64,000 nt of DNA. It comes from Escherichia coli (GTDB lineage: Bacteria > Pseudomonadota > Gammaproteobacteria > Enterobacterales > Enterobacteriaceae). The stretch lies in assembly GCF_024223415.1 (NCBI RefSeq), contig NZ_CP100500.1; one strand, given 5' to 3'. A program made the translations under genes and the position numbers. The notes beneath the pieces were generated by a model. That model was given only the letters and a program-made list of their open reading frames with translations, ran no database searches and was not told where the DNA came from. Within the stretch, counting starts at the first letter, position 1, and every line of letters starts with the position of its first letter. Positions 1-64,000 of the stretch are shown here, in pieces.

Positions 1-207
1 ACGGTTCGACGAAAGAGGGCTTCCACAACTTGAGTGAAAGAAAATGTATGAGGCTTACCAGTGAAGCCGTTTTAAGTTATGGGTAACTTAATACACTCAC
101 TTAAGAGATTTCTACGGTTACTTTGCTGATGGCAATACGGTCAAGAAGTTATTAGCTCTGACGGTATATAACCCTCCATCTCCCCGGAAAATGCAAAACA
201 GCACTAT

Positions 208-1335
208 GTGTTGAATACCTTAAGCACAGCTACTCAGTTCATAGATGCCATCGCCTCCAGATACAGCACTTACCCTGCTCAGCCCAGACGCATCTTACTC
301 TGGTGCTGCCATAACCCTTGCCTGTTAACGAAAAATTTTGCCGAGTCTCAGCCTCCCTTCACAGTTCACATCAGCAGTATTCACAGGCGTTACAAAATTT
401 ACAACGTCAACTGGGATTAATAGCCGGAGGTGAGGCCGGGAAACAGGCAGCAACGGCAGTGGGGCTACGTTGCAGTGCTGATACTCTTCTTCGCAGGGTT
501 ATTAATACCCCGGAGACGAAACAGTCGGGCGCGCCTCATGTCGGTATTGATGAGTGGGCGTGGCATCGGGGCCACCATTACGGCACGTTAATCGTCAATC
601 TTGATACTCACCGTCCCCTCGTCCTGCTTCCCGGTTGCGATCAGAGTACGCTGGCGACCTGGTTCAGAAAATATCCGGAAATACAGGTTGTCTCACGTGA
701 CCGTGGCGGAGTCTATGCGACAGCAGCACGTGAAGGTGCACCTCAGGCCAGACAGATAGCTGATCGATGGCACCTGCTAAAAAATATTGGCGATGCGCCT
801 GAACGAATGATGTACAGACAGATGCCTCTGATACGTCTTGTTGCCAGTGGGTTGTCACCAAAGAAATCACCTAAGCCAGTACTGTCTGTGCCTGTAGCAT
901 CGCTCCGTCGTCCGGAACGCCTTAAACAGCAAACCCGCCAAAAACGGCATCAGCGTTGGACAGAGGTTATGGCACTACATAACAAGGGATGTGGGTTCAG
1001 GGGAAATATCCCGTATTACAGGCTTATCACGTGTGACAGTCAGTCTCTGGGTGTGTTCAGGAACATTCCCTGAAATGTCAACCCGGCCTCCAGAGCGAGG
1101 ACTTCTGGACCCATGGAGGGAGTGGTTAAAAGAGCAACGAGAAAGTGGTAACTTCGGCGCGTGGCTGCAAGGATGGCAGCTGATGCTGCGGCTATATGTG
1201 AGGCAATCAGCAGTCGCTGGAATAATGGGGGTTGTCGAAAGTCATGTAAATCGACTAAAAATGCTGAAAGGCCAGATGTATGGTCGAGCCGGATTTGAAC
1301 TACTCAGGCAGAGGGTCATGAGTCCACTGGCATGA
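208..1335 (+). pseudogene. ISL3-family transposase remnant, split over several frames
   Basis: ORF 318-1073 has the ISL3 transposase core (GIDEWAWHRGHHYGT...VVSRDRGGVYA...ADRWHLLKNIGD); the C-terminal part continues in another frame (991-1335) and an N-terminal-like piece lies in a third (208-420). Confidence 0.6.
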
Positions 1336-1378
1336 AAATCTCCATCCAGGTTGCGTAAGAGCCACTTTTCATCCGTCG

Positions 1379-1870
1379 TTGACATTTGTATGCCGTCACT
1401 GTGGCACTTCTCGGCCCACATTGTGTAAATGGTGGCGCAGATATCTGGCTCAGGGCATCGCTGGTCTGGAAAGCTACAGCCGTCGCTCCAAGCGTTCACC
1501 ATCAACGAAAACCAGCACTTGCGAAGTCGCTCTGATTCTGGAAGTTACGTTCTCAGCGAAATCTGGGTGCAAGACGTATTCAAAGCGAGTTAAAACGACT
1601 TCATTCAATCTCACTGGCAATAGTGCGTATTACCGTGAAGGAGATCGGTGAGTAACGGCGTTTTTCAAGGTAGTTGTCGCCTGATGTAATAAAGGTTGGA
1701 CGTTCCCAAAAGACAGACAAAGCTGAGTTTTACGCTACCGTAGATCTTTCTGCTGATGACCTGAAGGGATTGCTAGCAGAATGGTAGCATTACTATAACA
1801 GGGAACGTCCTCATAGCGCTCACAACGGTAAAACTCCGATGGAACGCTACTTTGAACTTGCTGAGAAAAC
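1379..1870 (+). pseudogene. IS481-family transposase remnant
   Basis: ORF 1379-1651 has a transposase-type HTH N-terminus; around 1790-1870 an unlinked frame encodes ...YYNRERPHSAHNGKTPMERYFELAEK, a typical integrase-core C-terminus. The middle of the gene is missing. Confidence 0.5.
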
Positions 1871-2175
1871 ACCATACTCCGATGCCGTTCATGCAAACTA
1901 TCAGCCCAATGAAGAGCATATACAGGAACAGAATTACAAGCCTGAACTTGAACTGAGAAAATTGAAACGATGTCTATGAATCACACATTTTATTACAAGG
2001 CAACAACTACCTTGAAGCTCTATGTTGAGCCTGTTTACCATTCTGTGTAATATGCATTTTCTTTAAAGTGACCGTCAGGACGGTCACTGATTACCCATTC
2101 TGAAGAGACTGTAATTAAAATTGTGTAATTGCCTGTTTTTGATATGTTCACTCCAACAACGGAGACAGGCAAACG

Positions 2176-3336
2176 ATGGACGAAAAGAAACTTAAAGTCC
2201 TTGCGGCTGAACTGGCCAAAGGCCTTAAAACCGAAGCCGACCTCAACCAGTTTTCACGCATGTTGACAAAGCTTACCGTCGAAACGGCGCTCAATGCAGA
2301 ACTGACTGACCATCTAGGTCATGAGAAAAATGCTCCTAAATCAGGCTCTAATACCCGTAATGGCTACTCGTCAAAAACGGTATTGTGCGATGATGGCGAG
2401 ATCGAACTTAACACGCCGCGTGACCGTGAAAATACCTTCGAACCACAACTGGTGAAGAAAAATCAGACCCGCATTACCGGCATGGACAACCAGATCCTGG
2501 CGCTGTATGCCAGAGGGATGACTACCCGCGAAATTACCTCAGCCTTCAAAGAAATGTACGACGCCGATGTCTCGCCCACGCTGATATCCAAAGTGACCGA
2601 TGCGGTTAAAGAACAGGTCTCTGAATGGCAAAACCGACCGTTGGATGCACTGTATCCCATTGTTTATCTTGACTGTATTGTGGTTAAGGTTCGTCACAGC
2701 GGGAGTGTCATTAACAAAGCGGTGTTCCTCGCGCTGGGCATCAATACCGACGGTCAGAAAGAGCTGCTGGATATGTGGCTGGCCGAAAATGAAGGTGCAA
2801 AGTTCTGGCTGAATGTACTGACGGAACTGAAAAATCGCGGCCTGAACGATATCCTTATCGCCTTCGTGGACGGCCTGAAAGGCTTCCCGGAAGCGATAAA
2901 TAGCGTGTACCCGCAGACGCATATTCAGCTCTGCATCATCCATATGGTGCGCAACAGCCTGAAATTCGTGTCGTGGAAGGATTACAAAGCCGTCACCAGC
3001 GGGCTGAAAGCGGTATATCAGGCCCCGACAGAGGAAGCGGCGTTGATGGCGTTGGATAAGTTTGCAGGCGTCTGGGATGAAAAATACCCGCAAATCAGCA
3101 AGAGCTGGCGCACACACTGGGAAAATCTCAACACCTTCTTCGGTTACCCACCGGATATCCGCAAGGCCATCTACACGACGAATGCCATCGAATCGCTGAA
3201 CAGTGTCATTCGGCAGGCGATAAAGAAGCGCAAGGTGTTCCCAACGGACGACTCGGTGCGAAAAGTGATTTATCTGGCGATACAGTCGGCGTCAAAAAAT
3301 GGAGTATGCCAATCCAGAACTGGCGGCTGGCAATGA
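2176..3336 (+). CDS. IS256-family transposase with C-terminal frameshift
   Basis: 386-aa ORF with IS256/mutator-type transposase similarity. The frame breaks in an A-run near 3295-3300; the +1 frame continues KKWSMPIQNWRLAMSRFIIEFGDRLSEHL to a stop at 3381-3383, the expected transposase C-terminus. Confidence 0.85.
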   Translation: MDEKKLKVLAAELAKGLKTEADLNQFSRMLTKLTVETALNAELTDHLGHEKNAPKSGSNTRNGYSSKTVLCDDGEIELNTPRDRENTFEPQLVKKNQTRITGMDNQILALYARGMTTREITSAFKEMYDADVSPTLISKVTDAVKEQVSEWQNRPLDALYPIVYLDCIVVKVRHSGSVINKAVFLALGINTDGQKELLDMWLAENEGAKFWLNVLTELKNRGLNDILIAFVDGLKGFPEAINSVYPQTHIQLCIIHMVRNSLKFVSWKDYKAVTSGLKAVYQAPTEEAALMALDKFAGVWDEKYPQISKSWRTHWENLNTFFGYPPDIRKAIYTTNAIESLNSVIRQAIKKRKVFPTDDSVRKVIYLAIQSASKNGVCQSRTGGWQ

Positions 3337-3699
3337 GCCGTTTTATTATCGAGTTCGGTGACCGCCTTAGCGAGCACCTTTAATACGGCGGCAGTTACAC
3401 AGAATTATTTACAGGGTCATTCTGAATTCAGTGCAGAATTAAAACATGTGTGCAAAATAATTTAATTCAGACAGATTTTTATTTCACTATGGCTATCCCA
3501 GAACAATCAGTACAAATAATAAAAGACATATCACAGCAACACTCCACACTGACAGCGCAAAAATAAATGCCGCCTTTGTTATCTTCATATACAAGCAACC
3601 TGTCCTGATAATCACCAACTCATGTTTTATTCTTAACCATTCGTCACAAATACAACAAAAAATAACAGCAGCAGCACCGATATCACAATATAAGATACA

Positions 3700-4155
3700 T
3701 TATTCAACACCTGAATCCCCCGCAGCTTCTCTCCCCTTTATAAAACGCCCCTTCCGGAATCCAGACCGCTGCAGTGCACGACGAAGATGACCGTATACCG
3801 TCTTGTCATTCTGCCCCGTCTCTTCTGTAATCTCCGCAATACTTAAACCTCTGTAATACCGGTTCAGTACCGCTCTGCGCTCTTCCAGCGTCAACACACC
3901 TCCGGCCGCTCTCAGATTCAGCATCGACTTATTCAGAATACAGCAGGCCTCTCCGGTAAAAAGAATACGAACAATATCTGTATACTCATCATCACAGAAT
4001 ACAAAATAATATCTGAATGACCTGCCTGACTGCACCCTTCTTCTGTCTGATATGGCATCTTCTATATATCTGATTCGACTGCTTACGGTTCCAAATATCT
4101 CTCGCAGGGCTTTTTCAAAATAAATATCTCTCGTCGCCAGGATTATATCCAGCAT
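3700..4155 (-). CDS. small HTH protein with sigma-70 region-4-like C-terminus
   Basis: 151-aa ORF directly downstream of the adhesin on the same strand; C-terminal LTLEERRAVLNRYYRGLSIAEITEETGQNDKTVYGHLRRAL resembles a sigma-70 region 4 / LuxR-type HTH. Family unassigned. Confidence 0.5.
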   Translation of the reverse strand: MLDIILATRDIYFEKALREIFGTVSSRIRYIEDAISDRRRVQSGRSFRYYFVFCDDEYTDIVRILFTGEACCILNKSMLNLRAAGGVLTLEERRAVLNRYYRGLSIAEITEETGQNDKTVYGHLRRALQRSGFRKGRFIKGREAAGDSGVE

Positions 4156-4215
4156 CTCTGTACCTCATTATATCCCGGGGGACTCCCCCGGGACAGATAT
4201 CTAAATCCTGACCTG

Positions 4216-5358
4216 TCAGAACTCAAAATTCACACCAGCATTCCACGATGCGGATGACCCACCTGCAGCAACTGCAACTTTTCCTGCCACATTCTCTGTG
4301 AAACGGTAGCCCACGCCCACCGCAATGGCCTGCTCATCACGGTAACCACCAACGGCTGCTGTCGCGTTAAATTTTCCAACACTGTATGGCTGGAAAAGAC
4401 CGGCCAGTGCCGCGCTCTGGGCTGCACTCTCCCTTAACTCCTTCCGGTTCTCTTTAATCTGCTCCTGCATATTATTCATTCTCTCTGTCGCCATCTTCTG
4501 CCAGGCTTCCGTCAAATCCAGACGATGACTGTTATTCCTTATCGCTGCTGTATTTGAGGCTATTGCTGCATCCGTCTGCGCCCTGTTCTTCACAAGCACA
4601 TCGCTGAGATGTTCTGCCTGGCTTTTCGCTTCTTTACGGACATCCCGTACACTTTTATCTGTATAAGCCCGGGAAACCTGAACTGTTTCATCCGCTTTTT
4701 CTTTTATTTCATCCTGAAGAGCAAGAGAAGATGCATCCGTATACGCCACCGCTGCCGATGTGCCTGCAATAATATCCCTGCTGAGTTCATCACGTACTGC
4801 TGTAACCTGACTGTCAGTATGAGCACGGGCATCTCTGTATACACCACCTATCTCACCACGCAGACTGTCTCCCGACACCCGTACAGCATCTGCAATGGCG
4901 TTGTCCATCTGTCCTTTTGTGGCCGCATCACTATCCTTAACACCATCTGAAACATTTATAATCCGGCGGGTTTCCGGTGCACCATCAACTGAAACTCCAT
5001 ATCCTGAAGGACCGGCCCCTACAGAAAGTACATTGTTTTCTCCATTCACCTGAGAGCCATACCCCAGAGCGACACTGTTGTCTGCATTAAAAACAGCTGT
5101 CTTATTTCCCACTGCCATGGATTTATCCGCATCCAGAATTGCTGCACCACTACCTACGGCAAAATTATATCCTGTATCATTTAGTTGACGGTCAATCACA
5201 GCTACTTTTTCAACTGACTGACCGCCACCATCAATCCAGATAATACCCGCCGATGACTCAGTAAGTGTTTTATGAGCCAAAGCCTGAGATGAGAGCAGCA
5301 GGGCCACACTCACTGCCAGCGCGCTTTTCTTTAAAAAAGCATCACGTCTTTTAAGCAT
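4216..5358 (-). CDS. YadA-like trimeric autotransporter adhesin (Eib/YadA type)
   Basis: Start taken at the internal Met (MLKRRD...) followed by a signal-peptide-like stretch; repetitive head/stalk motifs, coiled-coil-like region, and C-terminal beta-barrel anchor ending ...[16 protein letters not shown]. Confidence 0.75.
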
Positions 5359-5844
5359 TCTGTTATTCTCCTGTATTATTACTTCACCAGCCAGAACGGT
5401 AGTGCGGAGCAAAAATACAGTGATAAGAATCCTCTTTTATTAATTTAATAATGCCAGGAATATTATTGTGTATAATATGCGCCCTCAATTTAAGCAGCAG
5501 AAAAGCAATGACGCGAAAATCATTAAAATACATACAGATAAAACATCATAACTATAATTATAATAAGCGCGCTTATTTTAGCATCTGAACATTTAAAGTA
5601 CTGCTATCACAAAACAATAAAAATCCTGGTTAATATCTCTGATGATTGAATGAGAAATTCACGATGTCTGGTGAGAATTCTGTTCAAAACGAGGAATGCA
5701 GACGTACACGTGGCAGGTATGGACTTCCACCGATTTAACTTTTTTCCTTCCTTGTATTTACACATCACACATTTTGCGCTACAAAAATTTCACGTGGCAC
5801 GCACCACGTGATCCGTAGAAAAGCCTCTTGTTACGAATTTCGTA

Positions 5845-5879
5845 AACCGCACGTCTGTCTGGTCGTGCGGATTTTTTAT
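5845..5879 (+). terminator. intrinsic-terminator-like hairpin
   Basis: Stem ccgcacg/cgtgcgg with a 10-nt loop, followed by attttttat; no plus-strand ORF of 60 aa or more upstream. Confidence 0.4.
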
Positions 5880-6072
5880 CCGTCAACTTCACATGAAACC
5901 CGCCAGAGCACTGTTTCCGGATTCAGACATCAGGCATATTATCATCCACGATGTCGTGAACAAGATCACACTTTTGCAATTCCTTTATTGATCGAAAGCA
6001 GTTAATCACGGAAATTAATTACCGGAGTGAAAGCATTACTGCATCGTAAATATCTACCATTTTTGACTACAC

Positions 6073-6101
6073 CCTCTGACAGAATTTTCAGAGGGTTTTT
6101 T
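6073..6101 (+). terminator. intrinsic-terminator-like hairpin
   Basis: Perfect 8-bp stem ccctctga/tcagaggg with a 7-nt loop, followed by tttttt. Confidence 0.5.
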
Positions 6102-6185
6102 ATCAGTTTCACCATCCAACCCTGTACGCCAGAATGGTTTCACTGTCACTCAGTTCTGCTATTGCCTTTTTCATCTCCCTTTACC

Positions 6186-6400
6186 TTACGTTCTGCCAGA
6201 GTCTGAGCCATTTGAACAGGAGGTTATCATTGATATCGTGTTCCCGGGCAATACGGGCAACAGAGGCTCCTGGTTGCAAAGCCAGTTTAACCATTTGAAG
6301 TTTAACTCATTTGAAAATGATCTGCGGGGTTCTGCGGATAATGTTTTTGCTCCATAACAGGCGCCCACCAGTTTGAAAAGGTGGGCACCTACGTTACCAA
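6186..6400 (-). pseudogene. IS3-family orfA-like remnant (frameshifted)
   Basis: Minus-strand frames encode ...RRSFSNELNFKW... and MVKLALQPGASVARIAREHDINDNLLFKW..., resembling the HTH region of IS2/IS3-type OrfA; split across frames. Confidence 0.4.
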
Positions 6401-6556
6401 TACTGGCTTAATGGATACATACGGCGGTCGGTTCTTACGGTAAAACGACACAACCAAACGCTTCTTATCCTGCAATGAACTGCTTTATTACCGAGTTTAG
6501 TGACCGCACAGACACTCACTTTTAAGAAAAACAGAATGGTAAACAAACTCCATGAA

Positions 6557-6745
6557 TTACAATAGCTCTCTGGCTGCCGCCACAATAGCTTGCGCGGTTA
6601 ACCCGTACTCTCTCTGTAAAAAGTCCTGAGTTTCAACCTGGCCATACCGCTCTTTAACCCCCACCCGACGCATGGGCACAGGACAAGTTTCTACAAGCAC
6701 TTCAGCAACTGCTGAACCTAATCCATTATGAATACGGTAATGACT
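6557..6745 (-). pseudogene. 3' fragment of a transketolase-like (TPP enzyme) C-terminal-subunit gene, truncated at the IS1 end
   Basis: Minus-strand translation ...HNGLGSAVAEVLVETCPVPMRRVGVKERYGQVETQDFLQREYGLTAQAIVAAARELL then stop (6557-6559); the frame runs straight into the IS1-like inverted repeat at 6745. Confidence 0.5.
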
Positions 6746-6812
6746 CCAATTAGTTGAATTAGGAGTATAATAGCCACTTTTAAGGTTCTTTCATGGTCAC
6801 AGTTAACCTTCA

Positions 6813-7064
6813 TTGCTCCTGTTGCCAGTCCGTTCAGGTTTACCGTCACGGGAAGAACCCAAAGGACATGATCGATTTCGCTGCCGTGACTGTCATCGAG
6901 TGCTTCAGCTCACTTACCGTTACGAGGCCCGTAAACCGGGAGTTAAAGAGCAAATCACTGAAATGGCTTTCAACGGTGCCGGAGTTCGCGATACTGCCCG
7001 TACGCTGAAAATCGGCATTAATACTGTCATCCGGACTTTAAAAAACTCTCGCCACGAAGAATAA
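6813..7064 (+). CDS. insA: IS1-family InsA-like protein
   Basis: 83-aa ORF with Cys-rich N-terminus (CRDCHRVLQL) and InsA-like HTH (ITEMAFNGAGVRDTARTLKIGINTVIRTLKNS); divergent from canonical IS1 InsA. Confidence 0.7.
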   Translation: MLLLPVRSGLPSREEPKGHDRFRCRDCHRVLQLTYRYEARKPGVKEQITEMAFNGAGVRDTARTLKIGINTVIRTLKNSRHEE

Positions 7065-7082
7065 CGTCATACCCGGTCGCTC

Positions 7083-7377
7083 ATGCTGATATGGCACTCA
7101 TCTGCGAACTTGATGAGCAATGGAGTTTTGTCGGCAGTAAAGCGCGACAGCACTGGCTCTGGTACACGTACAACACGAAAACTGGTGGCGTTCTGGCCTA
7201 CACTTTTGGCCTACGGACTGATTAAACCTGTCGTGAATTGCTGGCGCTGCTTGCCCTTTTACCATCGGTATGTTGACCACTGACGAATGGGGTAGTTACA
7301 CCAGAGAGTTACCGAAGGAGAAGCATCTGACTGGTAAGATTTTTACTCAGCGCATTGAGCGCAACATCTACCTCTGA
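7083..7377 (+). pseudogene. insB: IS1-family InsB-like transposase, interrupted
   Basis: Pieces ...DEQWSFVGSKARQHWLWYTYNTKTGGVLAYTFG... and ...DEWGSYTRELPKEKHLTGKIFTQRIERN... match InsB but lie in different frames with stops. Confidence 0.6.
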
Positions 7378-8019
7378 GAACCCGAATCAAACGTCTGGCC
7401 CGCAGAACTATCTGTTTCTCGCGCTCTGTAGAACTTCATGAAAAAGTCATCGGTGCCTTTATCGAAAAATATATGTTCTACTAATTGGAGTCACCACCTT
7501 CGTTTGTTTAAAGAACCTGCTGGTCCTGCCATTAATATTACCTGCTGATTGCTTCACATCCGGATTCCTCGCACTGCGCGCGGGTTATTGTTTCGTTTTC
7601 GGCCACGGGGTCGCCAGGGCTCTGTTTGCAGGCCATGATGGCCTGACCTGTACTGTTTCTCAGGCACTGAGATGTCCGTTTACGCCATTTGTTCCCTGCC
7701 CCTCTGTCTGATAACGAATACGCTCACAACGCACAGTACTGAACAATACCGACAACAACATGTCTTACATGAAATTCGCTGTAACATCCACCGGAAAACA
7801 TTTTCAGATATCGGATGAGGTACTACTTCCATTGACAGCGCGAGGTAACAAAATTGATGGTAACTCTGACCATTAACCGTAAACCGCAGGGTATTTTCAG
7901 TAAATCACCGGCAACGCCGCTGCAGGATAAAACGGACACAGCATACAAAATGAAGGCCGGTGACCAGATACCACAGTTGAACGATAAACAGAAACCTGCT
8001 GATAAAACACCGTGGCGAC

Positions 8020-8365
8020 ATGACAAAACGCCAGAGCAAAAACCGTAAGCGCATTATTCGTCTTGTGGAACTCTGGCCTGAGTCATTCAACCGGGAAAAA
8101 AACAAAACCACTTAAAGTGGGGATACCTGACGACCTGATACAGGATATCGCCATCCGAGAACTGGCGTTTGGCGCTGGTACATTACATGCAGCAGTGGCG
8201 TCTTATGTGCAGTCTCCGCGCTATTACCGTGCGTTAATAGCAGGTGGCGCCCGTTACAACCTGAACGGTCAGCCGTGCGGGGAAGTGACACCACAGGAAC
8301 AGAAAGAGGCAGAGACCCGTTTAATGATGCTGAATGACCGACGAAAAGACAGAAAACCTCGTTGA
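8020..8365 (+). CDS. FinO/ProQ-domain RNA-binding protein, frameshifted in an A7 run
   Basis: Frame from ATG 8020 gives MTKRQSKNRKRIIRLVELWPESFNREK then a stop; the next frame continues KPLKVGIPDDLIQDIAIRELAFGAGTLHAAVASYVQSPRYYRALIAGGARYNLNGQPCGEVTPQEQKEAE, matching the ProQ N-terminal/FinO domain signature. The frames join if the A7 run at 8096-8102 is A6. Confidence 0.6.
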
Positions 8366-8382
8366 CTGCACAACAGCGCTGT

Positions 8383-9135
8383 TCACTGAGCTGTAATCAA
8401 TGTACAGCGCTGTACCGGGCGATGGGTAATACCGGTCACAACCGGTAACCCCAGAGACAATGCAACTGTTTTTAACGCAATATACTGGCCGGATGTATCA
8501 CCCCGGGCAGCCTGAAAACACCTTTCCACCCGGCATTGTCCGTCAGCACTTATCACCCGCCATGTCTGTTGCAATAAATCCACCCGTTGCGAACATTCTT
8601 CATCAACCGTGGCACTGACCCGTGGATGGCAAATGCTCGTCTGGCTGAGCAGCAACAGGCATCGCATTGTTGCTCCTCCATGTTGTTCCCGCAACCAGCG
8701 TAATACCACCGGTGGTGCTGGACTGGCCGTGTGATTACGTTCAGTAATACGCTCGTGCACCTGTCGGTAAAAGGAAGTACAGAATGCATGAATCTGTTGT
8801 CCGTTGATGTTTCCTTCTGCCGAATGGAGTGTGAAGTGGACGGCCAGCAGACGCGGCCAGTGATCCACCGCCTGCTGAATAAAACGCCGGATTTCCACCG
8901 GCTCTGAAAGTACGGTTTCGGTTATTTGCACGATTTGATCCCCTTGAATGTTGCTGAACCGGTGTCGGTACGCAGGAAAGCACGCCGAGACCGGTACGAT
9001 GCCTGTTACAGCGAAGAACGAGGAATGACAGACGGGGGCAGCAGGTCGCCAGCACCAGGGACAGGGCTGATTTCCACAATACCAACGCTGGTATTTTGCA
9101 CATTGCCAGCGTACCGGCATTACAACACGTTTCAT
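8383..9135 (-). CDS. Gp2-family (YagK/YfjJ-like) island protein, third paralog, possibly degenerate
   Basis: Shares a motif pattern with the two upstream paralogs (LLAVHFTLHS..., VLRWLREQHGG...MRCLLLLS). Start uncertain; the Met at 9135 would overlap the alpA stop in an ATGA arrangement. The N-terminal region is low-complexity. Confidence 0.45.
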   Translation of the reverse strand: MKRVVMPVRWQCAKYQRWYCGNQPCPWCWRPAAPVCHSSFFAVTGIVPVSACFPAYRHRFSNIQGDQIVQITETVLSEPVEIRRFIQQAVDHWPRLLAVHFTLHSAEGNINGQQIHAFCTSFYRQVHERITERNHTASPAPPVVLRWLREQHGGATMRCLLLLSQTSICHPRVSATVDEECSQRVDLLQQTWRVISADGQCRVERCFQAARGDTSGQYIALKTVALSLGLPVVTGITHRPVQRCTLITAQ

Positions 9136-9368
9136 GCTGCTGCCCCTCGTGATGCCTCGATTCGTTGCTGCATCCACTGCTCCACTTCACTTTTGTACCA
9201 GCGGCTGCTGCGCCCCAGTTTGATGGGTTTAGGGAAATGGCCTTCACTGATCAGCTTGTAAAACCATTTGTCGGTCATACCAGTGAAGCTGGTGATGTAG
9301 TTCATGTCGATCAGGGGATCGTCGGCACGCAGCAATACGCTGTCGTGACCTGTCATTGAGGTCAACAT
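9132..9368 (-). CDS. alpA: AlpA-family phage/island transcriptional regulator
   Basis: Small ORF with the AlpA-type HTH (MTDKWFYKLISEGHFPKPIKLGRSSRWYKSEVEQW); the true start may be an internal Met. Confidence 0.75.
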   Translation of the reverse strand: MLTSMTGHDSVLLRADDPLIDMNYITSFTGMTDKWFYKLISEGHFPKPIKLGRSSRWYKSEVEQWMQQRIEASRGAAA

Positions 9369-9436
9369 GGTCAGAATGTCCTCTGTGAGATTTATGAATG
9401 TTGGGCAAATGCGGGTGAATCTGCTGAGCTGAGCTT

Positions 9437-10039
9437 TCAGAGCTGGCCTGCTACGGGATACCAGGGATTACCGGCGAGGTAACGGGCTTCCGGATCGCGC
9501 ACACCACGACGATCGCGGGCGAAATCACTGAACGCCCATATCAGCTCTTTGAGTCTCTCTTCGCAGTCCGGTGAACAACTGTCCAGCGCCACATCCCGGG
9601 TTATCTGTTTCTGGTACGGTGCCGCTTCACCCGGTGACGCGAAGCCCAGTACGTTGCTCCAGGCATCCAGAATCAGCCGATCCAGTTCAGGGCCGTCGAA
9701 ATACTCCTGTCTGACGCACAGCACCACGTGGTATTCCGGTTTTTCAGGATGACGAGTCAGGAGCCAGCAGAGGTCACGTCCGGGTGTTGCATTCATCAGC
9801 GCACTGACGGTTTCGATAAAGGCCATACCGAACCAGGTTTTTCTGTCGCTGAAGATGTTGCCATGTTCCCCCGGCAGACGAAGCAGGATCCGCCGTATTC
9901 GGGAGCAGGACTGCTCGCGCAACACACGGTTGAGAACGCCGATGATTTTGTTCTGATAAGATGGCCAGAAGGGCGCCATGCTATAGTCGAAATAAGGGAT
10001 AGCATTCATAAGATATGTTCCGTTATACGCAGCCCACAA
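9437..10039 (-). CDS. Gp2-family (YagK/YfjJ-like) island protein
   Basis: 200-aa ORF paralogous to 10366-11097 (e.g. ...KPEYHVVLCVRQEYFDGPELDRLILDAWSNVLG); belongs to the family common in CP4-type islands. Confidence 0.6.
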   Translation of the reverse strand: MWAAYNGTYLMNAIPYFDYSMAPFWPSYQNKIIGVLNRVLREQSCSRIRRILLRLPGEHGNIFSDRKTWFGMAFIETVSALMNATPGRDLCWLLTRHPEKPEYHVVLCVRQEYFDGPELDRLILDAWSNVLGFASPGEAAPYQKQITRDVALDSCSPDCEERLKELIWAFSDFARDRRGVRDPEARYLAGNPWYPVAGQL

Positions 10040-10365
10040 CGCGTCCTGCCCGTGGATGCGCTGACGTGTTATGGCTTGCGTATGGGGTTGATGGAATAAG
10101 TGAAAAACCGCGGCAGAACGGGAAGATCAGGTAACCGACAAGGGACAGAACACCGGATGCAGGTTCAGAATGAATGATCTCCGTTGACTTCGGTTCACAT
10201 CATTAAGCAGGACAGTAAGGTTTTACCGACGGAGTGTTTCCAGGAGCGAAAGCAGAGAAAAATACCGTTGCATGACTTCAGGACGACTTTTTCAGAAAAC
10301 GAGCTAAGGGCGTCAGCCAACGTCCTGTAGCATAAGCTCAGGCACCGGATGTCGTTTTACAGGGC

Positions 10366-11097
10366 TCACCTGCCATCCAGCAGACGCCCCGGCCCACGAC
10401 TGCAACCATAATTACGTTGCCCGGAACCGTCATGCTGCTTCGTCTCATATTTCACGAGATAACTGGCTCTGTTCCGGGCTTTCTGCAGCGCTTCCACATC
10501 ACCACGCTTGATCCAGAGAACAGCGGCTTCACCCGGCTTTTTTTCTGAAGCCTTCCTGGTATCAGAACATCCACCCGACAAAGGCGTGTCATCGGAAGAA
10601 GGGCGAGCATCAGACGATGCTGGTTTACGGGAAGGCGTCCACCTGGAAAAATGGGCCAGGCCATCGCCTTGCCAGGCCTCAAGATGCAGGGCGCTGCACC
10701 ATGCCTCCAGGATCATCGTCGCCAGCGAAGATGGTTCGCTGAAATCCCCTGGCGAGCACCAGGTATCTTTGTTGAGCAGCAATATCACGTGATAATGTTT
10801 CCTGCCTTTTTCCTTGCCAAACTCCCGACACCAGAAATAACGCAGAGTGGTTGCACGCACACGCTTGTTGGCACGTCGTTTTTTCCGCTGGTAAGCCTGG
10901 ATTTTGGCTTTCAGGGATTCGAAAAAACGAGAAATCACCGCTGAATCCGGATCGGGATCCATGATGGTGACAGGCATATACTCAGGGAAACGTAAATCCA
11001 CCCGGATTAACGAGACGGCACGGTGCTGCGACAGGGCACTGTCGAGAAGGCTGTCAAAACGGGATAACCAGTAAGCATTGTGTATTGGTTGATTCAT
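10366..11097 (-). CDS. Gp2-family (YagK/YfjJ-like) island protein
   Basis: 243-aa ORF (...RKHYHVILLLNKDTWCSPGDFSEPSSLATMILEAWCSAL...); its upstream leader shares a motif with the leader of 9437-10039. Confidence 0.6.
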   Translation of the reverse strand: MNQPIHNAYWLSRFDSLLDSALSQHRAVSLIRVDLRFPEYMPVTIMDPDPDSAVISRFFESLKAKIQAYQRKKRRANKRVRATTLRYFWCREFGKEKGRKHYHVILLLNKDTWCSPGDFSEPSSLATMILEAWCSALHLEAWQGDGLAHFSRWTPSRKPASSDARPSSDDTPLSGGCSDTRKASEKKPGEAAVLWIKRGDVEALQKARNRASYLVKYETKQHDGSGQRNYGCSRGPGRLLDGR

Positions 11098-12755
11098 GAT
11101 GAGAGATCTCCGTTGATTTGGATTGACTTCACATCATTAATCACCGCGGTAAAACTTTACGGCATCATGTCATTAAGCAATGCTACAACTCTCTGATTAA
11201 GAGTGATTGAAACGGAACAAACCATCCCGGAACGAAAAGATAATCCTGCACACAGCAGCAAAACACGCAACAACAGCATGAATGGATTTAAAAACGACAT
11301 GGACGACGAGAAAAGCCTGAAGGGAAAAGGATCCACAGAACATTCGAACAAAACACCAGAAACGCAACCAGAACGCTTCCTGGCAATGCAAATCAACAAC
11401 AACGCCAAAACCTACAGCTTAATCACACAACTCAATCACGAATGCGAATGACACGTTTAAAACCTGTTTACAGATAACGCCGTAACACGATCATCCCCAT
11501 CACCATCAGAATCGATTTTCTCATCCCGAAAATGTTACGTTTCACTACTCACCATAAAAACGATTAACCATCGATAACGTAAATCTCATCTGAATCAAAA
11601 AACCAAAACCAATCATCACACTTTCGCAATGCAAGAAGAAAAACCACATCATGACGAAAACAATGACCTTACATGAAAAAGCAAAACGTCAGGAATCGTT
11701 AATGCCTCAATCTGATTGTTATCAAAACATCCAGAAAGTCGTTTAACAGAATCGTCGTAAGCACATCGAAAAGAACGTCAGATCACCTCAGGAAAGTTCG
11801 GGTTGATTTAGCGTAAAGATACTTTTCTCAGCTTAACGTCGAAACACAAACCAAAAACCACAAACAACCAAAGCTCAGGAAAGGTTAAACGTCACATCAG
11901 TAAAATCGAATAGCAGATTGATTGCTTAAACAGGAAGGATTGTTTTACAGCAGCATTAAACTGATTTAGTTAACGTAAAATCAGAACTGACAGGTTTACT
12001 AACTTGGATGTGTATCAGTTCAAAAATGTGTACAGCAATGCGTAATGAAACACATTTAAAGGAGATTAATGGGAAAAGTGTGTAAATGCGTAAACAGGCA
12101 CTAATGAATCACTGGAGGAATACATACAAAACGACTTAATGAAAACATAAAAGGACCTAATGGAAAAGGTGTATATAATACCATATCCGACATTCTCAAC
12201 ATCTTAAGACATCCATGCAGACTGAATGTTGGTTTCAGTTTTTCACGGTAAGCATGAATCTTTTCTGTTCAAAAGCAGAGCAGATTTACTCTGGAATTAT
12301 TTTTCTTACTCCGTATTCTGTACAGCAAAAACTTGTGCTAACTTTACAGCAAACCATCATAATCAGCGTCTGTAGTCCCATCGCTTTACCCCATGAAAGT
12401 GAATCCATATGATGTGAGAGAGATAAGTCATCGTATCCGGTAAACACTGCTTACTATAACATAAGATCATTCAGTCAGTTTTATCTCTGAACTGACGATT
12501 ATGGCATGCTCATTTATATGGCTCACAGAGGAGTGTTATTATCCGTAAGCTTTAATCATCAAATCACATGACCATACCAAACTGGCGCTATATCAGCTCA
12601 TTTGACGCTCATTCCCTTTAGATTTCTTTATGTGTTTTTTGTCGATAATTAAAATGTAATATAAATTTAATATTTTCACATCATAAACACCATTTAAAAC
12701 CATCATCCTGAACATCATACAACAATATATTTTTACTAAAGCATGAATTGTATAT

Positions 12756-13904
12756 TTATATTAATTCAGGAAAATTATCAGGATTCACCTTTAAATTCAA
12801 CTGAATGTTACACTTAATTTCACTCAGCAGTTCTTCATGCGTGGATTTTATTATCCCTTTATCATAATCTATAAATACACACATGTTTTTCATGAATTCA
12901 AACCCTTTTCCTGTATACAGTTTGATGAATGCCACAAGAGCAAACATTTCAAGATGCAGCCATAATGCCACGTGAGTTTTTCGCAAAGTATAAAAAATTG
13001 AATTCGCCACTTTTTTACTTATTGCTCTTTTGTACTGTGAGTGCGCCAGATTCAGTAGTGGCAATTCTCTCTCGATAAATGAAAGTGAAAAAGGCGGGTA
13101 AATTGATGTCGGAAATATTTCAGGTCTTATGATATTTTCGATTTCCACCATAAATCTATCCATAGAACGAAAATCATTTTCTTTTTTTATTCTGGTATAG
13201 AGACCGCCTTTATTCCTTACTGCGACTTTTTTTCGTGCTATCCCCCCCAACATTTCCTCTAATTGTTTATTTATCTTCGTATCATTAAATACAACCATTC
13301 TTCTTATCATCCTGGGAAGGATGATAATATCAGAGCTTGAATCACTTGAACGGCAATTATTATTGATCCATGCAACTTCAAGTTGAAGTATCGGAACATT
13401 AAATTCTCTGGGGTTAATAACTCTCTGATATTGTTTTTTGTATGCGTTTTCATTAAGATATTCTCTGCTGTAGAGAAACTTATAGCAATATAATCTGACA
13501 ATATCCTTTATGTAAGATTTAAATGAGTCACCTGTAACAGATATATTTTTTCTTCTCAGTAACTCCTGTGTATTGAGCCATTCCCGTGACCGGAGTACTC
13601 CATTATGAAGACTTTTTCTTACTTGCTTTGAATTGCGCAATTGATGTAATATTTTTGCGTCCTCAACAATTCTCTTTCCCGTTTGATTTCTTGCAGCATC
13701 TATTACTCTGTCAAATATCTCCCGGTCCAGACTTTTGTCATATTTACTGATTATACGACAAATATTCCTGACCCGACGGTTCTCTTTATTTCGTTTCCAT
13801 AACTGATAATGATCATCACATAACCTCAGGGCATTTGCCTCATCAAATTCTGAAACAGGATTGCTGCATTTTTTATTCCGACAGATACCTTTGTTTTTAG
13901 CCAT
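12756..13904 (-). CDS. hypothetical protein, orphan AT-rich island cargo gene, function unknown
   Basis: Uninterrupted 382-aa ORF, visibly AT-rich against the flanking genes; N-terminal Cys/His cluster (CRNKKCSN...LCDDHYQLW), K/R-rich, no long hydrophobic segments. No family recognised by me. Divergent from the YeeP-like gene across a 100-bp intergenic region. Confidence 0.6.
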   Translation of the reverse strand: MAKNKGICRNKKCSNPVSEFDEANALRLCDDHYQLWKRNKENRRVRNICRIISKYDKSLDREIFDRVIDAARNQTGKRIVEDAKILHQLRNSKQVRKSLHNGVLRSREWLNTQELLRRKNISVTGDSFKSYIKDIVRLYCYKFLYSREYLNENAYKKQYQRVINPREFNVPILQLEVAWINNNCRSSDSSSDIIILPRMIRRMVVFNDTKINKQLEEMLGGIARKKVAVRNKGGLYTRIKKENDFRSMDRFMVEIENIIRPEIFPTSIYPPFSLSFIERELPLLNLAHSQYKRAISKKVANSIFYTLRKTHVALWLHLEMFALVAFIKLYTGKGFEFMKNMCVFIDYDKGIIKSTHEELLSEIKCNIQLNLKVNPDNFPELI

Positions 13905-14004
13905 ACTCTTCTTCCCGTCAATGGAAAAATTTTCACGTCCATATTACCTGACTGATAGGCCGGATTAATGTGATCCGGTTCAGTGAAATCAACAGGATAA
14001 CGGT

Positions 14005-14889
14005 ATGTCATTCAGCCATTCTTCCCTCTCCGCACACGTAAAGTCACATCTGACCTTTCTTCCTGAAGAAATTCGCCAGAAAATCCTTGAACATCTTCGC
14101 AGCGTCATTCAGTACGAACCCGTTATTGGCATTATGGGTAAATCCGGTGCCGGAAAAAGCAGCCTGTGCAATGCCATTTTTCAGTCCCGTGTCTGCGCCA
14201 CGCATCCGCTGAACGGCTGCACCCGTCAGGCTCATCGTCTTACCTTTCAGCCCGGTGAACGAAGAATGACGCTGGTCGATCTGCCCGGCACTGGCGAAAC
14301 ACCACAGCATGATCAGGAATACCGGGCACTTTACAGTCAGTTACTGCCCGAACTGGATCTGATTATCTGGATCCTGCGGGCTGATGAACGTGCGTATGCT
14401 GCCGACATCGCCATGCATCAGTTTTTACTGAATGAAGGTGCCGATCCCTCGCGTTTTCTGTTTGTTCTCAGCCATGCCGATCGCATCCACCCGGCTGAAG
14501 AATGGAACAACCAGAGCAGCACGCCATCCCGTCAGCAGGAACTCTCACTGGCGACGGTGACAGCCCGGGTGGCAACCCTGTTCCCTTCATCATTTCCGGT
14601 ACTCCCCATAGCCGCCCCTGCCGGCTGGAATCTTCCGGCATTTGTGTCTCTGATGATCCACGCCCTGCCACCACAGGCAACCAGCGCGGTTTATTCGCAT
14701 ATCCGGAATGAAAAGCGCACTGCGCAGGATCAGCAACACGCACAGCAGGCTTTTGGTGACGCCATCGGCCAGAGTTTTGACGCTGCCATTGCCCGGTTCA
14801 GCTTTCCGGCCTGGATGCTGCAGCTTCTGCGCAAAGCCCGTGATCGCATTATCCGCCTGCTGATCACACTGTGGGATCGCCTGTTCTGA
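14005..14889 (+). CDS. YeeP/YfjP/YkfA-family GTPase
   Basis: 294-aa ORF with P-loop GIMGKSGAGKSSLCNAIF and DLPGTGE motif; typical first gene of the CP4-type conserved module. Confidence 0.8.
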   Translation: MSFSHSSLSAHVKSHLTFLPEEIRQKILEHLRSVIQYEPVIGIMGKSGAGKSSLCNAIFQSRVCATHPLNGCTRQAHRLTFQPGERRMTLVDLPGTGETPQHDQEYRALYSQLLPELDLIIWILRADERAYAADIAMHQFLLNEGADPSRFLFVLSHADRIHPAEEWNNQSSTPSRQQELSLATVTARVATLFPSSFPVLPIAAPAGWNLPAFVSLMIHALPPQATSAVYSHIRNEKRTAQDQQHAQQAFGDAIGQSFDAAIARFSFPAWMLQLLRKARDRIIRLLITLWDRLF

Positions 14890-15074
14890 ATGTCCCCGCT
14901 TTTTGACCGGCCCCGGCGATAACCAGGAAACGCATTTCCGGTTGCGTCACCACAATGCTGAAGGGCTTCGGTAAACCCTCATTCATTTCATCCATCAGGC
15001 CGCGTCTTCTCCGTGAGACGCGGCTTTTTCATTGATTACGTCATTCAGTCTTAACCACTGATAAGGAGCAAAGT

Positions 15075-15893
15075 ATGCGATTAGCCAGTCGTTTTGGTTA
15101 TGCGAACCAGATACGCCGTGACCGTCCGCTGACCCGTGAAGAGCTGATGCACCATGTGCCCGGGATTTTCGGGGAAGATAAACACACCTCCCGGAGCCGG
15201 AACTATACATACATCCCCACCATCACCGTGCTGGAAAGCCTGCAGCGGGAAGGCTTTCAGCCATTCTTCGCCTGCCAGACCCGCGTACGTGACCCGGGCC
15301 GCCGGGGGTATACCAAACACATGCTGCGTCTGCGCCGTGACGGGGAGATAAACGGACAACATGTCCCTGAAATTATTCTGCTCAACTCTCATGACGGTAC
15401 CTCCAGCTACCAGATGCTGCCGGGTTACTTCAGGTTCGTCTGCCAGAACGGATGCGTCTGCGGTCAGTCTCTGGGGGAAGTGCGTGTTCCGCACCGGGGA
15501 AATGTGGTGGACAGAGTCATTGAAGGGGCTTACGAGGTGGTGGGCGTGTTTGACCGGATAGAGGAGAAGCGTGATGCCATGCAGTCGCTGGTCCTGCCGC
15601 CACCGGCACGCCAGGCGCTGGCACAGGCGGCACTGACTTACCGTTATGGTGACGAACATCAGCCCGTCACCACCGCCGACATTCTGACGCCGCGACGCCG
15701 GGAGGATTACGGTAAGGACCTGTGGAGCGCATATCAGACCATCCAGGAGAATATGCTGAAAGGCGGGATTTCCGGTCGCAGTGCAAAAGGAAAACGTATC
15801 CATACCCGGGCCATTCACAGCATTGATACCGACATTAAGCTCAATCGCGCATTGTGGGTGATGGCAGAAACGATGCTGGAGAGCCTGCGCTGA
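15075..15893 (+). CDS. DUF932-family protein (YfjQ/YafZ-like)
   Basis: 272-aa ORF closely resembling remembered YfjQ/YafZ sequences (MRLASRFGY...ILLNSHDGTSSYQ...). Confidence 0.8.
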   Translation: MRLASRFGYANQIRRDRPLTREELMHHVPGIFGEDKHTSRSRNYTYIPTITVLESLQREGFQPFFACQTRVRDPGRRGYTKHMLRLRRDGEINGQHVPEIILLNSHDGTSSYQMLPGYFRFVCQNGCVCGQSLGEVRVPHRGNVVDRVIEGAYEVVGVFDRIEEKRDAMQSLVLPPPARQALAQAALTYRYGDEHQPVTTADILTPRRREDYGKDLWSAYQTIQENMLKGGISGRSAKGKRIHTRAIHSIDTDIKLNRALWVMAETMLESLR

Positions 15894-15974
15894 TGCCGTT
15901 TCCCTGAGTGAGGGAATCATTCAGCTTTCGTTCCTGAAAAACACACATTTATTTGTTATTTAAGGAGTTATCTC

Positions 15975-16454
15975 ATGAAAACCGTTTCTCAGAATACCCC
16001 CACAATTTATTCAGCTACAACACCAGAGAATAATCCGCCTCAGTTGGTTGCCAGCCTCGTCCCTGATGAACAGCGCATCAGCTTCTGGCCGCAGCACTTT
16101 GGCCTCATTCCACAGTGGGTGGCCCTGGAGCCCCGTGTCTTCGGCTGGATGGACCGTCTGTGTGAAGACTACTGCGGTGGTATCTGGAATCTGTACACCC
16201 TGAACAACGGCGGGGCATTTATGGCACCCGAACCGGATGACGATGATGACGAAACATGGGTACTGTTCAATGCCATGAACGGTAACCGCGCTGAAATGAG
16301 TCCGGAAGCTGCCGGCATTGCTGCCTGTCTGATGACGTACAGTCATCACGCCTGTCGTACGGAGTGTTATGCCATGACGGTCCATTATTACCGGCTGCGG
16401 GATTACGCCCTGCAGCATCCGGAATGCAGCGCCATTATGCGCATCATCGACTGA
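15975..16454 (+). CDS. antirestriction protein, KlcA/ArdB-like (YfjX/YafX family)
   Basis: 159-aa ORF with an acidic stretch (PEPDDDDDE), position and sequence typical of the island antirestriction proteins. Confidence 0.75.
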   Translation: MKTVSQNTPTIYSATTPENNPPQLVASLVPDEQRISFWPQHFGLIPQWVALEPRVFGWMDRLCEDYCGGIWNLYTLNNGGAFMAPEPDDDDDETWVLFNAMNGNRAEMSPEAAGIAACLMTYSHHACRTECYAMTVHYYRLRDYALQHPECSAIMRIID

Positions 16455-16946
16455 ATGGAGGCAGGGACAATGCAGCAGCTTTCCTTTCTGCCCGGAGAGA
16501 TGACGCCCGGCGAGCGCAGTCTCATTCTGCGGGCCCTGAAAACTCTGGACCGCCATCTTCATGAACCCGGCGTGGCCTTCACCTCCACCCGTGCGGCACG
16601 GGAATGGCTGATTCTGAACATGGCGGGACTGGAGCGTGAAGAATTCCGGGTGCTGTATCTGAATAACCAGAATCAACTGATTGCCGGTGAAACCCTCTTC
16701 ACCGGCACCATCAACCGCACGGAAGTCCATCCCCGGGAAGTGATTAAACGCGCCCTGTACCACAATGCCGCTGCCGTGGTGCTGGCGCACAATCACCCGT
16801 CCGGTGAAGTCACACCCAGCAAGGCAGACCGCCTTATCACGGAACGTCTGGTACAGGCACTGGGCCTGGTGGATATCCGGGTGCCGGACCATCTGATAGT
16901 CGGTGGCAACCAGGTTTTCTCCTTTGCCGAACATGGTCTGCTTTAA
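16455..16946 (+). CDS. RadC-like JAB-domain protein (YeeS/YfjY/YkfG family)
   Basis: JAB/MPN motif HNHPSGEVTPSKADRLITERL; start may be the internal Met (MQQLSF..., 16470). Confidence 0.8.
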   Translation: MEAGTMQQLSFLPGEMTPGERSLILRALKTLDRHLHEPGVAFTSTRAAREWLILNMAGLEREEFRVLYLNNQNQLIAGETLFTGTINRTEVHPREVIKRALYHNAAAVVLAHNHPSGEVTPSKADRLITERLVQALGLVDIRVPDHLIVGGNQVFSFAEHGLL

Positions 16947-17008
16947 CCCGTCACAACCACATCACGCTTGTTTGCACTTTTATCTTCTGTCTTCAGAGGT
17001 ATCACACT

Positions 17009-17230
17009 ATGAAAATCATCACCCGTGGTGAAGCCATGCGTATTCACCAACAACATCCGGCATCCCGTCTTTTTCCTTTCTGTACCGGCAAATACCGCTG
17101 GCACGGCAGTGCTGAGGCGTATACCGGTCGTGAAGTGCAGGATATTCCCGGTGTGCTGGCCGTGTTTGCTGAACGCCGTAAGGACAGTTTTGGCCCGTAT
17201 GTCCGGCTGATGAACGTCACTCTGAACTGA
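17009..17230 (+). CDS. yeeT: DUF987 protein (YeeT/YkfH-like)
   Basis: 73-aa ORF, near-identical to remembered YeeT (MKIITRGEAMRIHQQHP...). Confidence 0.8.
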   Translation: MKIITRGEAMRIHQQHPASRLFPFCTGKYRWHGSAEAYTGREVQDIPGVLAVFAERRKDSFGPYVRLMNVTLN

Positions 17231-17248
17231 GTCAGTAAGGGCACTCTG

Positions 17249-17880
17249 ATGAGCAGAATTATCACCATCACAGTGTATACGCTGGATGAACTTTCCTGCC
17301 CGGCACGGGAAAAAGCCCGCGACGGGTACCGTCAGCATCATGCTGACAGCAACTGGTATGAAAACGTGTATGAGGACGTCAGGGAGGTCTGTGGCATTTT
17401 CGGAATTGACCTCTGCCAGCGTGTTATCCGTCTCAGCAACGGCAGGTTTATGGAAGAGCCGTGCATCTGGTTCAGCGGATTCTGCAGCCAGGGACGGAGC
17501 CTGTTTTGAAGGACGCTGGCACTGGCAGTCAGCAACAACCAGGAGAGTCCGGGAGTATGCCCCGCAGAACCGTGAGCTTCATCGTATCGCGGATGCCCTG
17601 CAGGCGGTGCAGAAACGTAACTTCTGGCAACTGCAGGCTGAAATCCACCACCGGGGACGTTACTGCCATCCGTTATCACTGTTACCCGGAACAGTCCGAC
17701 TGGTCAGGCTATGACAGCCGATGCGGAAGCCGCTGTCAGCGAAGCCCTGCGCGACCTGGCCTTCTGGCTGTACCGTCAACTGGAAAACGAGTACGACCAG
17801 ATGACCTCAGACGCCGCTGTGGATGAGGCCATTCTCATCAATGCATACATCTTCACCGAAACCGGTCAGCGCACCGGCTG
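17249..17880 (+). pseudogene. island ORF split across frames, family unknown
   Basis: Protein-like translation runs in one frame (17249-17509), shifts to a second (to 17714), then returns to the first (ATG 17711 to stop 17878-17880, ...AVSEALRDLAFWLYRQLENEYDQ...). Two frame changes would be needed for a single product. Confidence 0.45.
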
Positions 17881-17930
17881 ACCTGTCATCGTTAAACCAT
17901 TCTTAACCACTTTTCAGAGAGGATTTTATC

Positions 17931-18299
17931 GTGTCAGACACACTCTCCGGGATAACTCATCCCGACGACAATCACGACCGCCCCTGGTGGGGGCTTCCCT
18001 GCACAGTGAGGCCCTGTTTTGGCGCCCGTCTGGTGCAGGAGGGTAACCGCCTGCATTACCTTGCCGACCGCGCCGGCATCAGAGGCCGGTTCAGCGATGC
18101 GGATGCATACCATCTGGACCAGGCCTTTCCGCTGCTGATGAAACAACTGGAACTCATGCTCACCAGCGGTGAACTGAATCCCCGCCATCAGCATACCGTC
18201 ACGCTGTATGCAAAAGGGCTGACCTGCGAAGCCGACACCCTCGGCAGTTGTGGTTACGTTTATCTGGCTGTTTATCCGACGCCCGAAACGAAAAAGTAA
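17931..18299 (+). CDS. cbeA: type IV toxin-antitoxin antitoxin CbeA (YeeU family)
   Basis: 122-aa ORF near-identical to remembered CbeA/YeeU (MSDTL...NHDRPWWGLPCTV...). Confidence 0.85.
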   Translation: MSDTLSGITHPDDNHDRPWWGLPCTVRPCFGARLVQEGNRLHYLADRAGIRGRFSDADAYHLDQAFPLLMKQLELMLTSGELNPRHQHTVTLYAKGLTCEADTLGSCGYVYLAVYPTPETKK

Positions 18300-18389
18300 A
18301 CCACCGGAATAACCTTCTGCTCCGGCCAGGTGTTTTCACCACGCCACTCTCCCCATAATTTAATCTCTCATATCAGGAAAATCTTCAGT

Positions 18390-18800
18390 ATGAAATTATT
18401 ACCCGACACACATGTACGGGAGGCATCGTGCTGCCCGTCTCCCGTCACCATCTGGCAGACACTGCTCATCCGTCTGCTGGACCAGCACTATGGCCTCACA
18501 CTGAATGACACACCGTTCGCTGATGAACGTGTGATTGAGCAGCATATTGAGGCCGGCATTTCACTGTGCGATGCGGTGAACTTTCTCGTTGAAAAATACG
18601 CACTGGTACGTACCGACCAGCCGGGATTCAGCGCAGGAGCCCCGTCGCAGTTAATCAACAGCATCGATATTCTCCGGGCCCGCCGGGCAACAGGCCTGAT
18701 GACACGTAATAACTACAGAATGGTAAATAACATTACCCTGGGTAGCATCCGGGGGCGAAACGATGAAACTTTCCCTGACGCTGGAAGCCGACAGCGTTAA
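18390..18800 (+). CDS. cbtA: type IV toxin-antitoxin toxin CbtA (YeeV family), divergent extended C-terminus
   Basis: From the internal Met MKLLPD..., strong match to CbtA through ...MVNNITLG, then a different 18-residue tail that overlaps the next ORF by 38 nt. Confidence 0.75.
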
Positions 18801-19185
18801 CGTACAGGCGCTGAACATGGGGCGAATTGTCGTTGACATTGATGGTGTTGAGCTCACTGAACTGATTAACAAGGTCGCTGAAAACGGTTATTCACTCCGC
18901 GTGGTGGATGAACGTGACGCTACCGAAACACCGGCGACTTCTGCCAGCTCTCATCAGTTGCCGGAAGACAATACAGTGATACAGAGCGTGATGCCATTAA
19001 CCACTGAAACAGCGCTGGATATCCTCATTGCGTGGCTGCAGGACAATATCGACTGCGGGTCCGGAATTATTTTCGACAACGATGAGGATAAAACGGATTC
19101 GGCAGCACTGCTGCCCTGTATTGAACAGGCCAGGGAGGATATCCGTACCCTGCACCAACTGCAACTTCTGCACCAGAACCGGTGA
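18763..19185 (+). CDS. YeeW-like protein
   Basis: 140-aa ORF immediately after cbtA, as in CP4-type islands; identity is from recollection of yeeW-like genes, moderate certainty. Confidence 0.5.
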
Positions 19186-19269
19186 ATCTCACTCACCAGA
19201 CTTCATTCTCCTGACGCCAGCCTGAACAGAGCTGGCGTTTTCGTTTATAAACAGAAAGGAAACCCCATA

Positions 19270-19833
19270 ATGTCATATATCACAATCCCCCACCCGAACG
19301 CGGTCAACGGACATACAGCCGTTATCTGTTCCACAAGTATCCGCCACATTCTGGCTGTACGAAAGAGTACACTGCTGCAAATCGACACACTTATCCGGCA
19401 ACTGGCTGAAATATCAGCAATGACAGAAAGTATTGGCGGTAAAGCCGCCCCGGGCTGGGCCATGAAACAGGATTTTCGCTGCGGCTGCTGGCTGATGGAG
19501 AAACCGGAAACCGCAATGAAAGCCATCACACGCAATCTCGATCGCGAAATCTGGCGTGACCTGATGCAACGTTCAGGGATGCTTTCCTTAATGGATGCAC
19601 AGGCCCGTGATACATGGTACCGGTCACTGGAGTACGATAATTTTCCGGAAATCAGCGAAGCGAACATTCTGAGCACATTTAAACAACTGCACCAGAATAA
19701 GGATGAGCTGTTTGAGCGGGGGGAGATCAACGTCTTCAGAGGACTGAGCCGGGATTACAAAACCAGGTCGCCCTGCAAATTTAGTAATAAAATTATCATC
19801 AACAACCTGGTGAGGTGGGACCAGTGGGGATAA
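19270..19833 (+). CDS. hypothetical protein, terminal ORF of the island (possibly DUF4942-like)
   Basis: 187-aa ORF, last gene before the island boundary; family assignment uncertain. Confidence 0.45.
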   Translation: MSYITIPHPNAVNGHTAVICSTSIRHILAVRKSTLLQIDTLIRQLAEISAMTESIGGKAAPGWAMKQDFRCGCWLMEKPETAMKAITRNLDREIWRDLMQRSGMLSLMDAQARDTWYRSLEYDNFPEISEANILSTFKQLHQNKDELFERGEINVFRGLSRDYKTRSPCKFSNKIIINNLVRWDQWG

Positions 19834-20028
19834 TGAGATGGTTCCCCCCCACCTTAACAGCAGTACGCTGTTAAGGTGAATCCCTTTATGCTTCCCCCCT
19901 TTCACCTCATCTTCCAACACCCGGGTTTGATTCCTTTTTCACAGCAAAAGGGACTGAGGGTACAAAAGAGGGTATATTTTTCACCAAACCAAACAAAACA
20001 AACAAATATCAACATGATAGAAGAAATC

Positions 20029-20050
20029 TTCGATTCCGAGTCCGGCACCA
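20029..20050 (+). repeat. partial direct repeat of the tRNA-Phe 3' end (att site of the pheU island)
   Basis: ttcgattccgagtccggcacca matches the 3' end of E. coli tRNA-Phe (GGTTCGATTCCGAGTCCGGGCACCA) except for one missing G; no full tRNA gene is present, so this is the distal repeat. Confidence 0.75.
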
Positions 20051-20061
20051 AATTCATATAA

Positions 20062-20088
20062 ACGGACCTCCACGGAGGTCCGTTTTTC
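20062..20088 (+). terminator. intrinsic terminator (pheU-type) after the att repeat
   Basis: Hairpin acggacctcc/ggaggtccgt followed by a T-run. Confidence 0.6.
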
Positions 20089-20666
20089 GTTTCAGGACGC
20101 CACGATTTAAGCGTTCTGCCGCCAAATCAATTCTACCGAACTCAACCAGATTCTCCCCACATCACCAGCAATTTGCGGGCATATCCCAATTCGGGAAAAT
20201 TTGCTCCTTAGCTATAGCACTAACTGACGTGAAATGTCGTGCGGCCCCGTGATGCTGTTGAACGTCAAATGACGTCATCAGGAGCGTAACGCATCCATAA
20301 AGCACAACACCGGTCTGAACGGCGACTGATGAGATTTTCTGAATGAGAACAAAGAGAAATGTATCAGTCCGCTTGCTCATGCAAAGACTAACAATCCATT
20401 AAAATAGTAAGCGCTCCGGACAATTTTCCATGGATTATTTTCTGAACATTTTTCTTTGGCAAAGATGATGAATTTTGATGGTAAGGAATATTACTTCTGG
20501 TTCTCAGTAAAATCCTTTCGTAATACTATGTAATCAAGAAGTTTATGGCTGGTAAAAATAACGTCTTGCATCCACCAATAATATGTAAATAAACCCATCT
20601 ATAGATGGTAAAAATAGGTTGTGGCAATTATCATTGCATCATTCCCTTTTCGAATGAGTTTCTATT

Positions 20667-22205
20667 ATGCAACAACCTGTAGTTCGCGTTGGCGAATGGC
20701 TTGTTACTCCGTCCATAAACCAAATTAGCCGCAATGGGCGTCAACTTACCCTTGAGCCGAGATTAATCGATCTTCTGGTTTTCTTTGCTCAACACAGTGG
20801 CGAAGTACTTAGCAGGGATGAACTTATCGATAATGTCTGGAAGAGAAGTATTGTCACCAATCACGTTGTGACGCAGAGTATCTCAGAACTACGTAAGTCA
20901 TTAAAAGATAATGATGAAGATAGTCCTGTCTATATCGCTACTGTACCAAAGCGCGGCTATAAATTAATGGTGCCGGTTATCTGGTACAGCGAAGAAGAGG
21001 GAGAGGAAATAATGCTATCTTCGCCTCCCCCTATACCAGAGGCGGTTCCTGCCACAGATTCTCCCTCCCACAGTCTTAACATTCAAAACACCGCAACGCC
21101 ACCTGAACAATCCCCAGTTAAAAGCAAACGATTCACTACCTTTTGGGTATGGTTTTTTTTCCTGTTGTCCTTAGGTATCTGTGTAGCACTGGTAGCGTTT
21201 TCAAGTCTTGATACACGTCTTCCGATGAGCAAATCGCGTATTTTGCTCAATCCACGCGATATTGACATTAATATGGTAAATAAAAGTTGTAACAGCTGGA
21301 GTTCCCCGTATCAGCTCTCTTACGCGATAGGCGTGGGTGATTTGGTGGCGACATCACTTAACACCTTCTCCACCTTTATGGTGCATGACAAAATCAACTA
21401 CAACATTGATGAACCGAGCAGTTCCGGTAAAACATTATCTATTGCGTTTGTTAATCAGCGCCAATACCGTGCTCAACAATGCTTTATGTCGATAAAATTG
21501 GTAGACAATGCAGATGGTTCAACCATGCTGGATAAACGTTATGTCATCACTAACGGTAATCAGCTGGCGATTCAAAATGATTTACTGGAGAGTTTATCAA
21601 AAGCGTTAAACCAACCGTGGCCACAACGAATGCAGGAGACGCTCCAGCAAATTTTGCCTCATCGTGGTGCGTTATTAACTAATTTTTATCAGGCACATGA
21701 TTATTTACTGCATGGCGATGATAAATCATTGAACCGTGCGAGTGAATTATTAGGTGAGATTGTTCAATCATCCCCAGAATTTACCTACGCGAGAGCAGAA
21801 AAAGCATTAGTTGATATCGTGCGCCATTCTCAACACCCTTTAGATGAAAAACAATTAGCAGCACTGAACACAGAAATAGACAACATTGTTACACTACCGG
21901 AATTGAATAACCTGTCCATTATATATCAAATAAAAGCGGTCAGTGCTCTGGTAAAAGGTAAAACAGATGAGTCTTACCAGGCGATAAATACTGGTATTGA
22001 TCTTGAAATGTCCTGGCTAAATTATGTGTTGCTTGGCAAGGTTTATGAAATGAAGGGGATGAACCGGGAAGCAGCTGATGCATATCTCACCGCCTTTAAT
22101 TTACGCCCAGGGGCAAACACCCTTTACTGGATTGAAAATGGTATATTCCAGACTTCTGTTCCTTATGTTGTACCTTATCTCGACAAATTTCTCGCTTCAG
22201 AATAA
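20667..22205 (+). CDS. cadC: CadC, membrane-bound ToxR-like activator of cadBA
   Basis: 512-aa ORF matching CadC (N-terminal winged-helix DNA-binding domain, single TM segment, periplasmic sensor). Confidence 0.95.
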   Translation: MQQPVVRVGEWLVTPSINQISRNGRQLTLEPRLIDLLVFFAQHSGEVLSRDELIDNVWKRSIVTNHVVTQSISELRKSLKDNDEDSPVYIATVPKRGYKLMVPVIWYSEEEGEEIMLSSPPPIPEAVPATDSPSHSLNIQNTATPPEQSPVKSKRFTTFWVWFFFLLSLGICVALVAFSSLDTRLPMSKSRILLNPRDIDINMVNKSCNSWSSPYQLSYAIGVGDLVATSLNTFSTFMVHDKINYNIDEPSSSGKTLSIAFVNQRQYRAQQCFMSIKLVDNADGSTMLDKRYVITNGNQLAIQNDLLESLSKALNQPWPQRMQETLQQILPHRGALLTNFYQAHDYLLHGDDKSLNRASELLGEIVQSSPEFTYARAEKALVDIVRHSQHPLDEKQLAALNTEIDNIVTLPELNNLSIIYQIKAVSALVKGKTDESYQAINTGIDLEMSWLNYVLLGKVYEMKGMNREAADAYLTAFNLRPGANTLYWIENGIFQTSVPYVVPYLDKFLASE

Positions 22206-22570
22206 GTAACCCCCGGGTTGATTCATGCTCGGGAATATTTGTTGTTGAGTTTTTGTATGTTCCTGTTGGTATGATATGTTGCGGCAATTTATTTGCCGCA
22301 TAATTTTTATTACATAAATTTAACCAGAAGACGTCACGCAATCTATTGTAAACATTGAATGTTTATCTTTTCATGATATCAACTTGCGATCCTGATGTGT
22401 TAATAAAAAACCTCAAGTTCTCACTTACAGAAACTTTTGTGTTATTTCACCTAATCTTTAGGATTAATCCTTTTTTCGTGAGTAATCTTAGCGCCAGTTT
22501 GGTCTGGTCAGGAAATAGTTATACATCATGACCCGGACTCCAAATTCAAAAATGAAATTAGGAGAAGAGC
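22206..22570 (+). promoter_or_regulatory. cadC-cadB intergenic region containing the cadBA promoter (Pcad)
   Basis: Position inferred from the conserved cad operon organisation; specific binding sites not mapped here. Confidence 0.5.
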
Positions 22571-23905
22571 ATGAGTTCTGCCAAGAAGATCGGGCTATTT
22601 GCCTGTACCGGTGTTGTTGCCGGTAATATGATGGGGAGCGGTATTGCATTATTACCTGCGAACCTAGCAAGTATCGGTGGTATTGCTATCTGGGGTTGGA
22701 TTATCTCTATTATTGGTGCAATGTCGCTGGCGTATGTATATGCCCGACTGGCAACAAAAAACCCGCAACAAGGTGGCCCAATTGCTTATGCCGGAGAAAT
22801 TTCTCCTGCATTTGGTTTTCAGACAGGTGTTCTTTATTACCATGCTAACTGGATTGGTAACCTGGCGATTGGTATTACCGCTGTATCTTATCTTTCCACC
22901 TTCTTCCCAGTATTAAATGATCCTGTTCCGGCGGGTATCGCCTGTATTGCTATCGTCTGGGTATTTACCTTTGTAAATATGCTCGGCGGTACCTGGGTAA
23001 GCCGTTTAACCACTATTGGTCTGGTGCTGGTTCTTATTCCTGTGGTGATGACTGCTATTGTTGGCTGGCATTGGTTTGATGCGGCAACTTATGCAGCTAA
23101 CTGGAATACTGCGGATACCACTGATGGTCATGCGATCATTAAAAGTATTCTGCTCTGCCTGTGGGCCTTCGTGGGTGTTGAATCCGCAGCAGTAAGTACT
23201 GGTATGGTTAAAAACCCGAAACGTACCGTTCCGCTGGCAACCATGCTGGGTACTGGTTTAGCAGGTATTGTTTATATCGCTGCGACTCAGGTGCTTTCCG
23301 GTATGTATCCGTCTTCTGTTATGGCGGCTTCCGGTGCTCCGTTTGCAATCAGTGCTTCAACTATCCTCGGTAACTGGGCTGCGCCGCTGGTTTCTGCATT
23401 CACCGCCTTTGCGTGCCTGACTTCTCTGGGCTCCTGGATGATGTTGGTAGGCCAGGCAGGTGTACGTGCCGCTAACGACGGTAACTTCCCGAAAGTTTAT
23501 GGTGAAGTCGACAGCAACGGTATTCCGAAAAAAGGTCTGCTGCTGGCTGCAGTGAAAATGACTGCCCTGATGATCCTCATCACTCTGATGAACTCTGCCG
23601 GTGGTAAAGCATCTGACCTGTTCGGTGAACTGACCGGTATCGCAGTACTGCTGACTATGCTGCCGTACTTCTACTCTTGCGTTGACCTGATTCGTTTTGA
23701 AGGCGTTAACATCCGCAACTTTGTCAGCCTGATCTGCTCTGTACTGGGTTGCGTGTTCTGCTTCATCGCGCTGATGGGCGCAAGCTCCTTCGAGCTGGCA
23801 GGTACCTTCATCGTCAGCCTGATTATCCTGATGTTCTACGCTCGCAAAATGCACGAGCGCCAGAGCCACTCAATGGATAACCAAACAGCGTCTAACGCAC
23901 ATTAA
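22571..23905 (+). CDS. cadB: lysine/cadaverine antiporter
   Basis: 444-aa APC-family transporter matching CadB, upstream of cadA. Confidence 0.95.
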   Translation: MSSAKKIGLFACTGVVAGNMMGSGIALLPANLASIGGIAIWGWIISIIGAMSLAYVYARLATKNPQQGGPIAYAGEISPAFGFQTGVLYYHANWIGNLAIGITAVSYLSTFFPVLNDPVPAGIACIAIVWVFTFVNMLGGTWVSRLTTIGLVLVLIPVVMTAIVGWHWFDAATYAANWNTADTTDGHAIIKSILLCLWAFVGVESAAVSTGMVKNPKRTVPLATMLGTGLAGIVYIAATQVLSGMYPSSVMAASGAPFAISASTILGNWAAPLVSAFTAFACLTSLGSWMMLVGQAGVRAANDGNFPKVYGEVDSNGIPKKGLLLAAVKMTALMILITLMNSAGGKASDLFGELTGIAVLLTMLPYFYSCVDLIRFEGVNIRNFVSLICSVLGCVFCFIALMGASSFELAGTFIVSLIILMFYARKMHERQSHSMDNQTASNAH

Positions 23906-23984
23906 TTAAAAGTATTTTCCGAGGCTCCTCCTTTCATTTTGTCCCATGTGTTGGGAGGGGCCTTTTTTACCTGGAGATATGACT

Positions 23985-26132
23985 ATGAACGTTATTGCAA
24001 TATTGAATCACATGGGGGTTTATTTTAAAGAAGAACCCATCCGTGAACTTCATCGCGCGCTTGAACGTCTGAACTTCCAGATTGTTTACCCGAACGACCG
24101 TGACGACTTATTAAAACTGATCGAAAACAATGCGCGTCTGTGCGGCGTTATTTTTGACTGGGATAAATATAATCTCGAGCTGTGCGAAGAAATTAGCAAA
24201 ATGAATGAGAACCTGCCGTTGTACGCGTTCGCTAATACGTATTCCACTCTCGATGTAAGCCTGAATGACCTGCGTTTACAGATTAGCTTCTTTGAATATG
24301 CGCTAGGTGCTGCTGAAGATATTGCTAATAAGATCAAGCAGACCACTGACGAATATATCAACACTATTCTGCCTCCGCTGACTAAAGCACTGTTTAAATA
24401 TGTTCGTGAAGGTAAATATACTTTCTGTACTCCTGGTCACATGGGCGGTACTGCATTCCAGAAAAGCCCGGTAGGTAGCCTGTTCTATGATTTCTTTGGT
24501 CCGAATACCATGAAATCTGATATTTCCATTTCAGTATCTGAACTGGGTTCTCTGCTGGATCACAGTGGTCCACACAAAGAAGCAGAACAGTATATCGCTC
24601 GCGTCTTTAACGCAGACCGCAGCTACATGGTGACCAACGGTACTTCCACTGCGAACAAAATTGTTGGTATGTACTCTGCTCCGGCAGGCAGCACCATTCT
24701 GATTGACCGTAACTGCCATAAATCGCTGACCCACCTGATGATGATGAGCGATGTTACGCCAATCTATTTCCGCCCGACCCGTAACGCTTACGGTATTCTT
24801 GGTGGTATCCCACAGAGTGAATTCCAGCACGCTACCATTGCTAAGCGCGTGAAAGAAACACCAAACGCAACCTGGCCGGTACATGCTGTAATTACCAACT
24901 CTACCTATGATGGTCTGCTGTACAACACCGACTTCATCAAGAAAACACTGGATGTGAAATCCATCCACTTTGACTCCGCGTGGGTGCCTTACACCAACTT
25001 CTCACCGATTTACGAAGGTAAATGCGGTATGAGCGGTGGCCGTGTGGAAGGGAAAGTGATTTACGAAACCCAGTCCACTCACAAACTGCTGGCGGCGTTC
25101 TCTCAGGCTTCCATGATCCACGTTAAAGGTGACGTAAACGAAGAAACCTTTAACGAAGCCTACATGATGCACACCACCACTTCTCCGCACTACGGTATCG
25201 TGGCGTCCACTGAAACCGCTGCGGCGATGATGAAAGGCAATGCAGGTAAGCGTCTGATCAACGGTTCCATTGAACGTGCGATCAAATTCCGTAAAGAGAT
25301 CAAACGTCTGAGAACAGAATCTGATGGCTGGTTCTTTGATGTATGGCAGCCGGATCATATCGATACGACTGAATGCTGGCCGCTGCGTTCTGACAGCACC
25401 TGGCACGGCTTCAAAAACATCGATAACGAGCACATGTATCTTGACCCGATCAAAGTCACCCTGCTGACTCCGGGGATGGAAAAAGACGGCACCATGAGCG
25501 ACTTTGGTATTCCGGCCAGCATCGTGGCGAAATACCTCGACGAACATGGCATCGTTGTTGAGAAAACCGGTCCGTATAACCTGCTGTTCCTGTTCAGCAT
25601 CGGTATCGATAAGACCAAAGCACTGAGCCTGCTGCGTGCTCTGACTGACTTCAAACGTGCGTTCGACCTGAACCTGCGTGTGAAAAACATGCTGCCGTCT
25701 CTGTATCGTGAAGATCCTGAATTCTATGAAAACATGCGTATTCAGGAACTGGCTCAGAATATCCACAAACTGATTGTTCACCACAATCTGCCGGATCTGA
25801 TGTATCGCGCATTTGAAGTGCTGCCGACGATGGTAATGACTCCGTATGCTGCGTTCCAGAAAGAGCTGCACGGTATGACCGAAGAAGTTTACCTCGACGA
25901 AATGGTAGGTCGTATTAACGCCAATATGATCCTTCCATATCCGCCGGGAGTTCCTCTGGTAATGCCGGGTGAAATGATCACCGAAGAAAGCCGTCCGGTT
26001 CTGGAGTTCCTGCAGATGCTGTGTGAAATCGGCGCTCACTATCCGGGCTTTGAAACCGATATTCACGGTGCATACCGTCAGGCTGATGGCCGCTATACCG
26101 TTAAGGTATTGAAAGAAGAAAGCAAAAAATAA
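23985..26132 (+). CDS. cadA: inducible lysine decarboxylase
   Basis: Start taken at MNVIAILNHMG (715 aa), matching CadA; the listed ORF begins 13 codons upstream. Confidence 0.95.
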   Translation: MNVIAILNHMGVYFKEEPIRELHRALERLNFQIVYPNDRDDLLKLIENNARLCGVIFDWDKYNLELCEEISKMNENLPLYAFANTYSTLDVSLNDLRLQISFFEYALGAAEDIANKIKQTTDEYINTILPPLTKALFKYVREGKYTFCTPGHMGGTAFQKSPVGSLFYDFFGPNTMKSDISISVSELGSLLDHSGPHKEAEQYIARVFNADRSYMVTNGTSTANKIVGMYSAPAGSTILIDRNCHKSLTHLMMMSDVTPIYFRPTRNAYGILGGIPQSEFQHATIAKRVKETPNATWPVHAVITNSTYDGLLYNTDFIKKTLDVKSIHFDSAWVPYTNFSPIYEGKCGMSGGRVEGKVIYETQSTHKLLAAFSQASMIHVKGDVNEETFNEAYMMHTTTSPHYGIVASTETAAAMMKGNAGKRLINGSIERAIKFRKEIKRLRTESDGWFFDVWQPDHIDTTECWPLRSDSTWHGFKNIDNEHMYLDPIKVTLLTPGMEKDGTMSDFGIPASIVAKYLDEHGIVVEKTGPYNLLFLFSIGIDKTKALSLLRALTDFKRAFDLNLRVKNMLPSLYREDPEFYENMRIQELAQNIHKLIVHHNLPDLMYRAFEVLPTMVMTPYAAFQKELHGMTEEVYLDEMVGRINANMILPYPPGVPLVMPGEMITEESRPVLEFLQMLCEIGAHYPGFETDIHGAYRQADGRYTVKVLKEESKK

Positions 26133-26145
26133 TTAGCTCGTACAA

Positions 26146-26173
26146 GGGAAGTGGCTTGCCACTTCCCTTTTTT
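26146..26173 (+). terminator. intrinsic terminator after cadA
   Basis: Hairpin gggaagtggc/ccacttccc followed by a T-run. Confidence 0.7.
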
Positions 26174-26190
26174 GCTCATAAGGAGAACAC

Positions 26191-27648
26191 ATGAAAACAC
26201 CCTCACAGCCGCGCGCGATATACTATATCGTGGCGATCCAAATCTGGGAGTACTTCAGTTTTTACGGCATGCGTGCCTTACTCATTCTCTATCTCACCCA
26301 TCAGCTTGGTTTTGATGATAACCATGCCATCAGCCTGTTCAGCGCATATGCTTCTCTGGTTTACGTTACCCCTATTCTCGGCGGCTGGCTTGCCGACCGC
26401 CTGCTCGGCAACCGCACTGCAGTGATTGCCGGCGCGCTGTTAATGACCCTTGGCCATGTGGTGCTGGGCATTGATACAAATTCAACCTTTAGCCTGTATC
26501 TGGCGCTGGCAATCATTATTTGTGGCTACGGTTTATTCAAATCAAACATCAGCTGTTTGCTTGGCGAGCTCTACGACGAGAACGATCATCGACGTGATGG
26601 CGGTTTTTCGCTGCTGTATGCTGCGGGCAATATCGGTTCTATCGCCGCCCCCATCGCCTGCGGCCTGGCTGCTCAGTGGTATGGATGGCATGTTGGCTTT
26701 GCCCTTGCGGGTGGCGGCATGTTTATCGGTTTGTTGATTTTCTTAAGCGGTCATCGTCATTTCCAGTCCACGCGTAGTATGGATAAAAAAGCGCTCACTA
26801 GCGTGAAATTTGCCTTACCAGTATGGAGCTGGTTAGTGGTGATGCTCTGTTTAGCCCCAGTATTTTTTACCCTGCTGCTGGAGAACGACTGGTCCGGATA
26901 TTTGCTGGCGATCGTTTGCCTCATTGCCGCACAAATCATTGCCCGCATGATGATCAAATTCCCCGAACACCGCCGTGCTCTTTGGCAAATTGTATTGTTG
27001 ATGTTTGTCGGGACATTGTTCTGGGTACTGGCACAACAGGGCGGCAGTACCATCAGTCTGTTTATCGATCGCTTTGTGAATCGTCAGGCATTCAATATTG
27101 AAGTACCTACTGCACTATTCCAGTCGGTGAATGCAATTGCGGTGATGCTCGCTGGGGTTGTTCTGGCCTGGCTGGCGTCGCCAGAAAGCCACGGCAACTC
27201 AACATTGCGCGTCTGGCTGAAGTTTGCCTTTGGCTTACTGCTGATGGCTTGTGGCTTTATGTTGCTGGCATTTGATGCCCGACATGCAGCAGCTGACGGT
27301 CAAGCGTCAATGGGCGTGATGGTATCCGGGCTGGCGCTAATGGGCTTTGCCGAACTCTTTATTGACCCGGTGGCGATTGCGCAAATCACGCGTCTGAAAA
27401 TGTCTGGCGTATTAACCGGGATTTATATGCTGGCAACAGGCGCGGTCGCCAACTGGCTGGCAGGCGTAGTGGCACAGCAGACGACAGAGTCGCAAATTAG
27501 CGGTATGGCAATTGCAGCTTACCAGCGATTCTTTTCTCAGATGGGAGAGTGGACGTTGGCTTGTGTCGCGATCATCGTCGTATTGGCCTTTGCTACCCGT
27601 TTCCTGTTTAGCACGCCGACGAATATGGTACAGGAGAGCAACGATTAA
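26191..27648 (+). CDS. dtpC: dipeptide/tripeptide:H+ symporter DtpC (YjdL)
   Basis: 485-aa POT-family transporter matching YjdL; conserved position between cadA and lysU. Confidence 0.9.
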
Positions 27649-27884
27649 CTGTCGTAAAAACAATTGGTTATGAATAAATTAACTTTCAGTTTATCACACT
27701 AGTAAATCGAGATTAATAAGTCATTTAAACCATTTTGATGGTTATTTATTAGTGATATCAACTTGAGGTAAGCGTTAGTTTCGATAAGATAAACTGAGTT
27801 ATTAATAGTCGAGGCAGATAATACAGTGTACCGATCTGTCTCTTTATCTACGCTAAATTGAAAGCTGGATTTAGAGGAACCAAA

Positions 27885-29402
27885 ATGTCTGAACAAGAAA
27901 CACGGGGAGCCAATGAGGCTATTGATTTTAACGATGAACTGAGAAATCGCCGCGAAAAACTGGCGGCACTACGTCAGCAAGGTGTGGCGTTTCCCAATGA
28001 TTTTCGCCGCGACCATACCTCTGACCAGTTGCACGAAGAGTTTGATGCGAAGGATAACCAGGAACTGGAATCCTTAAACATTGAAGTCTCGGTTGCTGGC
28101 CGAATGATGACCCGTCGTATCATGGGGAAAGCCTCCTTTGTAACGTTGCAGGATGTCGGTGGCCGTATTCAACTGTACGTCGCACGAGATAGCCTGCCAG
28201 AAGGTGTTTATAACGATCAGTTTAAAAAATGGGATCTGGGTGACATTATCGGTGCCCGCGGTACGCTGTTTAAGACGCAAACGGGTGAGCTTTCCATTCA
28301 CTGTACTGAGTTGCGCCTGCTGACAAAAGCACTACGTCCTTTACCAGATAAATTCCATGGTCTGCAGGATCAGGAAGTCCGTTATCGTCAACGTTATCTG
28401 GACCTCATCGCTAACGATAAATCCCGTCAAACGTTTGTTATCCGTTCAAAAATTCTGGCCGCTATCCGCCAGTTCATGGTCGCGCGCGGCTTTATGGAAG
28501 TAGAAACCCCGATGATGCAGGTAATTCCAGGTGGGGCATCTGCTCGCCCGTTTATTACCCATCATAACGCTCTGGATTTAGATATGTATCTGCGTATCGC
28601 GCCGGAGCTGTATCTGAAACGTCTGGTTGTAGGCGGTTTTGAACGGGTATTCGAAATCAACCGTAACTTCCGTAATGAAGGTATTTCTGTTCGCCATAAT
28701 CCTGAGTTCACAATGATGGAACTCTACATGGCGTATGCGGATTACCACGATTTGATTGAACTGACAGAGTCCCTGTTCCGCACTCTGGCACAAGAGGTTC
28801 TGGGTACCACTAAAGTCACTTATGGCGAGCATGTGTTTGATTTCGGCAAACCGTTTGAAAAACTCACCATGCGCGAAGCAATCAAAAAATATCGTCCAGA
28901 AACCGATATGGCCGACCTGGATAATTTTGATGCTGCTAAAGCATTAGCTGAATCTATCGGTATTACGGTAGAGAAAAGCTGGGGGCTGGGACGTATTGTC
29001 ACGGAGATCTTTGATGAAGTGGCAGAAGCACATCTGATTCAGCCAACCTTTATTACGGAATATCCGGCAGAAGTGTCACCGCTGGCACGCCGTAATGATG
29101 TTAACCCGGAAATCACCGACCGTTTTGAATTCTTCATCGGTGGTCGTGAAATCGGTAATGGTTTTAGCGAATTAAACGACGCAGAAGATCAGGCTGAACG
29201 TTTCCAGGAACAGGTTAACGCTAAAGCTGCAGGTGACGACGAAGCCATGTTCTATGACGAAGATTACGTGACTGCGCTGGAATATGGTCTGCCGCCAACC
29301 GCTGGTCTGGGTATTGGTATCGACCGAATGATTATGCTGTTTACAAACAGTCATACTATTCGCGACGTTATTCTCTTCCCGGCGATGCGCCCACAGAAAT
29401 AA
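27885..29402 (+). CDS. lysU: lysyl-tRNA synthetase, inducible isoform
   Basis: Start at MSEQETRG (505 aa); class II aaRS motifs; the position next to the cad operon indicates lysU rather than lysS. Confidence 0.9.
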
Positions 29403-29414
29403 ATTTCACTTTAA

Positions 29415-29446
29415 TGAACGAAGCAGTCAGGCGACTGCTTCGTTCA
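29415..29446. terminator. hairpin between convergent lysU and ghoT (possible bidirectional terminator)
   Basis: 14-bp stem tgaacgaagcagtc/gactgcttcgttca with a 4-nt loop; no strong T-run on either side. Confidence 0.45.
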
Positions 29447-29520
29447 TCGATCCGCAAATCCAGTTTTGAGGAGAGACGCTTCGTTTCACGATAACCAGCG
29501 GGTCCACTCAACTACAGCTC

Positions 29521-29694
29521 CTAAAAGAGAGAAAAAAGTAATGCCACAGGCAGACTCATTGGCCAGGTTATTCCGACCAGGAATGCACTAAGTAAACGAA
29601 TATGTGTTTTCTCATGTGAGATAAACCAGATAATGACAAAGGATATGTTCACACCAATCACATAAAAAATTAATATTTTAGAGAATAGTGCCAT
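29521..29694 (-). CDS. ghoT: type V toxin-antitoxin small membrane toxin GhoT
   Basis: 57-aa ORF below the ORF-track cutoff, found by manual translation: MALFSKILIFYVIGVNISFVIIWFISHEKTHIRLLSAFLVGITWPMSLPVALLFSLF. Confidence 0.85.
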   Translation of the reverse strand: MALFSKILIFYVIGVNISFVIIWFISHEKTHIRLLSAFLVGITWPMSLPVALLFSLF

Positions 29695-29721
29695 TTTTTA
29701 TGTTCTTCTTATCCTTCCTGG

Positions 29722-30018
29722 CTACTTGTAAAACTGACGGAAATAGTCATCAACTGTCATAATGTTGAGGTCAAAGTCAATATCCGGTAAGTCTAAGCAT
29801 TTAAGCCTGATTAAATCTTCGATTTCACTTGCGGCTAACGATGTCGTTATTGCGAAGGAGTTTTCATTCAATTGTCGTGGTATCCCATATTCATCAGCCA
29901 CGATAGAGGAGAAATTCATATCATACATCAATGATCTTAACCTTAAGAACACTGAGGAATAAGATGATGGATAATCAAAAGAAACAACATAAGTATTGAA
30001 CTTGTTTTTACCTTCCAT
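29722..30018 (-). CDS. ghoS: type V toxin-antitoxin antitoxin GhoS (RNase)
   Basis: Start at MEGKNKFNTYVV (98 aa), matching GhoS; directly upstream of ghoT. Confidence 0.85.
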   Translation of the reverse strand: MEGKNKFNTYVVSFDYPSSYSSVFLRLRSLMYDMNFSSIVADEYGIPRQLNENSFAITTSLAASEIEDLIRLKCLDLPDIDFDLNIMTVDDYFRQFYK

Positions 30019-30244
30019 AATATGACTCCTATCAATATTGAACACTCTGGGGACGCAAAACTTATTAACCCCGATTGATGATTCTCATATAGGAGATATT
30101 CTTTTTTTTGCTCAGTAAAGGGGATGACTTGGGACAAAAAAACGCGCTCTCTGCCCATTCTTTGTGCATCCCCCTACCCTTCAGATGCTCTCCTGCATCA
30201 CACCGTGGAGAGCATGAAAAATATCGTGAATCTGTACTCTCCCA

Positions 30245-30517
30245 TCAACTGCGAATATCATCATACTCCCGCGTTTTATCAAATTCGTGTTTCGCAAATG
30301 GGCATAGTGGGATAATTTTTCGTTTTTCCCGACGCATTTTTTCCACGACTTTCGCAACCAGCTGTTTACCAATCCCTTGCCCTTTCAAGCTTTCATCGAC
30401 ATCGGTATGTTCGATAATTGCTAAATTCTCTCCGGTCGGTACAAAGACAATTTCAGCGATTTGCTTGCCTTGTTCGTCATTAATGTAAAATTTATTGTAG
30501 CCTTCGCGTATTTCCAT
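30245..30517 (-). CDS. yjdJ: GNAT-family acetyltransferase YjdJ
   Basis: 90-aa ORF in the conserved position; GNAT-like motif (QGIGKQLV). Confidence 0.8.
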
Positions 30518-30528
30518 TTTACCCTCGC

Positions 30529-30759
30529 TTATTTATGACGGTATTTCAGCGCGCCGCTCGGGCACGTATCAATCACTTTAACCACAGTGGCAACGTCGAC
30601 TTCATCCGGCATGATCCACGGCTTTCGTTTGAGATTAAATAACTTGCCGTTGCCACGTACGCAATTGCCAGAATGCTGACATATCGCAGTGTTGAAATAG
30701 ACATCGATCTTTTCGCCGGTATAACAGCGATAACCCCCGTCCAGTAGCGCCTGATCCAT
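30529..30759 (-). CDS. yjdI: small Cys-containing protein YjdI
   Basis: 76-aa ORF in the conserved position upstream of yjdJ. Confidence 0.75.
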
Positions 30760-30939
30760 GACCTTCCCTCTCTCATCAGTATGGTTTTCACTATAAGCAT
30801 AGCCCTGGAATCTTCATACAGCACTGGCAGTTTCCGTTGCCAGAGTCTCTTCCCCTATATAGCCAATCATTCTTACTCCCTTTGAATTACCCGCCTCATC
30901 AGAGATAATGCTTAAGAAATTTGTCACACAAGGAAGCTG

Positions 30940-32571
30940 ATGAGACATTCATTGCCCTACCGCATGTTACGCAAACGTCCGATGAAATTGAGTACCACAG
31001 TGATCTTAATGGTCAGCGCGGTACTGTTCTCGGTGCTATTGGTGGTGCATCTGATTTACTTCTCGCAAATCAGTGATATGACGCGAGACGGGCTAGCCAA
31101 CAAGGCACTGGCAGTGGCGCGTACTCTCGCCGACTCGCCGGAAATCCGTCAGGGCTTGCAGAAAAAACCGCAGGAGAGCGGCATCCAGGCCATCGCGGAA
31201 GCCGTGCGCAAACGCAACGATCTGCTGTTTATTGTCGTTACCGATATGCAAAGTCTTCGCTACTCGCATCCTGAAGCCCAGCGTATTGGTCAGCCATTTA
31301 AAGGTGATGACATCCTTAAAGCGCTGAAGGGCGAAGAAAATGTCGCTATCAATCGCGGTTTTCTGGCGCAGGCTTTACGCGTATTTACCCCCATCTATGA
31401 TGAAAATCATAAACAAATTGGCGTGGTGGCGATCGGCCTTGAGTTAAGCCGCGTGACCCAACAGATCAATGACAGTCGCTGGAGCATTATCTGGTCAGTA
31501 TTATTTGGCATGCTGGTCGGACTGATTGGCACCTGCATTCTGGTTAAAGTACTGAAAAAAATCCTTTTCGGCCTGGAACCCTACGAAATCTCCACGCTGT
31601 TTGAGCAACGCCAGGCCATGTTGCAGTCTATCAAAGAAGGCGTCGTTGCCGTGGACGATCGCGGCGAGGTCACGCTGATCAACGATGCCGCACAAGAATT
31701 GCTGAATTACCGTAAGTCGCAGGACGATGAGAAACTGTCGACGCTCAGCCACTCGTGGTCACAGGTGGTAGATGTCTCGGAAGTGTTACGCGACGGTACC
31801 CCGCGCCGCGACGAAGAGATTACGATTAAAGATCGGCTATTACTGATCAACACCGTTCCGGTGCGCAGTAATGGCGTTATCATCGGTGCCATTTCAACCT
31901 TCAGGGACAAAACTGAAGTACGTAAACTGATGCAGCGACTCGATGGTCTGGTCAACTATGCTGACGCACTTCGTGAACGATCCCACGAATTTATGAATAA
32001 ATTGCATGTGATTCTCGGATTATTGCATCTGAAGAGTTATAAGCAGTTGGAAGATTACATTCTCAAAACAGCCAATAACTATCAGGAAGAGATTGGCTCT
32101 CTGCTGGGTAAGATCAAATCTCCGGTTATCGCTGGTTTTTTAATCAGCAAGATTAACCGCGCGACCGATTTAGGCCATACGCTGATTTTAAACAGTGAAA
32201 GCCAGCTGCCAGACAGCGGCAGTGAGGACCAGGTCGCGACGCTGATTACCACATTGGGAAATCTGATAGAAAACGCGCTGGAAGCATTAGGGCCGGAACC
32301 CGGTGGCGAAATTAGCGTAACATTGCACTACCGTCACGGCTGGCTGCACTGCGAAGTTAACGATGATGGACCGGGGATCGCACCCGACAAAATCGATCAC
32401 ATTTTTGACAAAGGTGTCTCGACAAAAGGAAGCGAGCGAGGCGTCGGTTTAGCACTTGTCAAACAACAGGTAGAAAATCTCGGCGGCAGCATCGCCGTGG
32501 AATCGGAACCCGGGATTTTCACACAATTTTTTGTCCAGATACCCTGGGACGGGGAGAGGTCGAACAGATGA
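30940..32571 (+). CDS. dcuS: C4-dicarboxylate sensor histidine kinase
   Basis: 543-aa ORF matching DcuS (two TM segments, periplasmic domain, PAS and kinase domains); overlaps dcuR by 4 nt. Confidence 0.95.
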   Translation: MRHSLPYRMLRKRPMKLSTTVILMVSAVLFSVLLVVHLIYFSQISDMTRDGLANKALAVARTLADSPEIRQGLQKKPQESGIQAIAEAVRKRNDLLFIVVTDMQSLRYSHPEAQRIGQPFKGDDILKALKGEENVAINRGFLAQALRVFTPIYDENHKQIGVVAIGLELSRVTQQINDSRWSIIWSVLFGMLVGLIGTCILVKVLKKILFGLEPYEISTLFEQRQAMLQSIKEGVVAVDDRGEVTLINDAAQELLNYRKSQDDEKLSTLSHSWSQVVDVSEVLRDGTPRRDEEITIKDRLLLINTVPVRSNGVIIGAISTFRDKTEVRKLMQRLDGLVNYADALRERSHEFMNKLHVILGLLHLKSYKQLEDYILKTANNYQEEIGSLLGKIKSPVIAGFLISKINRATDLGHTLILNSESQLPDSGSEDQVATLITTLGNLIENALEALGPEPGGEISVTLHYRHGWLHCEVNDDGPGIAPDKIDHIFDKGVSTKGSERGVGLALVKQQVENLGGSIAVESEPGIFTQFFVQIPWDGERSNR

Positions 32572-33287
32572 TCAATGTATTAATTATCGATGACGACGCA
32601 ATGGTTGCGGAGCTGAATCGCCGATACGTAGCACAAATCCCAGGCTTTCAATGCTGTGGAACAGCCTCGACGCTGGAGAAAGCCAAAGAGATTATCTTCA
32701 ATAGCGATACGCCTATCGACCTGATATTGCTCGATATCTATATGCAAAAAGAGAACGGGCTCGATTTACTGCCTGTCCTGCATAACGCGCGTTGCAAAAG
32801 TGATGTGATTGTCATCTCCTCCGCAGCCGATGCGGCAACCATTAAAGATTCGCTGCATTACGGTGTCGTGGATTACCTGATCAAACCCTTCCAGGCTTCC
32901 CGCTTTGAAGAGGCGCTCACCGGCTGGCGGCAAAAGAAAATGGCGCTGGAAAAACATCAGTATTATGACCAGGCCGAGCTTGATCAGTTAATCCACGGCA
33001 GCAGCTCCAACGAGCAGGATCCTCGTCGCTTGCCAAAAGGCTTAACGCCGCAGACGTTACGCACGCTGTGCCAGTGGATTGACGCGCATCAGGACTATGA
33101 GTTTTCAACCGACGAGCTGGCTAACGAGGTTAACATCTCGCGTGTTTCCTGCCGTAAATACCTCATCTGGCTGGTCAACTGCCACATCTTGTTCACCAGT
33201 ATCCATTATGGCGTCACGGGGCGTCCGGTTTACCGTTACCGTATTCAGGCAGAACACTACTCACTACTGAAACAATATTGCCAATAA
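32568..33287 (+). CDS. dcuR: response regulator DcuR
   Basis: 239-aa CitB-family response regulator matching DcuR. Confidence 0.95.
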   Translation: MINVLIIDDDAMVAELNRRYVAQIPGFQCCGTASTLEKAKEIIFNSDTPIDLILLDIYMQKENGLDLLPVLHNARCKSDVIVISSAADAATIKDSLHYGVVDYLIKPFQASRFEEALTGWRQKKMALEKHQYYDQAELDQLIHGSSSNEQDPRRLPKGLTPQTLRTLCQWIDAHQDYEFSTDELANEVNISRVSCRKYLIWLVNCHILFTSIHYGVTGRPVYRYRIQAEHYSLLKQYCQ

Positions 33288-33857
33288 CGGATCGCTGGTT
33301 ATCTGTAAGTAATAATTATTACCGTAATGCAAAATACCCCTGGCACAAGTTACATCCTTCATCAGTAAAACTTGTGCCAGATCAAATATAATTATCCCTC
33401 CATCATCGCTAAAAATTAATATCTCTTCAGGTGAACGGTGTTTTTAATTTCAAAACGCTAACAAAAGTTAATTAACTATTATGTCACCCGCATTATGTGT
33501 ATTTTTACCCACAAATGGGTAGATCAGATTAATCTATAAACCTAATGACATCTGCCCTGAGAACAAAAAATAGACCGATAAATATCAATAAGATAACAGC
33601 AAACAAAACATTAACATCTGCGCAGTACAAACTATAAACCCATCGCCAGAGAGTCTTTCTCTCTGAAAAAGCCGCTTATCACAGTGCATAAATTTGCCGC
33701 TGCTTTAATCAGCCAATATTCACTGTGAGGTATTTGCTAAAGCCGGTAACGACCAAACGGATATTTAGTCAGGCTCTGAAAACAGTTCATACAAAACAGA
33801 ACGTGACTGTGATCTATTCAGCAAAAATTTAAATAGGATTATCGCGAGGGTTCACAC

Positions 33858-35198
33858 ATGTTATTTACTATCCAACTTATCATAATACTGATATGTCTGT
33901 TTTATGGTGCCAGAAAGGGTGGTATCGCGCTGGGTTTATTAGGCGGTATCGGTCTGGTCATTCTGGTCTTCGTCTTCCACCTTCAACCAGGTAAACCACC
34001 GGTTGATGTCATGCTGGTTATCATTGCGGTGGTTGCGGCATCGGCGACCTTGCAAGCTTCGGGCGGTCTTGATGTCATGCTGCAAATTGCCGAGAAGCTG
34101 CTGCGCCGCAACCCGAAATATGTCTCAATTGTCGCGCCGTTTGTGACCTGTACGCTGACCATTCTTTGCGGTACGGGTCATGTGGTTTACACCATTCTGC
34201 CGATCATCTACGACGTCGCCATTAAGAACAACATCCGTCCGGAACGTCCGATGGCGGCAAGTTCTATCGGTGCACAGATGGGGATTATCGCCAGTCCGGT
34301 GTCGGTTGCGGTCGTGTCTCTGGTTGCAATGCTGGGTAATGTCACCTTTGATGGTCGCCATCTTGAGTTCCTCGACCTGCTGGCAATCACCATTCCATCG
34401 ACGTTAATCGGTATCCTGGCGATCGGTATCTTCAGCTGGTTCCGCGGTAAAGATCTGGATAAAGACGAAGAGTTCCAGAAATTCATCTCAGTACCGGAAA
34501 ACCGTGAGTATGTTTACGGTGATACCGCGACGCTGCTCGATAAAAAACTGCCGAAAAGCAACTGGCTGGCAATGTGGATTTTCCTCGGTGCAATCGCTGT
34601 AGTCGCACTTCTTGGTGCTGATTCGGACCTGCGTCCATCCTTCGGCGGCAAACCGCTGTCGATGGTACTGGTTATTCAGATGTTTATGCTGCTGACGGGG
34701 GCGCTGATTATTATCCTGACCAAAACCAATCCCGCGTCTATCTCAAAAAACGAAGTCTTCCGTTCCGGTATGATCGCCATCGTGGCGGTGTACGGTATCG
34801 CATGGATGGCAGAAACCATGTTCGGTGCGCATATGTCTGAAATTCAGGGCGTACTGGGTGAAATGGTGAAAGAGTATCCGTGGGCCTATGCCATTGTTCT
34901 GCTGCTGGTTTCCAAGTTTGTAAACTCTCAGGCTGCGGCGCTGGCGGCGATTGTTCCGGTCGCGCTAGCGATCGGCGTTGATCCGGCATACATCGTGGCT
35001 TCAGCACCGGCTTGCTACGGTTATTACATCCTGCCGACTTATCCGAGCGATCTGGCAGCGATTCAGTTTGACCGTTCCGGCACCACCCACATCGGTCGCT
35101 TCGTCATCAACCACAGCTTTATTCTGCCGGGGTTGATTGGTGTGAGCGTATCGTGCGTCTTCGGCTGGATCTTCGCCGCGATGTACGGGTTCTTATAA
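33858..35198 (+). CDS. dcuB: anaerobic C4-dicarboxylate transporter
   Basis: 446-aa polytopic membrane protein matching DcuB; conserved position upstream of fumB. Confidence 0.95.
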
Positions 35199-35275
35199 AT
35201 GCACTTTGCGTGCCGCCCGTGACTACGCGGCACGCCATTTTCGAATAACAAATACAGAGTTACAGGCTGGAAGCT

Positions 35276-36922
35276 ATGTCAAACAAACCCTTTATCTACC
35301 AGGCACCTTTCCCGATGGGGAAAGACAATACCGAATACTATCTACTCACTTCCGATTACGTTAGCGTTGCCGACTTCGACGGCGAAACCATCCTGAAAGT
35401 GGAACCAGAAGCCCTGACCCTGCTGGCGCAGCAAGCCTTTCACGACGCTTCTTTCATGCTCCGTCCGGCACACCAGAAACAGGTTGCGGCTATTCTTCAC
35501 GATCCAGAAGCCAGCGAAAACGACAAGTACGTGGCACTGCAATTCTTAAGAAACTCCGAAATCGCCGCCAAAGGCGTGCTGCCGACCTGCCAGGATACCG
35601 GCACCGCGATCATCGTCGGTAAAAAAGGCCAGCGCGTGTGGACCGGTGGCGGTGATGAAGAAGCGCTGTCGAAAGGCGTCTATAACACCTATATCGAGGA
35701 TAACCTGCGCTACTCGCAAAACGCGGCGCTGGACATGTACAAAGAGGTCAACACCGGCACTAACCTGCCTGCACAAATCGACCTGTACGCGGTAGATGGC
35801 GATGAGTACAAATTCCTTTGCGTTGCGAAAGGCGGCGGCTCTGCCAACAAAACCTATCTCTACCAGGAAACCAAAGCCCTGCTGACTCCCGGCAAACTGA
35901 AAAACTTCCTCGTCGAGAAAATGCGTACCCTCGGTACTGCAGCCTGCCCGCCGTACCATATCGCGTTTGTGATTGGCGGTACGTCTGCGGAAACCAACCT
36001 GAAAACCGTCAAGTTAGCAAGCGCTCACTATTACGATGAACTGCCGACGGAAGGGAACGAACATGGTCAGGCGTTCCGCGATGTCCAGCTGGAACAGGAA
36101 CTGCTGGAAGAGGCCCAGAAACTCGGTCTTGGCGCGCAGTTTGGCGGTAAATACTTCGCGCACGACATTCGCGTTATCCGTCTGCCACGTCACGGCGCAT
36201 CCTGCCCGGTAGGCATGGGCGTCTCCTGCTCCGCTGACCGTAACATTAAAGCGAAAATCAACCGCGAAGGTATCTGGATCGAAAAACTGGAACACAATCC
36301 AGGTCAGTACATTCCACAAGAACTGCGCCAGGCCGGTGAAGGCGAAGCGGTGAAGGTCGATCTTAACCGCCCGATGAAAGAGATCCTCGCCCAGCTTTCG
36401 CAATATCCGGTTTCCACACGTTTGTCGCTCACCGGCACCATTATCGTGGGCCGAGATATTGCACACGCCAAGCTGAAAGAGCTGATTGACGCCGGTAAAG
36501 AACTTCCGCAGTACATCAAAGATCACCCGATCTACTACGCGGGTCCGGCGAAAACCCCTGCCGGTTATCCATCAGGTTCACTTGGCCCAACCACCGCAGG
36601 TCGTATGGACTCCTACGTGGATCTGCTGCAATCCCACGGCGGCAGCATGATCATGCTAGCGAAAGGTAACCGCAGTCAGCAGGTTACCGACGCGTGTCAT
36701 AAACACGGCGGCTTCTACCTCGGTAGCATCGGCGGTCCGGCGGCGGTACTGGCGCAGCAGAGCATCAAGCATCTGGAATGCGTCGCTTATCCGGAGCTGG
36801 GTATGGAAGCTATCTGGAAAATCGAAGTAGAAGATTTCCCGGCGTTTATCCTGGTCGATGACAAAGGTAACGACTTCTTCCAGCAAATCGTCAACAAACA
36901 GTGCGCGAACTGCACTAAGTAA
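35276..36922 (+). CDS. fumB: class I fumarate hydratase, anaerobic isoform
   Basis: 548-aa ORF matching the Fe-S class I fumarase; its position after dcuB indicates fumB. Confidence 0.95.
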
Positions 36923-37044
36923 CCTCTTCGGCCCAGCGCCTGGCAGCATGCTGCCAGGTGATCCCCCTGGGCCACCTCTTTTGCGATTGTAATTTCACGC
37001 TTGCTGGTGAATAGTCAGTATTTTCCCTGACTTGCGAACTCACC

Positions 37045-37674
37045 ATGACCCGCACACTCAAGCCGTTAATTCTTAACACCGGCGCACTGGCGCTAACGTT
37101 AATCCTGATTTATACCGGCATTTCGGCCCATGACAAACTCACCTGGCTGATGGAAGTGACACCGGTGATTATTGTCGTGCCGCTACTGCTTGCCACCGCG
37201 AAACGTTATCCGTTAACGCCGCTGCTCTATACGCTCATTTTCTTTCACGCCATCATCCTGATGGTCGGCGGGCAATACACCTACGCGAAAGTCCCCATCG
37301 GTTTTGAGGTGCAGGAATGGCTGGGGTTGAGCCGTAATCCGTATGACAAGCTGGGGCATTTTTTCCAGGGGCTGGTGCCTGCACTGGTGGCACGAGAGAT
37401 CCTTGTGCGCGGGATGTACGTGCGCGGACGTAAAATGGTGGCGTTTCTGGTCTGCTGCGTGGCGCTGGCGATAAGCGCGATGTATGAATTAATCGAGTGG
37501 TGGGCGGCGCTGGCAATGGGCCAGGGAGCGGATGATTTTCTCGGCACCCAGGGCGACCAGTGGGACACGCAATCCGATATGTTCTGCGCGCTGCTTGGCG
37601 CATTAACGACGGTGATATTCCTCGCTCGCTTTCATTGCCGCCAGCTACGGCGCTTTGGCTTGATAACCGGATAA
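37045..37674 (+). CDS. yjdF: inner-membrane protein YjdF
   Basis: 209-aa hydrophobic ORF in the conserved position. Confidence 0.85.
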   Translation: MTRTLKPLILNTGALALTLILIYTGISAHDKLTWLMEVTPVIIVVPLLLATAKRYPLTPLLYTLIFFHAIILMVGGQYTYAKVPIGFEVQEWLGLSRNPYDKLGHFFQGLVPALVAREILVRGMYVRGRKMVAFLVCCVALAISAMYELIEWWAALAMGQGADDFLGTQGDQWDTQSDMFCALLGALTTVIFLARFHCRQLRRFGLITG

Positions 37675-37690
37675 CAACGTGCACTTTGTT

Positions 37691-37789
37691 GATGCCGGAT
37701 GCGGCGTGAATTCCTTATCCGGTCTACAAAATTTGCAAATCCAAAGCATTACATTAAGACGTGGCCTGATAAACATATCGCATCAGGCC
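37691..37789. repeat. REP-type palindromic units between convergent yjdF and melB
   Basis: gatgccggatgcggcgtgaa...ccttatccggtctac and ggcctgat...atcaggcc palindromes typical of E. coli REP/BIME. Confidence 0.6.
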
Positions 37790-37812
37790 ATTTTCGTTAG
37801 CTATTGTCCACG

Positions 37813-39234
37813 TCAGGCTTTCACATCACTCACTGCACCGACCGGAATATCAGCATGAACAGGCTCGGGCGGTACTTTGCGATATTTATCCAGCAGATGA
37901 ATCTGGATCCTGCGCAGCGTGTCGCCATTGAGGCGATAGAAACGGAAGTAGAGAATCAGCGTTACCATGAAAAACAGAGTCGGTAGAGCAATCATAATAA
38001 ACTGCATACCTAATAGGGCTTGCGTAGACTGTTCAACATTCGGTACATAGCCAATCATCCCTAACACAACCGCAATGAAAAAAGCCGCAAAGGCTGAACC
38101 GCCCTTCACCACCATAGTCTGCACGGAGTAAGCGATGCTTTCACAGCGTACGTGCAGTTTATATTCACCGTAATCAACGGTATCTGCCACCATGATGACC
38201 TGTAATACCCAGAAAAGCGCCGTTCCCACATTCAGCAAAATACCCGCAATCACAATGAGGACGACGTTGTGATAGCTCATTAATGCCATTAACAGGAGAA
38301 CACCACAGCTTAACACCGGAAGAATAGATGCTCCGGCCCATAAAATGCGTCGGGATAATGATTTAACTAAGCGTGGGAAGAATACTAACGTCACCAGGTT
38401 AGCAGCTCCCGCATACGACAGATAATAGGGGAACAAATCCGCATCACCGATAACATATGAGAAATAATAGATAGCAAAGCCGGTAATAATGTTGCTGGCT
38501 ACATTATAAGCAAGAGCCATACCCAAGAGGCATGAAAGCTGATCGTTTTTATAAATAAGCGCAACGATGGCTTTAAGTGTCAGATGGCTTCCTTCAGCAG
38601 ACGGTTGATTGTCTGACGAAAAGACTTCATGCACATTGCGCAGAGTGATGATGGTTGAAACAATAAAAAAGGCGATCAGTACCAGTGTGAACATCTGAAA
38701 GCCAAATCCCCGATCGCCACCGCCGACATAATTAACAAATGGTAGCGTCACACCTGCCGTAACAAAGCCCGCCAGACTGGCAAAAAAACGCGGATAAGGA
38801 ACCAGTTGTTCACGCTCACGTTTATCGAGCGTGATGGTTGGAACCAGCGACCAGAAGGGAATATCCATAATGGTGTAAGTCATGCCCCAGAGGATGTAGG
38901 TCACGCAAACAAAGACAATCTGAGTAGTACCTTCAAACAGATGCGCACTAAAGAGGAGAAATAAGATTACAGAGTTTGCCAACGTACCGATCAGGATCCA
39001 GGGTTTGAACTTACCCCATCGCGATCGCGTAGCATTTACAATCCATCCCATAATCGGATCGTTAATAGCATCCCAGATCCTCGCCACCAGAAACAAAGTA
39101 CCGACCAAACCCACAGACAGCCCGACGACATCGGTGTAGTAATACATGAGGTACATATACACAATGCCGATCGCAAAATCCTTCCCGAACGCTCCAAATC
39201 CATAACTGAGTTTTGTAGTCATTGAAATGCTCAT
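37813..39234 (-). CDS. melB: melibiose:cation symporter
   Basis: Start at [20 protein letters not shown] (473 aa), matching MelB. Confidence 0.95.
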
Positions 39235-39336
39235 AGGGTATCGGGTCGCTGTTACCAACGCCCGCCTTCTGTTATTGGTATCGTCAGAGGTGTGCGCCGG
39301 AATAAATCCCCCGGCGCAGTAGCGTTTAGTCGCGTT

Positions 39337-40692
39337 TTAACGGTGCAACCAGCCTGGCAGCCAGTCGCCGTGGGCGGCAATCAGGTCGTCAACAAGAGCA
39401 TATATTTCGTCAATGCCCAGCACGGCGGCAGTATGCGGGTCCATCATCGCGGCGTGGTAAACACGGTCGCGATTTTCCGTAAGAATAGCTTCGGTCAGCA
39501 GCGTCTGTACGTTAATGTTGGTTTGCATCAGGGCGGCCAGATGCGAAGGTAGCGTACCGACTTTGGTCGGCTGAATGCCATTAGCATCAACCAGACAGGC
39601 TACTTCCACGCAACATCCTTGTGGCAGGTTATCAATCAAACCATCGTTACGGACGTTGCCGTAAATCACACTCGGCTCGCCCGTCCAGATAGCGTTCATG
39701 ATTGTGCTGGCATATTCCCGTGACGGTTTAATATCAATCCGGGAGGCGTTCTTATACTCCTCCAGCTCTTTATGCCAGTTCGCCAGCTGCTCGACGCAGC
39801 GTTTCGGGTACTCATCCAGCGGTACTTTATAACGCTCAATCAAATCCTCACGACCTGGCTTAATAAACCACGGTGTGTACTCAGCAAAATGTTCTGACGA
39901 TTCCGTGACGAAATAGCCCAGCTTTTTGAACATTTCATAGCGCACAATATTCTGGCAGCGAGTATTGCCGTGAATATTCGGCTTCGGTGCCTGCCCTGCG
40001 TCATAAGCCGCCAGCAGTTCCGGGTAGAGATTCACGTAACTGCCGTCGGCGGTTTTACGCTCCAGCTCCAGGTAAAACGCCATATGGTTGATACCTGCGC
40101 AACGGTAACGCAGCGTAGCCGGGTCGATATTGAGGTCACGCGCCAGCTCTTCCGCCGTTCCCTGCACCGAATGGCACAGCCCGACCTGTTTGATATGCGG
40201 ATAGCGGGCATACATCGCCCAGGTATTCATCGCCATTGGGTTAACATAGTTGAGCATGGTGGCATCGGGGCAGACTTCTGTCATGTCCTCGCAAATTTGC
40301 CACAGATGCGGAATGGTACGTAGCGCGCGCATAATACCGCCCGGCCCCAACGTATCGGCAATGGTTTGTTCCAGACCATGCCGCTTACAGACCTCGAAAT
40401 CAGTCACCGTGCAAGGTTCATAACCGCCAATCTGAAATGCCACCACGACAAAATCGGCATCCTGTAAGGCTTCTTTCTGTTGGGTGTGGCAGGTGATTTT
40501 GCCGCTGGCCCCTGCTGAATCCATCAGCTTACGCACCACAATATGCGACTCTTCCAGGCGGGTGGGGTCAATGTCCATCAGGGCAATATGCGCCGTTTTC
40601 AGCGCCTCGCGATGGAACACATCACCAAGAATATTTTTAACGAAAATCGTCGAACCAGCGCCGATAAATGTAATTTTGGGTGCAGACATCAT
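39337..40692 (-). CDS. melA: alpha-galactosidase (NAD/Mn-dependent, GH4)
   Basis: 451-aa ORF matching MelA (MMSAPKITFIGAGSTIF...). Confidence 0.95.
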   Translation of the reverse strand: MMSAPKITFIGAGSTIFVKNILGDVFHREALKTAHIALMDIDPTRLEESHIVVRKLMDSAGASGKITCHTQQKEALQDADFVVVAFQIGGYEPCTVTDFEVCKRHGLEQTIADTLGPGGIMRALRTIPHLWQICEDMTEVCPDATMLNYVNPMAMNTWAMYARYPHIKQVGLCHSVQGTAEELARDLNIDPATLRYRCAGINHMAFYLELERKTADGSYVNLYPELLAAYDAGQAPKPNIHGNTRCQNIVRYEMFKKLGYFVTESSEHFAEYTPWFIKPGREDLIERYKVPLDEYPKRCVEQLANWHKELEEYKNASRIDIKPSREYASTIMNAIWTGEPSVIYGNVRNDGLIDNLPQGCCVEVACLVDANGIQPTKVGTLPSHLAALMQTNINVQTLLTEAILTENRDRVYHAAMMDPHTAAVLGIDEIYALVDDLIAAHGDWLPGWLHR

Positions 40693-40974
40693 GCAGATCT
40701 CCTGGCTTGCTTGAATAACTTCATCATGGCAGGCGAATCTGCAGAAAACCTCCGGCTTCCAGGTTGAGCATTCCCATAAACTCAGATCCTGCGTGAAGCA
40801 GCAGTAAATCTGAATTTATGGGAATAATTTACCTGAAAAGCAGAGTTTTCGGCCTCATGATGCTCGGACACTCCCCTCGCCCCTCTGGGAAGAGGGTGAA
40901 AACCGTGCTCCCACTCGCAGTCATCCTCCCTCACTCCTGCCATAATTCTGATATTCCAGGAAAGAGAGCCATCC

Positions 40975-41883
40975 ATGAATACAGATACGTTTATGTGCAG
41001 CAGCGACGAAAAACAGACCCGCAGCCCGCTGTCGCTGTATTCGGAATACCAGCGGATGGAGATTGAGTTTCGCGCACCGCATATCATGCCCACCAGCCAC
41101 TGGCATGGTCAGGTCGAAGTGAATGTGCCTTTCGATGGCGATGTGGAATACCTGATCAACAATGAAAAAGTGAATATCAATCAGGGACATATCACGCTGT
41201 TCTGGGCCTGTACACCGCACCAACTAACAGATACCGGAACCTGTCAGAGCATGGCGATTTTTAATCTGCCGATGCATCTGTTTCTCTCCTGGCCGCTGGA
41301 TAAAGACCTGATTAACCACGTCACTCACGGCATGGTGATCAAATCACTGGCTACACAGCAACTTAGCCCGTTTGAAGTGCGCCGCTGGCAGCAGGAATTG
41401 AACAGTCCGAATGAGCAAATTCGCCAGCTCGCCATTGATGAAATTGGCCTGATGCTCAAGCGATTTAGCCTCTCTGGCTGGGAACCGATTCTGGTCAATA
41501 AAACCTCGCGCACACACAAAAACAGCGTCTCGCGCCATGCGCAATTTTATGTTAGCCAGATGCTGGGCTTTATTGCCGAAAACTATGACCAGGCGCTGAC
41601 CATCAACGATGTGGCTGAGCACGTCAAACTTAACGCCAACTATGCAATGGGGATATTCCAGCGGGTCATGCAATTGACGATGAAACAGTACATTACCGCG
41701 ATGCGCATCAACCACGTTCGCGCGTTACTGAGCGATACCGATAAAAGTATTCTCGATATTGCCCTGACGGCAGGCTTTCGTTCAAGTAGTCGTTTTTACA
41801 GCACGTTCGGCAAATATGTCGGCATGTCGCCGCAACAATACCGCAAACTTAGCCAACAGCGCCGCCAGACGTTTCCCGGCTAA
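40975..41883 (+). CDS. melR: AraC-family activator of melAB
   Basis: 302-aa ORF matching MelR; divergent from melA. Confidence 0.95.
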   Translation: MNTDTFMCSSDEKQTRSPLSLYSEYQRMEIEFRAPHIMPTSHWHGQVEVNVPFDGDVEYLINNEKVNINQGHITLFWACTPHQLTDTGTCQSMAIFNLPMHLFLSWPLDKDLINHVTHGMVIKSLATQQLSPFEVRRWQQELNSPNEQIRQLAIDEIGLMLKRFSLSGWEPILVNKTSRTHKNSVSRHAQFYVSQMLGFIAENYDQALTINDVAEHVKLNANYAMGIFQRVMQLTMKQYITAMRINHVRALLSDTDKSILDIALTAGFRSSSRFYSTFGKYVGMSPQQYRKLSQQRRQTFPG

Positions 41884-42081
41884 AGACGATATCAGTATCA
41901 GCCAAAAAAATAGTTTAGCCGTCGATAATAAGCAGTGAAAATAATTTAAAATAATCACATAACATATTGTTTATAAAAACAAATATTTCAAAAATGTTTG
42001 TTTTTCACGCGCTTTACAGCCCGAAAAGGCCGGAAGATACTTGCCCGCAACGAAGATTCCTTCATAACCGGGTAAGCAATG

Positions 42082-44349
42082 ATGAAAGTATTAATTGTTG
42101 AAAGCGAGTTTCTCCATCAAGACACCTGGGTCGGTAACGCCGTTGAGCGTCTGGCAGATGCTTTAAGCCAGCAAAATGTTACCGTGATTAAATCCACCTC
42201 CTTTGATGATGGTTTTGCCATTCTCTCTTCAAACGAAGCCATTGACTGCCTGATGTTCAGCTATCAAATGGAACATCCGGACGAACATCAAAACGTCAGA
42301 CAATTGATCGGTAAGCTTCATGAGCGCCAACAAAACGTGCCGGTCTTCCTGTTGGGTGATCGGGAAAAAGCCCTCGCCGCAATGGATCGCGACCTGCTGG
42401 AGCTTGTCGATGAATTCGCCTGGATTCTGGAAGATACCGCCGACTTTATCGCCGGACGCGCCGTTGCCGCGATGACCCGCTACCGCCAGCAGCTGTTGCC
42501 GCCACTGTTCAGCGCGCTGATGAAATATAGCGACATCCATGAATATTCCTGGGCTGCGCCAGGCCACCAGGGCGGCGTTGGTTTTACCAAAACACCCGCC
42601 GGACGTTTCTACCATGACTACTATGGTGAAAATCTGTTCCGCACCGACATGGGCATCGAACGAACTTCCCTCGGTTCTTTGCTTGACCATACTGGCGCAT
42701 TTGGCGAAAGCGAAAAATATGCCGCACGCGTATTTGGTGCCGATCGCTCCTGGTCGGTAGTCGTCGGTACTTCCGGCTCTAACCGCACCATCATGCAGGC
42801 TTGCATGACCGATAACGATGTCGTGGTCGTTGACCGTAACTGCCATAAATCCATCGAACAAGGTTTGATGCTGACAGGCGCGAAACCGGTCTACATGGTG
42901 CCAAGCCGCAACCGCTATGGCATTATCGGGCCAATCTATCCGCAGGAAATACAACCTGAAACCTTGCAGAAGAAAATCAGTGAAAGCCCGCTGACCAAAG
43001 ACAAAGCCGGACAAAAACCGTCTTACTGCGTGGTGACCAACTGCACCTATGACGGCGTGTGTTATAACGCTAAAGAAGCGCAGGATCTGCTGGAAAAAAC
43101 CTCCGATCGTCTGCACTTTGACGAAGCCTGGTACGGCTATGCACGTTTCAACCCGATCTATGCCGATCACTATGCCATGCGCGGCGAACCTGGCGATCAC
43201 AACGGTCCTACTGTTTTCGCCACCCACTCCACCCACAAACTGCTGAATGCGCTTTCACAGGCTTCTTATATTCATGTACGTGAAGGTCGTGGGGCGATTA
43301 ACTTCTCCCGCTTCAACCAGGCCTACATGATGCATGCCACCACCTCCCCGCTGTATGCCATCTGCGCATCCAACGACGTGGCGGTGTCGATGATGGACGG
43401 CAACAGCGGCCTGTCACTGACGCAGGAAGTGATCGACGAAGCGGTTGATTTCCGTCAGGCGATGGCGCGGCTGTATAAAGAGTTCACCGCTGACGGTAGC
43501 TGGTTCTTCAAACCGTGGAACAAAGAAGTCGTCACCGACCCACAAACCGGCAAAACCTATGACTTTGCTGACGCACCAACCAAACTGCTGACCACCGTTC
43601 AGGACTGCTGGGTAATGCATCCGGGCGAAAGCTGGCACGGCTTCAAAGATATTCCGGATAACTGGAGTATGCTCGACCCGATTAAAGTCAGCATCCTTGC
43701 TCCGGGAATGGGTGAAGATGGTGAACTGGAAGAAACCGGTGTTCCGGCGGCGCTGGTCACTGCCTGGCTTGGTCGCCACGGCATTGTGCCTACCCGCACC
43801 ACTGACTTCCAAATTATGTTCCTGTTCTCTATGGGCGTAACCCGTGGGAAATGGGGGACTCTGGTTAACACCCTTTGCTCCTTCAAACGCCACTATGACG
43901 CCAACACACCGCTGGCGCAGGTGATGCCGGAACTTGTTGAACAATATCCTGACACTTATGCGAACATGGGGATTCACGATCTGGGTGACACTATGTTTGC
44001 CTGGCTGAAAGAAAACAACCCTGGCGCACGGTTGAACGAAGCCTATTCCGGCCTGCCGGTGGCGGAAATCACCCCGCGTGAAGCGTACAACGCGATTGTC
44101 GACAACAATGTCGAACTGGTATCCATTGAAAATCTGCCAGGACGTATCGCGGCAAACTCAGTTATCCCGTATCCGCCAGGAATCCCGATGCTGCTGTCTG
44201 GTGAAAACTTCGGCGATAAAAACAGTCCGCAAGTAAGTTATTTACGCTCGCTGCAATCCTGGGATCATCATTTCCCTGGATTTGAACACGAAACTGAAGG
44301 GACTGAAATTATTGACGGTATTTACCACGTTATGTGTGTGAAAGCGTAA
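42082..44349 (+). CDS. adiA: biodegradative arginine decarboxylase
   Basis: 755 aa from the second Met (MKVLIVESEF...); PLP-dependent fold I decarboxylase matching AdiA. Confidence 0.95.
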   Translation: MKVLIVESEFLHQDTWVGNAVERLADALSQQNVTVIKSTSFDDGFAILSSNEAIDCLMFSYQMEHPDEHQNVRQLIGKLHERQQNVPVFLLGDREKALAAMDRDLLELVDEFAWILEDTADFIAGRAVAAMTRYRQQLLPPLFSALMKYSDIHEYSWAAPGHQGGVGFTKTPAGRFYHDYYGENLFRTDMGIERTSLGSLLDHTGAFGESEKYAARVFGADRSWSVVVGTSGSNRTIMQACMTDNDVVVVDRNCHKSIEQGLMLTGAKPVYMVPSRNRYGIIGPIYPQEIQPETLQKKISESPLTKDKAGQKPSYCVVTNCTYDGVCYNAKEAQDLLEKTSDRLHFDEAWYGYARFNPIYADHYAMRGEPGDHNGPTVFATHSTHKLLNALSQASYIHVREGRGAINFSRFNQAYMMHATTSPLYAICASNDVAVSMMDGNSGLSLTQEVIDEAVDFRQAMARLYKEFTADGSWFFKPWNKEVVTDPQTGKTYDFADAPTKLLTTVQDCWVMHPGESWHGFKDIPDNWSMLDPIKVSILAPGMGEDGELEETGVPAALVTAWLGRHGIVPTRTTDFQIMFLFSMGVTRGKWGTLVNTLCSFKRHYDANTPLAQVMPELVEQYPDTYANMGIHDLGDTMFAWLKENNPGARLNEAYSGLPVAEITPREAYNAIVDNNVELVSIENLPGRIAANSVIPYPPGIPMLLSGENFGDKNSPQVSYLRSLQSWDHHFPGFEHETEGTEIIDGIYHVMCVKA

Positions 44350-44466
44350 CCACTATTCCGCTGAAGGCGTAATTGTTTAAATAACATTACGCCGCCTGGC
44401 CTTAGGCCTTTTGAGTATGGCAACGTTTTCATAAAAATTGCTGCAAACAAAAATGTCATACTTTTT

Positions 44467-44493
44467 GCGCGGCCCCACCCCGCGCTTTTTTTT
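44467..44493 (+). terminator. intrinsic terminator after adiA
   Basis: GC-rich stem gcgcgg/ccgcgc, 7-nt loop, then an 8-T run. Confidence 0.7.
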
Positions 44494-44673
44494 GCCTGTT
44501 ATTTACCCTGTAAAAAAATATGTACATGAGAAATTACTATAAAAATTTGTAATATTAGTAAAACTCGTTATTTTTATGCATGTTTATATTCATCATACAA
44601 TTATATAACCATTTCCCGGTATCGCTTTGCTTTAGCGAGAACTGGTCTTTTATTCGCACTCAGGAGTACATGT

Positions 44674-45435
44674 ATGAGGATTTGCAGCGACCAACCTTGT
44701 ATTGTTTTATTGACTGAAAAAGATGTCTGGATAAGGGTGAATGGGAAAGAACCTATTAGCCTTAAAGCTAACCATATGGCGTTATTAAATTGTGAAAATA
44801 ATATTATCGACGTCTCCTCTCTTAACAACACTTTGGTTGCTCATATTAGTCACGACATCATCAAAGATTACCTCCGGTTTCTGAATAAAGATCTCTCGCA
44901 AATACCAGTATGGCAACGTAGCGCTACGCCCATTCTCACCCTGCCATGCCTGACACCAGACGTCTTTCGCGTTGCCGCGCAACACAGCATGATGCCCGCA
45001 GAAACTGAGTCAGAAAAGGAACGAACACGCGCATTATTATTCACTGTGCTATCCCGTTTTCTCGACAGTAAAAAATTCCTTTCATTAATGATGTATATGT
45101 TACGTAATTGTGTAAGTGACAGCGTTTATCAAATTATTGAAAGCGATATTCACAAAGACTGGAATCTTAGTATGGTAGCCAGTTGTTTATGTCTTAGCCC
45201 AAGTCTGTTAAAGAAAAAGCTGAAAAGCGAAAACACCAGTTATAGCCAAATAATCACCACCTGCCGCATGCGTTATGCCGTAAATGAATTAATGATGGAC
45301 GGTAAAAATATCTCTCAGGTATCACAGTCCTGCGGCTACAACAGTACGTCGTACTTTATTTCTGTCTTTAAAGACTTCTACGGTATGACGCCGCTGCATT
45401 ATGTTAGTCAGCACAGAGAACGCACTGTCGCCTGA
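44674..45435 (+). CDS. adiY: AraC-family regulator AdiY
   Basis: 253-aa ORF matching AdiY between adiA and adiC. Confidence 0.9.
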   Translation: MRICSDQPCIVLLTEKDVWIRVNGKEPISLKANHMALLNCENNIIDVSSLNNTLVAHISHDIIKDYLRFLNKDLSQIPVWQRSATPILTLPCLTPDVFRVAAQHSMMPAETESEKERTRALLFTVLSRFLDSKKFLSLMMYMLRNCVSDSVYQIIESDIHKDWNLSMVASCLCLSPSLLKKKLKSENTSYSQIITTCRMRYAVNELMMDGKNISQVSQSCGYNSTSYFISVFKDFYGMTPLHYVSQHRERTVA

Positions 45436-45571
45436 TTTTTAACCTTAACGAAGAGCTATATTAATAACGGCATCAGCGATAACCCGGTCGATAATAATTC
45501 AACTATCGAATGCAGGCGTATGATATGACGTAATTTATTGTCACGAAGCTCGCCTTCGCAGGAGTTTAATT

Positions 45572-46909
45572 ATGTCTTCGGATGCTGATGCTCACAAAGT
45601 GGGCTTAATCCCCGTCACCCTGATGGTGTCGGGGAATATTATGGGGTCAGGTGTTTTTCTGTTACCTGCAAACCTGGCCTCCACTGGCGGGATTGCCATT
45701 TATGGATGGTTGGTGACGATTATCGGTGCGCTGGGGCTCTCGATGGTATACGCCAAAATGTCGTTCCTCGACCCAAGCCCTGGTGGTTCTTACGCTTACG
45801 CCCGCCGCTGCTTTGGCCCGTTTCTCGGTTATCAAACCAACGTCCTCTACTGGCTGGCCTGCTGGATCGGCAATATCGCCATGGTGGTCATTGGCGTAGG
45901 ATATTTAAGTTACTTCTTCCCGATTCTGAAAGATCCATTGGTATTAACCATCACCTGCGTCGTGGTGCTGTGGATCTTCGTCCTGCTGAACATTGTCGGT
46001 CCGAAAATGATCACCCGTGTGCAGGCCGTTGCCACCGTGCTGGCGCTGATCCCCATCGTCGGGATTGCCGTATTTGGCTGGTTCTGGTTCCGTGGTGAAA
46101 CCTATATGGCGGCATGGAACGTCAGCGGCCTGGGCACTTTCGGTGCAATTCAAAGTACCCTTAACGTTACGCTGTGGTCGTTCATCGGTGTGGAAAGTGC
46201 CTCCGTTGCCGCAGGTGTGGTGAAAAACCCGAAACGCAATGTCCCTATCGCCACCATCGGTGGGGTATTGATTGCCGCCGTTTGCTATGTGCTCTCCACC
46301 ACCGCGATTATGGGGATGATCCCTAATGCCGCACTGCGCGTTTCTGCCTCGCCATTCGGTGATGCCGCACGGATGGCGTTGGGTGACACCGCCGGGGCCA
46401 TTGTTTCCTTCTGCGCAGCTGCGGGTTGCTTAGGTTCACTGGGCGGCTGGACATTGCTGGCGGGTCAAACGGCGAAAGCGGCTGCCGATGACGGACTGTT
46501 CCCACCGATTTTTGCCCGTGTAAATAAAGCGGGTACGCCAGTGGCGGGGCTGATTATCGTCGGTATTTTGATGACCATCTTCCAGCTCAGCAGCATTTCA
46601 CCAAACGCGACCAAAGAATTCGGTCTGGTGTCTTCCGTCTCGGTCATCTTTACACTGGTGCCATATCTTTACACCTGTGCGGCGTTACTGCTGCTCGGAC
46701 ACGGTCACTTTGGTAAAGCACGCCCGGCATATCTGGCAGTTACTACCATTGCCTTCCTCTACTGCATCTGGGCCGTGGTGGGGTCCGGGGCGAAAGAGGT
46801 TATGTGGTCATTTGTCACCCTGATGGTCATCACCGCCATGTATGCGCTGAATTACAACCGGCTGCATAAAAACCCGTATCCCTTAGATGCACCAATAAGC
46901 AAAGATTAA
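45572..46909 (+). CDS. adiC: arginine:agmatine antiporter
   Basis: 445-aa APC-family transporter matching AdiC. Confidence 0.95.
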
Positions 46910-47012
46910 TTCCCCTTAATCCAGCAAAGATAAAAGCCAACCTTAAGAACTTAAGGTTGGCTTAATTTTGCTTTGCGAGCATATGCGCACTTTGTTCGAT
47001 GGAAACACCGTG

Positions 47013-48656
47013 ATGTTGAAGCGCCTACTAAAAAGACCCTCTTTGAATTTACTCGCCTGGCTATTGTTGGCCGCTTTTTATATCTCTATCTGCCTGAATA
47101 TTGCCTTTTTTAAACAGGTGTTGCAGACGCTGCCGCTGGACTCGCTGCATAACGTACTGGTTTTCTTGTCGATGCCGGTCGTCGCCTTCAGCGTGATTAA
47201 TATTGTCCTGACACTAAGCTCTTTCTTATGGCTTAATCGACCGCTGGCCTGCCTGTTTATTCTGGTTGGCGCGGCTGCACAATATTTCATAATGACTTAC
47301 GGCATCGTCATCGACCGCTCGATGATTGCCAATATTATTGATACCACTCCGGCAGAAAGCTATGCGCTGATGACACCGCAAATGTTATTAACGCTGGGAT
47401 TCAGCGGCGTGCTTGCTGCGCTGATTGCCTGCTGGATTAAAATCAAACCTGCCACCTCGCGTCTGCGCAGTGTTCTTTTCCGTGGAGCCAATATTCTGGT
47501 TTCTGTACTGCTGATTTTGCTGGTCGCCGCACTATTTTATAAAGACTACGCCTCGTTGTTCCGCAACAACAAAGAGCTGGTGAAGTCCTTAAGCCCCTCT
47601 AACAGCATTGTTGCCAGCTGGTCATGGTACTCCCATCAGCGACTGGCAAATCTGCCGCTGGTGCGAATTGGTGAAGACGCGCACCGCAACCCATTAATGC
47701 AGAACGAAAAACGTAAAAATTTGACCATCTTGATTGTCGGCGAAACCTCGCGGGCGGAGAACTTCTCCCTCAACGGCTACCCGCGTGAAACTAACCCGCG
47801 GCTGGCGAAAGATAACGTGGTCTATTTCCCTAATACCGCATCTTGCGGCACGGCAACGGCAGTTTCAGTACCGTGCATGTTCTCGGATATGCCGCGAGAG
47901 CACTACAAAGAAGAGCTGGCACAGCACCAGGAAGGCGTGCTGGATATCATTCAGCGAGCGGGCATCAACGTGCTGTGGAATGACAACGATGGCGGCTGTA
48001 AAGGTGCCTGCGACCGCGTGCCTCACCAGAATGTCACCGCGCTGAATCTGCCTGATCAGTGCATCAACGGCGAATGCTATGACGAAGTGTTGTTCCACGG
48101 GCTGGAAGAGTACGTCAATAACCTGCAGGGTGATGGCGTGATTGTCTTACACACCATCGGCAGCCACGGTCCGACCTATTACAACCGCTATCCGCCGCAG
48201 TTCAGGAAATTTACCCCAACCTGCGACACCAATGAGATCCAGACCTGTACCAAAGAGCAACTGGTGAACACTTACGACAACACGCTGGTTTACGTCGACT
48301 ATATTGTTGATAAAGCGATTAATCTGCTGAAAGAACATCAGGATAAATTTACCACCAGCCTGGTTTATCTTTCTGACCACGGTGAATCGTTAGGTGAAAA
48401 TGGCATCTATCTGCACGGTCTGCCTTATGCCATCGCCCCGGATAGCCAAAAACAGGTGCCGATGCTGCTGTGGCTGTCGGAGGATTATCAAAAACGGTAT
48501 CAGGTTGACCAGAACTGCCTGCAAAAACAGGCGCAAACGCAACACTATTCACAAGACAATTTATTCTCCACGCTATTGGGATTAACTGGCGTTGAGACGA
48601 AGTATTACCAGGCTGCGGATGATATTCTGCAAACTTGCAGGAGAGTGAGTGAATGA
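47013..48656 (+). CDS. eptA: lipid A phosphoethanolamine transferase EptA (PmrC)
   Basis: Start at [18 protein letters not shown] (547 aa); sulfatase-type domain; overlaps basR by 4 nt. Confidence 0.9.
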
Positions 48657-49321
48657 AAATTCTGATTGTTGAAGACGATACGCTGTTATTGCAGGGACTG
48701 ATTCTGGCGGCGCAAACCGAAGGCTACGCGTGCGATGGCGTGACAACCGCGCGGATGGCGGAACAAAGCCTTGAGGCAGGTCATTACAGCCTGGTGGTAC
48801 TGGATTTAGGGTTACCCGACGAAGATGGACTGCATTTTCTCGCCCGTATCCGGCAGAAAAAATATACCCTGCCGGTACTGATCCTCACCGCTCGCGATAC
48901 GCTGACCGACAAAATCGCCGGGCTGGATGTCGGTGCCGATGACTATCTGGTGAAGCCTTTTGCGCTGGAAGAGTTACACGCCCGTATCCGCGCCCTGCTA
49001 CGACGCCATAATAATCAGGGCGAAAGTGAGCTGATTGTTGGCAATCTGACGCTGAATATGGGTCGCCGTCAGGTATGGATGGGCGGTGAAGAGTTGATTC
49101 TGACGCCCAAAGAATATGCTCTGCTGTCACGGTTAATGCTCAAAGCAGGCAGTCCGGTGCATCGGGAAATTCTCTACAACGACATCTATAACTGGGACAA
49201 TGAACCCTCGACCAACACCCTGGAAGTGCATATCCACAATCTGCGCGACAAAGTGGGCAAAGCCCGTATCCGCACCGTGCGCGGCTTTGGCTATATGCTT
49301 GTCGCGAATGAGGAAAACTAA
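48653..49321 (+). CDS. basR: response regulator BasR (PmrA)
   Basis: 222-aa OmpR-family regulator matching BasR. Confidence 0.95.
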
Positions 49322-49330
49322 TTGAATCTG

Positions 49331-50422
49331 ATGCGTTTTCTGCGCCGACCAATATCGCTGCGCCAACGGCTGATATTGACCATCGGGGCCATTTTGTTGG
49401 TGTTTGAGCTGATTAGCGTCTTCTGGCTATGGCATGAAAGTACCGAGCAGATTCAGCTGTTTGAGCAGGCGCTACGCGACAATCGCAACAACGATCGCCA
49501 CATCATGCGTGAGATCCGCGAGGCGGTCGCCAGCCTGATTGTCCCCGGCGTCTTTATGGTCAGCCTGACGCTATTTATCTGCTATCAGGCGGTACGCCGC
49601 ATCACCCGCCCGCTGGCGGAGCTGCAAAAAGAGCTGGAAGCGCGCACCGCCGACAACTTAACGCCCATTGCCATTCACAGCGCCACCCTCGAAATCGAAG
49701 CGGTGGTTTCGGCGTTGAACGATCTGGTCAGTCGCCTGACCAGCACGCTGGATAACGAAAGGTTATTTACCGCTGACGTCGCGCACGAACTGCGAACGCC
49801 ACTGGCGGGGGTGCGTTTGCATCTGGAACTGCTGGCGAAAACGCATCACATTGATGTAGCACCGTTAGTGGCACGGCTTGATCAGATGATGGAGAGCGTC
49901 TCCCAGCTGCTGCAACTGGCGCGTGCCGGACAGTCATTTTCTTCCGGTAATTATCAACATGTAAAACTGCTGGAAGATGTCATTCTCCCCTCGTATGACG
50001 AACTCAGTACCATGCTCGACCAGCGACAGCAAACCCTGCTATTGCCAGAGAGCGCCGCCGACATCACCGTTCAGGGTGATGCAACCCTGCTGCGGATGTT
50101 ATTGCGAAACCTGGTAGAAAACGCCCATCGTTACAGCCCGCAAGGCAGCAACATTATGATTAAGCTGCAAGAAGATGGCGGAGCGGTCATGGCCGTTGAA
50201 GATGAAGGACCAGGTATTGATGAGAGTAAATGCGGGGAGTTGAGTAAAGCGTTTGTACGTATGGACAGCCGTTATGGCGGGATTGGTCTGGGGTTAAGTA
50301 TTGTCAGCCGCATTACACAGTTGCATCACGGGCAGTTTTTCCTGCAAAACCGGCAAGAGACTTCCGGCACGCGGGCCTGGGTACGGCTGAAGAAAGATCA
50401 GTACGTGGCAAACCAGATATAA
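49331..50422 (+). CDS. basS: sensor kinase BasS (PmrB)
   Basis: Start at ATG 49331 (MRFLRRPISL..., 363 aa) matching BasS; the ORF track begins at an upstream TTG. Confidence 0.9.
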   Translation: MRFLRRPISLRQRLILTIGAILLVFELISVFWLWHESTEQIQLFEQALRDNRNNDRHIMREIREAVASLIVPGVFMVSLTLFICYQAVRRITRPLAELQKELEARTADNLTPIAIHSATLEIEAVVSALNDLVSRLTSTLDNERLFTADVAHELRTPLAGVRLHLELLAKTHHIDVAPLVARLDQMMESVSQLLQLARAGQSFSSGNYQHVKLLEDVILPSYDELSTMLDQRQQTLLLPESAADITVQGDATLLRMLLRNLVENAHRYSPQGSNIMIKLQEDGGAVMAVEDEGPGIDESKCGELSKAFVRMDSRYGGIGLGLSIVSRITQLHHGQFFLQNRQETSGTRAWVRLKKDQYVANQI

Positions 50423-50487
50423 AGAAAGCTGCTGACCACCAGCACGCTGAACACGGTAGTTAAACTTTCATAAACACGGTTTTTCAT
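50398..50487 (-). CDS. pmrR: small membrane protein PmrR
   Basis: 29-aa ORF found manually: MKNRVYESLTTVFSVLVVSSFLYIWFATY, with a GGAGG Shine-Dalgarno upstream; overlaps the 3' end of basS on the opposite strand. Confidence 0.6.
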   Translation of the reverse strand: MKNRVYESLTTVFSVLVVSSFLYIWFATY

Positions 50488-50601
50488 TGCACTCTCCTCC
50501 GTTAATCTGGAGGAGAGTATGCGCGGCAGAGATTAAGTGAACCTTAAGAGTTCAATTGTTGGTCTGATAAGACAGCGTCACATCAGGCCATCCGTTTCAG
50601 C

Positions 50602-52104
50602 TTATTCATCAATTCGCGGATGTTGCTGCACCAGGCGGGTACGTTTCGCCTGCAAATCGGCAATCTCGTGGTCAATATCATCGATTTTCTGCTCGATATT
50701 ATCGTAATGCTCGACGAGAATTTCCTTCGCTTCCTGTATATCTGACGCCGCCGGTGTCGCACCTTTCAACGGACGATTTGCCGTCTCTTTCATGGTTACG
50801 CCGGTGATTAAACCAATCACCGCCACTACCATCAGGTAATAGGCAGGCATCATCAGATTCTGCGAGCTTTCGACCAGCCAGGCCGCCAGTGTTGGCGTCA
50901 GACCGGCAACCAGCACCGAAATATTAAATGCCGCCGCCAGCGCGCTGTATCGGATATGCGTCGGGAACATCGCTGGCAAGGTAGAAGCCATAACGCCCGT
51001 AAAGCAGTTAAGGATCACCGCCAGCATCAGTAACCCGGCAAAAATCAGGCCGATGACGTTACTGTTAATCAGAATAAACGCCGGGATCGCCAACACAAAC
51101 AGTGCAACACTACCAAGTAGCACAAACGGACGACGGCCAAAACGGTCACTCAGCAAGCCCATCACCGGCTGGACAAACAGCATACCGATCATAATGGCGA
51201 TAATAATCAGCACCCCGTGGTCTTCGGAGTAATGCAGGTTATGCGACAAATAACTCGGCATATAGGTCAGCAACATGTAGTAAGTCACGTTGGTGGCAAT
51301 TACCAGACCAATACATGTCAACAGGCTGCGCCAGTATTTAGTGGCAATCTCTTTAAACGAGACTTTCGGGCCATCCTGCAAACCTTCGCGGTCGCCCTGT
51401 TCCAGTTTATCAACATGCTGCTGGAACGCCGGAGTTTCTTCCAGCGCATGGCGCAGGTAAAGCCCGATAATCCCTAACGGCAGAGCAATAAAGAACGGAA
51501 TACGCCAGCCCCAGTCGAGGAAGTTCGCTTCGCCGACAATGGTCGAAATTAACACCACCACGCCCGCACCCAGCACAAACCCGGCAATAGAACCGAAGTC
51601 CAGCCAGCTGCCCATAAAGCCACGTTTACGGTCAGGGGAGTATTCCGCAACAAATATCGACGCCCCGGTATATTCACCGCCGACCGAGAAACCTTGTGCC
51701 ATCTTACAGATCAACAGCAGAATCGGTGCCCAAATACCAATCGTGTCGTAGGACGGTATTAAGCCAATACAGAACGTACTGATCGACATAATCACAATAG
51801 TGATAGCGAGGATCTTCTGGCGACCATATTTATCGCCCAACATACCAAAGAAGAGTCCGCCAAGCGGTCGAATCAGAAAGGGAACGGAGAACGTGGCAAG
51901 TGCAGCAACCATCTGCACGCTGGGGTCAGCCCCCGGGAAAAAAACTTTACCTAATGCGTAAGCAACAAAACCATAAACACCAAAATCAAACCATTCCATT
52001 GCATTACCCAGTGATGCTGCGGTAATGGCTTTACGCAGTTTACCGTCATCAATAATGGTGACATCACGAAGGGTAATCGGTTTTACTTTTTTCCTTTTCA
52101 GCAT
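50602..52104 (-). CDS. proP: proline/glycine betaine:H+ symporter
   Basis: Start at MLKRKKVKPITL (500 aa); MFS transporter with C-terminal coiled-coil (IDDIDHEIADLQAKRTRL). Confidence 0.95.
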   Translation of the reverse strand: MLKRKKVKPITLRDVTIIDDGKLRKAITAASLGNAMEWFDFGVYGFVAYALGKVFFPGADPSVQMVAALATFSVPFLIRPLGGLFFGMLGDKYGRQKILAITIVIMSISTFCIGLIPSYDTIGIWAPILLLICKMAQGFSVGGEYTGASIFVAEYSPDRKRGFMGSWLDFGSIAGFVLGAGVVVLISTIVGEANFLDWGWRIPFFIALPLGIIGLYLRHALEETPAFQQHVDKLEQGDREGLQDGPKVSFKEIATKYWRSLLTCIGLVIATNVTYYMLLTYMPSYLSHNLHYSEDHGVLIIIAIMIGMLFVQPVMGLLSDRFGRRPFVLLGSVALFVLAIPAFILINSNVIGLIFAGLLMLAVILNCFTGVMASTLPAMFPTHIRYSALAAAFNISVLVAGLTPTLAAWLVESSQNLMMPAYYLMVVAVIGLITGVTMKETANRPLKGATPAASDIQEAKEILVEHYDNIEQKIDDIDHEIADLQAKRTRLVQQHPRIDE

Positions 52105-52367
52105 AGCTTTCCTCGCAGAGTTGGCCCATTTCCGCAAACGCCAGAAAAATCAGCGCGACGGCCGCAAAAGGGGAGCGGGAATTGCAGGATGCAATCTCTG
52201 TAACAAGCGTAGCGGGTTTGCTTACACCCTCCGGTTAAGGAATGTACAATCAAACCAGTTGACGCCTGAATTGGGCAGTTAATGACCTTTTTACCCTACC
52301 AGCGTTTAAATTTGTGATCAACTTCACACATGAATTTCGTTTAGGACTCATTGATGTAACTGATTAT

Positions 52368-53246
52368 TTACACCAAATTTACAGAGAAGATTTCCTCGAG
52401 CATTGCCCCCGCCAGACGCTGCGCTGAACAGAGTCGTGGCATCCCCAGCGCGACAGTTTGCCAGCGTTGGGTCACTGACCAGCAAACGGGTTGTTTATCT
52501 GCCGTGGACCACTTTCCCAGCCAACTTAAAAAATCAGCATGATCCCCGCCCGTCGGAACGGTCGAAGAGGCAAACCACTGATGGTAATAGTGACGCGTGG
52601 TCGGGGCCGCATTGATACTCTCTGCCAGATGTTGTGTCGCTTTCACGCGCAAATCACCCAGCAACAACGCCACCGCTTGCGGGCTTCCCAGACGGCAGGC
52701 ATCGCCAAATGCACCCCAACGCAACTCTTCGAGAACGATAAAACAGCGCCCAGGCAACGACCAGGCGTTATACGCCCCAGCACGCCAGCGGGTAAAAATT
52801 TGCTCGCTCTGTTCACCTGCCTGCACCAGTAGGCCCCGTTGCGTTAACGCCTTTTCCTTCCAGCGACAACGGGCTGAAAACCACTCATACAAGGCGGCAA
52901 TTTGCTGGGGGAGCTCCGGGAAAGCAGAGTGCTGGCGGTGATCCATTTTTTGCAGCAGCGCCAGATGTTGCGCGATCTGCATCAGTGCCAGATGACCGGG
53001 ATCCAGCATCGACGCCAGTTTTTCCACCAATGTCAAACGCAGGCTAAGCGGCGCATTTAACATTCCGCCGTTCGTCCATGTCTGAAGCTGCACGCGCGCA
53101 AGAAGTTCCTGCATCAGTCGTTCACGAAACTGCTGCTGATGGGCTTGTGGAAGGCGGGCATCATCGCCCTGCGCCAGATCCACTAAAAAGCGCGGATGAA
53201 CCGACTCCAGCACGCGACCGGGGCCGTCCAGTAACGTCTTGGTCAA
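52368..53246 (-). CDS. yjcZ: YjcZ, partner of CrfC
   Basis: 292-aa ORF overlapping the crfC stop by 4 nt; conserved crfC-yjcZ arrangement. Confidence 0.85.
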   Translation of the reverse strand: MTKTLLDGPGRVLESVHPRFLVDLAQGDDARLPQAHQQQFRERLMQELLARVQLQTWTNGGMLNAPLSLRLTLVEKLASMLDPGHLALMQIAQHLALLQKMDHRQHSAFPELPQQIAALYEWFSARCRWKEKALTQRGLLVQAGEQSEQIFTRWRAGAYNAWSLPGRCFIVLEELRWGAFGDACRLGSPQAVALLLGDLRVKATQHLAESINAAPTTRHYYHQWFASSTVPTGGDHADFLSWLGKWSTADKQPVCWSVTQRWQTVALGMPRLCSAQRLAGAMLEEIFSVNLV

Positions 53247-55471
53247 TATCGTTCTGCCGTGAAAAGTGTTTGAATATCATCGCGTAACAGCTGGGCGTCG
53301 GTGTAAATCCAGCCGTGAGTCATCACAGTCTGCTGCAATTGCTGCTGCATCAGCCTGACCACCGATTCATTTTGTTGACGCAGAGCCAGACTTTCGCGTA
53401 AACGCGTCTGTAATTCCGTCAAACATGAAGCGAACTCAGCGAAAAAAGTATTCATGCCTGCCGTAACAGATTCATCGACCTGCTCTGCCAGAACTTTAGC
53501 CATTTGTTGGCAATAGAGATCGACTTCTGCGCTTAATGCTCGTTGCAACACACTGTAATCAACCGTTTCTGTCGGGGATTTCTCATTCCCCCGTCCCCAG
53601 TCGGGCTGATTCAACCAGCGCGAAAAAGTCTCACGCACAACGCCTAAACGCGTGCTCTGCTCGTCCGTTGCTTCCTGGCGCGAAATGACTTCACTGAACA
53701 GCTGGCGAGTGTTGAAGTGGGGAACTACGCCGTGAAAAACAGGAAAATGAAACCCAAGACGAAACCCTGACTCGCTCAATTCCATTTTGACTTGTTGCTC
53801 AATGGGGCGAATAACATCGGTTAACACCCGGCAAAGGGTGGATTCAAGCTCGGCAAAACGCAGCGTAAAGTCGCGACTGATGGTGTTCTGCGCCGTCTGT
53901 AACAGTGTCTCACAGCGGGTACGAATCTCGCTTAATGACCCCGAATCATCCTGAAACAACGCGGCTAACTGCGCATTCAGCGCATCTTGCTGTTGACGCA
54001 GAAAGTGGTTGGCGGAGGTCAGGGCCAGCTCGATTTCATGTTTAATCTCGCCGCTCACCTGCGCCTGATTGAGTTGCAATAGCTGCAAACTTTCTTCGAC
54101 CTGATGGATATTTTGCCGCAATTGTTCACAAGCGACGTTTAACCCGTGCGCACGAAAATCCAGGTATTCCCGCGCCTGCTGCGCGTAATTCAACAGTTTA
54201 TGCGCGGCAGATCGCAGAGCATACAACGAGGCGTTAGCGTAAGCGGCATGAAGCAACGCCTGAATTGGCTGGGCGAACAGCGAATCTTCCCACAACTGAT
54301 CGGCAGCATGACGAATATGTTCGAGGTCCGCCAGATCGGCATGACGCCAGCGCCTGCCGAGCGCGGCATGGGCAAAATCTTCCACCCAGCGTTGTTGCTC
54401 TGGCGGTGGTAACTTACCGTTGTTGGCTAACTCATGGCGCGCCCGATTCGCCAGGTAGCCCCACATCGACGACACCGGAAATATCTGCTGTGGCGTAATA
54501 CAGCCTTTCATCAGCGTCCCGGAAATCAGTGCCCGCACCTGGTCGGCGTCGTCACTGTTACGATCCTGTTGATCGAACTTATTGACCAGCACATACAGCG
54601 GCACCGATTGCCCCACCGCCAAAATCGCCTCACGGACCTCTTCATCGGAGATCGATTTCAGTTGCGTATAATCCAGCACCGCCAGTACCGCCGAGGCGCG
54701 TGCCAGCTGCTGGTTAAGCATTTTTTGCAGATGCGGTTGCCCGGCTTCATTTGGCCCGGGGGTATCCAGTAACGTCAACTGACCGGGATAACTCTCCAGC
54801 CCCGCCAGATGGACAAACTCCACTTCAATCACGGGAATATGCTCAATGGCGGCGTAAGCAGAAAAAGGAAAATCGACGTCCAGCGCCTTCGCCAGTCGCA
54901 CCAAATCATTCAAACTTTTCAGACAATGAAAAATAGGCTGGGCACCCAGATAATATTTTTCGAAAGCGACGCCATTTTCGATCCGCTGCATAAGCGCACG
55001 CATATCTTTATCTATTTCCAGCACATCGGTCAGATGCTTAATATCGCAATCACGCAGGCGCTGTTGTAATTTTTGAATTAAACAATCGATTGGCGCGACA
55101 TGTGAAAAATGCAGTACCGGTTCTTTTTGCCCGGGTGTATGGCGAATAAGCGTCGGCAGCGCAGTCATTGGGCGATTGCGATTAGGCAGTACCTCCGTAC
55201 CAACAATGGCATTAATGGTGGTTGATTTCCCTGCTTTCATGGTACCGACAATCGCCAGCACCATTTCCAGTCGGGAAATTTTACGCAACTCATTATTCAG
55301 CATCGCGTGACGTTCGGCGATATTAGGCTGACTCCAGGGTAAAGCCCGTTGTGGCGCATCGTCTCCGGGTACAGAGAGAGGCATTTTTTCCAGTAACTGC
55401 AACTGTTGGCGAGAAAGCTGTAACAGGCGTTCAGCCTCCTGACTTAACTCATACAGGGTCTGTGTGTACAT
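53243..55471 (-). CDS. crfC: dynamin-like GTPase CrfC (YjdA)
   Basis: 742-aa ORF matching CrfC/YjdA, with dynamin-type GTPase N-terminal region. Confidence 0.9.
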   Translation of the reverse strand: MYTQTLYELSQEAERLLQLSRQQLQLLEKMPLSVPGDDAPQRALPWSQPNIAERHAMLNNELRKISRLEMVLAIVGTMKAGKSTTINAIVGTEVLPNRNRPMTALPTLIRHTPGQKEPVLHFSHVAPIDCLIQKLQQRLRDCDIKHLTDVLEIDKDMRALMQRIENGVAFEKYYLGAQPIFHCLKSLNDLVRLAKALDVDFPFSAYAAIEHIPVIEVEFVHLAGLESYPGQLTLLDTPGPNEAGQPHLQKMLNQQLARASAVLAVLDYTQLKSISDEEVREAILAVGQSVPLYVLVNKFDQQDRNSDDADQVRALISGTLMKGCITPQQIFPVSSMWGYLANRARHELANNGKLPPPEQQRWVEDFAHAALGRRWRHADLADLEHIRHAADQLWEDSLFAQPIQALLHAAYANASLYALRSAAHKLLNYAQQAREYLDFRAHGLNVACEQLRQNIHQVEESLQLLQLNQAQVSGEIKHEIELALTSANHFLRQQQDALNAQLAALFQDDSGSLSEIRTRCETLLQTAQNTISRDFTLRFAELESTLCRVLTDVIRPIEQQVKMELSESGFRLGFHFPVFHGVVPHFNTRQLFSEVISRQEATDEQSTRLGVVRETFSRWLNQPDWGRGNEKSPTETVDYSVLQRALSAEVDLYCQQMAKVLAEQVDESVTAGMNTFFAEFASCLTELQTRLRESLALRQQNESVVRLMQQQLQQTVMTHGWIYTDAQLLRDDIQTLFTAERY

Positions 55472-55872
55472 AGAAAATTCTTCCTTAAAGCAAATTTTAT
55501 TACTTTTATTTAGCCAGATTGTTTTTGAGTTCTGTTTTCGGCTTTTATAATTACTGCAAGAAATAATTTTATATTTAGAGTGTTGTTTTTTATTAGAATA
55601 AATAACATCTTCCGATACGTTTAAAACGTCAGAAAGATAAAAATATCATGTGAATAAAAAAAAGAACAAGTAGAGCATTAACCTTATCTTAAATAATAAA
55701 TGGAGGCAAAAAGATTATTTTCTTTTTGCGTTTCCTTTCAAATGAAAACGATCGTCGTCTAAAATCAGCAGTACCCCCGACAAACTCAGGGATTTTGTGT
55801 ATAATTGCGGCCTTTTTCGGCAATCTGCCGTTTTTTGGCGCTTTTGCCCTGCTGACTTTTGAGGAAATCCAC

Positions 55873-56208
55873 ATGTCATTACCACACTGCCCAAAATGCA
55901 ACTCCGAATACACCTACGAAGATAACGGCATGTACATCTGCCCGGAATGTGCCTACGAATGGAACGACGCAGAACCTGCACAGGAAAGCGACGAGCTGAT
56001 CGTTAAAGATGCTAACGGCAATCTGCTGGCTGACGGCGACAGCGTTACCATCATTAAAGATCTGAAGGTGAAAGGTAGCTCTTCGATGCTGAAAATTGGC
56101 ACCAAAGTGAAAAACATCCGCCTGGTTGAAGGCGACCATAACATCGATTGCAAAATCGACGGTTTTGGTCCGATGAAACTGAAATCTGAGTTTGTGAAAA
56201 AGAACTGA
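55873..56208 (+). CDS. phnA: PhnA (YjdM), zinc-ribbon protein
   Basis: Start at [13 protein letters not shown] (111 aa); two CxxC motifs. Confidence 0.9.
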
Positions 56209-56221
56209 TTGTATTGTGATC

Positions 56222-56287
56222 GGTAAGCCGGATAAGGCGCTCGCGCCGCATCCGGCAACGGTGCCAGATGCCTGATGCGACGCTTGC
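56222..56287. repeat. REP palindromic unit abutting the IS left end
   Basis: gccggataaggcgctcgcgccgcatccggc and gcctgatgcgacgc, typical REP sequences. Confidence 0.65.
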
Positions 56288-57146
<859 letters not shown>

Positions 57147-57150
<4 letters not shown>

Positions 57151-57677
57151 GCTCTGGATGACTTTCGTTTTTTCTCCAGCTCCTGGCGCTTTTTTTCCAG
57201 GAGATGCTCCTGCATGGCTTTCAGATATGCATTTTCTGCGCGAAGATAACGCAGCTCATTCTTCATCTCTTCCGGCGTCATGTTTGCCTCGTTTTCATGG
57301 GTATCATCAGAACGGGTCATGCTTTTCTCCTTCCTGCGCCTGATAAAGGCCTCATTACCAGATTTGCGGTAGCCTTTTATCCAGTTTTTAACCATGTTGT
57401 GGCTGGGAATGTTAAACCGGGCAGCTACCCGGGGTAGAGACTCAGAATGCCCGAGAGCATAAAGAACCACGCAAAGTTTATCTTCAGGAGAATAGCTACG
57501 CTTGTGTCTGCAATCCAGTGCCTGAGGACCGTGAAGAAGAAAAAGATTAATCCAGTGTGAGAGGCTGGTGTGAGAAAGTTGAAAGAGTTTTGCCGTAGAA
57601 ATGATGCCTGCATGACCGGCCAGGTAATGATTTACAGCGGCAAGTTTTACTTCAAATGAATGTTTCATAAACTGCAC
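57147..57677 (-). CDS. IS3-family transposase OrfA (HTH, leucine-zipper-like C-terminus)
   Basis: 176-aa ORF with HTH and a K/E/L-rich C-terminal region; A-rich slippery stretches near the 3' end. Confidence 0.8.
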
Positions 57678-57719
57678 CTTCAGATGTCAGATTATGTCCA
57701 ACATTTGGGGTGCAGTTCA

Positions 57720-57850
57720 TGGTGCGTCTTATCAGGCCTACGTCAGACAGCGCAATAGCCTGATTTAGCGTGATTTTGTAGGTCGGATAAGGCGTTTACG
57801 CCGCATCCGACATCAACGCCTGATGCGACGCTTAACGCGTCTTATCAGGC
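57720..57850. repeat. REP/BIME cluster on the right of the IS, downstream of yjcO
   Basis: Several palindromic units (gcgtcttatcaggcctac; aggtcggataaggcgtttacgccgcatccgaca; gcctgatgcgacgcttaacgcgtcttatcaggcctac). Confidence 0.65.
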
Positions 57851-57855
57851 CTACC

Positions 57856-58545
57856 TTAACCGTTAGTTAATTTTTCAAACTCTTCACACCCGGTATCAAA
57901 CCCTTCCATACAGCTCAGGTTCAACCAGTGCAGCGCCTTTTGCTTGTTCTTCTCGATAAAACCTTCTTCACCGTTTAAGAACATCATTCCCGCCCAGTAC
58001 TCGGAATAACCGGTTCGGGAAATTGCAGAGCTGCGTTTGAAATACCAGGTTGCCTTGTCATCGTCGGCCTTAATGCCCACGCCGTTGGCGTAAATCAAAC
58101 CAAGCAGCATTTGGGCATCGACGGCAGAGTCGTTCTCCAGATCTTCCGAGGCGTTTTCTAACAGCGAAATCGCCTTTGGATAATCCGGTTTACCCGCTTG
58201 AGTATTTACCAGAATATGCGCCAGCGTTACTTCACCTTCTTTACTGCCCGCTTGCGCCGCTTTCTCTGCAAGAACTTTTGCTTGTGGATAGTCCAGACTG
58301 ACCGGATTGGTGATTTTGATCTACGCCAACAGCGCGCAGGCATCAGCATCACCGCTGTCGGCGGCTTTCTGTGCCCAATATTCGGCTTTGCTCAAATCGC
58401 CGGAGCTAAACCAGCTGTCGGCAAGAAAATATTGTGCGCGTCGGTCCCCGGCCTCTGCTGCCTTTAAATACTGGCTGCCAGGCTCGGAGTCGTTGGCGTG
58501 GGCAAAGAATGTCAAAAACAACATCAATGCGATAATTTTTTTCAT
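57856..58545 (-). pseudogene. yjcO: yjcO (Sel1-repeat protein) with an in-frame amber stop at 58320-58322
   Basis: N-terminal ORF 58321-58545 and C-terminal ORF 57856-58110 are in the same frame; the intervening sequence reads ...ACALLA-TAG-IKITNPVSLDY where remembered YjcO has Gln (ACALLAQIKITNPV). Confidence 0.7.
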
Positions 58546-58638
58546 TTTGATAATACGATTGGGTAGGGAGTAACCAGTATAAAGAGTTCGAATGGATAAA
58601 AAAACAGCCTCCGAAAGGAGGCTGTAGAAAGGACTGTA

Positions 58639-60786
58639 TTACGCCAGTGCCGCTTCGCGCAGGCGAGTTTTCAACTTGTTGTACTCGTCAATCACGTACT
58701 GCTCGGCGGCGCGCTGATCGGCGATCGGCTCGACGCGCACGGCGCAGTATTTGTATTCCGGCGTTTTCGTAATCGGGCTTAAGTTTTCGGTAACCAGCTC
58801 GTTACAGGCACCAATCCACCACTGGTAGGTCATATAAATCGCCCCTTTGTTCGGACGATCGCTGACCTGCGCACGGGTGATAATTTTGCCTTTACGCGAG
58901 TGCACCCAAACCAATGCCTCATCTTCAATACCCAGACGTTTGGCGTCTTCGGTATTGATTTGTGCGTAGCCAGGTTCATCCGCCAGCGCCGCCAGTGCCG
59001 CACAGTTACCGGTCATCGAACGGCAAGAGTAGTGACCAACTTCACGCACCGTTGACAGTACCATCGGGTACTCGTCGGTGAGTTTGTCGATTGGCGCTAC
59101 CCAGTCGCAGGTGAAGAACTGCGCCAGACCGTTCGGGGTATCAAACTTCTCTTTAAACAGATAAGAAGTCCCCTGATCGGCATCTGAAGTATCGCGGCAA
59201 GGCCACTGAATGAAGCCCAGTTCGCCCATTTTCTCGTAAGTCGCACCGTAGAAATCCGGGCACAGATGACGCAACTCATCCCAGATCTCCTGGGTGTTGT
59301 TGTAGTGCATCGGATAACCCATACGGGTGGCGATTTCACTGATGATTTGCCAGTCCGTTTTCAGATCCCATTTCGGTTCAACTGCTTTGAAGAAACGCTG
59401 GAAGCCACGGTCAGCCGCAGTAAACACGCCTTCATGCTCGCCCCACGACGTTGACGGTAAAATAACATCCGCCGCCGACGCGGTTTTGGTCATAAAGATG
59501 TCCTGAACGATAACCAGTTCCAGATCTTCAAAGGCTTTACGTACTGCCGACAGCTCCGCGTCAGTTTGTAGCGGATCTTCGCCCATAATGTACGCGGCAC
59601 GCACTTCGCCATGCGCTGCGCGGTGCGGCAGCTCGCTGATGCGATAACCGGTATGAGCAGGCAGGCTTTCCACGCCCCAGGCTTTGGCGAATTTCTCGCG
59701 GTTAGCCGGATCTTTCACGTACTGGTATCCCGGATACGTATCCGGCAGCGCGCCCATATCGCAGGCACCCTGCACGTTGTTCTGACCACGAACCGGGTTT
59801 ACACCCGCATGCGGCTTACCGAGGTTACCGGTCAGCATCGCGAGGCTGGTCAGAGAACGCACGGTTTCCACGCCCTGGTAGAACTGGGTTACACCCATGC
59901 CCCACAGGATGGCGGCGCTTTTCGCCTGGGCATACATCCGTGCCGCCTGACGAATCTCACTGGCGCTGACGCCGGTGATATCTTCAACCGACTCCGGCGT
60001 GTAGCCTTCAACGATTTTACGATACTCTTCAAAGCCTTCTGTACGTGAAGCGACGAACGCTTTGTCGTACAGATTTTCTTCAATAATGACATGGCCCATC
60101 GCATTCAACAGCGCGATGTTCGAGCCGTTTTTCAGTGCAATGTGCATGTCAGCAATGCGCGCGGTTTCAATTTTGCGCGGATCGCAGACGATAATTTTCG
60201 CCCCGTTACGTTTAGCGTTAATTACGTGATTCGCCACGATTGGGTGGGAATCCGCCGGGTTGTACCCGAAAACGAACACTAAATCGGTATTATCAATTTC
60301 GTTAATAGCATTGCTCATTGCGCCATTACCGACCGATTGGTGCAGACCTGCAACCGATGGGCCGTGTCAGACACGAGCGCAGCAGTCAACGTTATTGGTA
60401 CCAATAACGGCGCGCGCAAATTTTTGCATTACATAGTTGGTTTCGTTACCCGTACCACGCGAGGAGCCGGTCGTCTGGATGGCATCCGGACCGTACTTCT
60501 CTTTGATGGCGCTCAGGCGCTCGGCAACGTAATTCAGTGCCTCATCCCAGGAAACAGGTTCGAGTTTGCCGCCACGCTGGCGACGGATCATGGGGGTTTT
60601 CAGGCGCGGGGTCAGGATCTGGGTATCGTTAATGAAATCCCAGCCATAATAACCCTTCAGACACAGGGTACCCTGGTTGGTTTTCCCCTGCGCTGCCTCC
60701 GCCCGGACGATTTTGCCGTTATCGACGACCAGGTTGATTTTGCAACCTGATGCGCAATAGGGGCAAACCGTGACGACTTTTTTCAT
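58639..60786 (-). CDS. fdhF: formate dehydrogenase H, selenocysteine-containing (UGA-Sec at 60367-60369)
   Basis: ORFs 60367-60786 and 58639-60318 are in the same frame separated only by TGA; the junction reads ...VDCCARV-U-HGPSVAGLHQSVGNG as in FdhF Sec140. Total 715 codons. Confidence 0.9.
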
Positions 60787-60983
60787 CGGTCTCGCTCCAG
60801 TTAATCAAATCACGCATACGCGCTCTCGACTACAGTATGCATCTTTTATGCCACATTTTATTTGGGGTCATTCCCTGATATTACGGGCACTATTTATTCA
60901 AAACTCTGACGAAAAACAGGCTGTCGTCAGTTTTGACGTGACGAAACGAAATACCGCGTGACGGCCATCACGCGGCAGACATT

Positions 60984-62450
60984 TTATTTTTTCTCGACGA
61001 CGGGAGCCGCCTGATACCCGCCGCCCAGCGATTTCATCAACTGAATGCTTTGGATCACCCGGCGGCTGTCCAGCATCAGTAATGACATCTCTTCGGCAAG
61101 CACCGGCAACCGGGCTTCGGTAGCCTGTAAGCGGCTGGTTAAGCCGCGCTGATAGGCGGCCTCGGCAGCGCGCTGGGTGAAGCGCGTTGCTTCCACGCGT
61201 TCAGCCTGCATCTCTCGCTCGTCGTTGAGCGTTTGCAGACGCGTGCCGTTGACGGCAACGTCACGCACCGCGTTCAGTACTGACTGGTTGTAACGTTCAA
61301 TCATCATGTTGCTGGCGGCGCGCGTGCCTTCGAGATTGGCATTCAACCGTCCACCGTCAAACAGCGGCAATTTCAGACCCGGGATAAAGTTGAACTGGCG
61401 ACTGGTTTTTTTGAATAAGGTATCCAGGTGGATGGCATCAAGGCCGAAAAACGCTTTGATATCAAAGCTCGGGTAGAACAGCGCCCGCGCGGAATCCACC
61501 TGATCTAATGACGCCTGAACATACCAGCGCATGGCTTGCAGATCCGGGCGTCTGGCGAGCAACTCATAAGAGAGCGTCGCCGGAATGCCGGTCTGTACTT
61601 GCGGTAATGCCACCGCTTTGATCTCCGGCATATCGCTGGCTCCCGCGCCAATCAATGCACGCAGGGATTCTCGCGTTTCGGTGATTTGCCCTTTAACGGC
61701 AGCAATTTGTTTATCGACCGCCAGAATCTGTGCCCGCGCGCCGTGGAAAGGCACTTGCGCTTCCAGACCGTGCGCCACTTTACTTTGGTGCGCTTTCACC
61801 GCGTAATCAATCACATCGCGAGTTTGTTCTAACAGATCGAGCATCTGATAGCTGGCCTGCATACTGTAATAAAGCTGCGCTACGCCCGTGGTCAGCGATA
61901 GCTCTACTGCTGCGGTTTCTGCCAGCGCGGCATTATGCGCGCCAATGGCGGCGGCAACCGCTGAGCGATGCACACCCCACAAATCAAGATCCAGTCCGGC
62001 AAACAAACCTACTGTGGCTTCCGTATAGTACGGCCCGTCCATACCCAGTGCTGGCGCATCCATCGCATAAGGGCTTAAAAAGCCGTTCGCCGAGACGCGT
62101 TGGCGGTTGAGCATCCCTAACGCTGCGACCTGTAATTGTGAACCGGCATCTAACAAATCGGCCTGGGACTGCGCTTTTTCTTCCCGCAGTTTCGCTTCGG
62201 CGAGGGTGTGTGAACCACTTAGCGTCCGTTGGATCAGCGCATCCAGCTGCGGGTCATTGAGTTGTTTCCACCACTGCGCCTGCGGCCAGCCGGAGCTGGC
62301 AAGATGAATATCATCGGCCAGTTTGATTTGTTCCGGTTTGAGCTGTTGATTAGGCGCAGAATCCTTGCGTACCAGGGCACAGCCGGAAATCAGCGTCGTG
62401 CTGCCGAGAATGCTGCACAACAGCAGACGTGAAAGTTGACGATTGATCAT
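60984..62450 (-). CDS. mdtP: outer-membrane efflux factor MdtP (YjcP)
   Basis: 488-aa OMF-family lipoprotein (lipobox LISGC) matching MdtP; overlaps the mdtO stop by 4 nt. Confidence 0.9.
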   Translation of the reverse strand: MINRQLSRLLLCSILGSTTLISGCALVRKDSAPNQQLKPEQIKLADDIHLASSGWPQAQWWKQLNDPQLDALIQRTLSGSHTLAEAKLREEKAQSQADLLDAGSQLQVAALGMLNRQRVSANGFLSPYAMDAPALGMDGPYYTEATVGLFAGLDLDLWGVHRSAVAAAIGAHNAALAETAAVELSLTTGVAQLYYSMQASYQMLDLLEQTRDVIDYAVKAHQSKVAHGLEAQVPFHGARAQILAVDKQIAAVKGQITETRESLRALIGAGASDMPEIKAVALPQVQTGIPATLSYELLARRPDLQAMRWYVQASLDQVDSARALFYPSFDIKAFFGLDAIHLDTLFKKTSRQFNFIPGLKLPLFDGGRLNANLEGTRAASNMMIERYNQSVLNAVRDVAVNGTRLQTLNDEREMQAERVEATRFTQRAAEAAYQRGLTSRLQATEARLPVLAEEMSLLMLDSRRVIQSIQLMKSLGGGYQAAPVVEKK

Positions 62451-64000
62451 TGCGTGGCTCCTTGTGCCTGTTCCGTGGCGGGCGTTAATGCCGGGGCTGT
62501 CCAGTCTGGCAAGCGGGCGAAAAGCTGGCAGACGTGTTGCTCCTGTTTTAATAAGGTGGGCAGGATGGCCTGCGAGGCGGGTGTCTCTTCAAGCGTTATT
62601 TGAGGAGAACGGCTGAGTGCGGTTGCCAGACCGGCAGCGTATTTTTCCAGAGCGTCGGCAAACTGACCTGCTCTGTCCGGCTGTAGTGCGTTATCCAGCG
62701 CCTGCGCCGAGTTCCAGGTGGCATCCCAGGCGTGAAGAAGATCGCGGCCCTGACGAATAACCGTTTGCGAACGTTCAATCAGTAAGGCGCGTTCTTCGCT
62801 GTCCAGTTGACGCTCCAGCGCCACGCGTTGGCACATCTCTTCACAGGCATTAAACGCCGCATGCAGACCTATACGAATTTGCAGATAAGTGCGCAGAGCC
62901 GTGACTTCCTGCTGGCGTGGGATCCGCATTACTTTACTTAGCATACCCAGCGCACCGGCCAGTTTTTGCGGCAGCGTGCGCGCTTCACTTTCAGGCCAGA
63001 CAAAGGTGTAAATCACCGCAGACACCACGGTACCAATGATGATACCCAGGGCGCGATCGCGAATTTCCACCAGGTCGTACACCGGACCAAAAACGTTTTC
63101 GAGCGTGGCGAGCGCGAAGGTGACCACCATCTGTGTGCCGATATAAGAAGAGCGTTCAGAGCTGGTGGCAATCCATGCGCCCAACAGGAAAATCGGTGCC
63201 AGCACAAACAGCAATTCGACAATATTGTCCAGCCAGGGCATGACCAGTAGCGTGAATAACAGCGCCAGAATCGCGCCGCAAAAGGCCCCGCCAAAACGCA
63301 GCACCATCTTCTGGTACGATGAACCGACATTCGGATTAGCGACGATCACGCAGGTCAGCATACAGGTGTGAATGCCTTCCCAGTCCACGCCGCTGTAGAA
63401 GGTGTAACAGATCAAACAGGCGAGCAGCGTTTTTACCGCGTAGCGCATATAGTCTGGATTGGTAAAAGCATCGGCGGCCATTGATGGCGGTTTGGCTGCG
63501 GGCGTTGGCGGCGTATTCGGGTCCATCTGACCCAGTTGTAACAACGTCTGGCAGATATTCTCCAGGTTACATTCCCGTGCCGCCATCGCTTCACTTTCAC
63601 TGATCCGCCAGTCGCTTTGCCAGCACTGACCTTCGGTAATGGCATGCTGCAGCTTGTTGATTTCTGAAGCTAATTTTTGTCGGAATTCAATAATTGCCTG
63701 AGAATCAGCAAAAGAGGTGGGATCGTAGCGATTCAGTGTCGAGTAAATGTAGGTTACCGTTGCCACGCAGCTTTGCCACCATGCACTCTGGGTTCGCCAG
63801 TTGGCATCGTCCGCGAGGCAAAAGACATTGAGTTTTTGCAGCGCCAGCGCCTCTCTTTCAATCCGCGTTTCGGGTAGCGGTGCGAGGCTGTCCGTCAGGT
63901 GGCTAATGGCATCATCAAGCCGATCATTAAGCACCTGATGCATTTGCGTAATGGCACGACTGGGAAACCACAGTACGCCGATTAACGTCATTAATAACGT
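62447..64000 (-). CDS. mdtO: efflux system membrane protein MdtO (YjcQ), 5' end beyond the window
   Basis: Frame open to the window edge; matches the C-terminal region of MdtO; conserved mdtO-mdtP order. Confidence 0.85.
   Translation of the reverse strand, partial: TLLMTLIGVLWFPSRAITQMHQVLNDRLDDAISHLTDSLAPLPETRIEREALALQKLNVFCLADDANWRTQSAWWQSCVATVTYIYSTLNRYDPTSFADSQAIIEFRQKLASEINKLQHAITEGQCWQSDWRISESEAMAARECNLENICQTLLQLGQMDPNTPPTPAAKPPSMAADAFTNPDYMRYAVKTLLACLICYTFYSGVDWEGIHTCMLTCVIVANPNVGSSYQKMVLRFGGAFCGAILALLFTLLVMPWLDNIVELLFVLAPIFLLGAWIATSSERSSYIGTQMVVTFALATLENVFGPVYDLVEIRDRALGIIIGTVVSAVIYTFVWPESEARTLPQKLAGALGMLSKVMRIPRQQEVTALRTYLQIRIGLHAAFNACEEMCQRVALERQLDSEERALLIERSQTVIRQGRDLLHAWDATWNSAQALDNALQPDRAGQFADALEKYAAGLATALSRSPQITLEETPASQAILPTLLKQEQHVCQLFARLPDWTAPALTPATEQAQGATQ

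Follow-up and report, generated by a model that had tools for sequence, protein, structure and literature searches.

Nested insertion-sequence remnants at a probable module junction in an Escherichia coli genomic island

The first 3.4 kb of the window (the whole stretch of Escherichia coli DNA analysed here, 64,000 nucleotides of contig NZ_CP100500.1) raise the question of whether a row of broken transposase genes has simply piled up in a tolerant part of a genomic island, or marks a place where the island was put together. Positions 1–3426 are almost wholly insertion-sequence (IS) debris, with the three main elements on the plus strand, and in this ordinary stack the ISs, dead or crippled, are nested in one another. 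A preliminary description had listed three damaged IS families in tandem; their presence, coordinates and damage hold, but nested insertion plus deletion replaces the simple tandem, and five families (ISL3, IS481, IS21, IS3 and IS256) are represented by six IS lineages, with no piece encoding a complete transposase. The matches of all three main elements are far above chance, their intact relatives clear the curated NCBIfam cut-offs for ISL3, IS481 and IS256, and RefSeq marks the same three pseudogenes in near-identical loci. Very probably, ISs inserted into one another and partly deleted have left a fixed scar here, where two modules of a putative tRNA-Phe-type genomic island meet. It consists of the following features.

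1–1384, plus strand: non-functional ISL3 element related to ISEc38 (88–92% nt identity; blastn, tblastn and Pfam)
1385–1623, plus strand: N-terminal piece of an IS481-family element, positions 106–344 of its 1020-nt intact relative (95.4% identity to L004 1501–1739)
1624–1656, plus strand: 33-nt terminal inverted repeat (IR) of an IS21-family element, ISEc12 type (100% identical to L003 183–215)
1657–1693, minus strand: 37-nt truncated right end of an IS3-family element, Y (matches the right end of full or partial E. coli Y copies, L006, L119 and L120)
1694–1987, plus strand: C-terminal piece of the IS481-family element, reference positions 724–1020 (96.3% identity to L004 2119–2415)
1988–2016, plus strand: second, inverted, partial right end of Y, positions ∼8–38 (reverse matches to L006, L062, L078 and L120)
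2026–2088, minus strand: ∼63-nt tip (IR and last codons), all that deletion has left of an older IS256-family element (90% identity to L008 1801–1861)
2097–2104, no strand: left copy of a target-site duplication, ATTCTGAA (exact repeat of 3419–3426)
2105–3418, plus strand: ISEc39-like IS256 element of 1314 nt (96% identity to the CFT073 ISEc39 copy, end to end)
3294–3299, plus strand: A6 run, where the ISEc39-like copy has its only lesion (other copies have A7; alignment to CFT073)
3419–3426, no strand: right copy of the target-site duplication, ATTCTGAA (exact repeat of 2097–2104)

The ISL3 element, whose left IR is degenerate, starts ∼8 nt to the left of window position 1 and ends in a right IR (1341–1384) that matches ISEc38 at 40 out of 44 positions. 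Its transposase pseudogene (ATG at 79, running to 1335; RefSeq label 'ISL3 family transposase, frameshifted') had been described as split over at least three frames; the split is real, and tblastn recovers at least five collinear pieces as well as in-frame stops, but the pieces alternate between two frames only (+1 and +3). When the intact ISEc38 (L005 476–2239, 1764 nt) is compared by blastn, window positions 20–51, 64–1151 and 1150–1384 align and L005 1659–2005 is absent, a 347-nt internal deletion at 1150/1151; a further ∼17 nt are gone near 289–300. The pieces share 79–94% aa identity with the ISEc38 transposase (376 bits against NCBIfam NF033550, cut-off 180), and about half of the Pfam domain DDE_Tnp_ISL3 is recognizable (PF01610; E = 2.3e-17, model positions 1–137 of 240). 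Where an ISL3 element would have two matching IRs and an 8-nt target duplication, this copy has a left IR with four indels, partly outside the window, and flanks (TTTGCATT and TTTGTATG) that agree at six out of eight positions. No empty site was found for the element, which is present in all 51 out of 51 genomes with the same variant of the flanking MFS gene.

The IS481-family element survives as N- and C-terminal stubs, just as the preliminary description had it. With the intact transposase as tblastn query, the stubs cover aa 23–104 (window 1385–1631) and aa 229–323 (1692–1976), with E-values of 7e-55 and 4e-27. The first is in frame +2 for aa 23–85 and in frame +3 for aa 75–104, a 1-nt insertion near 1539 shifting the frame, and the second (93% identity) has a CAG-to-TAG premature stop at 1785–1787; overall, the pieces are 75–93% identical in aa sequence to the 323-aa intact transposase; against NCBIfam NF033577 (cut-off 224), the intact relative reaches 253 bits. 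Because reference positions 1–105 and 345–723 are absent (the internal loss is 379 nt), the window copy has lost its left IR, and its catalytic core for the most part. The first 22 codons are absent as well, and with the first 105 nt missing only the right IR is seen (1963–1987), not the two terminal IRs and target duplication of an IS481 element. No uninterrupted target for its right flank was found: the 47-nt spacer 1986–2032 occurs in 64 block-carrying genomes only. The break at 1623 was compared with that of a widespread N-terminal IS481 stub of other E. coli, but the two are not the same, as that stub extends 35 nt further.

Three smaller IS pieces go beyond the preliminary description, namely the IS21-family IR, the IS3-family ends and the older IS256-family tip; all three lack annotation in the records examined. 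The reference for the IS21-family IR is an ISEc12 end from EC974, where that copy interrupts mliC, and the tip of the IR in the window is joined precisely to the interior of IS481, at position 344/345. It is a 33-nt fragment and not an element, without the istA/istB genes and multi-repeat termini of the IS21 family. Strain F1 E4 has an IS256-family pseudogene whose right end, TGAG included, corresponds to the older IS256-family tip; the latter also pairs with the right IR of the ISEc39-like element (inverted repeat I2).

Y is an IS3-family element of ∼1.63 kb with two ORFs (163 and 368 aa in full copies elsewhere, whose annotation is IS3 family). Other Gammaproteobacteria have the 22-mer GTTTTTCAAGGTAGTTGTCGCC in 105 DNA stretches; where both ends were recovered (17 copies), it lies at the end of a 1.62–1.66-kb element. 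Only a 37-nt and a 29-nt end are present in the window, without the two overlapping ORFs (HTH and rve) and the TG...CA-type IRs of the IS3 family; these two inverted copies span about 30–37 nt each and form an inverted repeat (I4: 1664–1682/1998–2016, 95% complementary). The trinucleotide AAA at 1691–1693 is common to the first end and the adjoining IS481 piece. The second end directly adjoins the IS481 right IR at its tip, and the 9 nt after it (2017–2025) are unassigned. No simple event accounts for the origin of this inverted duplicate at 1988–2016. We rejected its reading as the left IR of Y (with IS481 nested between both Y ends), since full copies have CCCCCTGTGTCAGCATAGTTGTCGCCTCAA as their left IR, without the TGTAATAAAA part. 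Y copies of E. coli, Photorhabdus and Xenorhabdus adjoin IS21-family IRs 33–34 nt from the tip; that Y targets IS21-family IRs specifically is not established, as marine copies have unrelated flanks. A clean 4-nt duplication is seen in only two out of ∼11 complete Y copies.

The ISEc39-like element is the only copy in the block that keeps both ends (intact IRs at 2105–2133, GAGACTGTAATTAAAATTGTGTAATTGCC, and at 3390–3418, reverse complement GACCCTGTAAATAATTCTGTGTAACTGCC), and for this reason it alone could still be moved, though only with a transposase supplied in trans. Its site is found uninterrupted in EC974 and XH992, with a single ATTCTGAA and no ISEc39 insertion. The element has a Mutator-type DDE transposase (Pfam Transposase_mut, PF00872; E = 2.3e-114), IRs of ∼25–30 nt with the subterminal TGTAAA-like motif described for the IS256 family (PMC7780238) and a target-site duplication in the 8–9-nt range, and the restored protein scores 418 bits against NCBIfam NF033543 (IS256; cut-off 150); a single uninterrupted transposase ORF of ∼400 aa, however, is lacking, and the copy is an IS256 member by descent and now a pseudogene. 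Substitutions relative to ISEc39 that cluster in two patches, at about 2442–2545 and 2800–2870, suggest a recombinant variant.

Loss of the last ∼30 codons had been attributed to a change in an A run at about 3295–3300. Other ISEc39 copies have A7 and therefore one A has been lost in the window copy, within what is now A6 at 3294–3299; the last 28 codons are replaced by 12 out-of-frame ones, and the ORF 2176–3336 encodes 386 aa, whereas with A7 it would reach 3383 and encode 402 aa. Homopolymer runs are error-prone and a doubt about this one had been raised before, but it is hardly conceivable that the elements are really intact and their frameshifts artefacts of sequencing or assembly. The exact A6 form is reproduced in 65 independent complete genomes (with a 69-nt record span in the examples listed), namely all those that carry the window insertion, and an equal count of records is obtained when element and flanks together are matched at 99% or higher. 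The longer form is found at other loci only: among 212 genomes with ISEc39 elsewhere (95–99% match; 98.6% and a 70-nt span in nearly all examples listed) none has A6. The damage to the ISL3 and IS481 elements, moreover, consists of 347- and 379-nt deletions and missing IRs, which are impossible as base-calling errors, and the block is at least 99.7% identical across 50 assemblies. The A6 allele is real and confined to one locus.

The change from A7 to A6 is predicted to be an inactivating lesion; the lost C-terminal tail is conserved and aligns with the last residues of ISCth4 TnpA (6XG8). A still active copy would need either a working 386-aa truncated transposase, or −1 slippage on the heptamer A_AAA_AAU (UC-A-AAA-AAU, in phase) to give a full-length protein with a K-to-N change. 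Such activity would accord with the IRs, both identical to those of the CFT073 copy, with an ORF free of further lesions, with conserved Pfam and NCBIfam core regions that end at aa 371–377, around the frameshift at aa 375, and with the phase of the heptamer, which follows from the sequence. We nevertheless consider it very unlikely, given that the tail is conserved as far as Clostridium ISCth4, that no stable structure is predicted downstream of the A run (z = −0.98, no different from shuffles), that all 65 genomes have A6 at this one locus and at no other, and that no second ISEc39-like copy is found within the 64-kb window. That the lesion throttled the element rather than killing it is, if anything, harder still to believe: by creating the in-phase heptamer within the candidate −1 frameshift sequence UCAAAAAAUGG, the A deletion would let rare slippage yield the full-length transposase (with K changed to N) and low-level movement, and, both IRs being intact, the graveyard would then still contain one movable element. 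We retain the predicted inactivation.

For the older events, it is from the geometry of the junctions only that we infer an order. An IS481-family element may first have inserted at the right end of an IS3-family element, either within that end or beside it; an IS21-family element, already with another IS3-family copy 33 nt from its tip, may then have inserted into IS481 at 344/345; and a deletion may have taken out all between the IS3 end and IS481 position 723. The loss of the first 105 nt of IS481 would come next, caused either by the ISEc38-like ISL3 element or by a rearrangement at the right end of that element, which itself decayed afterwards. The last insertion was the transposition of the ISEc39-like element to a site beside the older IS256-family stub, duplicating ATTCTGAA; this insertion is shown directly by the target duplication and the empty site. 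Finally, this copy lost one A from A7, and with it the conserved C-terminal transposase segment. Searches with the MFS-gene flank and the IS481 spacer found no genome with an intermediate state. Repeated insertion, as proposed earlier, is borne out by the IRs, 8-nt duplication and empty site of the ISEc39-like copy, by the IS21 tip joined to IS481 and by the IS481 right IR abutting an IS3 end, and decay by the deletions, frameshifts and stops in the ISL3, IS481 and IS256 pieces.

Across 50 complete genomes of poultry and human origin, a 4.2-kb block keeps an identity of at least 99.7%; the decay is therefore old and fixed, not ongoing in the source strain. On its left, the block is flanked by the aerobactin genes with their shiF-like MFS gene; on its right come genes for a sigma-like HTH protein and a YadA-like adhesin. 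Similarity to several hundred other MFS-gene records (∼88%, mostly plasmids) stops at the gene end, and the right module begins at 2030, beside mliC, in EC974 and XH992. Because it lies exactly at the seam of the aerobactin module and the mliC-side module, the block is a module junction and not an arbitrary neutral spot; its position suggests that IS elements mediated the joining of the two modules.

Alternatively, the ISs may have piled up where nothing essential was hit, with no part in bringing the modules together. Each identifiable insertion or junction does fall in another IS remnant and no intact gene is interrupted by an IS in the block, and such neutral ground would also agree with an Rfam scan of window positions 1–6000 (no families) and a promoter/terminator scan (two promoter-like sites versus 5.4 expected, nothing notable). 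But the block coincides exactly with the points at which the similarity of both neighbour modules to copies elsewhere ends, and in GI-pheV islands gene modules are separated by ISs at their borders and whole-module losses have been ascribed to flanking ISs (PLoS Genet 2024, PMC11537424). We regard a purely neutral dumping ground as possible but rather unlikely. The preliminary description's tolerant part of the island fits as far as the insertions into IS remnants go, but the block marks a module junction.

The same block is found in islands beside yghD/gsp in SMS-3-5, VTB96933v and E41, and beside cadC in the window. Collinearity of the window with SMS-3-5 (kps, gsp) was considered and proved wrong: it ends after ∼12 kb for SMS-3-5 and VTB96933v and at 20,050 for E41, and the window runs into cadCBA. 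As to a tRNA-Phe island of the GI-pheV/pheU type, modules and IS separators are seen, the core flank is cadC here and yghD/gsp in other strains, and neither tRNA genes nor integrases lie inside the window. The ISEc39 insertion and the A6 allele are a shared marker of one aerobactin-island lineage in poultry and human E. coli, at two chromosomal sites. The block is passively inherited with the island, and no function has been demonstrated for it. It is a textbook case of IS debris at a genomic-island module junction, of small importance, and its pseudogene status is marked in public annotation; what it supplies is precise junction coordinates and a dated order of events.

Compared with known elements, the ISL3 copy resembles the intact ISEc38 of plasmid pSK6988_164k in nucleotide sequence (88–92% identity), right IR and gene order, but is ∼370 nt shorter, with the 347-nt deletion, several 1–2-nt indels, stops and a degenerate left IR; with identity as low as 88%, it is a separate lineage and not a recent ISEc38 copy. 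Both IS481 pieces are 95–96% identical to the 1020-nt element of WWCOL-315 (323-aa transposase, WP_021543695.1), with 23 out of 25 right-IR positions shared, but lack positions 1–105 and 345–723 and carry a frameshift and a stop. The ISEc39-like copy shares 96% nt identity over 1314 nt, identical IRs, gene layout and an 8-nt target duplication with ISEc39 of CFT073, Nissle 1917 and ABU 83972, and differs in having one A fewer in the A7 run and a truncated transposase; the CFT073 copy has a separate inactivating lesion, a 1-nt deletion at codon 12. Residues 18–397 of the restored 402-aa protein align to residues 28–409 of ISCth4 TnpA (Clostridium thermocellum, PDB 6XG8; E = 2e-108), a structurally characterised IS256 transposase, and the alignment takes in the C-terminal KW-M--NW-L motif and reaches residue 409 out of 410. 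The window element shares the subterminal TGTAA(A/T) IR motif and 8-nt duplications of this family, but ISCth4 is another element in another host, and the window copy is without the conserved tail. As for the island, it is like the mosaic GI-pheV islands (PMC11537424) in having an aerobactin shiF-iuc-iutA module, a yee/CP4-like module and ISs between modules, but it adjoins cadC instead of yghD/gsp.

The left end of the window, which is Escherichia coli DNA, carries a plus-strand block of insertion sequence (IS) debris; this is an ordinary feature that current knowledge and annotation already account for, and it is fixed in many genomes. Fifty complete genomes match window 1-4200 at 99.7-99.9% identity (at least 80% of its length covered), and in the matching genomes RefSeq annotates three genes on one strand, in this order: 'ISL3 family transposase, frameshifted', a partial 'integrase core domain-containing protein' and 'IS256 family transposase, frameshifted'. 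Pfam and NCBIfam confirm the ISL3, IS481 and IS256 families, both in the window ORFs and in intact relatives. The preliminary description placed these three families, all damaged, in tandem; the families and the damage are borne out, but there are six IS lineages from five families, and they are nested, not merely tandem.

Features of the IS block (plus-strand coordinates; IR, terminal inverted repeat)
20-51, 64-1151 and 1150-1384: ISL3-family element, aligning to intact ISEc38 at 88-92% identity
about 1384-1623: IS481 N-terminal piece, positions 106-344 of an intact 1020-nt relative
1624-1656: IS21-family (ISEc12) tip, 33 nt, 100% identical to the end of an ISEc12 copy
1657-1693: right end of an IS3-family element
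about 1691-1987: IS481 C-terminal piece (right IR 1963-1987), positions 724-1020 of the relative
1988-2016: second IS3-family right end, inverted and partial, abutting the IS481 right IR tip
2026-2088: IS256-family tip from an older element, oriented opposite to the next
2105-3418: ISEc39-like IS256-family element (IRs 2105-2133 and 3390-3418, bearing the subterminal TGTAA(A/T) motif of the family)

Compared with intact ISEc38 (1764 nt, transposase of 539 aa), the ISL3 element has lost 347 nt at 1150/1151 (positions 1659-2005 in L005, the plasmid pSK6988_164k copy), lacks ∼17 nt around 289-300 and has several 1-2-nt indels besides. Its transposase gene (ATG at 79) is split, as proposed, though not over three or more frames: protein-level comparison gives at least five collinear pieces, interrupted by in-frame stops, all in frame +1 or +3. 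Of the two IRs, the right one (1341-1384) is well preserved; the left one has degenerated, with four indels, and judging from the SMS-3-5 locus starts ∼8 nt to the left of the window's first base. Because the 8-nt flanks agree at only 6/8 positions, a simple insertion cannot be shown for this element.

The IS481 gene is indeed reduced to N- and C-terminal stubs, by comparison with the intact relative in strain WWCOL-315 (transposase of 323 aa, above the NCBIfam IS481 cut-off): the element has lost its left IR, 22 codons from the start of the gene and 379 nt from the middle, and what remains is damaged further by a one-base insertion near 1539 and by TAG in place of CAG at 1785-1787. The left truncation point lies directly against the terminal base of the right IR of ISL3. 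The junction between the IS21-family tip and IS481 falls precisely at IS481 position 344/345, the hallmark of a true insertion.

The adjoining IS3-family end carries a 22-mer, GTTTTTCAAGGTAGTTGTCGCC, found exactly in 105 DNA stretches (L014-L118) in a scan of species-representative genomes; in the 17 copies with both ends recoverable it terminates an IS3-family element of 1.62-1.66 kb, with two ORFs (163 and 368 aa) in the one contig with ORFs listed. This end is strikingly conserved between genera, its hosts including marine Gammaproteobacteria (Marinomonas, Shewanella, Pseudoalteromonas, Photobacterium, Alteromonas, Colwellia and Vibrio, among others), and E. coli too carries full or partial copies of the element. 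The 70-nt composite of the 33-nt IS21 IR tip and the IS3-family right end (window 1624-1693) recurs in E. coli, Photorhabdus and Xenorhabdus at 88-97% identity: in three E. coli loci (L006, 3001-3072; L120, 1168-1237; L119, ∼2830-2870) and in L062, L063 and L078 of the scan. At its opposite end, the IS3-family element in L119 meets the second ISEc12-type IR, again 33-34 nt from the tip. The recurring composite and L119 hint that the element may prefer targets inside IS21-family IRs. A comparable miniature pile of IS ends lies near iss on the ColV-type plasmid pVTB926v-1 (L009, 3501-3575), where a 47-nt fragment of the IS21-tip/IS3-end is followed, 4 nt on, by a 23-nt ISL3 (ISEc38-type) IR tip.

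The 297-nt C-terminal IS481 piece is flanked by the IS3-family end in two copies of ∼30 nt, inverted relative to each other (1664-1693 and 1988-2016), and the spacer containing the second is confined to the 64 block-carrying genomes. This duplicate fits no simple transposition or inversion event. As a working idea, the two copies would form a stem and its loop would be lost, in a deletion reaching from the base of the stem to position 723 of IS481, perhaps through AAA microhomology. Comparison with full copies ruled out that 1988-2016 is the element's other IR.

In the matching genomes RefSeq places iucABCD-iutA (aerobactin) and an MFS transporter gene upstream of the block, and genes for a sigma-like HTH protein and a YadA-like adhesin downstream. 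On the left, several hundred other MFS-gene records (∼88% identity, mostly plasmids) lose similarity where the MFS gene ends, and the chromosomal variant already has the ISL3 element in 51/51 genomes; on the right, the module from 2030 onward adjoins mliC in other strains (EC974 and XH992). The block lies at the seam between two modules with different histories. Any IS role in joining them, like the order of the older events, is something we infer.

Collinearity of the window with strain E41 stops at 20,050, and island DNA ends near there, adjoining cadC (ORF 20667-22205), then cadBA and further core genes. In SMS-3-5, VTB96933v and E41 the island, with a near-identical IS block, adjoins yghD/gsp instead of the cad locus; we take the cadC and yghD/gsp positions to be the pheU and pheV sides. 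The 64-kb window contains no tRNA gene. A published study describes GI-pheV islands as assemblies of gene modules with insertion sequences between them, and ascribes whole-module losses to the flanking IS (PMC11537424).

Three observations concern the neighbouring genes. The HTH small protein (3700-4155, minus strand) is sigma-70 region-4-like (Pfam Sigma70_r4_2, E=2.2e-07); its gene always occurs together with the YadA-like gene, and the pair adjoins mliC in EC974 and XH992. The stalk of the YadA-like adhesin (4216-5412, minus strand) holds a ∼99-nt tandem repeat, whose copy number varies between strains, since window 4784-4873 matches three successive EC974 positions. In SMS-3-5 iucD (L001, 818-2151, upstream of the window equivalent) is annotated as frameshifted, so the aerobactin operon beside the block may be inactive there.

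The ISEc39-like element is 96% identical end to end to the CFT073 ISEc39 copy and has an identical 8-nt duplication, ATTCTGAA, on either side. In EC974 and XH992 the surroundings are the same but unbroken, with a single ATTCTGAA, beside mliC, which demonstrates the insertion; the element landed 8 nt beyond the inner border of the older IS256 tip, 71 nt from its outer end. This empty site, the IS21 tip junction and the lesions together uphold the earlier reading of repeated insertion and decay, and the decay is ancient and fixed.

The loss of the IS256-family transposase C-terminus by a single-base change in an A-run also held: the run is A6 in the window (3294-3299) and A7 in CFT073, so 386 aa are encoded, the last 12 of them foreign, and restoring one A gives a 402-aa transposase ending KKWSMPIQNWRLAMSRFIIEFGDRLSEHL. 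When genomes were queried with a 69-nt segment across the run, 65 matched A6 exactly (69-nt span among the matches listed), and the same number of records match element plus flanks at 99% or more, placing them at the window locus; another 212 genomes matched at 95-99% at other loci with the longer form (70 nt, 98.6%, in nearly all matches listed; most listed examples are annotated ISEc39). Given this split by locus, the A6 change is real, arose at the window locus and was inherited with it. That the frameshifts are sequencing or assembly artefacts is extremely improbable, with 50 genomes sharing the block, 65 sharing the exact A6, and losses as large as the 347 nt of ISL3 and 379 nt of IS481.

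The tail missing from the window copy corresponds in alignment to the extreme C-terminus of ISCth4 TnpA, an IS256-family transposase of solved structure (6XG8), so this segment of the enzyme is conserved; the core models of Pfam and NCBIfam stop just before it. The truncated transposase has likely lost its function. The copy could still be active if the shortened enzyme works, or if -1 slippage occurs on the in-phase A_AAA_AAU heptamer that the deletion made, but we consider this unlikely: the conserved tail is missing, no downstream structure was found, and there is no second A6 copy in the window or among the genomes queried.

The CFT073 ISEc39 copy (L002) is likewise a pseudogene, but by a 1-nt deletion at codon 12 (equivalent to ∼2209 of the window). 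The two copies also differ in two clustered patches (∼2442-2545 and 2800-2870), a pattern that suggests recombination between IS256-family relatives.

Follow-up and report, generated by a model that had tools for sequence, protein, structure and literature searches.

The window, a 64,000-nucleotide stretch of Escherichia coli DNA, contains two adjacent genes read in the same direction on the minus strand: one for a 380-aa trimeric autotransporter adhesin of the Eib/YadA type (4216–5358, with the stop codon at 4216–4218) and, exactly 60 bp downstream (gap at 4156–4215), one for a 151-aa protein with a helix-turn-helix (HTH) domain (3700–4155). Both had been described in the original prediction, made with no database searches, and both are borne out, the first by its ORF and by Pfam matches to the anchor, stalk, and head, the second by its ORF and the length of the gap. 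The adhesin start is the ATG at 5358; the mechanically called ORF reaches a TTG at 5412, and RefSeq homologs begin MLKRRD.

The predicted domains are those of an intact trimeric autotransporter: a putative signal peptide, then head, neck, stalk, and anchor (coordinates on the minus strand). Residues 1–28 (5275–5358), read by eye from the sequence, resemble a Sec signal peptide, with a basic n-region, a hydrophobic core of 13 residues, and A-L-A ahead of the likely cleavage site; this region is common to all alleles, including truncated ones. The head (residues ~60–118; 5005–5181) has about four YadA-like left-handed beta-roll repeats, as judged from YadA_head matches and allele comparison, with Pfam recognizing two weakly (E = 0.018 and 0.021). 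The neck and the start of the stalk (residues ~127–158; 4885–4980) are marked by a YadA_stalk match (E = 8.4e-4, residues 132–158). The remainder of the coiled-coil stalk (4396–4884), delimited by allele comparison, includes a 99-bp (33-aa) unit at about 4784–4873 (phase approximate) that occurs once here and two to three times in other alleles; a search for tandem repeats in the window's copy of the adhesin found none, the stalk repeat being single-copy. The C-terminal YadA-type membrane anchor (PF03895, E = 2.3e-16, residues 322–380; 4219–4395) aligns with the solved YadA anchor (2lme) at E = 1.4e-17. The best NCBIfam match of the protein is YadA_autotrans (E = 1.8e-23; 83 bits, far under the 750-bit cutoff), and RefSeq annotates it in E. 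coli as a "YadA-like family protein."

Proteins of this class follow the type Vc route, in which Sec export is followed by assembly of a 12-stranded barrel from three anchors and presentation at the cell surface of a beta-roll head carried by a coiled-coil stalk. By analogy, the first gene would encode a short, lollipop-type trimeric autotransporter with type Vc export and surface display expected. The head differs more among alleles than any other part of the protein, and the neck does not vary at all; the cassette-like variation of head and stalk suggests that the adhesin is expressed and subject to selection.

Distant but clear homology links the small protein to ORF-156, the product of an unnamed gene directly 3′ of eibA, eibC, and eibD in the prophages of strain ECOR-9 (orf-156E is annotated in the eibE record). 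It aligns with ORF-156C at 22% identity (BLASTP, E = 4e-5, residues 2–133), a family profile matches ORF-156C with a probability of 99.7% (hhalign, E = 2.7e-26), and it is the most divergent member of the family found. The small gene has been annotated beside eib genes since 2000; the literature searched contains no mention of ORF-156.

The C-terminal part of the small protein (residues 87–130; 3766–3897, minus strand) is a sigma-4/LuxR(GerE)-type HTH that Pfam recognizes as Sigma70_r4_2 (E = 4e-7), and RefSeq names the E. coli product a "sigma factor-like helix-turn-helix DNA-binding protein." The resemblance to sigma-70 region 4 in the original prediction thus stands for the fold and does not extend to a sigma factor. 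Region 2 is absent, with only region 4 matching, and the best NCBIfam sigma models score 19–21 bits, all over residues ~67–130, against cutoffs of 43–206, so that identity as a sigma-70 or ECF sigma factor was rejected. Structural matches are limited to the ~44 residues of the HTH. The best matches of the ORF-156 family profile are to GerE/LuxR-type domains (GerE at 1.9e-4, and the DNA-binding domains of VraR and EvgA), and three of seven family members match Pfam GerE, although the 151-aa protein itself matches Sigma70_r4_2 and not GerE. On this evidence the small protein is classed as a LuxR-type regulator, not a sigma factor.

The N-terminal ~85 residues (3901–4155, minus strand) constitute a family-specific domain, delimited by family comparison, with a predicted alternating beta/alpha arrangement that is kept across three branches of the ORF-156 family. 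Apart from phrog_6585 (E = 3.3e-4, residues 3–75), no test run matched this domain to a known family. Response_reg was not matched in any of the seven family members, and structure comparison recovered no receiver fold; the AF2 model is of moderate quality (pLDDT 65 overall, 42–77 in the N-terminal domain). By eye only, the motif IILATRD...L is like strand 1 and helix 1 of NarL-type receivers.

The intergenic gap contains a GC-rich hairpin (4171–4195, minus strand; 11-bp stem, −21.9 kcal/mol) with no U-tract, located where a stem-loop is annotated after eibA and eibC. No promoter-like site was found within the gap (4156–4215), and a GAGG Shine-Dalgarno sequence stands 7 nt ahead of the ATG of the small gene. 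Upstream of the adhesin, a sigma-70-like promoter was matched only once (TTCAGA-18-TATTAT; 5560–5589, minus strand), in an AT-rich leader and within a patch of ~100 bp (5505–5604) that exists as two alleles. Farther upstream, a terminator-like hairpin (5790–5811, minus strand) closes off a transposase remnant and forms the upstream edge of the cassette. At the other end, a native hairpin, GTGACCGTC-AGG-GACGGTCAC (2069–2091, minus strand), stood ~300 bp 3′ of the HTH gene before IS1414 was inserted and is the probable end of the transcription unit. Two candidate hydrophobic ORFs follow the small gene on the minus strand: one of 25 aa (MLNNVSYIVISVLLLLFFVVFVTNG; 3633–3710), which overlaps the HTH stop codon, has a position analogous to that of ORF-60 after ORF-156, and has no PGAP annotation, and a putative one of 31 aa (MKITKAAFIFALSVWSVAVICLLLFVLIVLG; 3493–3588) with no family match.

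Several candidate control elements near the promoter were considered and set aside. A 16-nt imperfect inverted repeat (5454–5469 and 5614–5629) brackets the only promoter-like site in the manner of an invertible switch, but the alignment is colinear and unbroken in 367 of 371 genomes, no inversion is seen, and such a switch was rejected. A site like an RcsAB box (5455–5468) was rejected on frequency, the window containing four matches versus 4.06 expected by chance. A perfect 14-bp palindrome in the promoter spacer, ATAAGCGCGCTTAT, considered as an operator, is not kept in the second promoter allele, and none of the candidate operator palindromes in the promoter is conserved between the two alleles.

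Insertion sequences flank the pair, as had been noted: IS1414, of the IS256 family (2105–3417, plus strand), and a copy of IS1 (6736–7498, plus strand). IS1414 is a simple secondary insertion with a transposase reading frame broken near its 3′ end; its 8-bp target duplication, ATTCTGAA (2097–2104 and 3418–3425), flanks IS1414 alone. The IS1 copy abuts a 5.3-kb deletion that has removed transketolase, PTS, and LacI genes present in fuller copies of the island. The suggestion that the pair is mobile as an IS-bounded unit did not survive this analysis. A composite transposon carrying the adhesin and HTH genes would fit the presence of IS elements on both sides and the occurrence in some genomes of several copies of the pair, at up to eight places; such a structure is nevertheless very improbable. 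IS1414 and IS1 belong to different families and so do not make up a composite transposon, the duplication surrounds only the former and the latter marks a deletion edge, fuller island copies have no IS on the HTH side of the pair, and the extra copies in strain GF4 belong to larger duplicated island segments. The two elements are later arrivals with no part in the cassette.

The pair has a constant position in a segment of an E. coli genomic island that is found in ~3% of complete genomes. In fuller island copies it lies between a lysozyme-inhibitor gene and the transposase remnant. The small gene is carried by 183 complete genomes, with at least 99% identity in 181 of them, and the 3′ half of the adhesin gene is found in roughly the same number of E. 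coli genomes; the two genes are adjacent in every locus inspected. The island-borne adhesin occurs mostly in poultry and human extraintestinal isolates. Membership of the tkt1 island was rejected, since that island lies between metE and ysgA, and its description lists no adhesin (PMC3349570). Strain BEN2908 has an intact island copy; nothing was found in the literature searched on an adhesin in its selC island (AGI-3).

The pairing had been predicted to be an arrangement not recognized from elsewhere, and on this point the result is the opposite. In the eib loci of the lambdoid prophages of ECOR-9 (AF151091, AF151674–AF151676), an adhesin gene, a stem-loop, a gene for an HTH protein of ~150 aa, and a small membrane ORF follow one another in the order seen here, and two of these records (AF151091 and AF151674) annotate the series as eib, stem-loop, orf-156, and orf-60. 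The proposed comparison with Eib/YadA loci also covered the adhesin, which is 37% identical to EibC (E = 4e-49), in an alignment that takes in head, neck, and stalk, with closely matching anchors; by tblastn it is 36% identical to EibD, 35.5% to EibE, and 57% to EibA, the last over the C-terminal quarter. The locus is an Eib-type adhesin cassette in a decayed segment of an E. coli island and not a new kind of system, and its gene pairing, as judged by homology and gene order, is old, conserved, and laid out as in the classical eib loci.

The window and the eib loci also differ. The gap between the two genes is 60 nt here and ~90 nt in the eib loci, the setting is a genomic island rather than the variable region of a lambdoid prophage, and no phage genes adjoin the adhesin, which belongs to an island segment between the lysozyme-inhibitor gene and a tkt/PTS operon. 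The intergenic hairpin of the eib prophages has a U-run after it and resembles a genuine terminator; that of the island has no U-run. The adhesin has a shorter head than Eib proteins and appears to be without the saddle of the Eib stalk, with a 10-residue gap against EibC at the expected position. Eib-type adhesins have a part in serum resistance, chain-like adherence, and aggregation. In the part of the stalk where Eib proteins have their Ig-binding segments, the alignment to EibC is poor, and the only solved EibD fragment matches at E = 0.18; Eib-like E. coli adhesins can be without immunoglobulin binding (10.64898/2025.12.25.695649, preprint). The name "immunoglobulin-binding protein" given to the adhesin in some sources is automatic.

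One alternative makes the small ORF a passenger, decaying or without function, that seems conserved only through the recent spread of the island segment. The island copies are so nearly identical (at least 99%) that selection on the small gene is not measurable from them and purifying selection is not demonstrable; among seven copies compared, three of the five variable sites change the protein. A phmmer search of 1.84 billion representative proteins turned up fragments of the protein itself and weak sigma-4 matches but no relatives beyond E. coli, its phages, and its plasmids, and a scan of one genome per species found none. Even so, an intact ORF is present in 182 of 183 genomes, it has a proper ribosome-binding site and an HTH domain recognized by Pfam, and its homologs are full-length. 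Seven diverse members of the ORF-156 family, from three deeply diverged branches, share 15 invariant columns spread over both domains, which requires long-term selection on the fold. We consider a passenger improbable: sequence comparison confirms the small ORF as a real, conserved HTH gene and not an unrelated fragment, a point on which the original prediction holds.

The association of the two genes likewise holds far beyond the window, in viral loci as well as in the E. coli genomes inspected, and is not a chance arrangement of ORFs. In IMG/VR, a YadA-type anchor ends 86–94 nt upstream of an ORF-156-like gene in 23 of 35 informative viral contigs, and near-identical (at least 92%) full-length copies of ORF-156 in phage records have an adhesin just upstream in all those listed. 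On IncF plasmids, members of a third family branch (22% identity, pairwise E = 5e-10) are found directly 3′ of a gene for a giant surface protein with Big_13 Ig-repeats, with type I secretion genes upstream. Over evolutionary time the cassette has passed among prophages, islands, and plasmids, though the IS1414 and IS1 copies were not the vehicle. ORF-156-like genes also occur without an adhesin, in the other 12 of the 35 viral loci and in phage 2B8, where they adjoin tail-fiber and type III effector genes, so the adhesin is not a strict requirement for the regulator; in Stx phages, 933W among them, just a remnant is left.

These loci bear on the possibility that the small gene encodes a "moron" regulator that acts independently, on targets of its own in the host or carrier, neither controlling the adhesin nor controlled with it, and adjacent to it only through joint inheritance in the variable region of lambdoid prophages. 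The adhesin-less loci and the terminator-like hairpin with its U-run between eib and orf-156 favor this explanation, and the small gene of the eib prophages may have a transcript of its own. It is harder to reconcile with the fixed spacing in the 23 viral loci, with retention of the pair across two unrelated kinds of mobile element and through divergence that has left the regulators 22% and the adhesins 37% identical, with the second surface-protein gene found 5′ of another branch of the family, and with the island hairpin, which has no U-run. We regard an independent regulator as possible but doubtful.

The explanation that we prefer, at a probability of about 0.55, is a cassette of the Eib type with two (possibly three or four) genes, in which the small protein would be expressed together with the adhesin and serve as a LuxR-type regulator linked to its expression. 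Co-transcription is plausible from the 60-bp gap, the absence of a promoter within it, the hairpin with no U-run, and the good ribosome-binding site, and regulation of adhesin expression is the likely role of the small protein. Transcription of both genes would start in the AT-rich promoter region ahead of the adhesin, and the GC-rich hairpin probably lowers or stabilizes the transcripts unequally, yielding much adhesin and little regulator. The regulator would then bind DNA and couple adhesin expression to other genes. It could act back on the cassette promoter, or it could instead cross-regulate other surface or motility genes, as do the regulators that end fimbrial operons.

A broader proposal, which we put forward tentatively, is that the mobile elements of E. 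coli carry in the ORF-156 family a dedicated class of LuxR-type regulators coupled to adhesins. Its members would be expressed together with trimeric autotransporters of the Eib type or, in the plasmid branch, with the type-I-secreted giant Ig-repeat protein, and would reprogram host transcription once the adhesin is made. Possible routes would include relief of cassette silencing, repression of motility, and pairing with RcsB, as in other receiver-less LuxR proteins. If correct, this would make the ORF-156 family the first set of cis-linked regulators to be described for trimeric autotransporters in E. coli, and it could help to explain the poor and conditional expression of eib genes. Through deep divergence, and in prophages and islands alike, the small gene, which is predicted to encode a LuxR-type DNA-binding protein, has remained next to the adhesin, and a sister branch stands behind a different giant surface protein; a single 456-bp gene may thus offer a handle on the control of Eib-type adhesins.

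Among known adhesins, eYadA of the APEC strain TW-XM is a short YadA-family protein with reported roles in adhesion and virulence (PMC12955052). It is not the same gene, because eYadA lies between cueR and ybbJ, a different locus; it is 23% identical to the adhesin described here, over stalk and anchor only, and the ORF downstream of it is unrelated to the small HTH protein. YadA of Yersinia, the prototype of type Vc, shares the head-neck-stalk-anchor plan. It is carried on a plasmid under the control of VirF, a regulator not linked to it, and no small HTH gene is known to adjoin it.

Small LuxR/FixJ-type regulators without a working receiver (GerE, and RcsA, BglJ, GadE, DctR, and MatA/EcpR of E. 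coli) have the same type of HTH and are likewise small, with an N-terminal part that is not phosphorylatable; the N-terminal domain of the small protein is unrelated to theirs by every test run, and homology to GadE or DctR was rejected (nothing by BLASTP; hhalign probabilities of 0.8% and 4.9%). MatA/EcpR is encoded in an adhesin operon and represses flhDC. PapX/FocX of E. coli and MrpJ of Proteus are small DNA-binding proteins encoded last in fimbrial operons; they are co-expressed with the adhesin and switch off motility. PapX/FocX have a MarR-type and MrpJ an Xre-type HTH, and they accompany chaperone-usher fimbriae, whereas the small protein described here belongs to another family and accompanies another class of adhesin.

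Two minus-strand genes in the window, named in RefSeq as a "YadA-like family protein" and a "sigma factor-like helix-turn-helix DNA-binding protein", form an intact pair. The adhesin gene (380 aa; 4216-5358) begins with an ATG at 5358, the start codon also found in its RefSeq homologues, and the small helix-turn-helix (HTH) gene (151 aa; 3700-4155) follows after a 60-bp gap, with a GAGG ribosome-binding site 7 nt upstream of its ATG; these coordinates, lengths, and spacing, and the families of the flanking insertion sequences, are as in the original prediction. The YadA-like architecture proposed there was recovered with Pfam as an anchor (E 2.3e-16), a stalk/neck (8.4e-4), and two weakly matching head repeats, and the anchor aligns with the solved YadA anchor (E 1.4e-17); the N-terminus reads as a predicted Sec signal peptide.

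The small protein does resemble sigma-70 region 4, as first proposed, in that residues 87-130 match Sigma70_r4_2 (E 4e-7), but GerE is the top match of its family profile (1.9e-4), ahead of the DNA-binding domains of response regulators, with sigma region 4 ranking after these; sigma region 2 is absent, and the protein scores far below every sigma-factor cutoff. Pfam GerE is matched by three of seven family members. On these profile matches, the most fitting description of the protein is a small regulator of the LuxR/GerE type, whose N-terminal domain is specific to the family. By eye, that domain opens with a stretch similar to strand 1 and helix 1 of NarL-type receivers; searches gave no match between the domain and a receiver. 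Kinship with GadE or DctR was rejected, the similarity not being significant.

Direct searches with the 151-aa protein returned near-identical copies only; three converging leads (PHROGs, plasmids, and Eib prophages) indicate that it is not an orphan. The 156-position profile phrog_6585 (function unknown) matches its N-terminal 75 residues; a protein of 160 aa encoded on IncF plasmids of E. coli, detected with tblastn, can be aligned with it from end to end (22% identity, pairwise E 5e-10); and ORF-156C, from the eib prophages, aligns over the whole length with the window protein (E 4e-5) and matches the family profile with 99.7% probability (E 2.7e-26). Seven diverse family members share 15 invariant residues spread across both halves. 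On the plasmids (L009, NZ_CP010192.1; L010, NZ_CP011019.1), the 160-aa gene lies directly 3′ of one encoding a giant protein with Big_13 Ig repeats and is itself followed by a second LuxR-type gene (166 aa). The surface-protein cluster begins with type I secretion genes, observed in L009 and located upstream of the giant gene on plasmid M8-A. Beyond this cluster, on the other strand, are a divergent PapB-like regulator and a classical autotransporter of ~1,250-1,300 aa.

Pairing an adhesin with an HTH gene was originally regarded as a non-standard arrangement, but the same order is annotated in GenBank, where eibA and eibC are each directly followed by a stem-loop, "orf-156", and "orf-60". The best phage matches of the window adhesin are the eib genes of the ECOR-9 prophages; comparison with the Eib loci, as suggested with the original prediction, showed that it shares 37% identity with EibC (E 4e-49) and that the two anchors match closely. 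The window pair is thus, as judged from sequence, a diverged version of the adhesin/ORF-156 cassette already known from Eib-type loci.

ORF-156-like sequence is present in 174 phage records. A search of IMG/VR recovered 36 ORF-156-like loci, 35 of them with enough upstream sequence for judgment; in 23 of these the same strand encodes a YadA-type anchor that ends 86-94 nt upstream. The remaining 12 form one sub-branch, resembling phage 2B8, in which the gene follows tail-fibre genes and no adhesin is found; in phage 2B8 itself a full-length copy is succeeded by genes for the effectors NleG and EspM2. Many Stx-converting phages carry a truncated or frameshifted remnant just 3′ of the tail-fibre genes, again without an adhesin (in phage 933W, L0123, at L018 3944-4225). 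The pairing therefore appears ancient and strongly kept, yet not obligatory. The main rival reading, an independent regulator tied to the adhesin by history only, is consistent with the adhesin-less loci; conserved synteny supports the link between the two genes well.

Among 5,426 complete E. coli genomes, 183 carry the small HTH gene (at least 99% identity in 181), always on the chromosome and at no more than eight places per genome. The setting is a carbohydrate-uptake island segment; in fuller copies (BEN2908, MSHS 133, and 20Ec-P-124) one neighbour of the pair is a gene for a c-type lysozyme inhibitor, and the opposite neighbour is a transposase remnant, beyond which comes a transketolase/PTS operon. 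In GF4 (L005 1-7449, NZ_CP172217.1), a chromosome with apparently heavy IS-driven rearrangement, there are up to eight HTH gene copies, the extra copies of the pair lying within larger repeated island pieces; one HTH copy lies beside dolP, sodC, a fimbrial protein, and a pilin glycosylation ligase fragment, all with new protein accessions and apparently unlike the standard E. coli alleles.

Alignment of the window with the fuller island copies revealed the history of the insertion sequences. IS1414 (IS256 family; 2105-3417), whose transposase frame stops early (386 aa versus ~401 aa), is a simple insertion in the spacer 3′ of the HTH gene, flanked by an 8-bp target duplication, ATTCTGAA (2097-2104 and 3418-3425); it now separates the cassette from a native downstream hairpin (2069-2091). 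IS1 (6736-7498) directly borders a 5.3-kb deletion (L001, a fuller island copy, 15389-20672). Lost with it were a LacI-family regulator, an ascorbate-type PTS transporter, and the greater part of the transketolase genes, all present in the fuller copies. The earlier suggestion that the pair moves as an IS-bounded unit fails, because the two elements belong to different families and the sole target duplication flanks IS1414 alone, so the module is not a composite transposon. The flanking elements are unrelated, later insertions, and the pair itself is real and intact, within an island that has decayed.

Over its 3′ 55%, the adhesin gene is as conserved as the HTH gene; the head is highly variable between alleles and in some is replaced outright, and a 33-aa stalk unit is present one to three times, so that protein length ranges from 375 to 456 aa. 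A truncated class (~200 further complete genomes) retains the promoter and first ~45 adhesin codons but has lost the HTH gene. In both truncated loci inspected (L007 4512-5078 and L008 4518-5084, retaining the equivalent of window 5275-5412) the annotation gives the remnant as a hypothetical protein of 188 aa, and the truncation point adjoins a sul2 resistance region, which includes strAB/tetA in one locus and tet(B) in the other.

Close relatives of the adhesin bear the automatic name "immunoglobulin-binding protein", which is not to be trusted by itself, since Eib-like adhesins of E. coli comprise several lineages in distinct contexts, some without IgG binding (2025 preprint, 10.64898/2025.12.25.695649). 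ORF-156 is not mentioned in the literature searched. Identification of the adhesin as eYadA was rejected, the eYadA study concerning another locus. There (APEC TW-XM, L003 7175-7797), small hypothetical ORFs of 140 aa and 67 aa, with no similarity to the HTH protein, lie 3′ of the unrelated adhesin gene eyadA on the same strand; polar effects on them might contribute to the eyadA deletion phenotypes, which include higher motility (PMC12955052).

The only promoter-like site upstream of the adhesin (5560-5589) falls within a ~100-bp stretch (5505-5604) of which two alleles occur, differing at ~40 of 100 positions, with no indels and with identical flanks; the pattern suggests a short tract exchanged by recombination. 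A ~90%-identity class of the promoter region (~250 genomes) is likely the other allele. No inversion of the upstream region was seen in 367 of 371 genomes. A 14-bp perfect palindrome between the -35 and -10 hexamers (ATAAGCGCGCTTAT, 5561-5574) was dismissed as confined to the window's allele, and an RcsAB-like site in the upstream region was also examined and dismissed.

The adhesin-HTH gap has no promoter-like site and contains a hairpin (-21.9 kcal/mol). Adhesin and regulator, perhaps with small ORFs, may form one transcription unit in which the hairpin would set a high adhesin-to-regulator ratio and the regulator would tie adhesin production to other genes. Regulators encoded at the ends of fimbrial operons act on surface and motility genes; by analogy, possible targets here include the regulator's own AT-rich promoter or other surface or motility genes.

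A hairpin 3′ of the adhesin stop codon is common to the window and the eib loci, as is a short hydrophobic ORF that starts before the HTH gene has ended: ORF-60 in the eib phages and, in the window, a very hydrophobic 25-aa candidate that overlaps the HTH stop codon (3633-3710, minus strand). This and an equally hydrophobic 31-aa candidate 3′ of the HTH gene (3493-3588, minus strand) lack PGAP annotation and a clear ribosome-binding site. The hairpins of the eib prophages carry U-runs, whereas that of the window does not, so coupling between adhesin and regulator may be looser in those prophages.

Follow-up and report, generated by a model that had tools for sequence, protein, structure and literature searches.

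Genomic context of the adhesin locus

The window, meaning the whole stretch of 64,000 nt that was analysed (Escherichia coli GCF_024223415.1, NZ_CP100500.1), is part of an ExPEC/APEC genomic island adjoining the aerobactin genes. It carries, on the minus strand, a gene for a trimeric autotransporter adhesin, a gene for a small protein with a sigma-70-like helix-turn-helix and, on the other side of the adhesin gene, a spacer of 825 bp (5359-6183 as scanned here), at whose far end stand the last codons of a phage tail-fibre-assembly gene and a fragment of an IS66-family element (Table 1). The adhesin matched the YadA_anchor domain (2.3e-16), its passenger domain (about 4600-5280) was mosaic, and its ortholog in strain NRZ14408 carries the PGAP name 'immunoglobulin-binding protein'; no Eib structure was matched when the PDB was searched with the adhesin. 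The 151-aa sigma-like protein was missing from 100,044 species representatives, and in the big protein set it was found only in E. coli and in one Salmonella fragment, with identities of at least 94% and mostly of 98-100%. The contig of that Salmonella fragment was uninformative.

Over positions 5420-6130, the spacer was single-copy and island-specific: searches at megablast and at blastn sensitivity located it in 371 of 5426 complete E. coli genomes, always at this one locus and always unannotated. Nucleotide searches with the spacer gave no match in phages and one match in plasmids, a plasmid with a captured piece of the island. Extra matches obtained with a longer query came from the IS66-family fragment, to which homology begins sharply at about 6184, 80 bp past the second of the two hairpins described below (hairpin 2). 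The IS66 junction was identical in nine aligned alleles, and 366 genomes covered at least 80% of 6040-6460, the stretch spanning this junction. An IS end, a REP sequence or another dispersed repeat was rejected as the nature of the spacer, given its single locus and the point at which IS66 homology starts, and alignment to an intact IS66 element rejected a position of hairpin 2 inside IS66. A known repeat or IS end, which the preliminary description of this DNA had named as what might account for the hairpins, does not contain them according to the alignments and genome searches.

Table 1. Features of the adhesin locus, its spacer and the adjoining prophage remnant, in window coordinates
Feature	Position	Strand	Description
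151-aa protein	3700..4155	-	sigma-70 region-4 helix-turn-helix; position of ORF-156 in P-Eib cassettes, weak similarity
YadA-like/Eib-like trimeric autotransporter adhesin gene	4216..5358	-	380 aa; 'moron' downstream of the spacer
Best-scoring promoter-like site for the adhesin gene	5460..5488	-	TTGAGG-17-TAATAT; predicted start near 5453; weak
Variable patch 1	5504..5604		two old alleles, 36 differences in 100 columns, no indels
Second candidate adhesin promoter	5589..5560	-	TTCAGA-18-TATTAT
Third terminator-like hairpin (T-)	5781..5811	-	stem 5811-5790, tail to 5781
Hairpin 1 (T+1)	5847..5877	+	7-bp G+C-rich stem, 10-nt loop, A, T6
Variable patch 2	6038..6072		immediately 5' of hairpin 2; short and long allele
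Hairpin 2 (T+2)	6071..6102	+	9-bp stem, 8-nt loop, T6
ORF-191-type tail-fibre-assembly gene remnant (DUF4376)	6109..6186	-	last ~25 codons (…REMKKAIAELSDSETILAYRVGW*); truncated by IS66 fragment at ~6184
IS66-family fragment	6184..6433	-	one IS end and part of tnpA; cut the prophage tail module

A prophage tail module cut by IS66

When metagenome contigs were scanned for a 24-mer taken from the conserved core, 27 contigs were retrieved. In two of them (L020 and L027), no IS66 followed the spacer and an intact minus-strand gene of 191 aa was found instead, of which the small ORF at 6109..6174 of the window represents the last 21 codons. The 191-aa protein matched Pfam DUF4376 (1.5e-20) and was 56-59% identical to ORF-191A/C/D/E (59% to ORF-191D), and its gene was preceded by a tail fibre gene with a phage_tail_N domain and collagen repeats. 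Twenty-one complete E. coli genomes also had the uncut arrangement, within a lambdoid prophage; the cassette of NRZ14408 followed genes for the tape measure, J, Lom and the tail fibre. NRZ14408 and strain 135 represent this intact form, SMS-3-5 and IMT5155 the form cut by IS66. The minus-strand order is tail fibre, ORF-191-type gene, a non-coding spacer of ~750 bp, the YadA/Eib-like adhesin and an ORF-156-like gene.

By gene order and homology, the locus is the stump of an Eib-type lambdoid prophage. Upstream of the last ~25 codons of orf-191 everything was removed by the IS66 fragment, and what remains after them is the spacer, followed by the adhesin moron with its companion gene. The 825-bp stretch, unannotated and carried by ~7% of complete E. 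coli genomes, most of them from avian, extraintestinal and multiresistant lineages, is now explained: a phage-derived adhesin cassette that IS66 left stranded in a genomic island has its control and boundary region here. The adhesin had been taken as the only sizeable gene near the hairpins; it holds that a plus-strand gene is missing, but a decayed minus-strand gene (6109 to about 6186) lies beside hairpin 2.

Terminator-like hairpins in the spacer

Two hairpins of the spacer read as intrinsic terminators on the plus strand. In hairpin 1, the arms CCGCACG (5847-5853) and CGTGCGG (5864-5870) are followed by an A and by TTTTTT (5872-5877), and the predicted energy was -14.3 kcal/mol against -8.75 +/- 2.39 in dinucleotide shuffles (z -2.3); it is located about 230-260 nt beyond the stop codon of the tail-fibre-assembly gene. 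In hairpin 2, ACCCTCTGA (6071-6079) pairs with TCAGAGGGT (6088-6096) ahead of six T (6097-6102), with an energy of -14.7 kcal/mol against -7.16 +/- 2.29 in the shuffles (z -3.3), one of 200 of which folded equally well. The end of this T-run is 6 nt away from where the truncated tail-fibre-assembly gene has its stop codon (6111..6109, minus strand). Hairpins at 5845-5879 and 6073-6101, both ending in plus-strand T-runs, had been reported beforehand and are borne out by the six T of each and by energies beyond those of the shuffles.

A third terminator-like hairpin, on the minus strand (5811-5781), had been missed by the preliminary description. It is a perfect palindrome, TCACGTGG-N6-CCACGTGA (5790-5811), followed on the minus strand by AAATTTTTGT; it has the orientation of the tail genes and of the adhesin gene and a position upstream of the adhesin promoter region. 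It could alternatively be an operator, because three of the five CACGTGG motifs of the window are found at 5707, 5791 and 5804.

Terminator-like sites were concentrated in the spacer. A strict scan (a single hairpin of -12 kcal/mol or lower, with T at six or more of the following seven bases) returned 12 sites on both strands of the 64 kb, three of them inside the 825 bp of 5359-6183, while 295 of 300 dinucleotide shuffles of the spacer contained no strict site and the other five contained one. The background in the 64-kb window was about 1e-4 strict sites per base per strand, and the strict sites that were compared with the ORF list (23963, 26132/26168 and 58604) were all at the 3' ends of large ORFs. 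Judged by stem, T-run and excess over composition, both plus-strand hairpins are good intrinsic-terminator motifs. A simple tool scan of a 6-kb region, with its many false positives (11 found, against 5.0 +/- 2.3 expected), could suggest that they are chance occurrences in non-coding DNA, but this is extremely improbable given the strict counts, the conservation of the sites, the compensated changes and the positional recurrence in related phages.

The same hairpins were also considered on the minus (sense) strand, where hairpin 2 folds better (-17.2 kcal/mol, z -4.9) and begins 12 nt past the stop codon of the minus-strand gene. Both features would suit a 3' stem-loop that stabilises the late tail mRNA, or a protein-binding palindrome, the plus-strand T-runs being incidental. 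However, the minus-strand stems are followed by UGUAGUC and UUUACGA, with no U tract after either, and a run of A6-7 before the hairpin, that is, the T-run of the other strand, is kept in every related phage although the stems are unrelated, a run for which a stabiliser has no need. Action on the sense strand is therefore held to be very unlikely.

Variation of the spacer among copies of the island

Nine diverse alleles aligned over 5300-6450 were 99-100% identical over most of this length, with the exception of two patches. Hairpin 1 was invariant in all nine. Hairpin 2 occurred in three allelic versions, all of them with a strong stem (-14.7 to -18.6 kcal/mol) followed by 6-7 T: one version has a C-G pair in place of the basal A-T pair, and another carries an additional C on the 5' arm along with a matching additional G on the 3' arm. 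Immediately before hairpin 2, 35-60 nt were heavily diverged while the stem was kept, and it can be argued from this persistence beside heavily diverged sequence that the structure was selected.

The diverged sequence before hairpin 2 corresponds to variable patch 2, whose short and long alleles differ by a 26-nt indel and are about 65% identical in the remainder; one recombinant was also found. Variable patch 1 lies in the adhesin promoter and upstream region, between flanks that are 99-100% identical. Both of its alleles keep TTATAATAA, a minus-strand TATTAT -10 motif. The differences between them comprised 19 transitions and 17 transversions without adenine bias, and the alleles were collinear, on which grounds an origin by inversion or by a diversity-generating retroelement was rejected. 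Counted from the listed positions, the differences fell 13/13/10 over the three codon positions, so this patch is non-coding, and no conserved RNA structure was supported in it on either strand. All four combinations of patch 1 and patch 2 alleles exist. Searches with allele B or with the long allele as query returned the same 371 genomes and no paralogous source of the variable patches.

Promoters, reading frames and RNA signals of the spacer

None of the plus-strand sigma-70 promoter candidates reached the tool threshold. The best plus-strand site of the weight-matrix scan, TTTCCG-17-TATTAT at 5914-5942, was weak (8.2 bits); promoter-like scores in the spacer did not exceed 8.6 bits, and their placement was inconsistent across six spacers. 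The hexamer TATAAT pointed out earlier is indeed present at 5471-5476, but it does not indicate a promoter: the local DNA has 31% G+C, the same hexamer stands at 5553 and 5559, ATAATG is the closest to a -35 partner that it has, and the hexamer site reached only 5.6 bits.

Among the ATG ORFs of the spacer, none had a good Shine-Dalgarno sequence. The 47-codon ORF that had been placed near 5508 was misread, as the ATG at 5508 is an internal Met of a 45-codon ORF (5451..5588) and leaves 26 codons. Conservation of the hairpins and small ORFs had been proposed at the outset as a check; both hairpins were kept among the alleles, and the ATG at 5451 is ATA in SMS-3-5. A six-frame translation of 5420-6190 had no match in 5.8 billion proteins, and Rfam gave no match at E up to 1 in 3000-9000 of the window or in four related phage loci (L047, L049, L050 and L051). 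A small-protein gene or a type I toxin-antitoxin system was rejected on the lack of a credible ORF with a ribosome-binding site, the loss of the ATG at 5451 and the lack of a protein homolog or Rfam match. That no plus-strand gene precedes the hairpins, as first described, holds in the ORF and homology searches. The pattern of hairpin 1 was searched in the species representatives, where it gave only five chance matches (Bacteroidaceae, Prevotella, Clostridia and Oscillospiraceae).

One plus-strand frame (5646-6206) contained only 2 stops over its 186 codons, which is unusually few (p about 0.02, post hoc); as a gene it was judged to be a chance product, since it crosses both terminators and enters IS66 DNA. 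The same frame could be read as a trace of plus-strand genes or morons that once stood in the spacer and were deleted, the hairpins being leftover terminators with no present function. In favour of this, the gene after tfa in lambda is convergent, and in the moron model as relayed in PMC4104026 each inserted unit brings its own terminator. Yet none of the six frames found a protein match, and the translation of the open frame, rich in Cys, His and Arg, is implausible. Both stems are perfect while the former coding sequence would be unrecognisable, and hairpin 2 shows compensated changes. That five unrelated spacer types all have a terminator at this position is a further sign that selection has retained it. 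On balance, such leftovers are an unlikely explanation.

Same architecture in related phages

The strict scan was applied to the spacers of ten loci, from the orf-191 stop codon to the adhesin start. An antisense-facing terminator whose T-run lies 6-14 nt after the orf-191 stop codon was found in five of the six spacer types (+14 in the window and L027, +6 in P-EibA, PhiR5_2 and PhiR12_5, +9 in GER2 and +10 in phiSTEC1589). P-EibC, P-EibD and PhiR12_3 displayed a weaker antisense-facing terminator at the same place, and Rac-SA53, where the gene is at the prophage end, was the only locus without one. The position-equivalent stems were five unrelated sequences. With the background of strict sites given above, this positional recurrence is not attributable to chance. 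Further antisense terminators were located at +134 and +303 in PhiR5_2, +134 in PhiR12_5, +262 in phiSTEC1589 and +267 in the window (hairpin 1); the two of PhiR5_2 belong to tandem units of ~170 nt with a common motif. An antisense promoter-like site was present in PhiR5_2 and P-EibA. The spacer of the window had no nucleotide similarity to those of the Eib phages, and the common architecture could be either convergent or inherited.

These loci also bear on a different reading, in which the hairpins would be the 3' ends of one or two short prophage regulatory RNAs, convergent to the tail genes. A candidate RNA would run from about 5949 or about 6035 to 6102; its 5' domain (patch 2) would be variable and its terminator conserved. 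The terminators are orphans without an upstream ORF, a U-rich stretch precedes hairpin 2 and a small extra hairpin precedes hairpin 1, patch 2 abuts a terminator of conserved structure, and the weak site at 5914-5942 could serve as promoter. The tandem units of PhiR5_2, each pairing the repeated motif with an antisense terminator, and the antisense promoter-like sites of PhiR5_2 and P-EibA would fit as well. There is a precedent in the sRNAs of 51-60 nt with Rho-independent terminators that lambdoid prophages carry, convergent, at moron sites (PMC4104026). However, Rfam was silent on the window and the four related phage loci, the promoter scores were weak and inconsistently placed, and RNA duplex prediction found no significant pairing to the adhesin leader by a crude method. 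Folding of candidate transcripts was unpersuasive, being modestly above shuffles for 5880-6105 (z -2.4) and not for 5600-5885 (z -0.65), with z -1.1 for another.

Short RNAs are regarded as the leading alternative to the favoured explanation below, less likely than that one and tentative. A bolder and somewhat more doubtful form of it would be that the spacer of this lambdoid prophage family encodes undescribed short RNAs, convergent to the tail genes and each ending at an antisense terminator, the RNA at hairpin 2 consisting of the fast-evolving patch 2 and the conserved terminator; these might be trans-acting RNAs or anti-sRNAs travelling with the adhesin moron. The short plus-strand transcripts put forward in the preliminary description may exist on this account, but promoters, ORFs, Rfam and protein homology lent them no support.

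Probable backward-facing terminators at the end of the tail module

The favoured explanation, given a probability of about 0.55, is that the hairpins are backward-facing Rho-independent terminators at the distal boundary of a phage tail module, where they would shield the tail operon. It draws on the motifs and their excess over chance, on their conservation with one compensated stem change, on the prophage context and on the positional recurrence among phages. Once an RNA polymerase on the plus strand, coming from the adhesin control region or from a point further left, had transcribed a G+C-rich stem and then U6, it would be released. Hairpin 1 would act first; hairpin 2 immediately adjoins the stop codon of the assembly gene. 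Convergent transcription would thus be kept out of the late (tail) operon of the intact phage. In the present island, where the operon is gone via IS66, the terminators would be relics that end at most short non-coding plus-strand transcripts. The explanation implies that plus-strand transcription occurs across the spacer and stops at these sites, and that protection of the tail operon is probably the function for which they were selected. Fossil terminators of decayed genes, as suggested earlier, come closer to the truth, though in another sense: the hairpins are not the ends of plus-strand genes; they face antisense, beyond a decayed minus-strand tail-fibre-assembly gene.

Several points weigh against a shielding function. 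No good plus-strand promoter feeds the terminators, the best being the site of 8.2 bits. The source of antisense transcripts is not obvious in the intact phage, because the genes beyond the spacer (adhesin, ORF-156, ORF-60 and eaa) all run with the tail genes. In addition, antiterminated phage transcription would ignore intrinsic terminators, and lambda gave no canonical antisense terminator at the corresponding junction in a simple scan.

The ORF-191/Eib loci thus display a small regularity, in which the hairpins would either insulate the late operon or mark where unrecognised prophage RNAs end. Whichever holds, the annotation of prophage ends and the understanding of adhesin moron expression would benefit, and neither outcome would be a major surprise.

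Comparison with known systems

The closest counterparts are P-EibA, P-EibC, P-EibD and P-EibE of E. coli ECOR-9 (AF151091, AF151674-AF151676), which display the same order of tail fibre, ORF-191, spacer, YadA-like adhesin and a protein of ~150 aa. Their spacers are non-coding and 360-800 bp long, and ORF-191 directly precedes the eib adhesin genes. Between the window and these prophages, identity is 56-59% for ORF-191 and 57% for the adhesin anchor against the EibA C-terminus (E 6e-41), and an antisense-facing terminator abuts the orf-191 stop codon in both. The likeness does not extend to the whole cassette: the head and stalk of the adhesin are unrelated to EibA outside the C-terminal ~118 residues, and the 151-aa protein resembles ORF-156D only weakly (22% identity over the full length, E 2e-4, from a single pairwise comparison). 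The GenBank records of the P-Eib prophages do annotate stem-loops, but these are different ones, located near the eib promoter and downstream of eib; the sense-facing terminator-like palindrome of the window spacer is missing from the other spacers. A paper on 'eYadA' in APEC deals with a protein of a different accession and contains nothing on an upstream RNA.

In phage lambda, as would be the case in the window, transcripts heading leftward come up against the far end of the late tail operon, at the junction of tfa (orf-194) and ea47. Since ea47, which follows tfa, is convergent, this is normally where leftward transcription stops. The lambda tfa gene belongs to another family than ORF-191, and in lambda a real convergent gene follows; a simple scan of the 128-bp gap between tfa and ea47 found no canonical antisense terminator. 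Luk and Szybalski reportedly described clustered leftward terminators (t'J), at which leftward transcripts are halted on their way into the J region.

The sRNAs and anti-sRNAs of EHEC prophages (AgvB, AsxR and EcOnc01-03; Tree et al. 2014, PMC4104026) are short (51-60 nt) and Hfq-binding. Like the elements of the window, they are found in a lambdoid prophage beside a moron site, are convergent and combine a variable 5' domain with a conserved 3' hairpin that is a Rho-independent terminator. Their genes are located downstream of PR' near stx-type morons, whereas the elements of the window stand at the tail-fibre end, and no sequence or covariance-model match linked the window to RNAs of this type. 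A phage moron (Juhala et al. 2000, as cited in PMC4104026) is an inserted unit of promoter, gene and terminator with phage genes on either side. The adhesin and the ORF-156-like gene resemble one in forming an independent unit after the last tail gene, bounded by terminator-like hairpins. In the classical moron, the terminator is downstream and in the direction of the moron, whereas the two plus-strand hairpins of the window are upstream and in the opposite direction.

Set against these systems, the cassette is a diverged form of the known orf-191/eib/orf-156 arrangement, and the hairpins are ordinary intrinsic-terminator motifs. Apparently unrecorded so far is the antisense-facing terminator that abuts the orf-191 stop codon across this group of phages, often with more in tandem.

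Variation of the adhesin gene and its upstream spacer

The adhesin gene of the prophage relic was strongly mosaic, with the variation lying in the passenger domain. Signal peptide and anchor were conserved at about 100%, identity in the head and stalk dropped to 55-85% with large indels, and the encoded protein ranged from 369 to 513 aa among copies of the locus. In contigs L020 and L046, both of which carry other copies of the locus, a segment of about 90 bp (4784-4873) was repeated in tandem to give three copies. In many genomes (including E. coli genomes L002-L005 and L012), the gene was interrupted after 188 codons by IS421, IS903B or an ISCR2-sul2 resistance module that also carries tet, floR and strAB. 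As the spacer upstream of the interrupted gene was retained, the prophage relic is a site at which resistance genes have landed repeatedly.

Within the spacer, two patches each displayed two old alleles (see table), while the surrounding DNA was 99-100% identical across 371 genomes. All four combinations of patch 1 and patch 2 alleles were found, and no second locus that could have donated them was found in E. coli. This variation may reflect swapping of regulatory regions or diversifying selection on the control region of the adhesin.

Features of the relic, its right flank and related phages (window coordinates unless a phage is named)
Feature	Position	Description
151-aa protein gene	3700-4155	Sigma-70 region-4-like helix-turn-helix as sole domain
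Adhesin passenger domain	4600-5280	
Variable patch 1	5504-5604	Two old alleles, 36% divergence, indels absent
Variable patch 2	6038-6072	Two old alleles, 26-nt indel
Hairpins inside IS66 fragment	6361-6390; 6320-6339	GCCCACC...GGTGGGC; ATCTGCGG...CTGCGGAT
Right of IS66 fragment	6394-8100	Transketolase-family 3' remnant, decayed IS1, ProQ/FinO-family gene
Tandem ~170-nt units	L050 4083-4640 (phage PhiR5_2); L049 3237-3660 (prophage P-EibA)	

Candidate operator and regulator

Three of the five copies of CACGTGG in the window fell within 5707-5811, two of them making up the perfect palindrome TCACGTGG-N6-CCACGTGA, which could be an operator instead of, or besides, a terminator. The direct repeats CACGTGGCA lie at 5707 and 5791, and the DNA between them was missing in metagenome contig L037, a deletion that takes away the T-tail of the minus-strand hairpin. 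The candidate operator perhaps serves the 151-aa helix-turn-helix protein, which may itself regulate the adhesin cassette. The domain match of this protein was obtained with Pfam (2.2e-7) and stayed under NCBIfam cut-offs; its alignment with ORF-156 of the Eib cassettes was weak, and beyond E. coli one Salmonella fragment was the only relative found.

Over its 186 codons, a plus-strand frame at 5646-6206 contained only two stops, which has a p of about 0.02 when compared with block shuffles. The frame was judged to be open by chance, because it passes through both terminators into IS66 DNA and no homolog of it was found.

IS66 fragment and right flank

Both hairpins inside the IS66 fragment, the ATCTGCGG...CTGCGGAT one being followed by a T-rich tail, are part of the end and leader region of IS66 and also occurred in intact IS66 copies. 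Many genomes had a frameshift in the ProQ/FinO-family gene further right. In APEC IMT5155, an intact transketolase/PTS operon adjoined the same IS66 fragment, an arrangement that shows an earlier state of the island.

Tandem units in related phages

Each of the tandem units of PhiR5_2 and P-EibA harbored the motif AT(A/G)CAGAATTTTCGTA and an antisense terminator (GGGGAGC...GCTCCCC followed by T6). At the other end of the eib cassette, a hairpin of this type was present again after orf-60. The annotated ORFs of 49 aa at the tandem units look spurious from their sequences, since a terminator lies inside one and neither resembles a real protein. The tandem units of both phages may represent unannotated phage RNAs.

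Follow-up and report, generated by a model that had tools for sequence, protein, structure and literature searches.

The closest described relatives of the gene considered here are FinO-domain proteins encoded on bacterial chromosomes and plasmids. Escherichia coli ProQ (PDB 5nb9) is encoded by a core gene and has a linker and a Tudor-like C-terminal domain; its residues R58, R69, Y70 and R80 are known from the ProQ and RocC literature to bind RNA 3' ends and terminators. FinO of F-like plasmids (1dvo) is encoded on a mobile element and has an N-terminal extension before its FinO domain. In F itself, an IS3 insertion naturally inactivates finO, which provides a precedent for the loss of a mobile-element FinO gene. 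The minimal ProQ NMB1681 of Neisseria and RocC of Legionella are compact FinO-domain proteins, both of them intact chromosomal regulators with mapped RNA targets. In the literature on FinO proteins borne on islands, prophages or satellites, no study of the present subfamily was found.

The locus itself is already known as an annotated, widespread pseudogene. RefSeq entries made by PGAP (ECSMS35_RS30170 in SMS-3-5; JSQ86_RS24420 in E41) describe the same locus and the same allele, with 100% identity over 551 nt, and the label 'ProQ/FINO family protein; frameshifted', with bounds equal to 7857-8365, is found in SMS-3-5, 13P484A, YZMc17-1, APEC O2-211 and E41. These entries are silent on the positions and the frequency of the two frameshifts, and otherwise do not differ from what is reported here. 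Positions are those of the window, the whole stretch of 64,000 nucleotides of E. coli DNA that was analysed, and the features are collected in Table 1. The interval 7857-8365 is best read (probability about 0.85) as the pseudogene of an island FinO/ProQ-family protein of about 169 aa, consisting of a disordered extension and a FinO domain, that was inactivated in two steps.

Table 1. Features of the FinO/ProQ-family locus and its immediate surroundings, in window coordinates.
Feature	Coordinates	Strand	Basis or remark
Conserved non-coding leader/promoter region	7499-7856	+	aligned with other islands
N-terminal extension remnant, 55 codons (MVTLTINRKPQGIF...TPWRH)	7857-8021	+	frame 0; translation, relatives, PGAP start
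Lesion 1, 2-nt deletion, CAT ATG to CATG	8019-8022	+	frame 0 to frame 1; DNA alignment with strain 55989, three-frame translation
Frame-1 ORF, 31 aa (MTKRQSKNRKRIIRLVELWPESFNREKNKTT)	8020-8115	+	stop 8113-8115; ORF list
FinO domain, first part (helix 1, RKRIIRLVELWPESF)	8020-8095	+	frame 1, opens at conserved internal ATG
Frame-2 ORF, 100 aa, containing GKKTKPLKVGIPDDL	8063-8365	+	ORF list
Lesion 2, A7 homopolymer (in-frame form A6)	8096-8102	+	reading frame 1 to frame 2
FinO domain remainder (PLKVGI...SPRYYRAL...GARYNLNGQPCGEV) and basic C-terminal tail	8103-8365	+	frame 2, stop TGA 8363-8365
Inverted repeat, two ACAGCGCTGT palindromes	8373-8413	.	in and beside the 17-nt gap between convergent genes; repeat search
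UCP030791 / YagK-YfjJ-like 'putative phage-derived' gene, convergent	8383-8931	-	PGAP; Pfam PF27752 in L013-L021
AlpA-family helix-turn-helix regulator	9132-9368	-	ORF; Pfam PF05930 in orthologous loci

The sequence of the plus strand at 8090-8105 is ACCGGG-AAAAAAA-CAA, placing the A7 run at exactly 8096-8102, and the deletion of one A from this run fuses the frame-1 and frame-2 ORFs into a single ORF of 114 aa, to which a database protein (P0001) is identical. The repaired 114-aa sequence matches the Pfam ProQ/FINO model (PF04352) over residues 9-112 and model positions 5-107 of 109, with E=3.4e-21, and its matches in the PDB, with E-values from 1.8e-10 to 6.3e-7, include ProQ (5nb9, 1.8e-10), NMB1681 (1.9e-9), RocC (5.9e-8) and FinO. 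The Pfam and PDB matches put the observation of the domain far above chance. The first-pass annotation, which was made from the letters alone, had described a FinO/ProQ-domain gene on a genomic island that is disrupted or phase-shifted at the A7 run and restored by A6, and had proposed a Pfam profile search as a check; that search found the domain, the island setting is confirmed by a CP4-like neighbourhood, and the break at the run and its repair by A6 are both borne out.

The match to E. coli ProQ extends over residues 8-102, and the window copy keeps the PLK(V/I)GI motif and the equivalents of ProQ R69, Y70 and R80 (SPRYY...GARY). The equivalent of R58, which is present in ProQ and is Arg in at least 90% of the family alignment, is His in the window allele. 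The island family also differs from ProQ in having an N-terminal extension and neither the linker nor the Tudor-like domain, and the window gene differs further in being island-borne and broken. Similarity to plasmid FinO amounts to about 34% identity over the domain, but the window gene has no tra genes as neighbours, and an antisense partner of the FinP type was not found. The 114-aa form encoded with A6 resembles NMB1681 and RocC in its compactness, whereas the window ORF is interrupted. An AlphaFold2 model built on a 37-sequence alignment has the expected order of helices and the β-hairpin, at low confidence (mean pLDDT 56.9, pTM 0.35), and its N-terminal ~50 residues are disordered (pLDDT <50).

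The repair of the A-run is not sufficient to restore the ancestral gene. Intact relatives found by searching with the repaired protein are 158-185 aa long and start at the equivalent of window position 7857, and the full-length proteins P0014, P0018 and P0048 open with MVTLTINRKPQGIF...TPWRH and pass straight into MTKRQRKNRKR. In the window the same extension is also out of frame because of the 2-nt deletion at 8019-8022, frame 0 from 7857 reading on in the wrong register until a stop at 8046-8048; re-insertion of AT together with removal of one A gives a single ORF of 169 aa. The Met at 8020 is conserved in at least 90% of full-length members in the family alignment and, given the full-length relatives and the ORF obtained by double repair, MTKRQ is therefore a conserved internal Met and not the ancestral N-terminus. 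The earlier reading of a ProQ-like N-terminus at MTKRQ thus has to be given up, the family start lying 55 codons upstream, at 7857, beyond the fixed 2-nt deletion, and the single-site picture that accompanied it was correct on the A7 break and overlooked the second frameshift, at 8019-8022. A single-frameshift model is ruled out by the full-length relatives, the PGAP boundaries, and the start at 7857 with its 2-nt deletion. With frameshifts at 8019-8022 and 8096-8102, the domain is not encoded by an uninterrupted ORF, and the locus is therefore a pseudogene of the ProQ/FinO family rather than a functional member of it. On the evidence of these reading frames, standard decoding is predicted to be unable to make a full-length FinO-domain protein.

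Two other allele classes were encountered. A '552-nt' class (99.5% identity), considered as a possible intact version, was rejected, as the class is itself frameshifted and its additional base follows the stop. The lineage of strain 55989 (L005 3003-3517) has an independent 5-nt duplication that also parts the extension from the domain, giving ORFs of 57 aa and 114 aa with an ATGA overlap; an isoform with the domain alone may be tolerated and perhaps even put to use.

The frequency of both lesions was determined in 5,426 complete E. coli genomes, using a 551-nt query for the locus and 96-98-nt queries centred on the A-run, in which one indel brings identity below 99%. The locus was found in 867 of the 5,426 genomes (337 with at least 99% identity); the exact A7 97-mer was present in 347, the exact A6 query in 2 and the exact A8 query in none. 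Exact products were also counted in a collection of 15 billion proteins, where the 82-aa product derived from A7 occurs on at least 1,000 contigs and the 100-aa product on 63 (together at least 1,063), and the exact A6 product on 19. An intact CATATG with window-type flanks was found exactly in 0 of 377 matching genomes, and the 2-nt deletion is common to all 12 of the 12 close alleles aligned. From these counts, both lesions are therefore genuine and inherited.

The alternative that A7 is a homopolymer error of sequencing or assembly in a gene that is really intact draws on the frequency of single-base homopolymer miscalls and on the existence of an A6 version in the databases (P0001). It is extremely improbable, as the identical A7 97-mer occurs in 347 independently assembled complete genomes and its product on at least 1,000 contigs, and the 2-nt deletion, present in every close allele, lies outside any homopolymer; the census of tract lengths and the contig counts exclude such an error as the cause of A7. 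The first-pass annotation had named as fatal to its own reading an A-run that is correct together with a gene truncated in all relatives: the run is indeed correct, but the relatives are not all truncated. The persistence of unchanged lesions in hundreds of strains, together with the public pseudogene label, points to ordinary gene decay rather than to a switch or a sequencing error.

The history of the run can be followed in the alignment with outgroup alleles, which read GAA AAA CCx (A5); the window lineage acquired A6 through a Pro-to-Thr replacement (CCA to ACA), and then A7. Pairwise dN/dS values of 0.08-0.32 show purifying selection on the FinO domain across the family. Changes private to the window lineage comprise 8 non-synonymous and 6 synonymous substitutions, and 7 of the 8 replacements (R6S, N13I, L22S, P28T, R56H, D80N and K82N) alter residues that do not vary among six other homologues with identities as low as about 65%. 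Among these, R6S, L22S, P28T, R56H (equivalent to ProQ R58) and D80N are at positions conserved in at least 90% of the 37-sequence family alignment. The dN/dS of the window lineage, about 0.4 on 14 changes, is raised but not demonstrably neutral, and the pattern of replacements, albeit in small numbers, fits relaxed constraint.

Copies with A6 do not form one clade, but are spread over three or more flanking haplotypes that are also found with A7 (L004 with L019, L002 with L016, and the window with L020/L021). The closely related strains APEC IMT5155, in which the run is A6 and the gene is annotated as intact, and APEC O2-211, in which it is A7, have the PTS-LacI context in common, and the protein P0002 combines the A6 form with the R-to-C change private to APEC O2-211. 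The genome GCA_027279515.1 contains two island copies (L019 and L020), both with A6 and both with a private CC-to-TA change at 8489-8490, on differing flanking haplotypes; the common TA suggests gene conversion between island paralogues. The presence of A6 on several haplotypes means that the length of the tract has occasionally changed, or that it has been miscalled or converted, and low-level reversion or slippage back to A6 is possible. Both this recurrence of A6 and the intact equivalents of R69, Y70 and R80 stand against full decay of the gene.

The same records could be taken to describe a phase-variable contingency switch, in which A6 would be the ON state, encoding a functional domain-only FinO of 114 aa, and A7 the OFF state, toggled by slippage. 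The co-occurrence of A6 and A7 on at least three haplotypes, the A6 form of P0002 on the O2-211 background, the contrast of IMT5155 with O2-211 in the same chromosomal context, and the retention of the domain-only 114-aa ORF by the 55989 lineage in 408 contigs (P0029) would agree with such a switch. It is nevertheless quite unlikely. The census is strongly skewed, A7 exceeding A6 by 347 to 2 with no A8 among the genomes and by at least 1,063 to 19 among the contigs (an A6-to-A7 ratio of about 1:60 to 1:170). The supposed ON form would still lack the N-terminal extension, since the 2-nt deletion is kept, and it carries the seven replacements at residues invariant in the six other relatives, five of them at positions conserved in at least 90% of the family. 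Some A6 records may stem from gene conversion or from miscalled homopolymers in assemblies of long or 454 reads, and a tract of A7 is short for a contingency locus. Such loci usually have 8-9 or more repeats. Neither a two-way polymorphism of tract length among close strains nor an otherwise intact and constrained ON protein was found, so that the 'phase-shifted' half of the first-pass wording is weak, and the evidence does not indicate a working phase switch.

A looser form of this idea would make the A-run a site at which mutation turns an island-borne, domain-only FinO RNA chaperone on or off; rare A6 revertants would regain a functional 114-aa protein from the internal Met, acting on an island or satellite transcript. 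It is likewise unlikely. If true, the roles of the protein might include antisense control of the UCP030791 and AlpA genes, or replication control in primase-SSB-FinO-PerC elements, and the near-fixation of A7 might represent selection for derepression, as the loss of finO derepresses transfer of F.

Decay of the reading frame also has to be set against recoding, in which transcriptional slippage on A7, or +1 or -2 ribosomal frameshifting, would restore the frame in some products and yield a low level of FinO-domain protein. Homopolymeric A runs support slippage of RNA polymerase in E. coli, and the frame-1 reading A_AAA_AAC is a slippery heptamer with a small hairpin (CCACTTAAAGTGG) 5 nt downstream. 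A +1 shift would be needed to pass from frame 1 into frame 2, whereas A_AAA_AAC favours -1 into frame 0, where a stop follows after about 13 codons, and ribosomal frameshifting by -1 on this heptamer was rejected since it leads into the wrong frame. The run itself is not conserved, and the A5 or A6 of in-frame relatives indicates that a slippery site is not under selection; a conserved slippery run with a matching direction of shift, as expected of programmed frameshifting, was thus not found. A7 is also below the run length for efficient transcriptional slippage, which generally needs 9 or more A residues, and any product would still lack the N-terminal extension, making recoding a very unlikely explanation, although some low-level leakiness may occur.

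Translation could instead begin downstream of the A-run lesion or in its new frame, giving a functional truncated protein from the 100-aa ORF starting at TTG 8063 or from an 82-aa ORF starting at GTG 8117. Both ORFs keep the β-hairpin and the R69/Y70/R80-equivalent pocket and have been called as genes in many records, but both miss helix 1 (Pfam model positions ~5-25; ProQ residues 24-41), an element of the conserved fold; neither a promoter nor strong evidence of a start site was found for them, and PGAP treats the locus as a pseudogene. A functional truncated product is accordingly highly improbable.

The pseudogene lies at the left edge of a CP4-like module, in which the FinO gene (+) converges on a UCP030791/YagK-like gene (-) followed by AlpA (-), a hypothetical gene (-) and YagK/YfjJ (-), and which continues with a YfjP-type GTPase, DUF932, antirestriction, RadC and CbeA/CbtA genes. 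This neighbourhood is present in the annotation of E41 and SMS-3-5, and again in the loci L013-L021. In the best-matching genomes (E41, 99.4% over 12 kb, window 6000-18000) the module belongs to an aerobactin-bearing island adjoining yghD/gsp, with many IS remnants. The E41 island also contains, at L006 23246-25827, a frameshifted antitoxin, a frameshifted CbtA toxin, truncated DUF5983 and DUF4942 genes, and several degraded IS elements; decay is a general feature of the island. Homology to islands with other left-hand cargo starts at 7499 (blastn against L003 and L004).

Several observations concern the flanks of the gene. A 30-nt segment of the leader is absent at 7687 in the window and in E41; every other close allele has it, as does the outgroup L013. 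On the minus strand, 8383-11097 holds three YagK/YfjJ, inovirus-Gp2-like or UCP030791 genes (8383-8931, 9437-10009 and 10366-11097) in tandem with AlpA, forming repeated paralogues. The two ACAGCGCTGT palindromes where the convergent genes meet form a 17-nt inverted repeat, which has no T-tract and is therefore not a canonical terminator; it looks more like a candidate protein-binding site or RNA hairpin.

Intact full-length copies occur in an identical gene context in L013 and L015, and the broken state is therefore derived. The proteins P0018 and P0027 likewise come from a convergent FinO and UCP030791-AlpA-YagK/YfjJ context identical to that of the window, but are intact. More widely, intact FinO proteins of islands or satellites in Enterobacteriaceae (P0018, 168 aa; P0048, 180 aa; P0095 from Salmonella; P0113 from Citrobacter) have 59-92% identity and the architecture of the repaired window protein, namely a variable N-terminal extension (LTINRKP...TPWRH), the internal Met, the FinO domain and a basic tail. 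Intact relatives from E. coli, Salmonella and Citrobacter with 70-75% identity are encoded in another operon, in which a DUF4222 gene is followed by a primase/helicase (D5_N/DUF927/AAA_25), SSB, FinO and PerC. The FinO stop overlaps the PerC start in this operon, and AlpA and AntA/Bro-N genes lie upstream (L007-L012). The FinO-family gene is located at about 6001-6540 in most of these loci, at 4006-4533 in L009 and at 3077-3619 in L012. This operon belongs to a putative satellite/PICI-like integrative element. A phage collection contained no close relatives, only distant FinO-domain matches at 31-41% identity, and the PHROGs families that match the protein carry no assigned function; a plasmid collection gave FinO at about 34% identity and one record with a fragmentary copy at 64%, with no close relative.

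FinO-domain proteins on mobile elements had been expected by the first-pass annotation to act with a small RNA, which was looked for in the two places where it had been suggested, 7500-8000 and 11100-12750, and was found in neither. Rfam gave nothing near the gene at the gathering threshold in a search of the whole window, and no match in 7300-13000 even at E<=1. Within the first of these regions, 7857-8019 is coding sequence and not an sRNA locus, and the leader (7499-7856) folds no better than shuffled sequence on either strand (z +0.96 and -0.44). A scan for sigma-70-like promoters found 0 sites, and terminator-like sites are at chance level (3 found against 2.1 expected), one of them, on the minus strand, consisting of a 5-bp hairpin followed by the complement of the A-run. 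The tract at 11100-12750 is AT-rich (GC 0.35-0.41) with an excess of A over T on the plus strand, has no sizeable ORF and is mostly unannotated; its conservation extends to 1,877 of the 5,426 complete E. coli genomes (60-90% identity), and no link between it and the FinO gene was found. Unrelated Rfam matches at the gathering threshold lie elsewhere in the window: the STnc630 sRNA (50391-50556, -), naRNA4 (CssrE; 57781-57851, +) and SECIS_2 (60320-60374, -).

The transition from an intact island FinO gene to the present pseudogene would have involved two losses of reading frame, although their order and the resulting loss of function are what we infer. The first would be the 2-nt deletion in CAT-ATG at 8019-8022, uncoupling the extension and leaving a domain-only ORF of 114 aa from the internal ATG at 8020. 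In the second, the Pro-to-Thr replacement would have lengthened A5 to A6, and replication slippage would then have produced A7, so that the domain ORF ends after 31 codons. The allele has spread with the CP4-like module into many E. coli lineages and chromosomal contexts, the locus probably decaying along with the rest of the island.

The main value of this locus is as a caution. A homopolymer frameshift can be stable and inherited even when it resembles a phase switch or an error of sequencing, and its 'repair' at a single site can overlook a second lesion upstream. A modestly useful by-product is the intact subfamily found at the edges of CP4-like modules or in the primase-SSB-FinO-PerC operons of satellite-like elements, and it is these intact copies, rather than the broken copy in the window, that offer the better entry to mobile-element FinO proteins outside plasmids.

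Follow-up and report, generated by a model that had tools for sequence, protein, structure and literature searches.

The K-12 islands CP4-57 and CP4-6 of Escherichia coli encode YfjJ and YagK, respectively, which typify the YagK/YfjJ (Gp2) family; no functional study of any YagK/YfjJ protein, these two included, was found in the literature. HUH enzymes comprise relaxases and transposases as well as Reps, and the HUH rolling-circle initiators (PF23343, REP_ORF2-G2P) are represented by gpII of filamentous phages and the Reps of microviruses and CRESS-DNA viruses. In the IncI/IncB repY-repZ system, translation of the plasmid initiator is controlled by leader structures and an antisense Inc RNA, with participation of the FinO-family chaperone FopA. 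AlpA-controlled elements and phage satellites include CP4-57, PICI, PICMI and the Pseudomonas tmRNA islands. AlpA is necessary and sufficient for the excision of PICMI115, and a role of AlpA in excision or activation is reported for related elements, while PICMI replication depends on a primase and not on a Gp2-like gene (PMC10803314). Pseudomonas islands that travel with a jumbo phage are reported to have a Gp2-like gene, alpA and an integrase as their likely core functions (10.1101/2024.08.29.610337).

The window, which is the whole 64-kb stretch of E. coli DNA analysed, contains the gene order G1 - G2 - alpA - (small Cys-rich ORF) - G3 with all genes on the minus strand (Table 1), a conserved module of a CP4/P4-like genomic island. 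The island is of the same type as CP4-57 and CP4-6, with GTPase, DUF932, antirestriction, RadC/JAB and CbtA/YeeU genes downstream; no integrase or tRNA was found in the 64-kb window. Unlike the window module, CP4-57 has the order alpA-yfjI-yfjJ. CP4-57 and the examined segment of CP4-6 (K-12 284,000–299,000, around yagK) carry one family member each, as an earlier note on this DNA had stated for K-12, and neither contains an ORF2- or ORF3-type gene, whereas the window has three copies. As in AlpA-controlled elements, alpA stands beside a family gene, being the only pairing in 58 of the 87 loci surveyed and also occurring in most of the remaining loci. The dN/dS of alpA between island lineages is 0.02–0.11.

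Table 1. Features of the G1-G2-alpA-G3 module, positions as in the window.
Feature	Coordinates	Strand	Description
Leader element copy 1	11099..11160	-	Directly 5' of the G1 start; contains the G1 Shine-Dalgarno sequence (GGAG)
G1 (ORF1), 243 aa	10366..11097	-	Canonical YagK/YfjJ ("inovirus Gp2 family") protein; coordinates as in the earlier note
G2 leader	10010..10250	-	Non-coding, conserved; holds leader element copy 2 (10170-10226)
G2 (ORF2), 190 aa	9437..10009	-	Divergent paralog; RefSeq "hypothetical protein"; start probable
alpA, 78 aa	9132..9368	-	AlpA/excisionase-type DNA-binding protein, PF05930 at 2e-10
Small Cys-rich ORF	9040..9135	-	ATG overlaps the alpA stop (ATGA)
G3 (ORF3), 182 aa	8383..8931	-	Divergent paralog, Pfam PF27752 (UCP030791); probable start GTG 8931

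The three ORFs that the earlier note had placed at 10366-11097, 9437-10039 and 8383-9135 are all present on the minus strand, the latter two with probable starts further downstream. The frame of ORF2 is open from TTG 10039, while the RefSeq start is ATG 10009; 2 nt between these two codons are absent from one island lineage, and the true gene is thus probably that listed in Table 1. Read from ATG 9135, the open frame of ORF3 encodes 250 aa. The ORF that begins at the equivalent ATG in five other island lineages ends after 26–51 codons, and the family gene there begins at a GTG equivalent to 8931, which is also the RefSeq start. A Shine-Dalgarno sequence lies ahead of this GTG in all lineages examined, and it is probably the true start of ORF3.

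G1 matches PF11726 at 1.2e-36 and PF23343 at 3e-10 (40.7 bits, cut-off 27.8) in profile searches, and is named by RefSeq as inovirus Gp2 family, while the ORF1-family profile matches YfjJ and YagK at 1e-54 to 1e-56. It also resembles the HUH rolling-circle initiators in matching PHROG "replication initiation protein" families (E 8e-8 to 3e-4) and in keeping the HUH motif (H101-Y-H103) and the YxxK motif (Y213, K216). Both motifs are conserved in 88 family sequences from Gammaproteobacteria (H101 and H103 in 84/88 each, Y213 and K216 in 85/88 each), and YfjJ likewise keeps HUH (HYH) and Tyr-Lys motifs. Since the metal-binding HUH motif and the tyrosine of YxxK are kept, G1 is the only plausible nuclease among the three proteins. 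G1 differs from the K-12-type family by an insertion of ~40 aa (residues ~151–190), which is missing from the other genera aligned. A phage context is lacking; among 50,697 phage records, a relative is encoded only on one unverified 4.5-kb contig.

The three proteins share only 16–22% identity, and pairwise BLASTP among them is weak (E 0.003, 0.043 and 33, the last for ORF2 against ORF3). Their description in the earlier note as Gp2-family paralogs with a shared architecture is borne out by profile-profile comparison with hhalign, where the G1 family matches the G2 family with 98.2% probability (E 3e-14) and, after addition of five cross-genus ORF3 relatives, the G3 family with 96.5% (E 9e-10), while the G2 and G3 families match at 86% (E 5e-6). 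It is extremely improbable that ORF2, ORF3 or both are unrelated to the Gp2 family and that the common motif pattern is due to chance. Such unrelatedness would agree with the BLASTP E value of 33, with the failure of both G2 and G3 to reach the PF11726 cut-off on their own in the profile search, and with the hhalign probability of only 21% obtained with E. coli-only ORF3 sequences, but is contradicted by the profile-profile probabilities and by intermediate sequences. P0317, a 36%-identical relative of G2, passes PF11726 (41.8 bits), and the G2 profile matches K-12 YfjJ at 1e-10 and most canonical family proteins at 1e-6 to 1e-17. The link of the G3 family is indirect and runs via the five intermediates from related genera, which match both profiles as well as PF11726 at 3e-5 to 1e-3. 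In addition, the motifs are collinear, the order of secondary-structure elements is identical, and RefSeq has named ORF3 "YagK/YfjJ domain-containing"; PF27752 is precomputed on all ORF3 cluster representatives. The profile search proposed in the earlier note for an unrelated third ORF (a DUF3987/primase remnant) therefore came out against that origin, ORF3 being a family paralog. With high probability, G1, G2 and G3 are paralogs of long standing within a single Rep-like (HUH endonuclease-type) family and are maintained by selection.

G2 retains only the second histidine of the HUH motif (E-Y-H) and has no tyrosine at the motif-III position, while G3 has M-R-C at the HUH position and no conserved tyrosine. 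The AlphaFold models of G2 and G3, of only moderate confidence (pLDDT 61 and 70), have the same order of elements (alpha-beta-alpha-beta-beta-alpha-beta-alpha), and both proteins are thus predicted to keep the fold without the HUH and tyrosine residues. Fold matches of the two ferredoxin-like models are generic ferredoxin/palm-like ones, which include HUH Reps, viral Reps among them, not standing out by score; several of the few named BFVD matches are microvirus or CRESS Reps and "Inovirus Gp2", all at E of at least 1e-3. Catalysis is likely to have been lost in G2 and G3, and the module differs from HUH Reps in that two of its three copies are without the catalytic residues.

The three-gene set is an old, conserved and common module and not a recent triplication in decay. 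All three lineages occur together with alpA in elements whose orthologs are 24–36% identical, the identity being 32–36% in L087 and L085; the arrangement G1-alpA-(two zinc-ribbon genes)-G3 is found in Hafnia, Siccibacter, Tenebrionibacter and Superficieibacter, and DUF3987-G1b-G2-alpA-G3 in other E. coli islands. The ORF2-alpA-ORF3 core is present in 1210/5426 complete E. coli genomes (~22%, coverage at least 80%). The triplication, which the earlier note had regarded as unusual, is thus widespread. ORF3, which that note had suspected of decay, has its own Pfam family and is intact in several other enterobacterial genera (23–26% identity). ORF2 and ORF3 are under purifying selection and not decaying (dN/dS 0.10–0.38), with values between island lineages of 0.10–0.24 for G2 and 0.28–0.38 for G3.

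A recent tandem triplication of a Gp2 gene with its promoter, the third copy decaying, as first proposed for this locus, is very unlikely. The adjacency of the genes on one strand, the motif common to two leaders, the odd Cys/Trp/Pro-rich N-terminal extension of ORF3 in the window and the dN/dS of G3, which is the highest of the set, would all fit it. However, the paralogs are 16–22% identical with BLASTP matches barely or not significant, orthologs of every lineage occur in other genera or in distant elements, and explaining the cross-genus ORF2- and ORF3-type genes as recent transfers from E. coli is untenable at 23–36% identity. Further, dN/dS is well under 1 throughout, leaders of 77% identity cannot match the age of proteins below 22% identity, and what looks like an extension is a conserved small ORF in its own right, joined by deletion. 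The open frame of ORF3 does overlap the alpA stop (ATGA) as the earlier note stated, but the "low-complexity N-terminus" described there is this small ORF.

The motif shared by the ORF1 and ORF2 leaders is real. The best local alignment of the leaders pairs the two copies of Table 1 with one 5-nt indel and ~77% identity, and its score of 24 (10.5 ± 1.4, maximum 18, for shuffles) is reached by 0/1000 dinucleotide shuffles; no third copy was found in the 64-kb window. Because the leaders are ~77% identical and the proteins 16–22%, the leader similarity cannot date from the gene duplication, contrary to the proposed duplication of gene plus promoter; the sequences point to constraint or later recombination and not to a leftover of that event. 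Copy 2 lies ~160 nt upstream of the G2 ATG and has CTG at the position aligned with the G1 ATG, and the copy 1 element also precedes the 243-aa gene in L005, L006 and L098. Between island lineages, the G2 leader shows a divergence of 0.09–0.13 against a G2 dS of 0.29–0.38, which is 3–4 times less than at synonymous sites, while two other spacers reach 0.42–0.59 in three comparisons out of four. Within the G2 leader, the block that hardly varies among 8 lineages is the copy-2 core, and these include lineages with a different G1 subtype and no motif upstream of that G1. A conserved ORF in the G2 leader is ruled out by 1-nt indels among lineages, and the leader has no Rfam match.

In other genera, the leaders of family genes are predicted to form hairpins, within which lie the ribosome-binding site and an ATGA box that is conserved; of 80 distinct leaders, 27.5% have a folding z under -1.5. 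Hairpin covariation is not significant in 9 enterobacterial sequences (50/500 shuffles), RNAalifold gives no consensus structure across leader groups, and folding of the E. coli leaders is no better than that of shuffles, with z of -1.35 (G1 leader), +0.25 (copy-2 segment) and -1.35 (whole G2 leader); the outer stem is not kept in copy 2. The 60-nt leader appears to be a cis element under constraint, placed at the 5' end where family-gene/alpA transcription units begin and also lying before family genes in other genera. It may serve as an operator/promoter, as a hairpin that holds the ribosome-binding site and controls translation, or as the actual nick site.

The repeat is unlikely to be a functionless by-product of recombination that swaps or juxtaposes cassettes at the G1 position with a piece of leader carried along. 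Depending on the island, this position is occupied by the 243-aa type (G1a) or a 188-aa type (G1b) with the same G2 leader downstream, and relative to L005 the window is without 3.2 kb including G1b, where the alignments overlap by ~10 nt at the junction (10244-10253). Copy 2 has neither the outer stem nor a start codon at the aligned position, and recombination among islands could also yield leader conservation. Against a by-product stand the slow evolution of the leader, the related elements ahead of family genes in distant genera, and the copy-2 core, which is the best-conserved G2-leader block even in two of the 8 lineages where the rest is diverged or carries deletions. The predicted structured leader, with its ribosome-binding site immediately before a Rep-like gene, may be comparable to the IncI/IncB system, as may a 12-codon frame in E. 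coli which ends in ATGA on the ORF1 start and a ProQ/FinO-family gene which converges on G3 in several island lineages. Unlike in IncI/IncB, the short upstream frame does not encode a conserved peptide and the ProQ/FinO gene is frameshifted in the window; no antisense RNA or promoter was found.

The locus as a whole is somewhat probably a Rep-like module with one active nickase/initiator, two inactive paralogs and a constrained leader, while the nickase/replication role of G1 and the role of the leader are assigned tentatively. AlpA would promote excision of the island, and G1 would then nick the element, whether excised or integrated, at a specific site, leading to rolling-circle-type replication or transfer. 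G2 and G3, as non-catalytic partners kept by selection, would act by binding to G1 or to the DNA that it nicks, either helping G1 or restraining it, so that the active and inactive paralogs together may serve replication or mobilisation of the island. A DUF3987 primase-type gene lies beside the module in many islands, and therefore G1 need not be the initiator. It is rather doubtful that G1 is instead a relaxase-like nickase acting at an oriT-like site of an island mobilised by a conjugative element or packaged by a helper phage, or that all three proteins are DNA-binding regulators or architectural factors of excision with AlpA and have no role in replication. Such functions would be in line with the range of HUH enzymes, the tight adjacency to alpA conserved in most of the 87 loci, the conservation of G2 and G3 without catalytic residues, the DUF3987 gene, which could supply replication from upstream in many islands, and the phage transduction of Pseudomonas islands carrying a Gp2-like gene and alpA (10.1101/2024.08.29.610337). 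However, the nearest named profile matches are replication initiators and not relaxases, and the module is without conjugation or packaging genes.

The small Cys-rich ORF has no Pfam match and contains the core MKRVV..VRWQCAKC.RWYCG...CPWCW, where the second cysteine is a tyrosine in the window copy. It is separate, with 26–51 codons, in L088-L092, L005 and L098, while lineage alignment reveals a deletion in the window which joins it in frame to G3. Divergence over this stretch between island lineages is 0.07–0.10.

All relevant genes in 8383-11160 lie on the minus strand in the order G1, G2, alpA, G3 (G1, G2 and G3 being ORF1, ORF2 and ORF3), and the alpA product scores 40.8 bits against the AlpA model PF05930, above the cut-off of 21. 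The core of the module has its best match in E. coli SMS-3-5 (99.9%), and the island adjoins setC in the closest genomes. No tRNA gene was found anywhere in the 64-kb window, and the closest annotated genome has no annotated integrase in the ~12 kb flanking the module on each side.

Features of the alpA module in the window and of counterparts in other loci (L-numbers)
Feature	Position	Strand	Annotation or remark
G1 (ORF1)	10366-11097	minus	Inovirus Gp2 family protein (RefSeq, near-identical genomes)
G2 (ORF2)	9437-10009, or from TTG 10039	minus	"Hypothetical protein" (RefSeq, near-identical genomes)
alpA	9132-9368	minus	AlpA, PF05930
G3 (ORF3)	8383-8931, or from ATG 9135	minus	"UCP030791 family putative phage-derived protein" or "YagK/YfjJ domain-containing protein" (RefSeq)
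Small Cys-rich ORF	9040-9135	minus	ATG 9135 overlaps alpA stop (ATGA); absent from RefSeq annotation
ProQ/FinO-family gene	7857-8365	plus	Pfam; just past G3, converging on it
IS1 transposase remnants	6793-7283		Just past the ProQ/FinO gene
82-aa ORF	11203-11451	plus	Just upstream of G1, ~105 nt from its start, opposite strand; RefSeq hypothetical WP_000573215.1
Leader copy 1	11099-11160		5' of G1
Leader copy 2	10170-10226		Inside the G2 leader (10010-10250)
G1b	L088 2549-3115		
G1b	L091 2531-3097		
G1b	L005 9438-10004		
G1b	L085 2520-3095		
DUF7828 + Zn_ribbon_11 genes	L009 (Hafnia paralvei) 7226-8073		Beside alpA; distant version of the module
DUF7828 + Zn_ribbon_11 genes	L087 4323-4751		Beside alpA; distant version of the module

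G1 belongs to the YagK/YfjJ family, matching PF11726 (YagK_YfjJ_C) with a score of 126.6 bits (cut-off 25.8; E 1.2e-36; model positions 2-170) in concordance with its RefSeq name, and it also exceeds the threshold of REP_ORF2-G2P (PF23343; 3e-10) and matches PHROG "replication initiation protein" families. G2 reaches 11.5 bits against PF11726 (E 0.29), below the curated cut-off, and for G3 there is no match, although hits with E as high as 10 were admitted. Apart from its E. coli relatives, an exhaustive search for homologs of G2 recovered two full-length proteins only, P0317 (36% identity) and P0321 (32%), both of which carry precomputed PF11726 matches; P0317 matches G2 at E 2.4e-15 and PF11726 with 41.8 bits, above the cut-off. 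In profile-profile comparison (hhalign; the G1-family alignment comprised 18 sequences from several genera), the G1 and G2 families align at 98.2% (E 3e-14), and the G2 profile matches most canonical family proteins, K-12 YfjJ included, at 1e-6 to 1e-17. As it falls below the cut-off and its homology is established through P0317 and hhalign, G2 is a divergent relative and not a member by the rule of PF11726 itself; this unrecognised divergent family member is counted as new here, and YagK/YfjJ-related protein is a possible name for it.

The kinship of G3 depends on which relatives are compared, as an E. coli-only alignment gives 21% probability in hhalign. Scanning genomes with the profile of G1 brought up five loci with a G3-type gene, from Hafnia, Tenebrionibacter, Siccibacter, Superficieibacter and an enterobacterial MAG. 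The genes match the G3 profile at 1e-11 to 1e-16 and that of G1 at 1e-4 to 6.5e-9, and they score 19.5-24.6 bits against PF11726, slightly below its cut-off. When these five are included, the G1 and G3 families align at 96.5% (E 9e-10) and the G2 and G3 families at 86% (E 5e-6), with aligned motifs collinear in all three and a paralog identity of 16-22%. By these profile comparisons G1, G2 and G3 are paralogs, as the earlier note had proposed, and the profile search named there as the refuting test, which might have shown G3 to be unrelated, instead linked its family to that of G1. All listed ORF3 cluster representatives, including the 99%-identical P0063, carry a precomputed match to PF27752 (UCP030791). 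Pairwise BLASTP was set aside as too weak to decide the question (G1 vs G2 E 0.003, over the stretch HYHVILLL...LEAWCSAL; G1 vs G3 0.043; G2 vs G3 33). AlphaFold models of G2 and G3 have an identical order of helices and strands, and fold searches with them agree with this kinship but do not discriminate: the fold is a ferredoxin/palm-like core, and HUH Reps, whose superfamily has a beta-alpha-beta-beta-alpha-beta core, come up amid many other matches. Some weak matches in BFVD are to proteins annotated as microvirus Rep, CRESS Rep or "Inovirus Gp2". No match was found in NCBIfam for any of the three ORFs, in PHROGs for G2 or G3, or in a PDB sequence search with the G1-family profile.

The name "inovirus Gp2" reflects distant profile similarity (PF23343). 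G1 does not have the setting of a filamentous-phage (inovirus) gpII replication protein proper, as its neighbours belong to the island (alpA, ProQ/FinO, GTPase, antirestriction and toxin-antitoxin genes) and not to an inovirus genome. A tblastn search of 50,697 phage records gave one match only, in a 4.5-kb unverified, low-coverage Escherichia phage contig (OR844780.1, 277-843) encoding a 40%-identical family protein; it was set aside, the contig probably being host or island DNA and not a phage.

Of the three paralogs, only G1 contains the metal-binding HUH motif (His-hydrophobic-His; H101-Y-H103) and the Y-x-x-K motif III (Y213, K216), which, judged by motif, is the same combination as in rolling-circle initiators. 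Among 88 family sequences from Gammaproteobacteria aligned to G1, H101 and H103 are each kept in 84, and Y213 and K216 each in 85. The activity predicted from these motifs is a metal-dependent site-specific DNA cleavage with a covalent 5'-phosphotyrosine link. The HUH and tyrosine residues are lost in G2 and G3. G2 has E-Y-H at the HUH position (C-Y-H or F-Y-H in relatives) and S-D-F/M-A-R at the tyrosine position (S-D-F-A-R in ORF2 itself), while G3 has M-R-C (E-C-K, E-Y-K or T-L-H in relatives) and no conserved tyrosine (Y in E. coli, F or L in other genera), the alignment of this C-terminal region being less certain since hhalign ended before it. G1b, the 188-aa type found at the G1 position in other E. 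coli islands, retains H-A-H and Y-L-A-K, so each examined island has at least one intact-motif copy together with motif-less G2 and G3. G2, a widespread "hypothetical" protein beside alpA, and the UCP030791 protein G3 are diverged, catalytically degenerate copies of the Rep-like Gp2 protein. Both PF23343 and PF11726 match G1b weakly, PF23343 being the better of the two.

Also new here is that G1, G2 and G3 belong to an old, conserved set of three lineages with a single copy that keeps the catalytic residues. These lineages recur with alpA in distant elements and other islands: zinc-ribbon gene - alpA - G1 - G2 (P0321) - G3 in L087; alpA - G1b - inserted gene - G2 (P0317) - G3 in L085; G1 - alpA - two DUF7828/Zn_ribbon_11 genes - G3 in Hafnia-type loci; and DUF3987 - G1b - G2 - alpA - G3 in other E. 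coli islands, often with a converging ProQ/FinO gene. L005 has four paralogs (G1a, the 243-aa type of the window, G1b, G2 and G3), and relative to it 3.2 kb including G1b is missing from the window, and the two alignments share ~10 nt where they meet (10244-10253). Many E. coli islands have such a gene: G1b (188-191 aa) lies upstream of G2, usually following the DUF3987 gene. A single family gene adjoins alpA in most other genera, this being the sole pairing in 58 of the 87 surveyed loci. Between E. coli island lineages, where dS is mostly about 0.3-0.45, dN/dS is 0.10-0.24 for G2, 0.28-0.38 for G3 and 0.02-0.11 for alpA, and selection on all three is clearly purifying. Given the low identity between paralogs, the occurrence of the three lineages with alpA in distant elements and this purifying selection, the triplication is ancient and maintained; it is not recent, and the third copy is not in decay, as had been suggested. 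G3 is constrained and has orthologs in distant elements.

The module itself is common and already annotated. Of 5426 complete E. coli genomes, 1210 carry the G2-alpA-G3 core at ≥80% coverage and 2835 at least a part of it, the median being two places in each genome. The single copy in K-12 stated in the earlier note was right (CP4-57 and the CP4-6 segment at K-12 284,000-299,000 each have one family gene and neither G2 nor G3), but the triplication is not exceptional at this frequency. Roughly half of the complete E. coli genomes have the island family, frequently several times per genome, and its cargo includes virulence, fimbrial, toxin-antitoxin and defence genes.

The unusual N-terminus of the third ORF, which does overlap the alpA stop as had been noticed, results not from decay but from the fusion of a separate small Cys-rich ORF. 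In other lineages this ORF (26-51 codons) is conserved and separate from G3, with the core MKRVV..VRWQCAKC.RWYCG...CPWCW; in the window lineage the second cysteine is replaced by tyrosine (residue 15), and a deletion fuses the small ORF in frame to G3, giving a 250-aa ORF. The first ~95 nt past the alpA stop diverge by just 0.07-0.10, and the remaining spacer by 0.53-0.59 with many indels. In all lineages examined a ribosome-binding site stands ahead of the GTG at which G3 starts, and the 250-aa call should be treated as a fusion with the small upstream ORF. No significant Pfam match was found for the small ORF; its cysteine spacing (C-x2-C-x9-C-x2-C) is that of the Zn_ribbon_11 domains in Hafnia genes at the same position. 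In Hafnia, two DUF7828/Zn_ribbon_11 genes are in tandem with alpA on one side and an ORF3-type gene on the other, and the E. coli cluster P0113 is an ORF3-type protein with a C-terminal Zn_ribbon_11.

The motif described as shared by the leaders of G1 and G2 is real (score 24 against a maximum of 18 among 1000 shuffles). The duplication of gene plus promoter read from it does not hold, as leaders of about 77% identity beside proteins of <22% are not relics of gene duplication; the earlier note is partly supported, its observation being confirmed and its interpretation in part. Copy 1 directly abuts the G1 start and includes the GGAG of G1, and copy 2 lies ~160 nt upstream of the G2 ATG, where the triplet aligned to the G1 ATG is CTG. 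Copy 2 is found in every E. coli lineage examined, including G1b-type lineages that have no such motif upstream of G1b, and its core is near-invariant, also in leaders that have otherwise diverged or bear deletions. The 240-nt G2 leader diverges by 0.09-0.13 against a G2 dS of 0.29-0.38, and two other spacers diverge by 0.42-0.59 in three of four comparisons. Family genes of other genera have a related leader consisting of a T-rich run followed by an inverted repeat whose arms enclose a conserved ATGA(A/C) box, with the ribosome-binding site within the 3' arm and arm sequences varying by taxon (CTCCGGT/ACCGGAG in Kosakonia vs CTCCAGT/ACTGGAG in Tatumella; CATTACCTATG...CATAGGTAATG in Alcaligenes; a 16-bp stem in Neptuniibacter). 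From the presence of copy 2 in all E. coli lineages, the slow evolution of the G2 leader and the related leaders in other genera, the leader is, as read from sequence comparison, a constrained cis site, which is new here.

Statistical support for a leader hairpin is modest. Folding gives z < -1.5 in 27.5% of 80 distinct leaders; shuffled sequences fold as well as the E. coli leaders do (z of -1.35 for the ORF2 leader of 271 nt, and of -1.35 and +0.25 for leader copies 1 and 2), and a column-wise test of a hand-set stem in 9 enterobacterial leaders is weak. RNAalifold found no consensus in 17 leaders from different genera, because two leader sequence groups do not align. Rfam gave no match over 7500-12500 at E up to 1, a promoter/terminator scan near both copies nothing above chance, and inspection by eye of both strands at the leaders no convincing sigma-70 promoter. 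A conserved leader peptide was rejected, as the upstream ATG/GTG frames vary between taxa in length, frame and sequence. The site could be an operator or promoter, a translational hairpin or a nick site.

Beyond the results on membership, paralogy, age, maintenance, motif loss, alpA linkage and leader constraint, we infer a mechanism in which AlpA would promote excision of the island, G1 would act as a site-specific nickase starting rolling-circle-type replication or transfer, and G2 and G3 would be non-catalytic partners or regulators. AlpA-promoted excision is known for CP4-57. AlpA also promotes excision in PICMI (PMC10803314), and in Pseudomonas islands a Gp2-like gene, alpA and the integrase are listed as likely core functions (preprint, 10.1101/2024.08.29.610337); a literature search turned up no functional work on YagK/YfjJ proteins. 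The PICMI gene iolg was considered as a Gp2-like gene and rejected, since the name stands for "integrase overlapping gene". A serious rival to the replicative nickase is that G1 is relaxase-like or the module purely regulatory, one reason being the DUF3987 primase-type gene often immediately upstream. In its fullest form, which we consider unlikely, the nickase reading would make the module a conserved replication/mobilisation unit of the CP4-like "cryptic prophage" islands of Enterobacteriaceae, in which an active HUH nickase (G1) works with catalytically dead, obligatory partners or regulators (G2, G3) at a conserved 60-nt hairpin-type cis element by the nickase gene, serving as nick site or origin, under the switch of AlpA. 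If so, these islands would be autonomous rolling-circle replicons or hitchers and not inert remnants, and a trio of one enzyme and two pseudo-enzymes would be new among HUH systems. For the study of island replication and movement after excision, the module offers a candidate nuclease, two candidate partners and a candidate site.

ProQ/FinO-type RNA chaperones usually partner antisense RNAs, and the ProQ/FinO gene beside G3 might be connected to the conserved leaders. In the window lineage it is frameshifted into two ORFs (7854-8048 and 8063-8365), and an intact gene occupies the same position in several other island lineages (L092-L095, L098). The product of the 82-aa ORF upstream of G1 is rich in Asn, Lys and Glu. 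G1 contains a Ser/Pro/Asp-rich insertion of ~40 aa between conserved blocks (residues ~151-190; window ~10530-10647), which is a trait of the E. coli 243-aa type and is lacking in the aligned 189-218-aa relatives from other genera.
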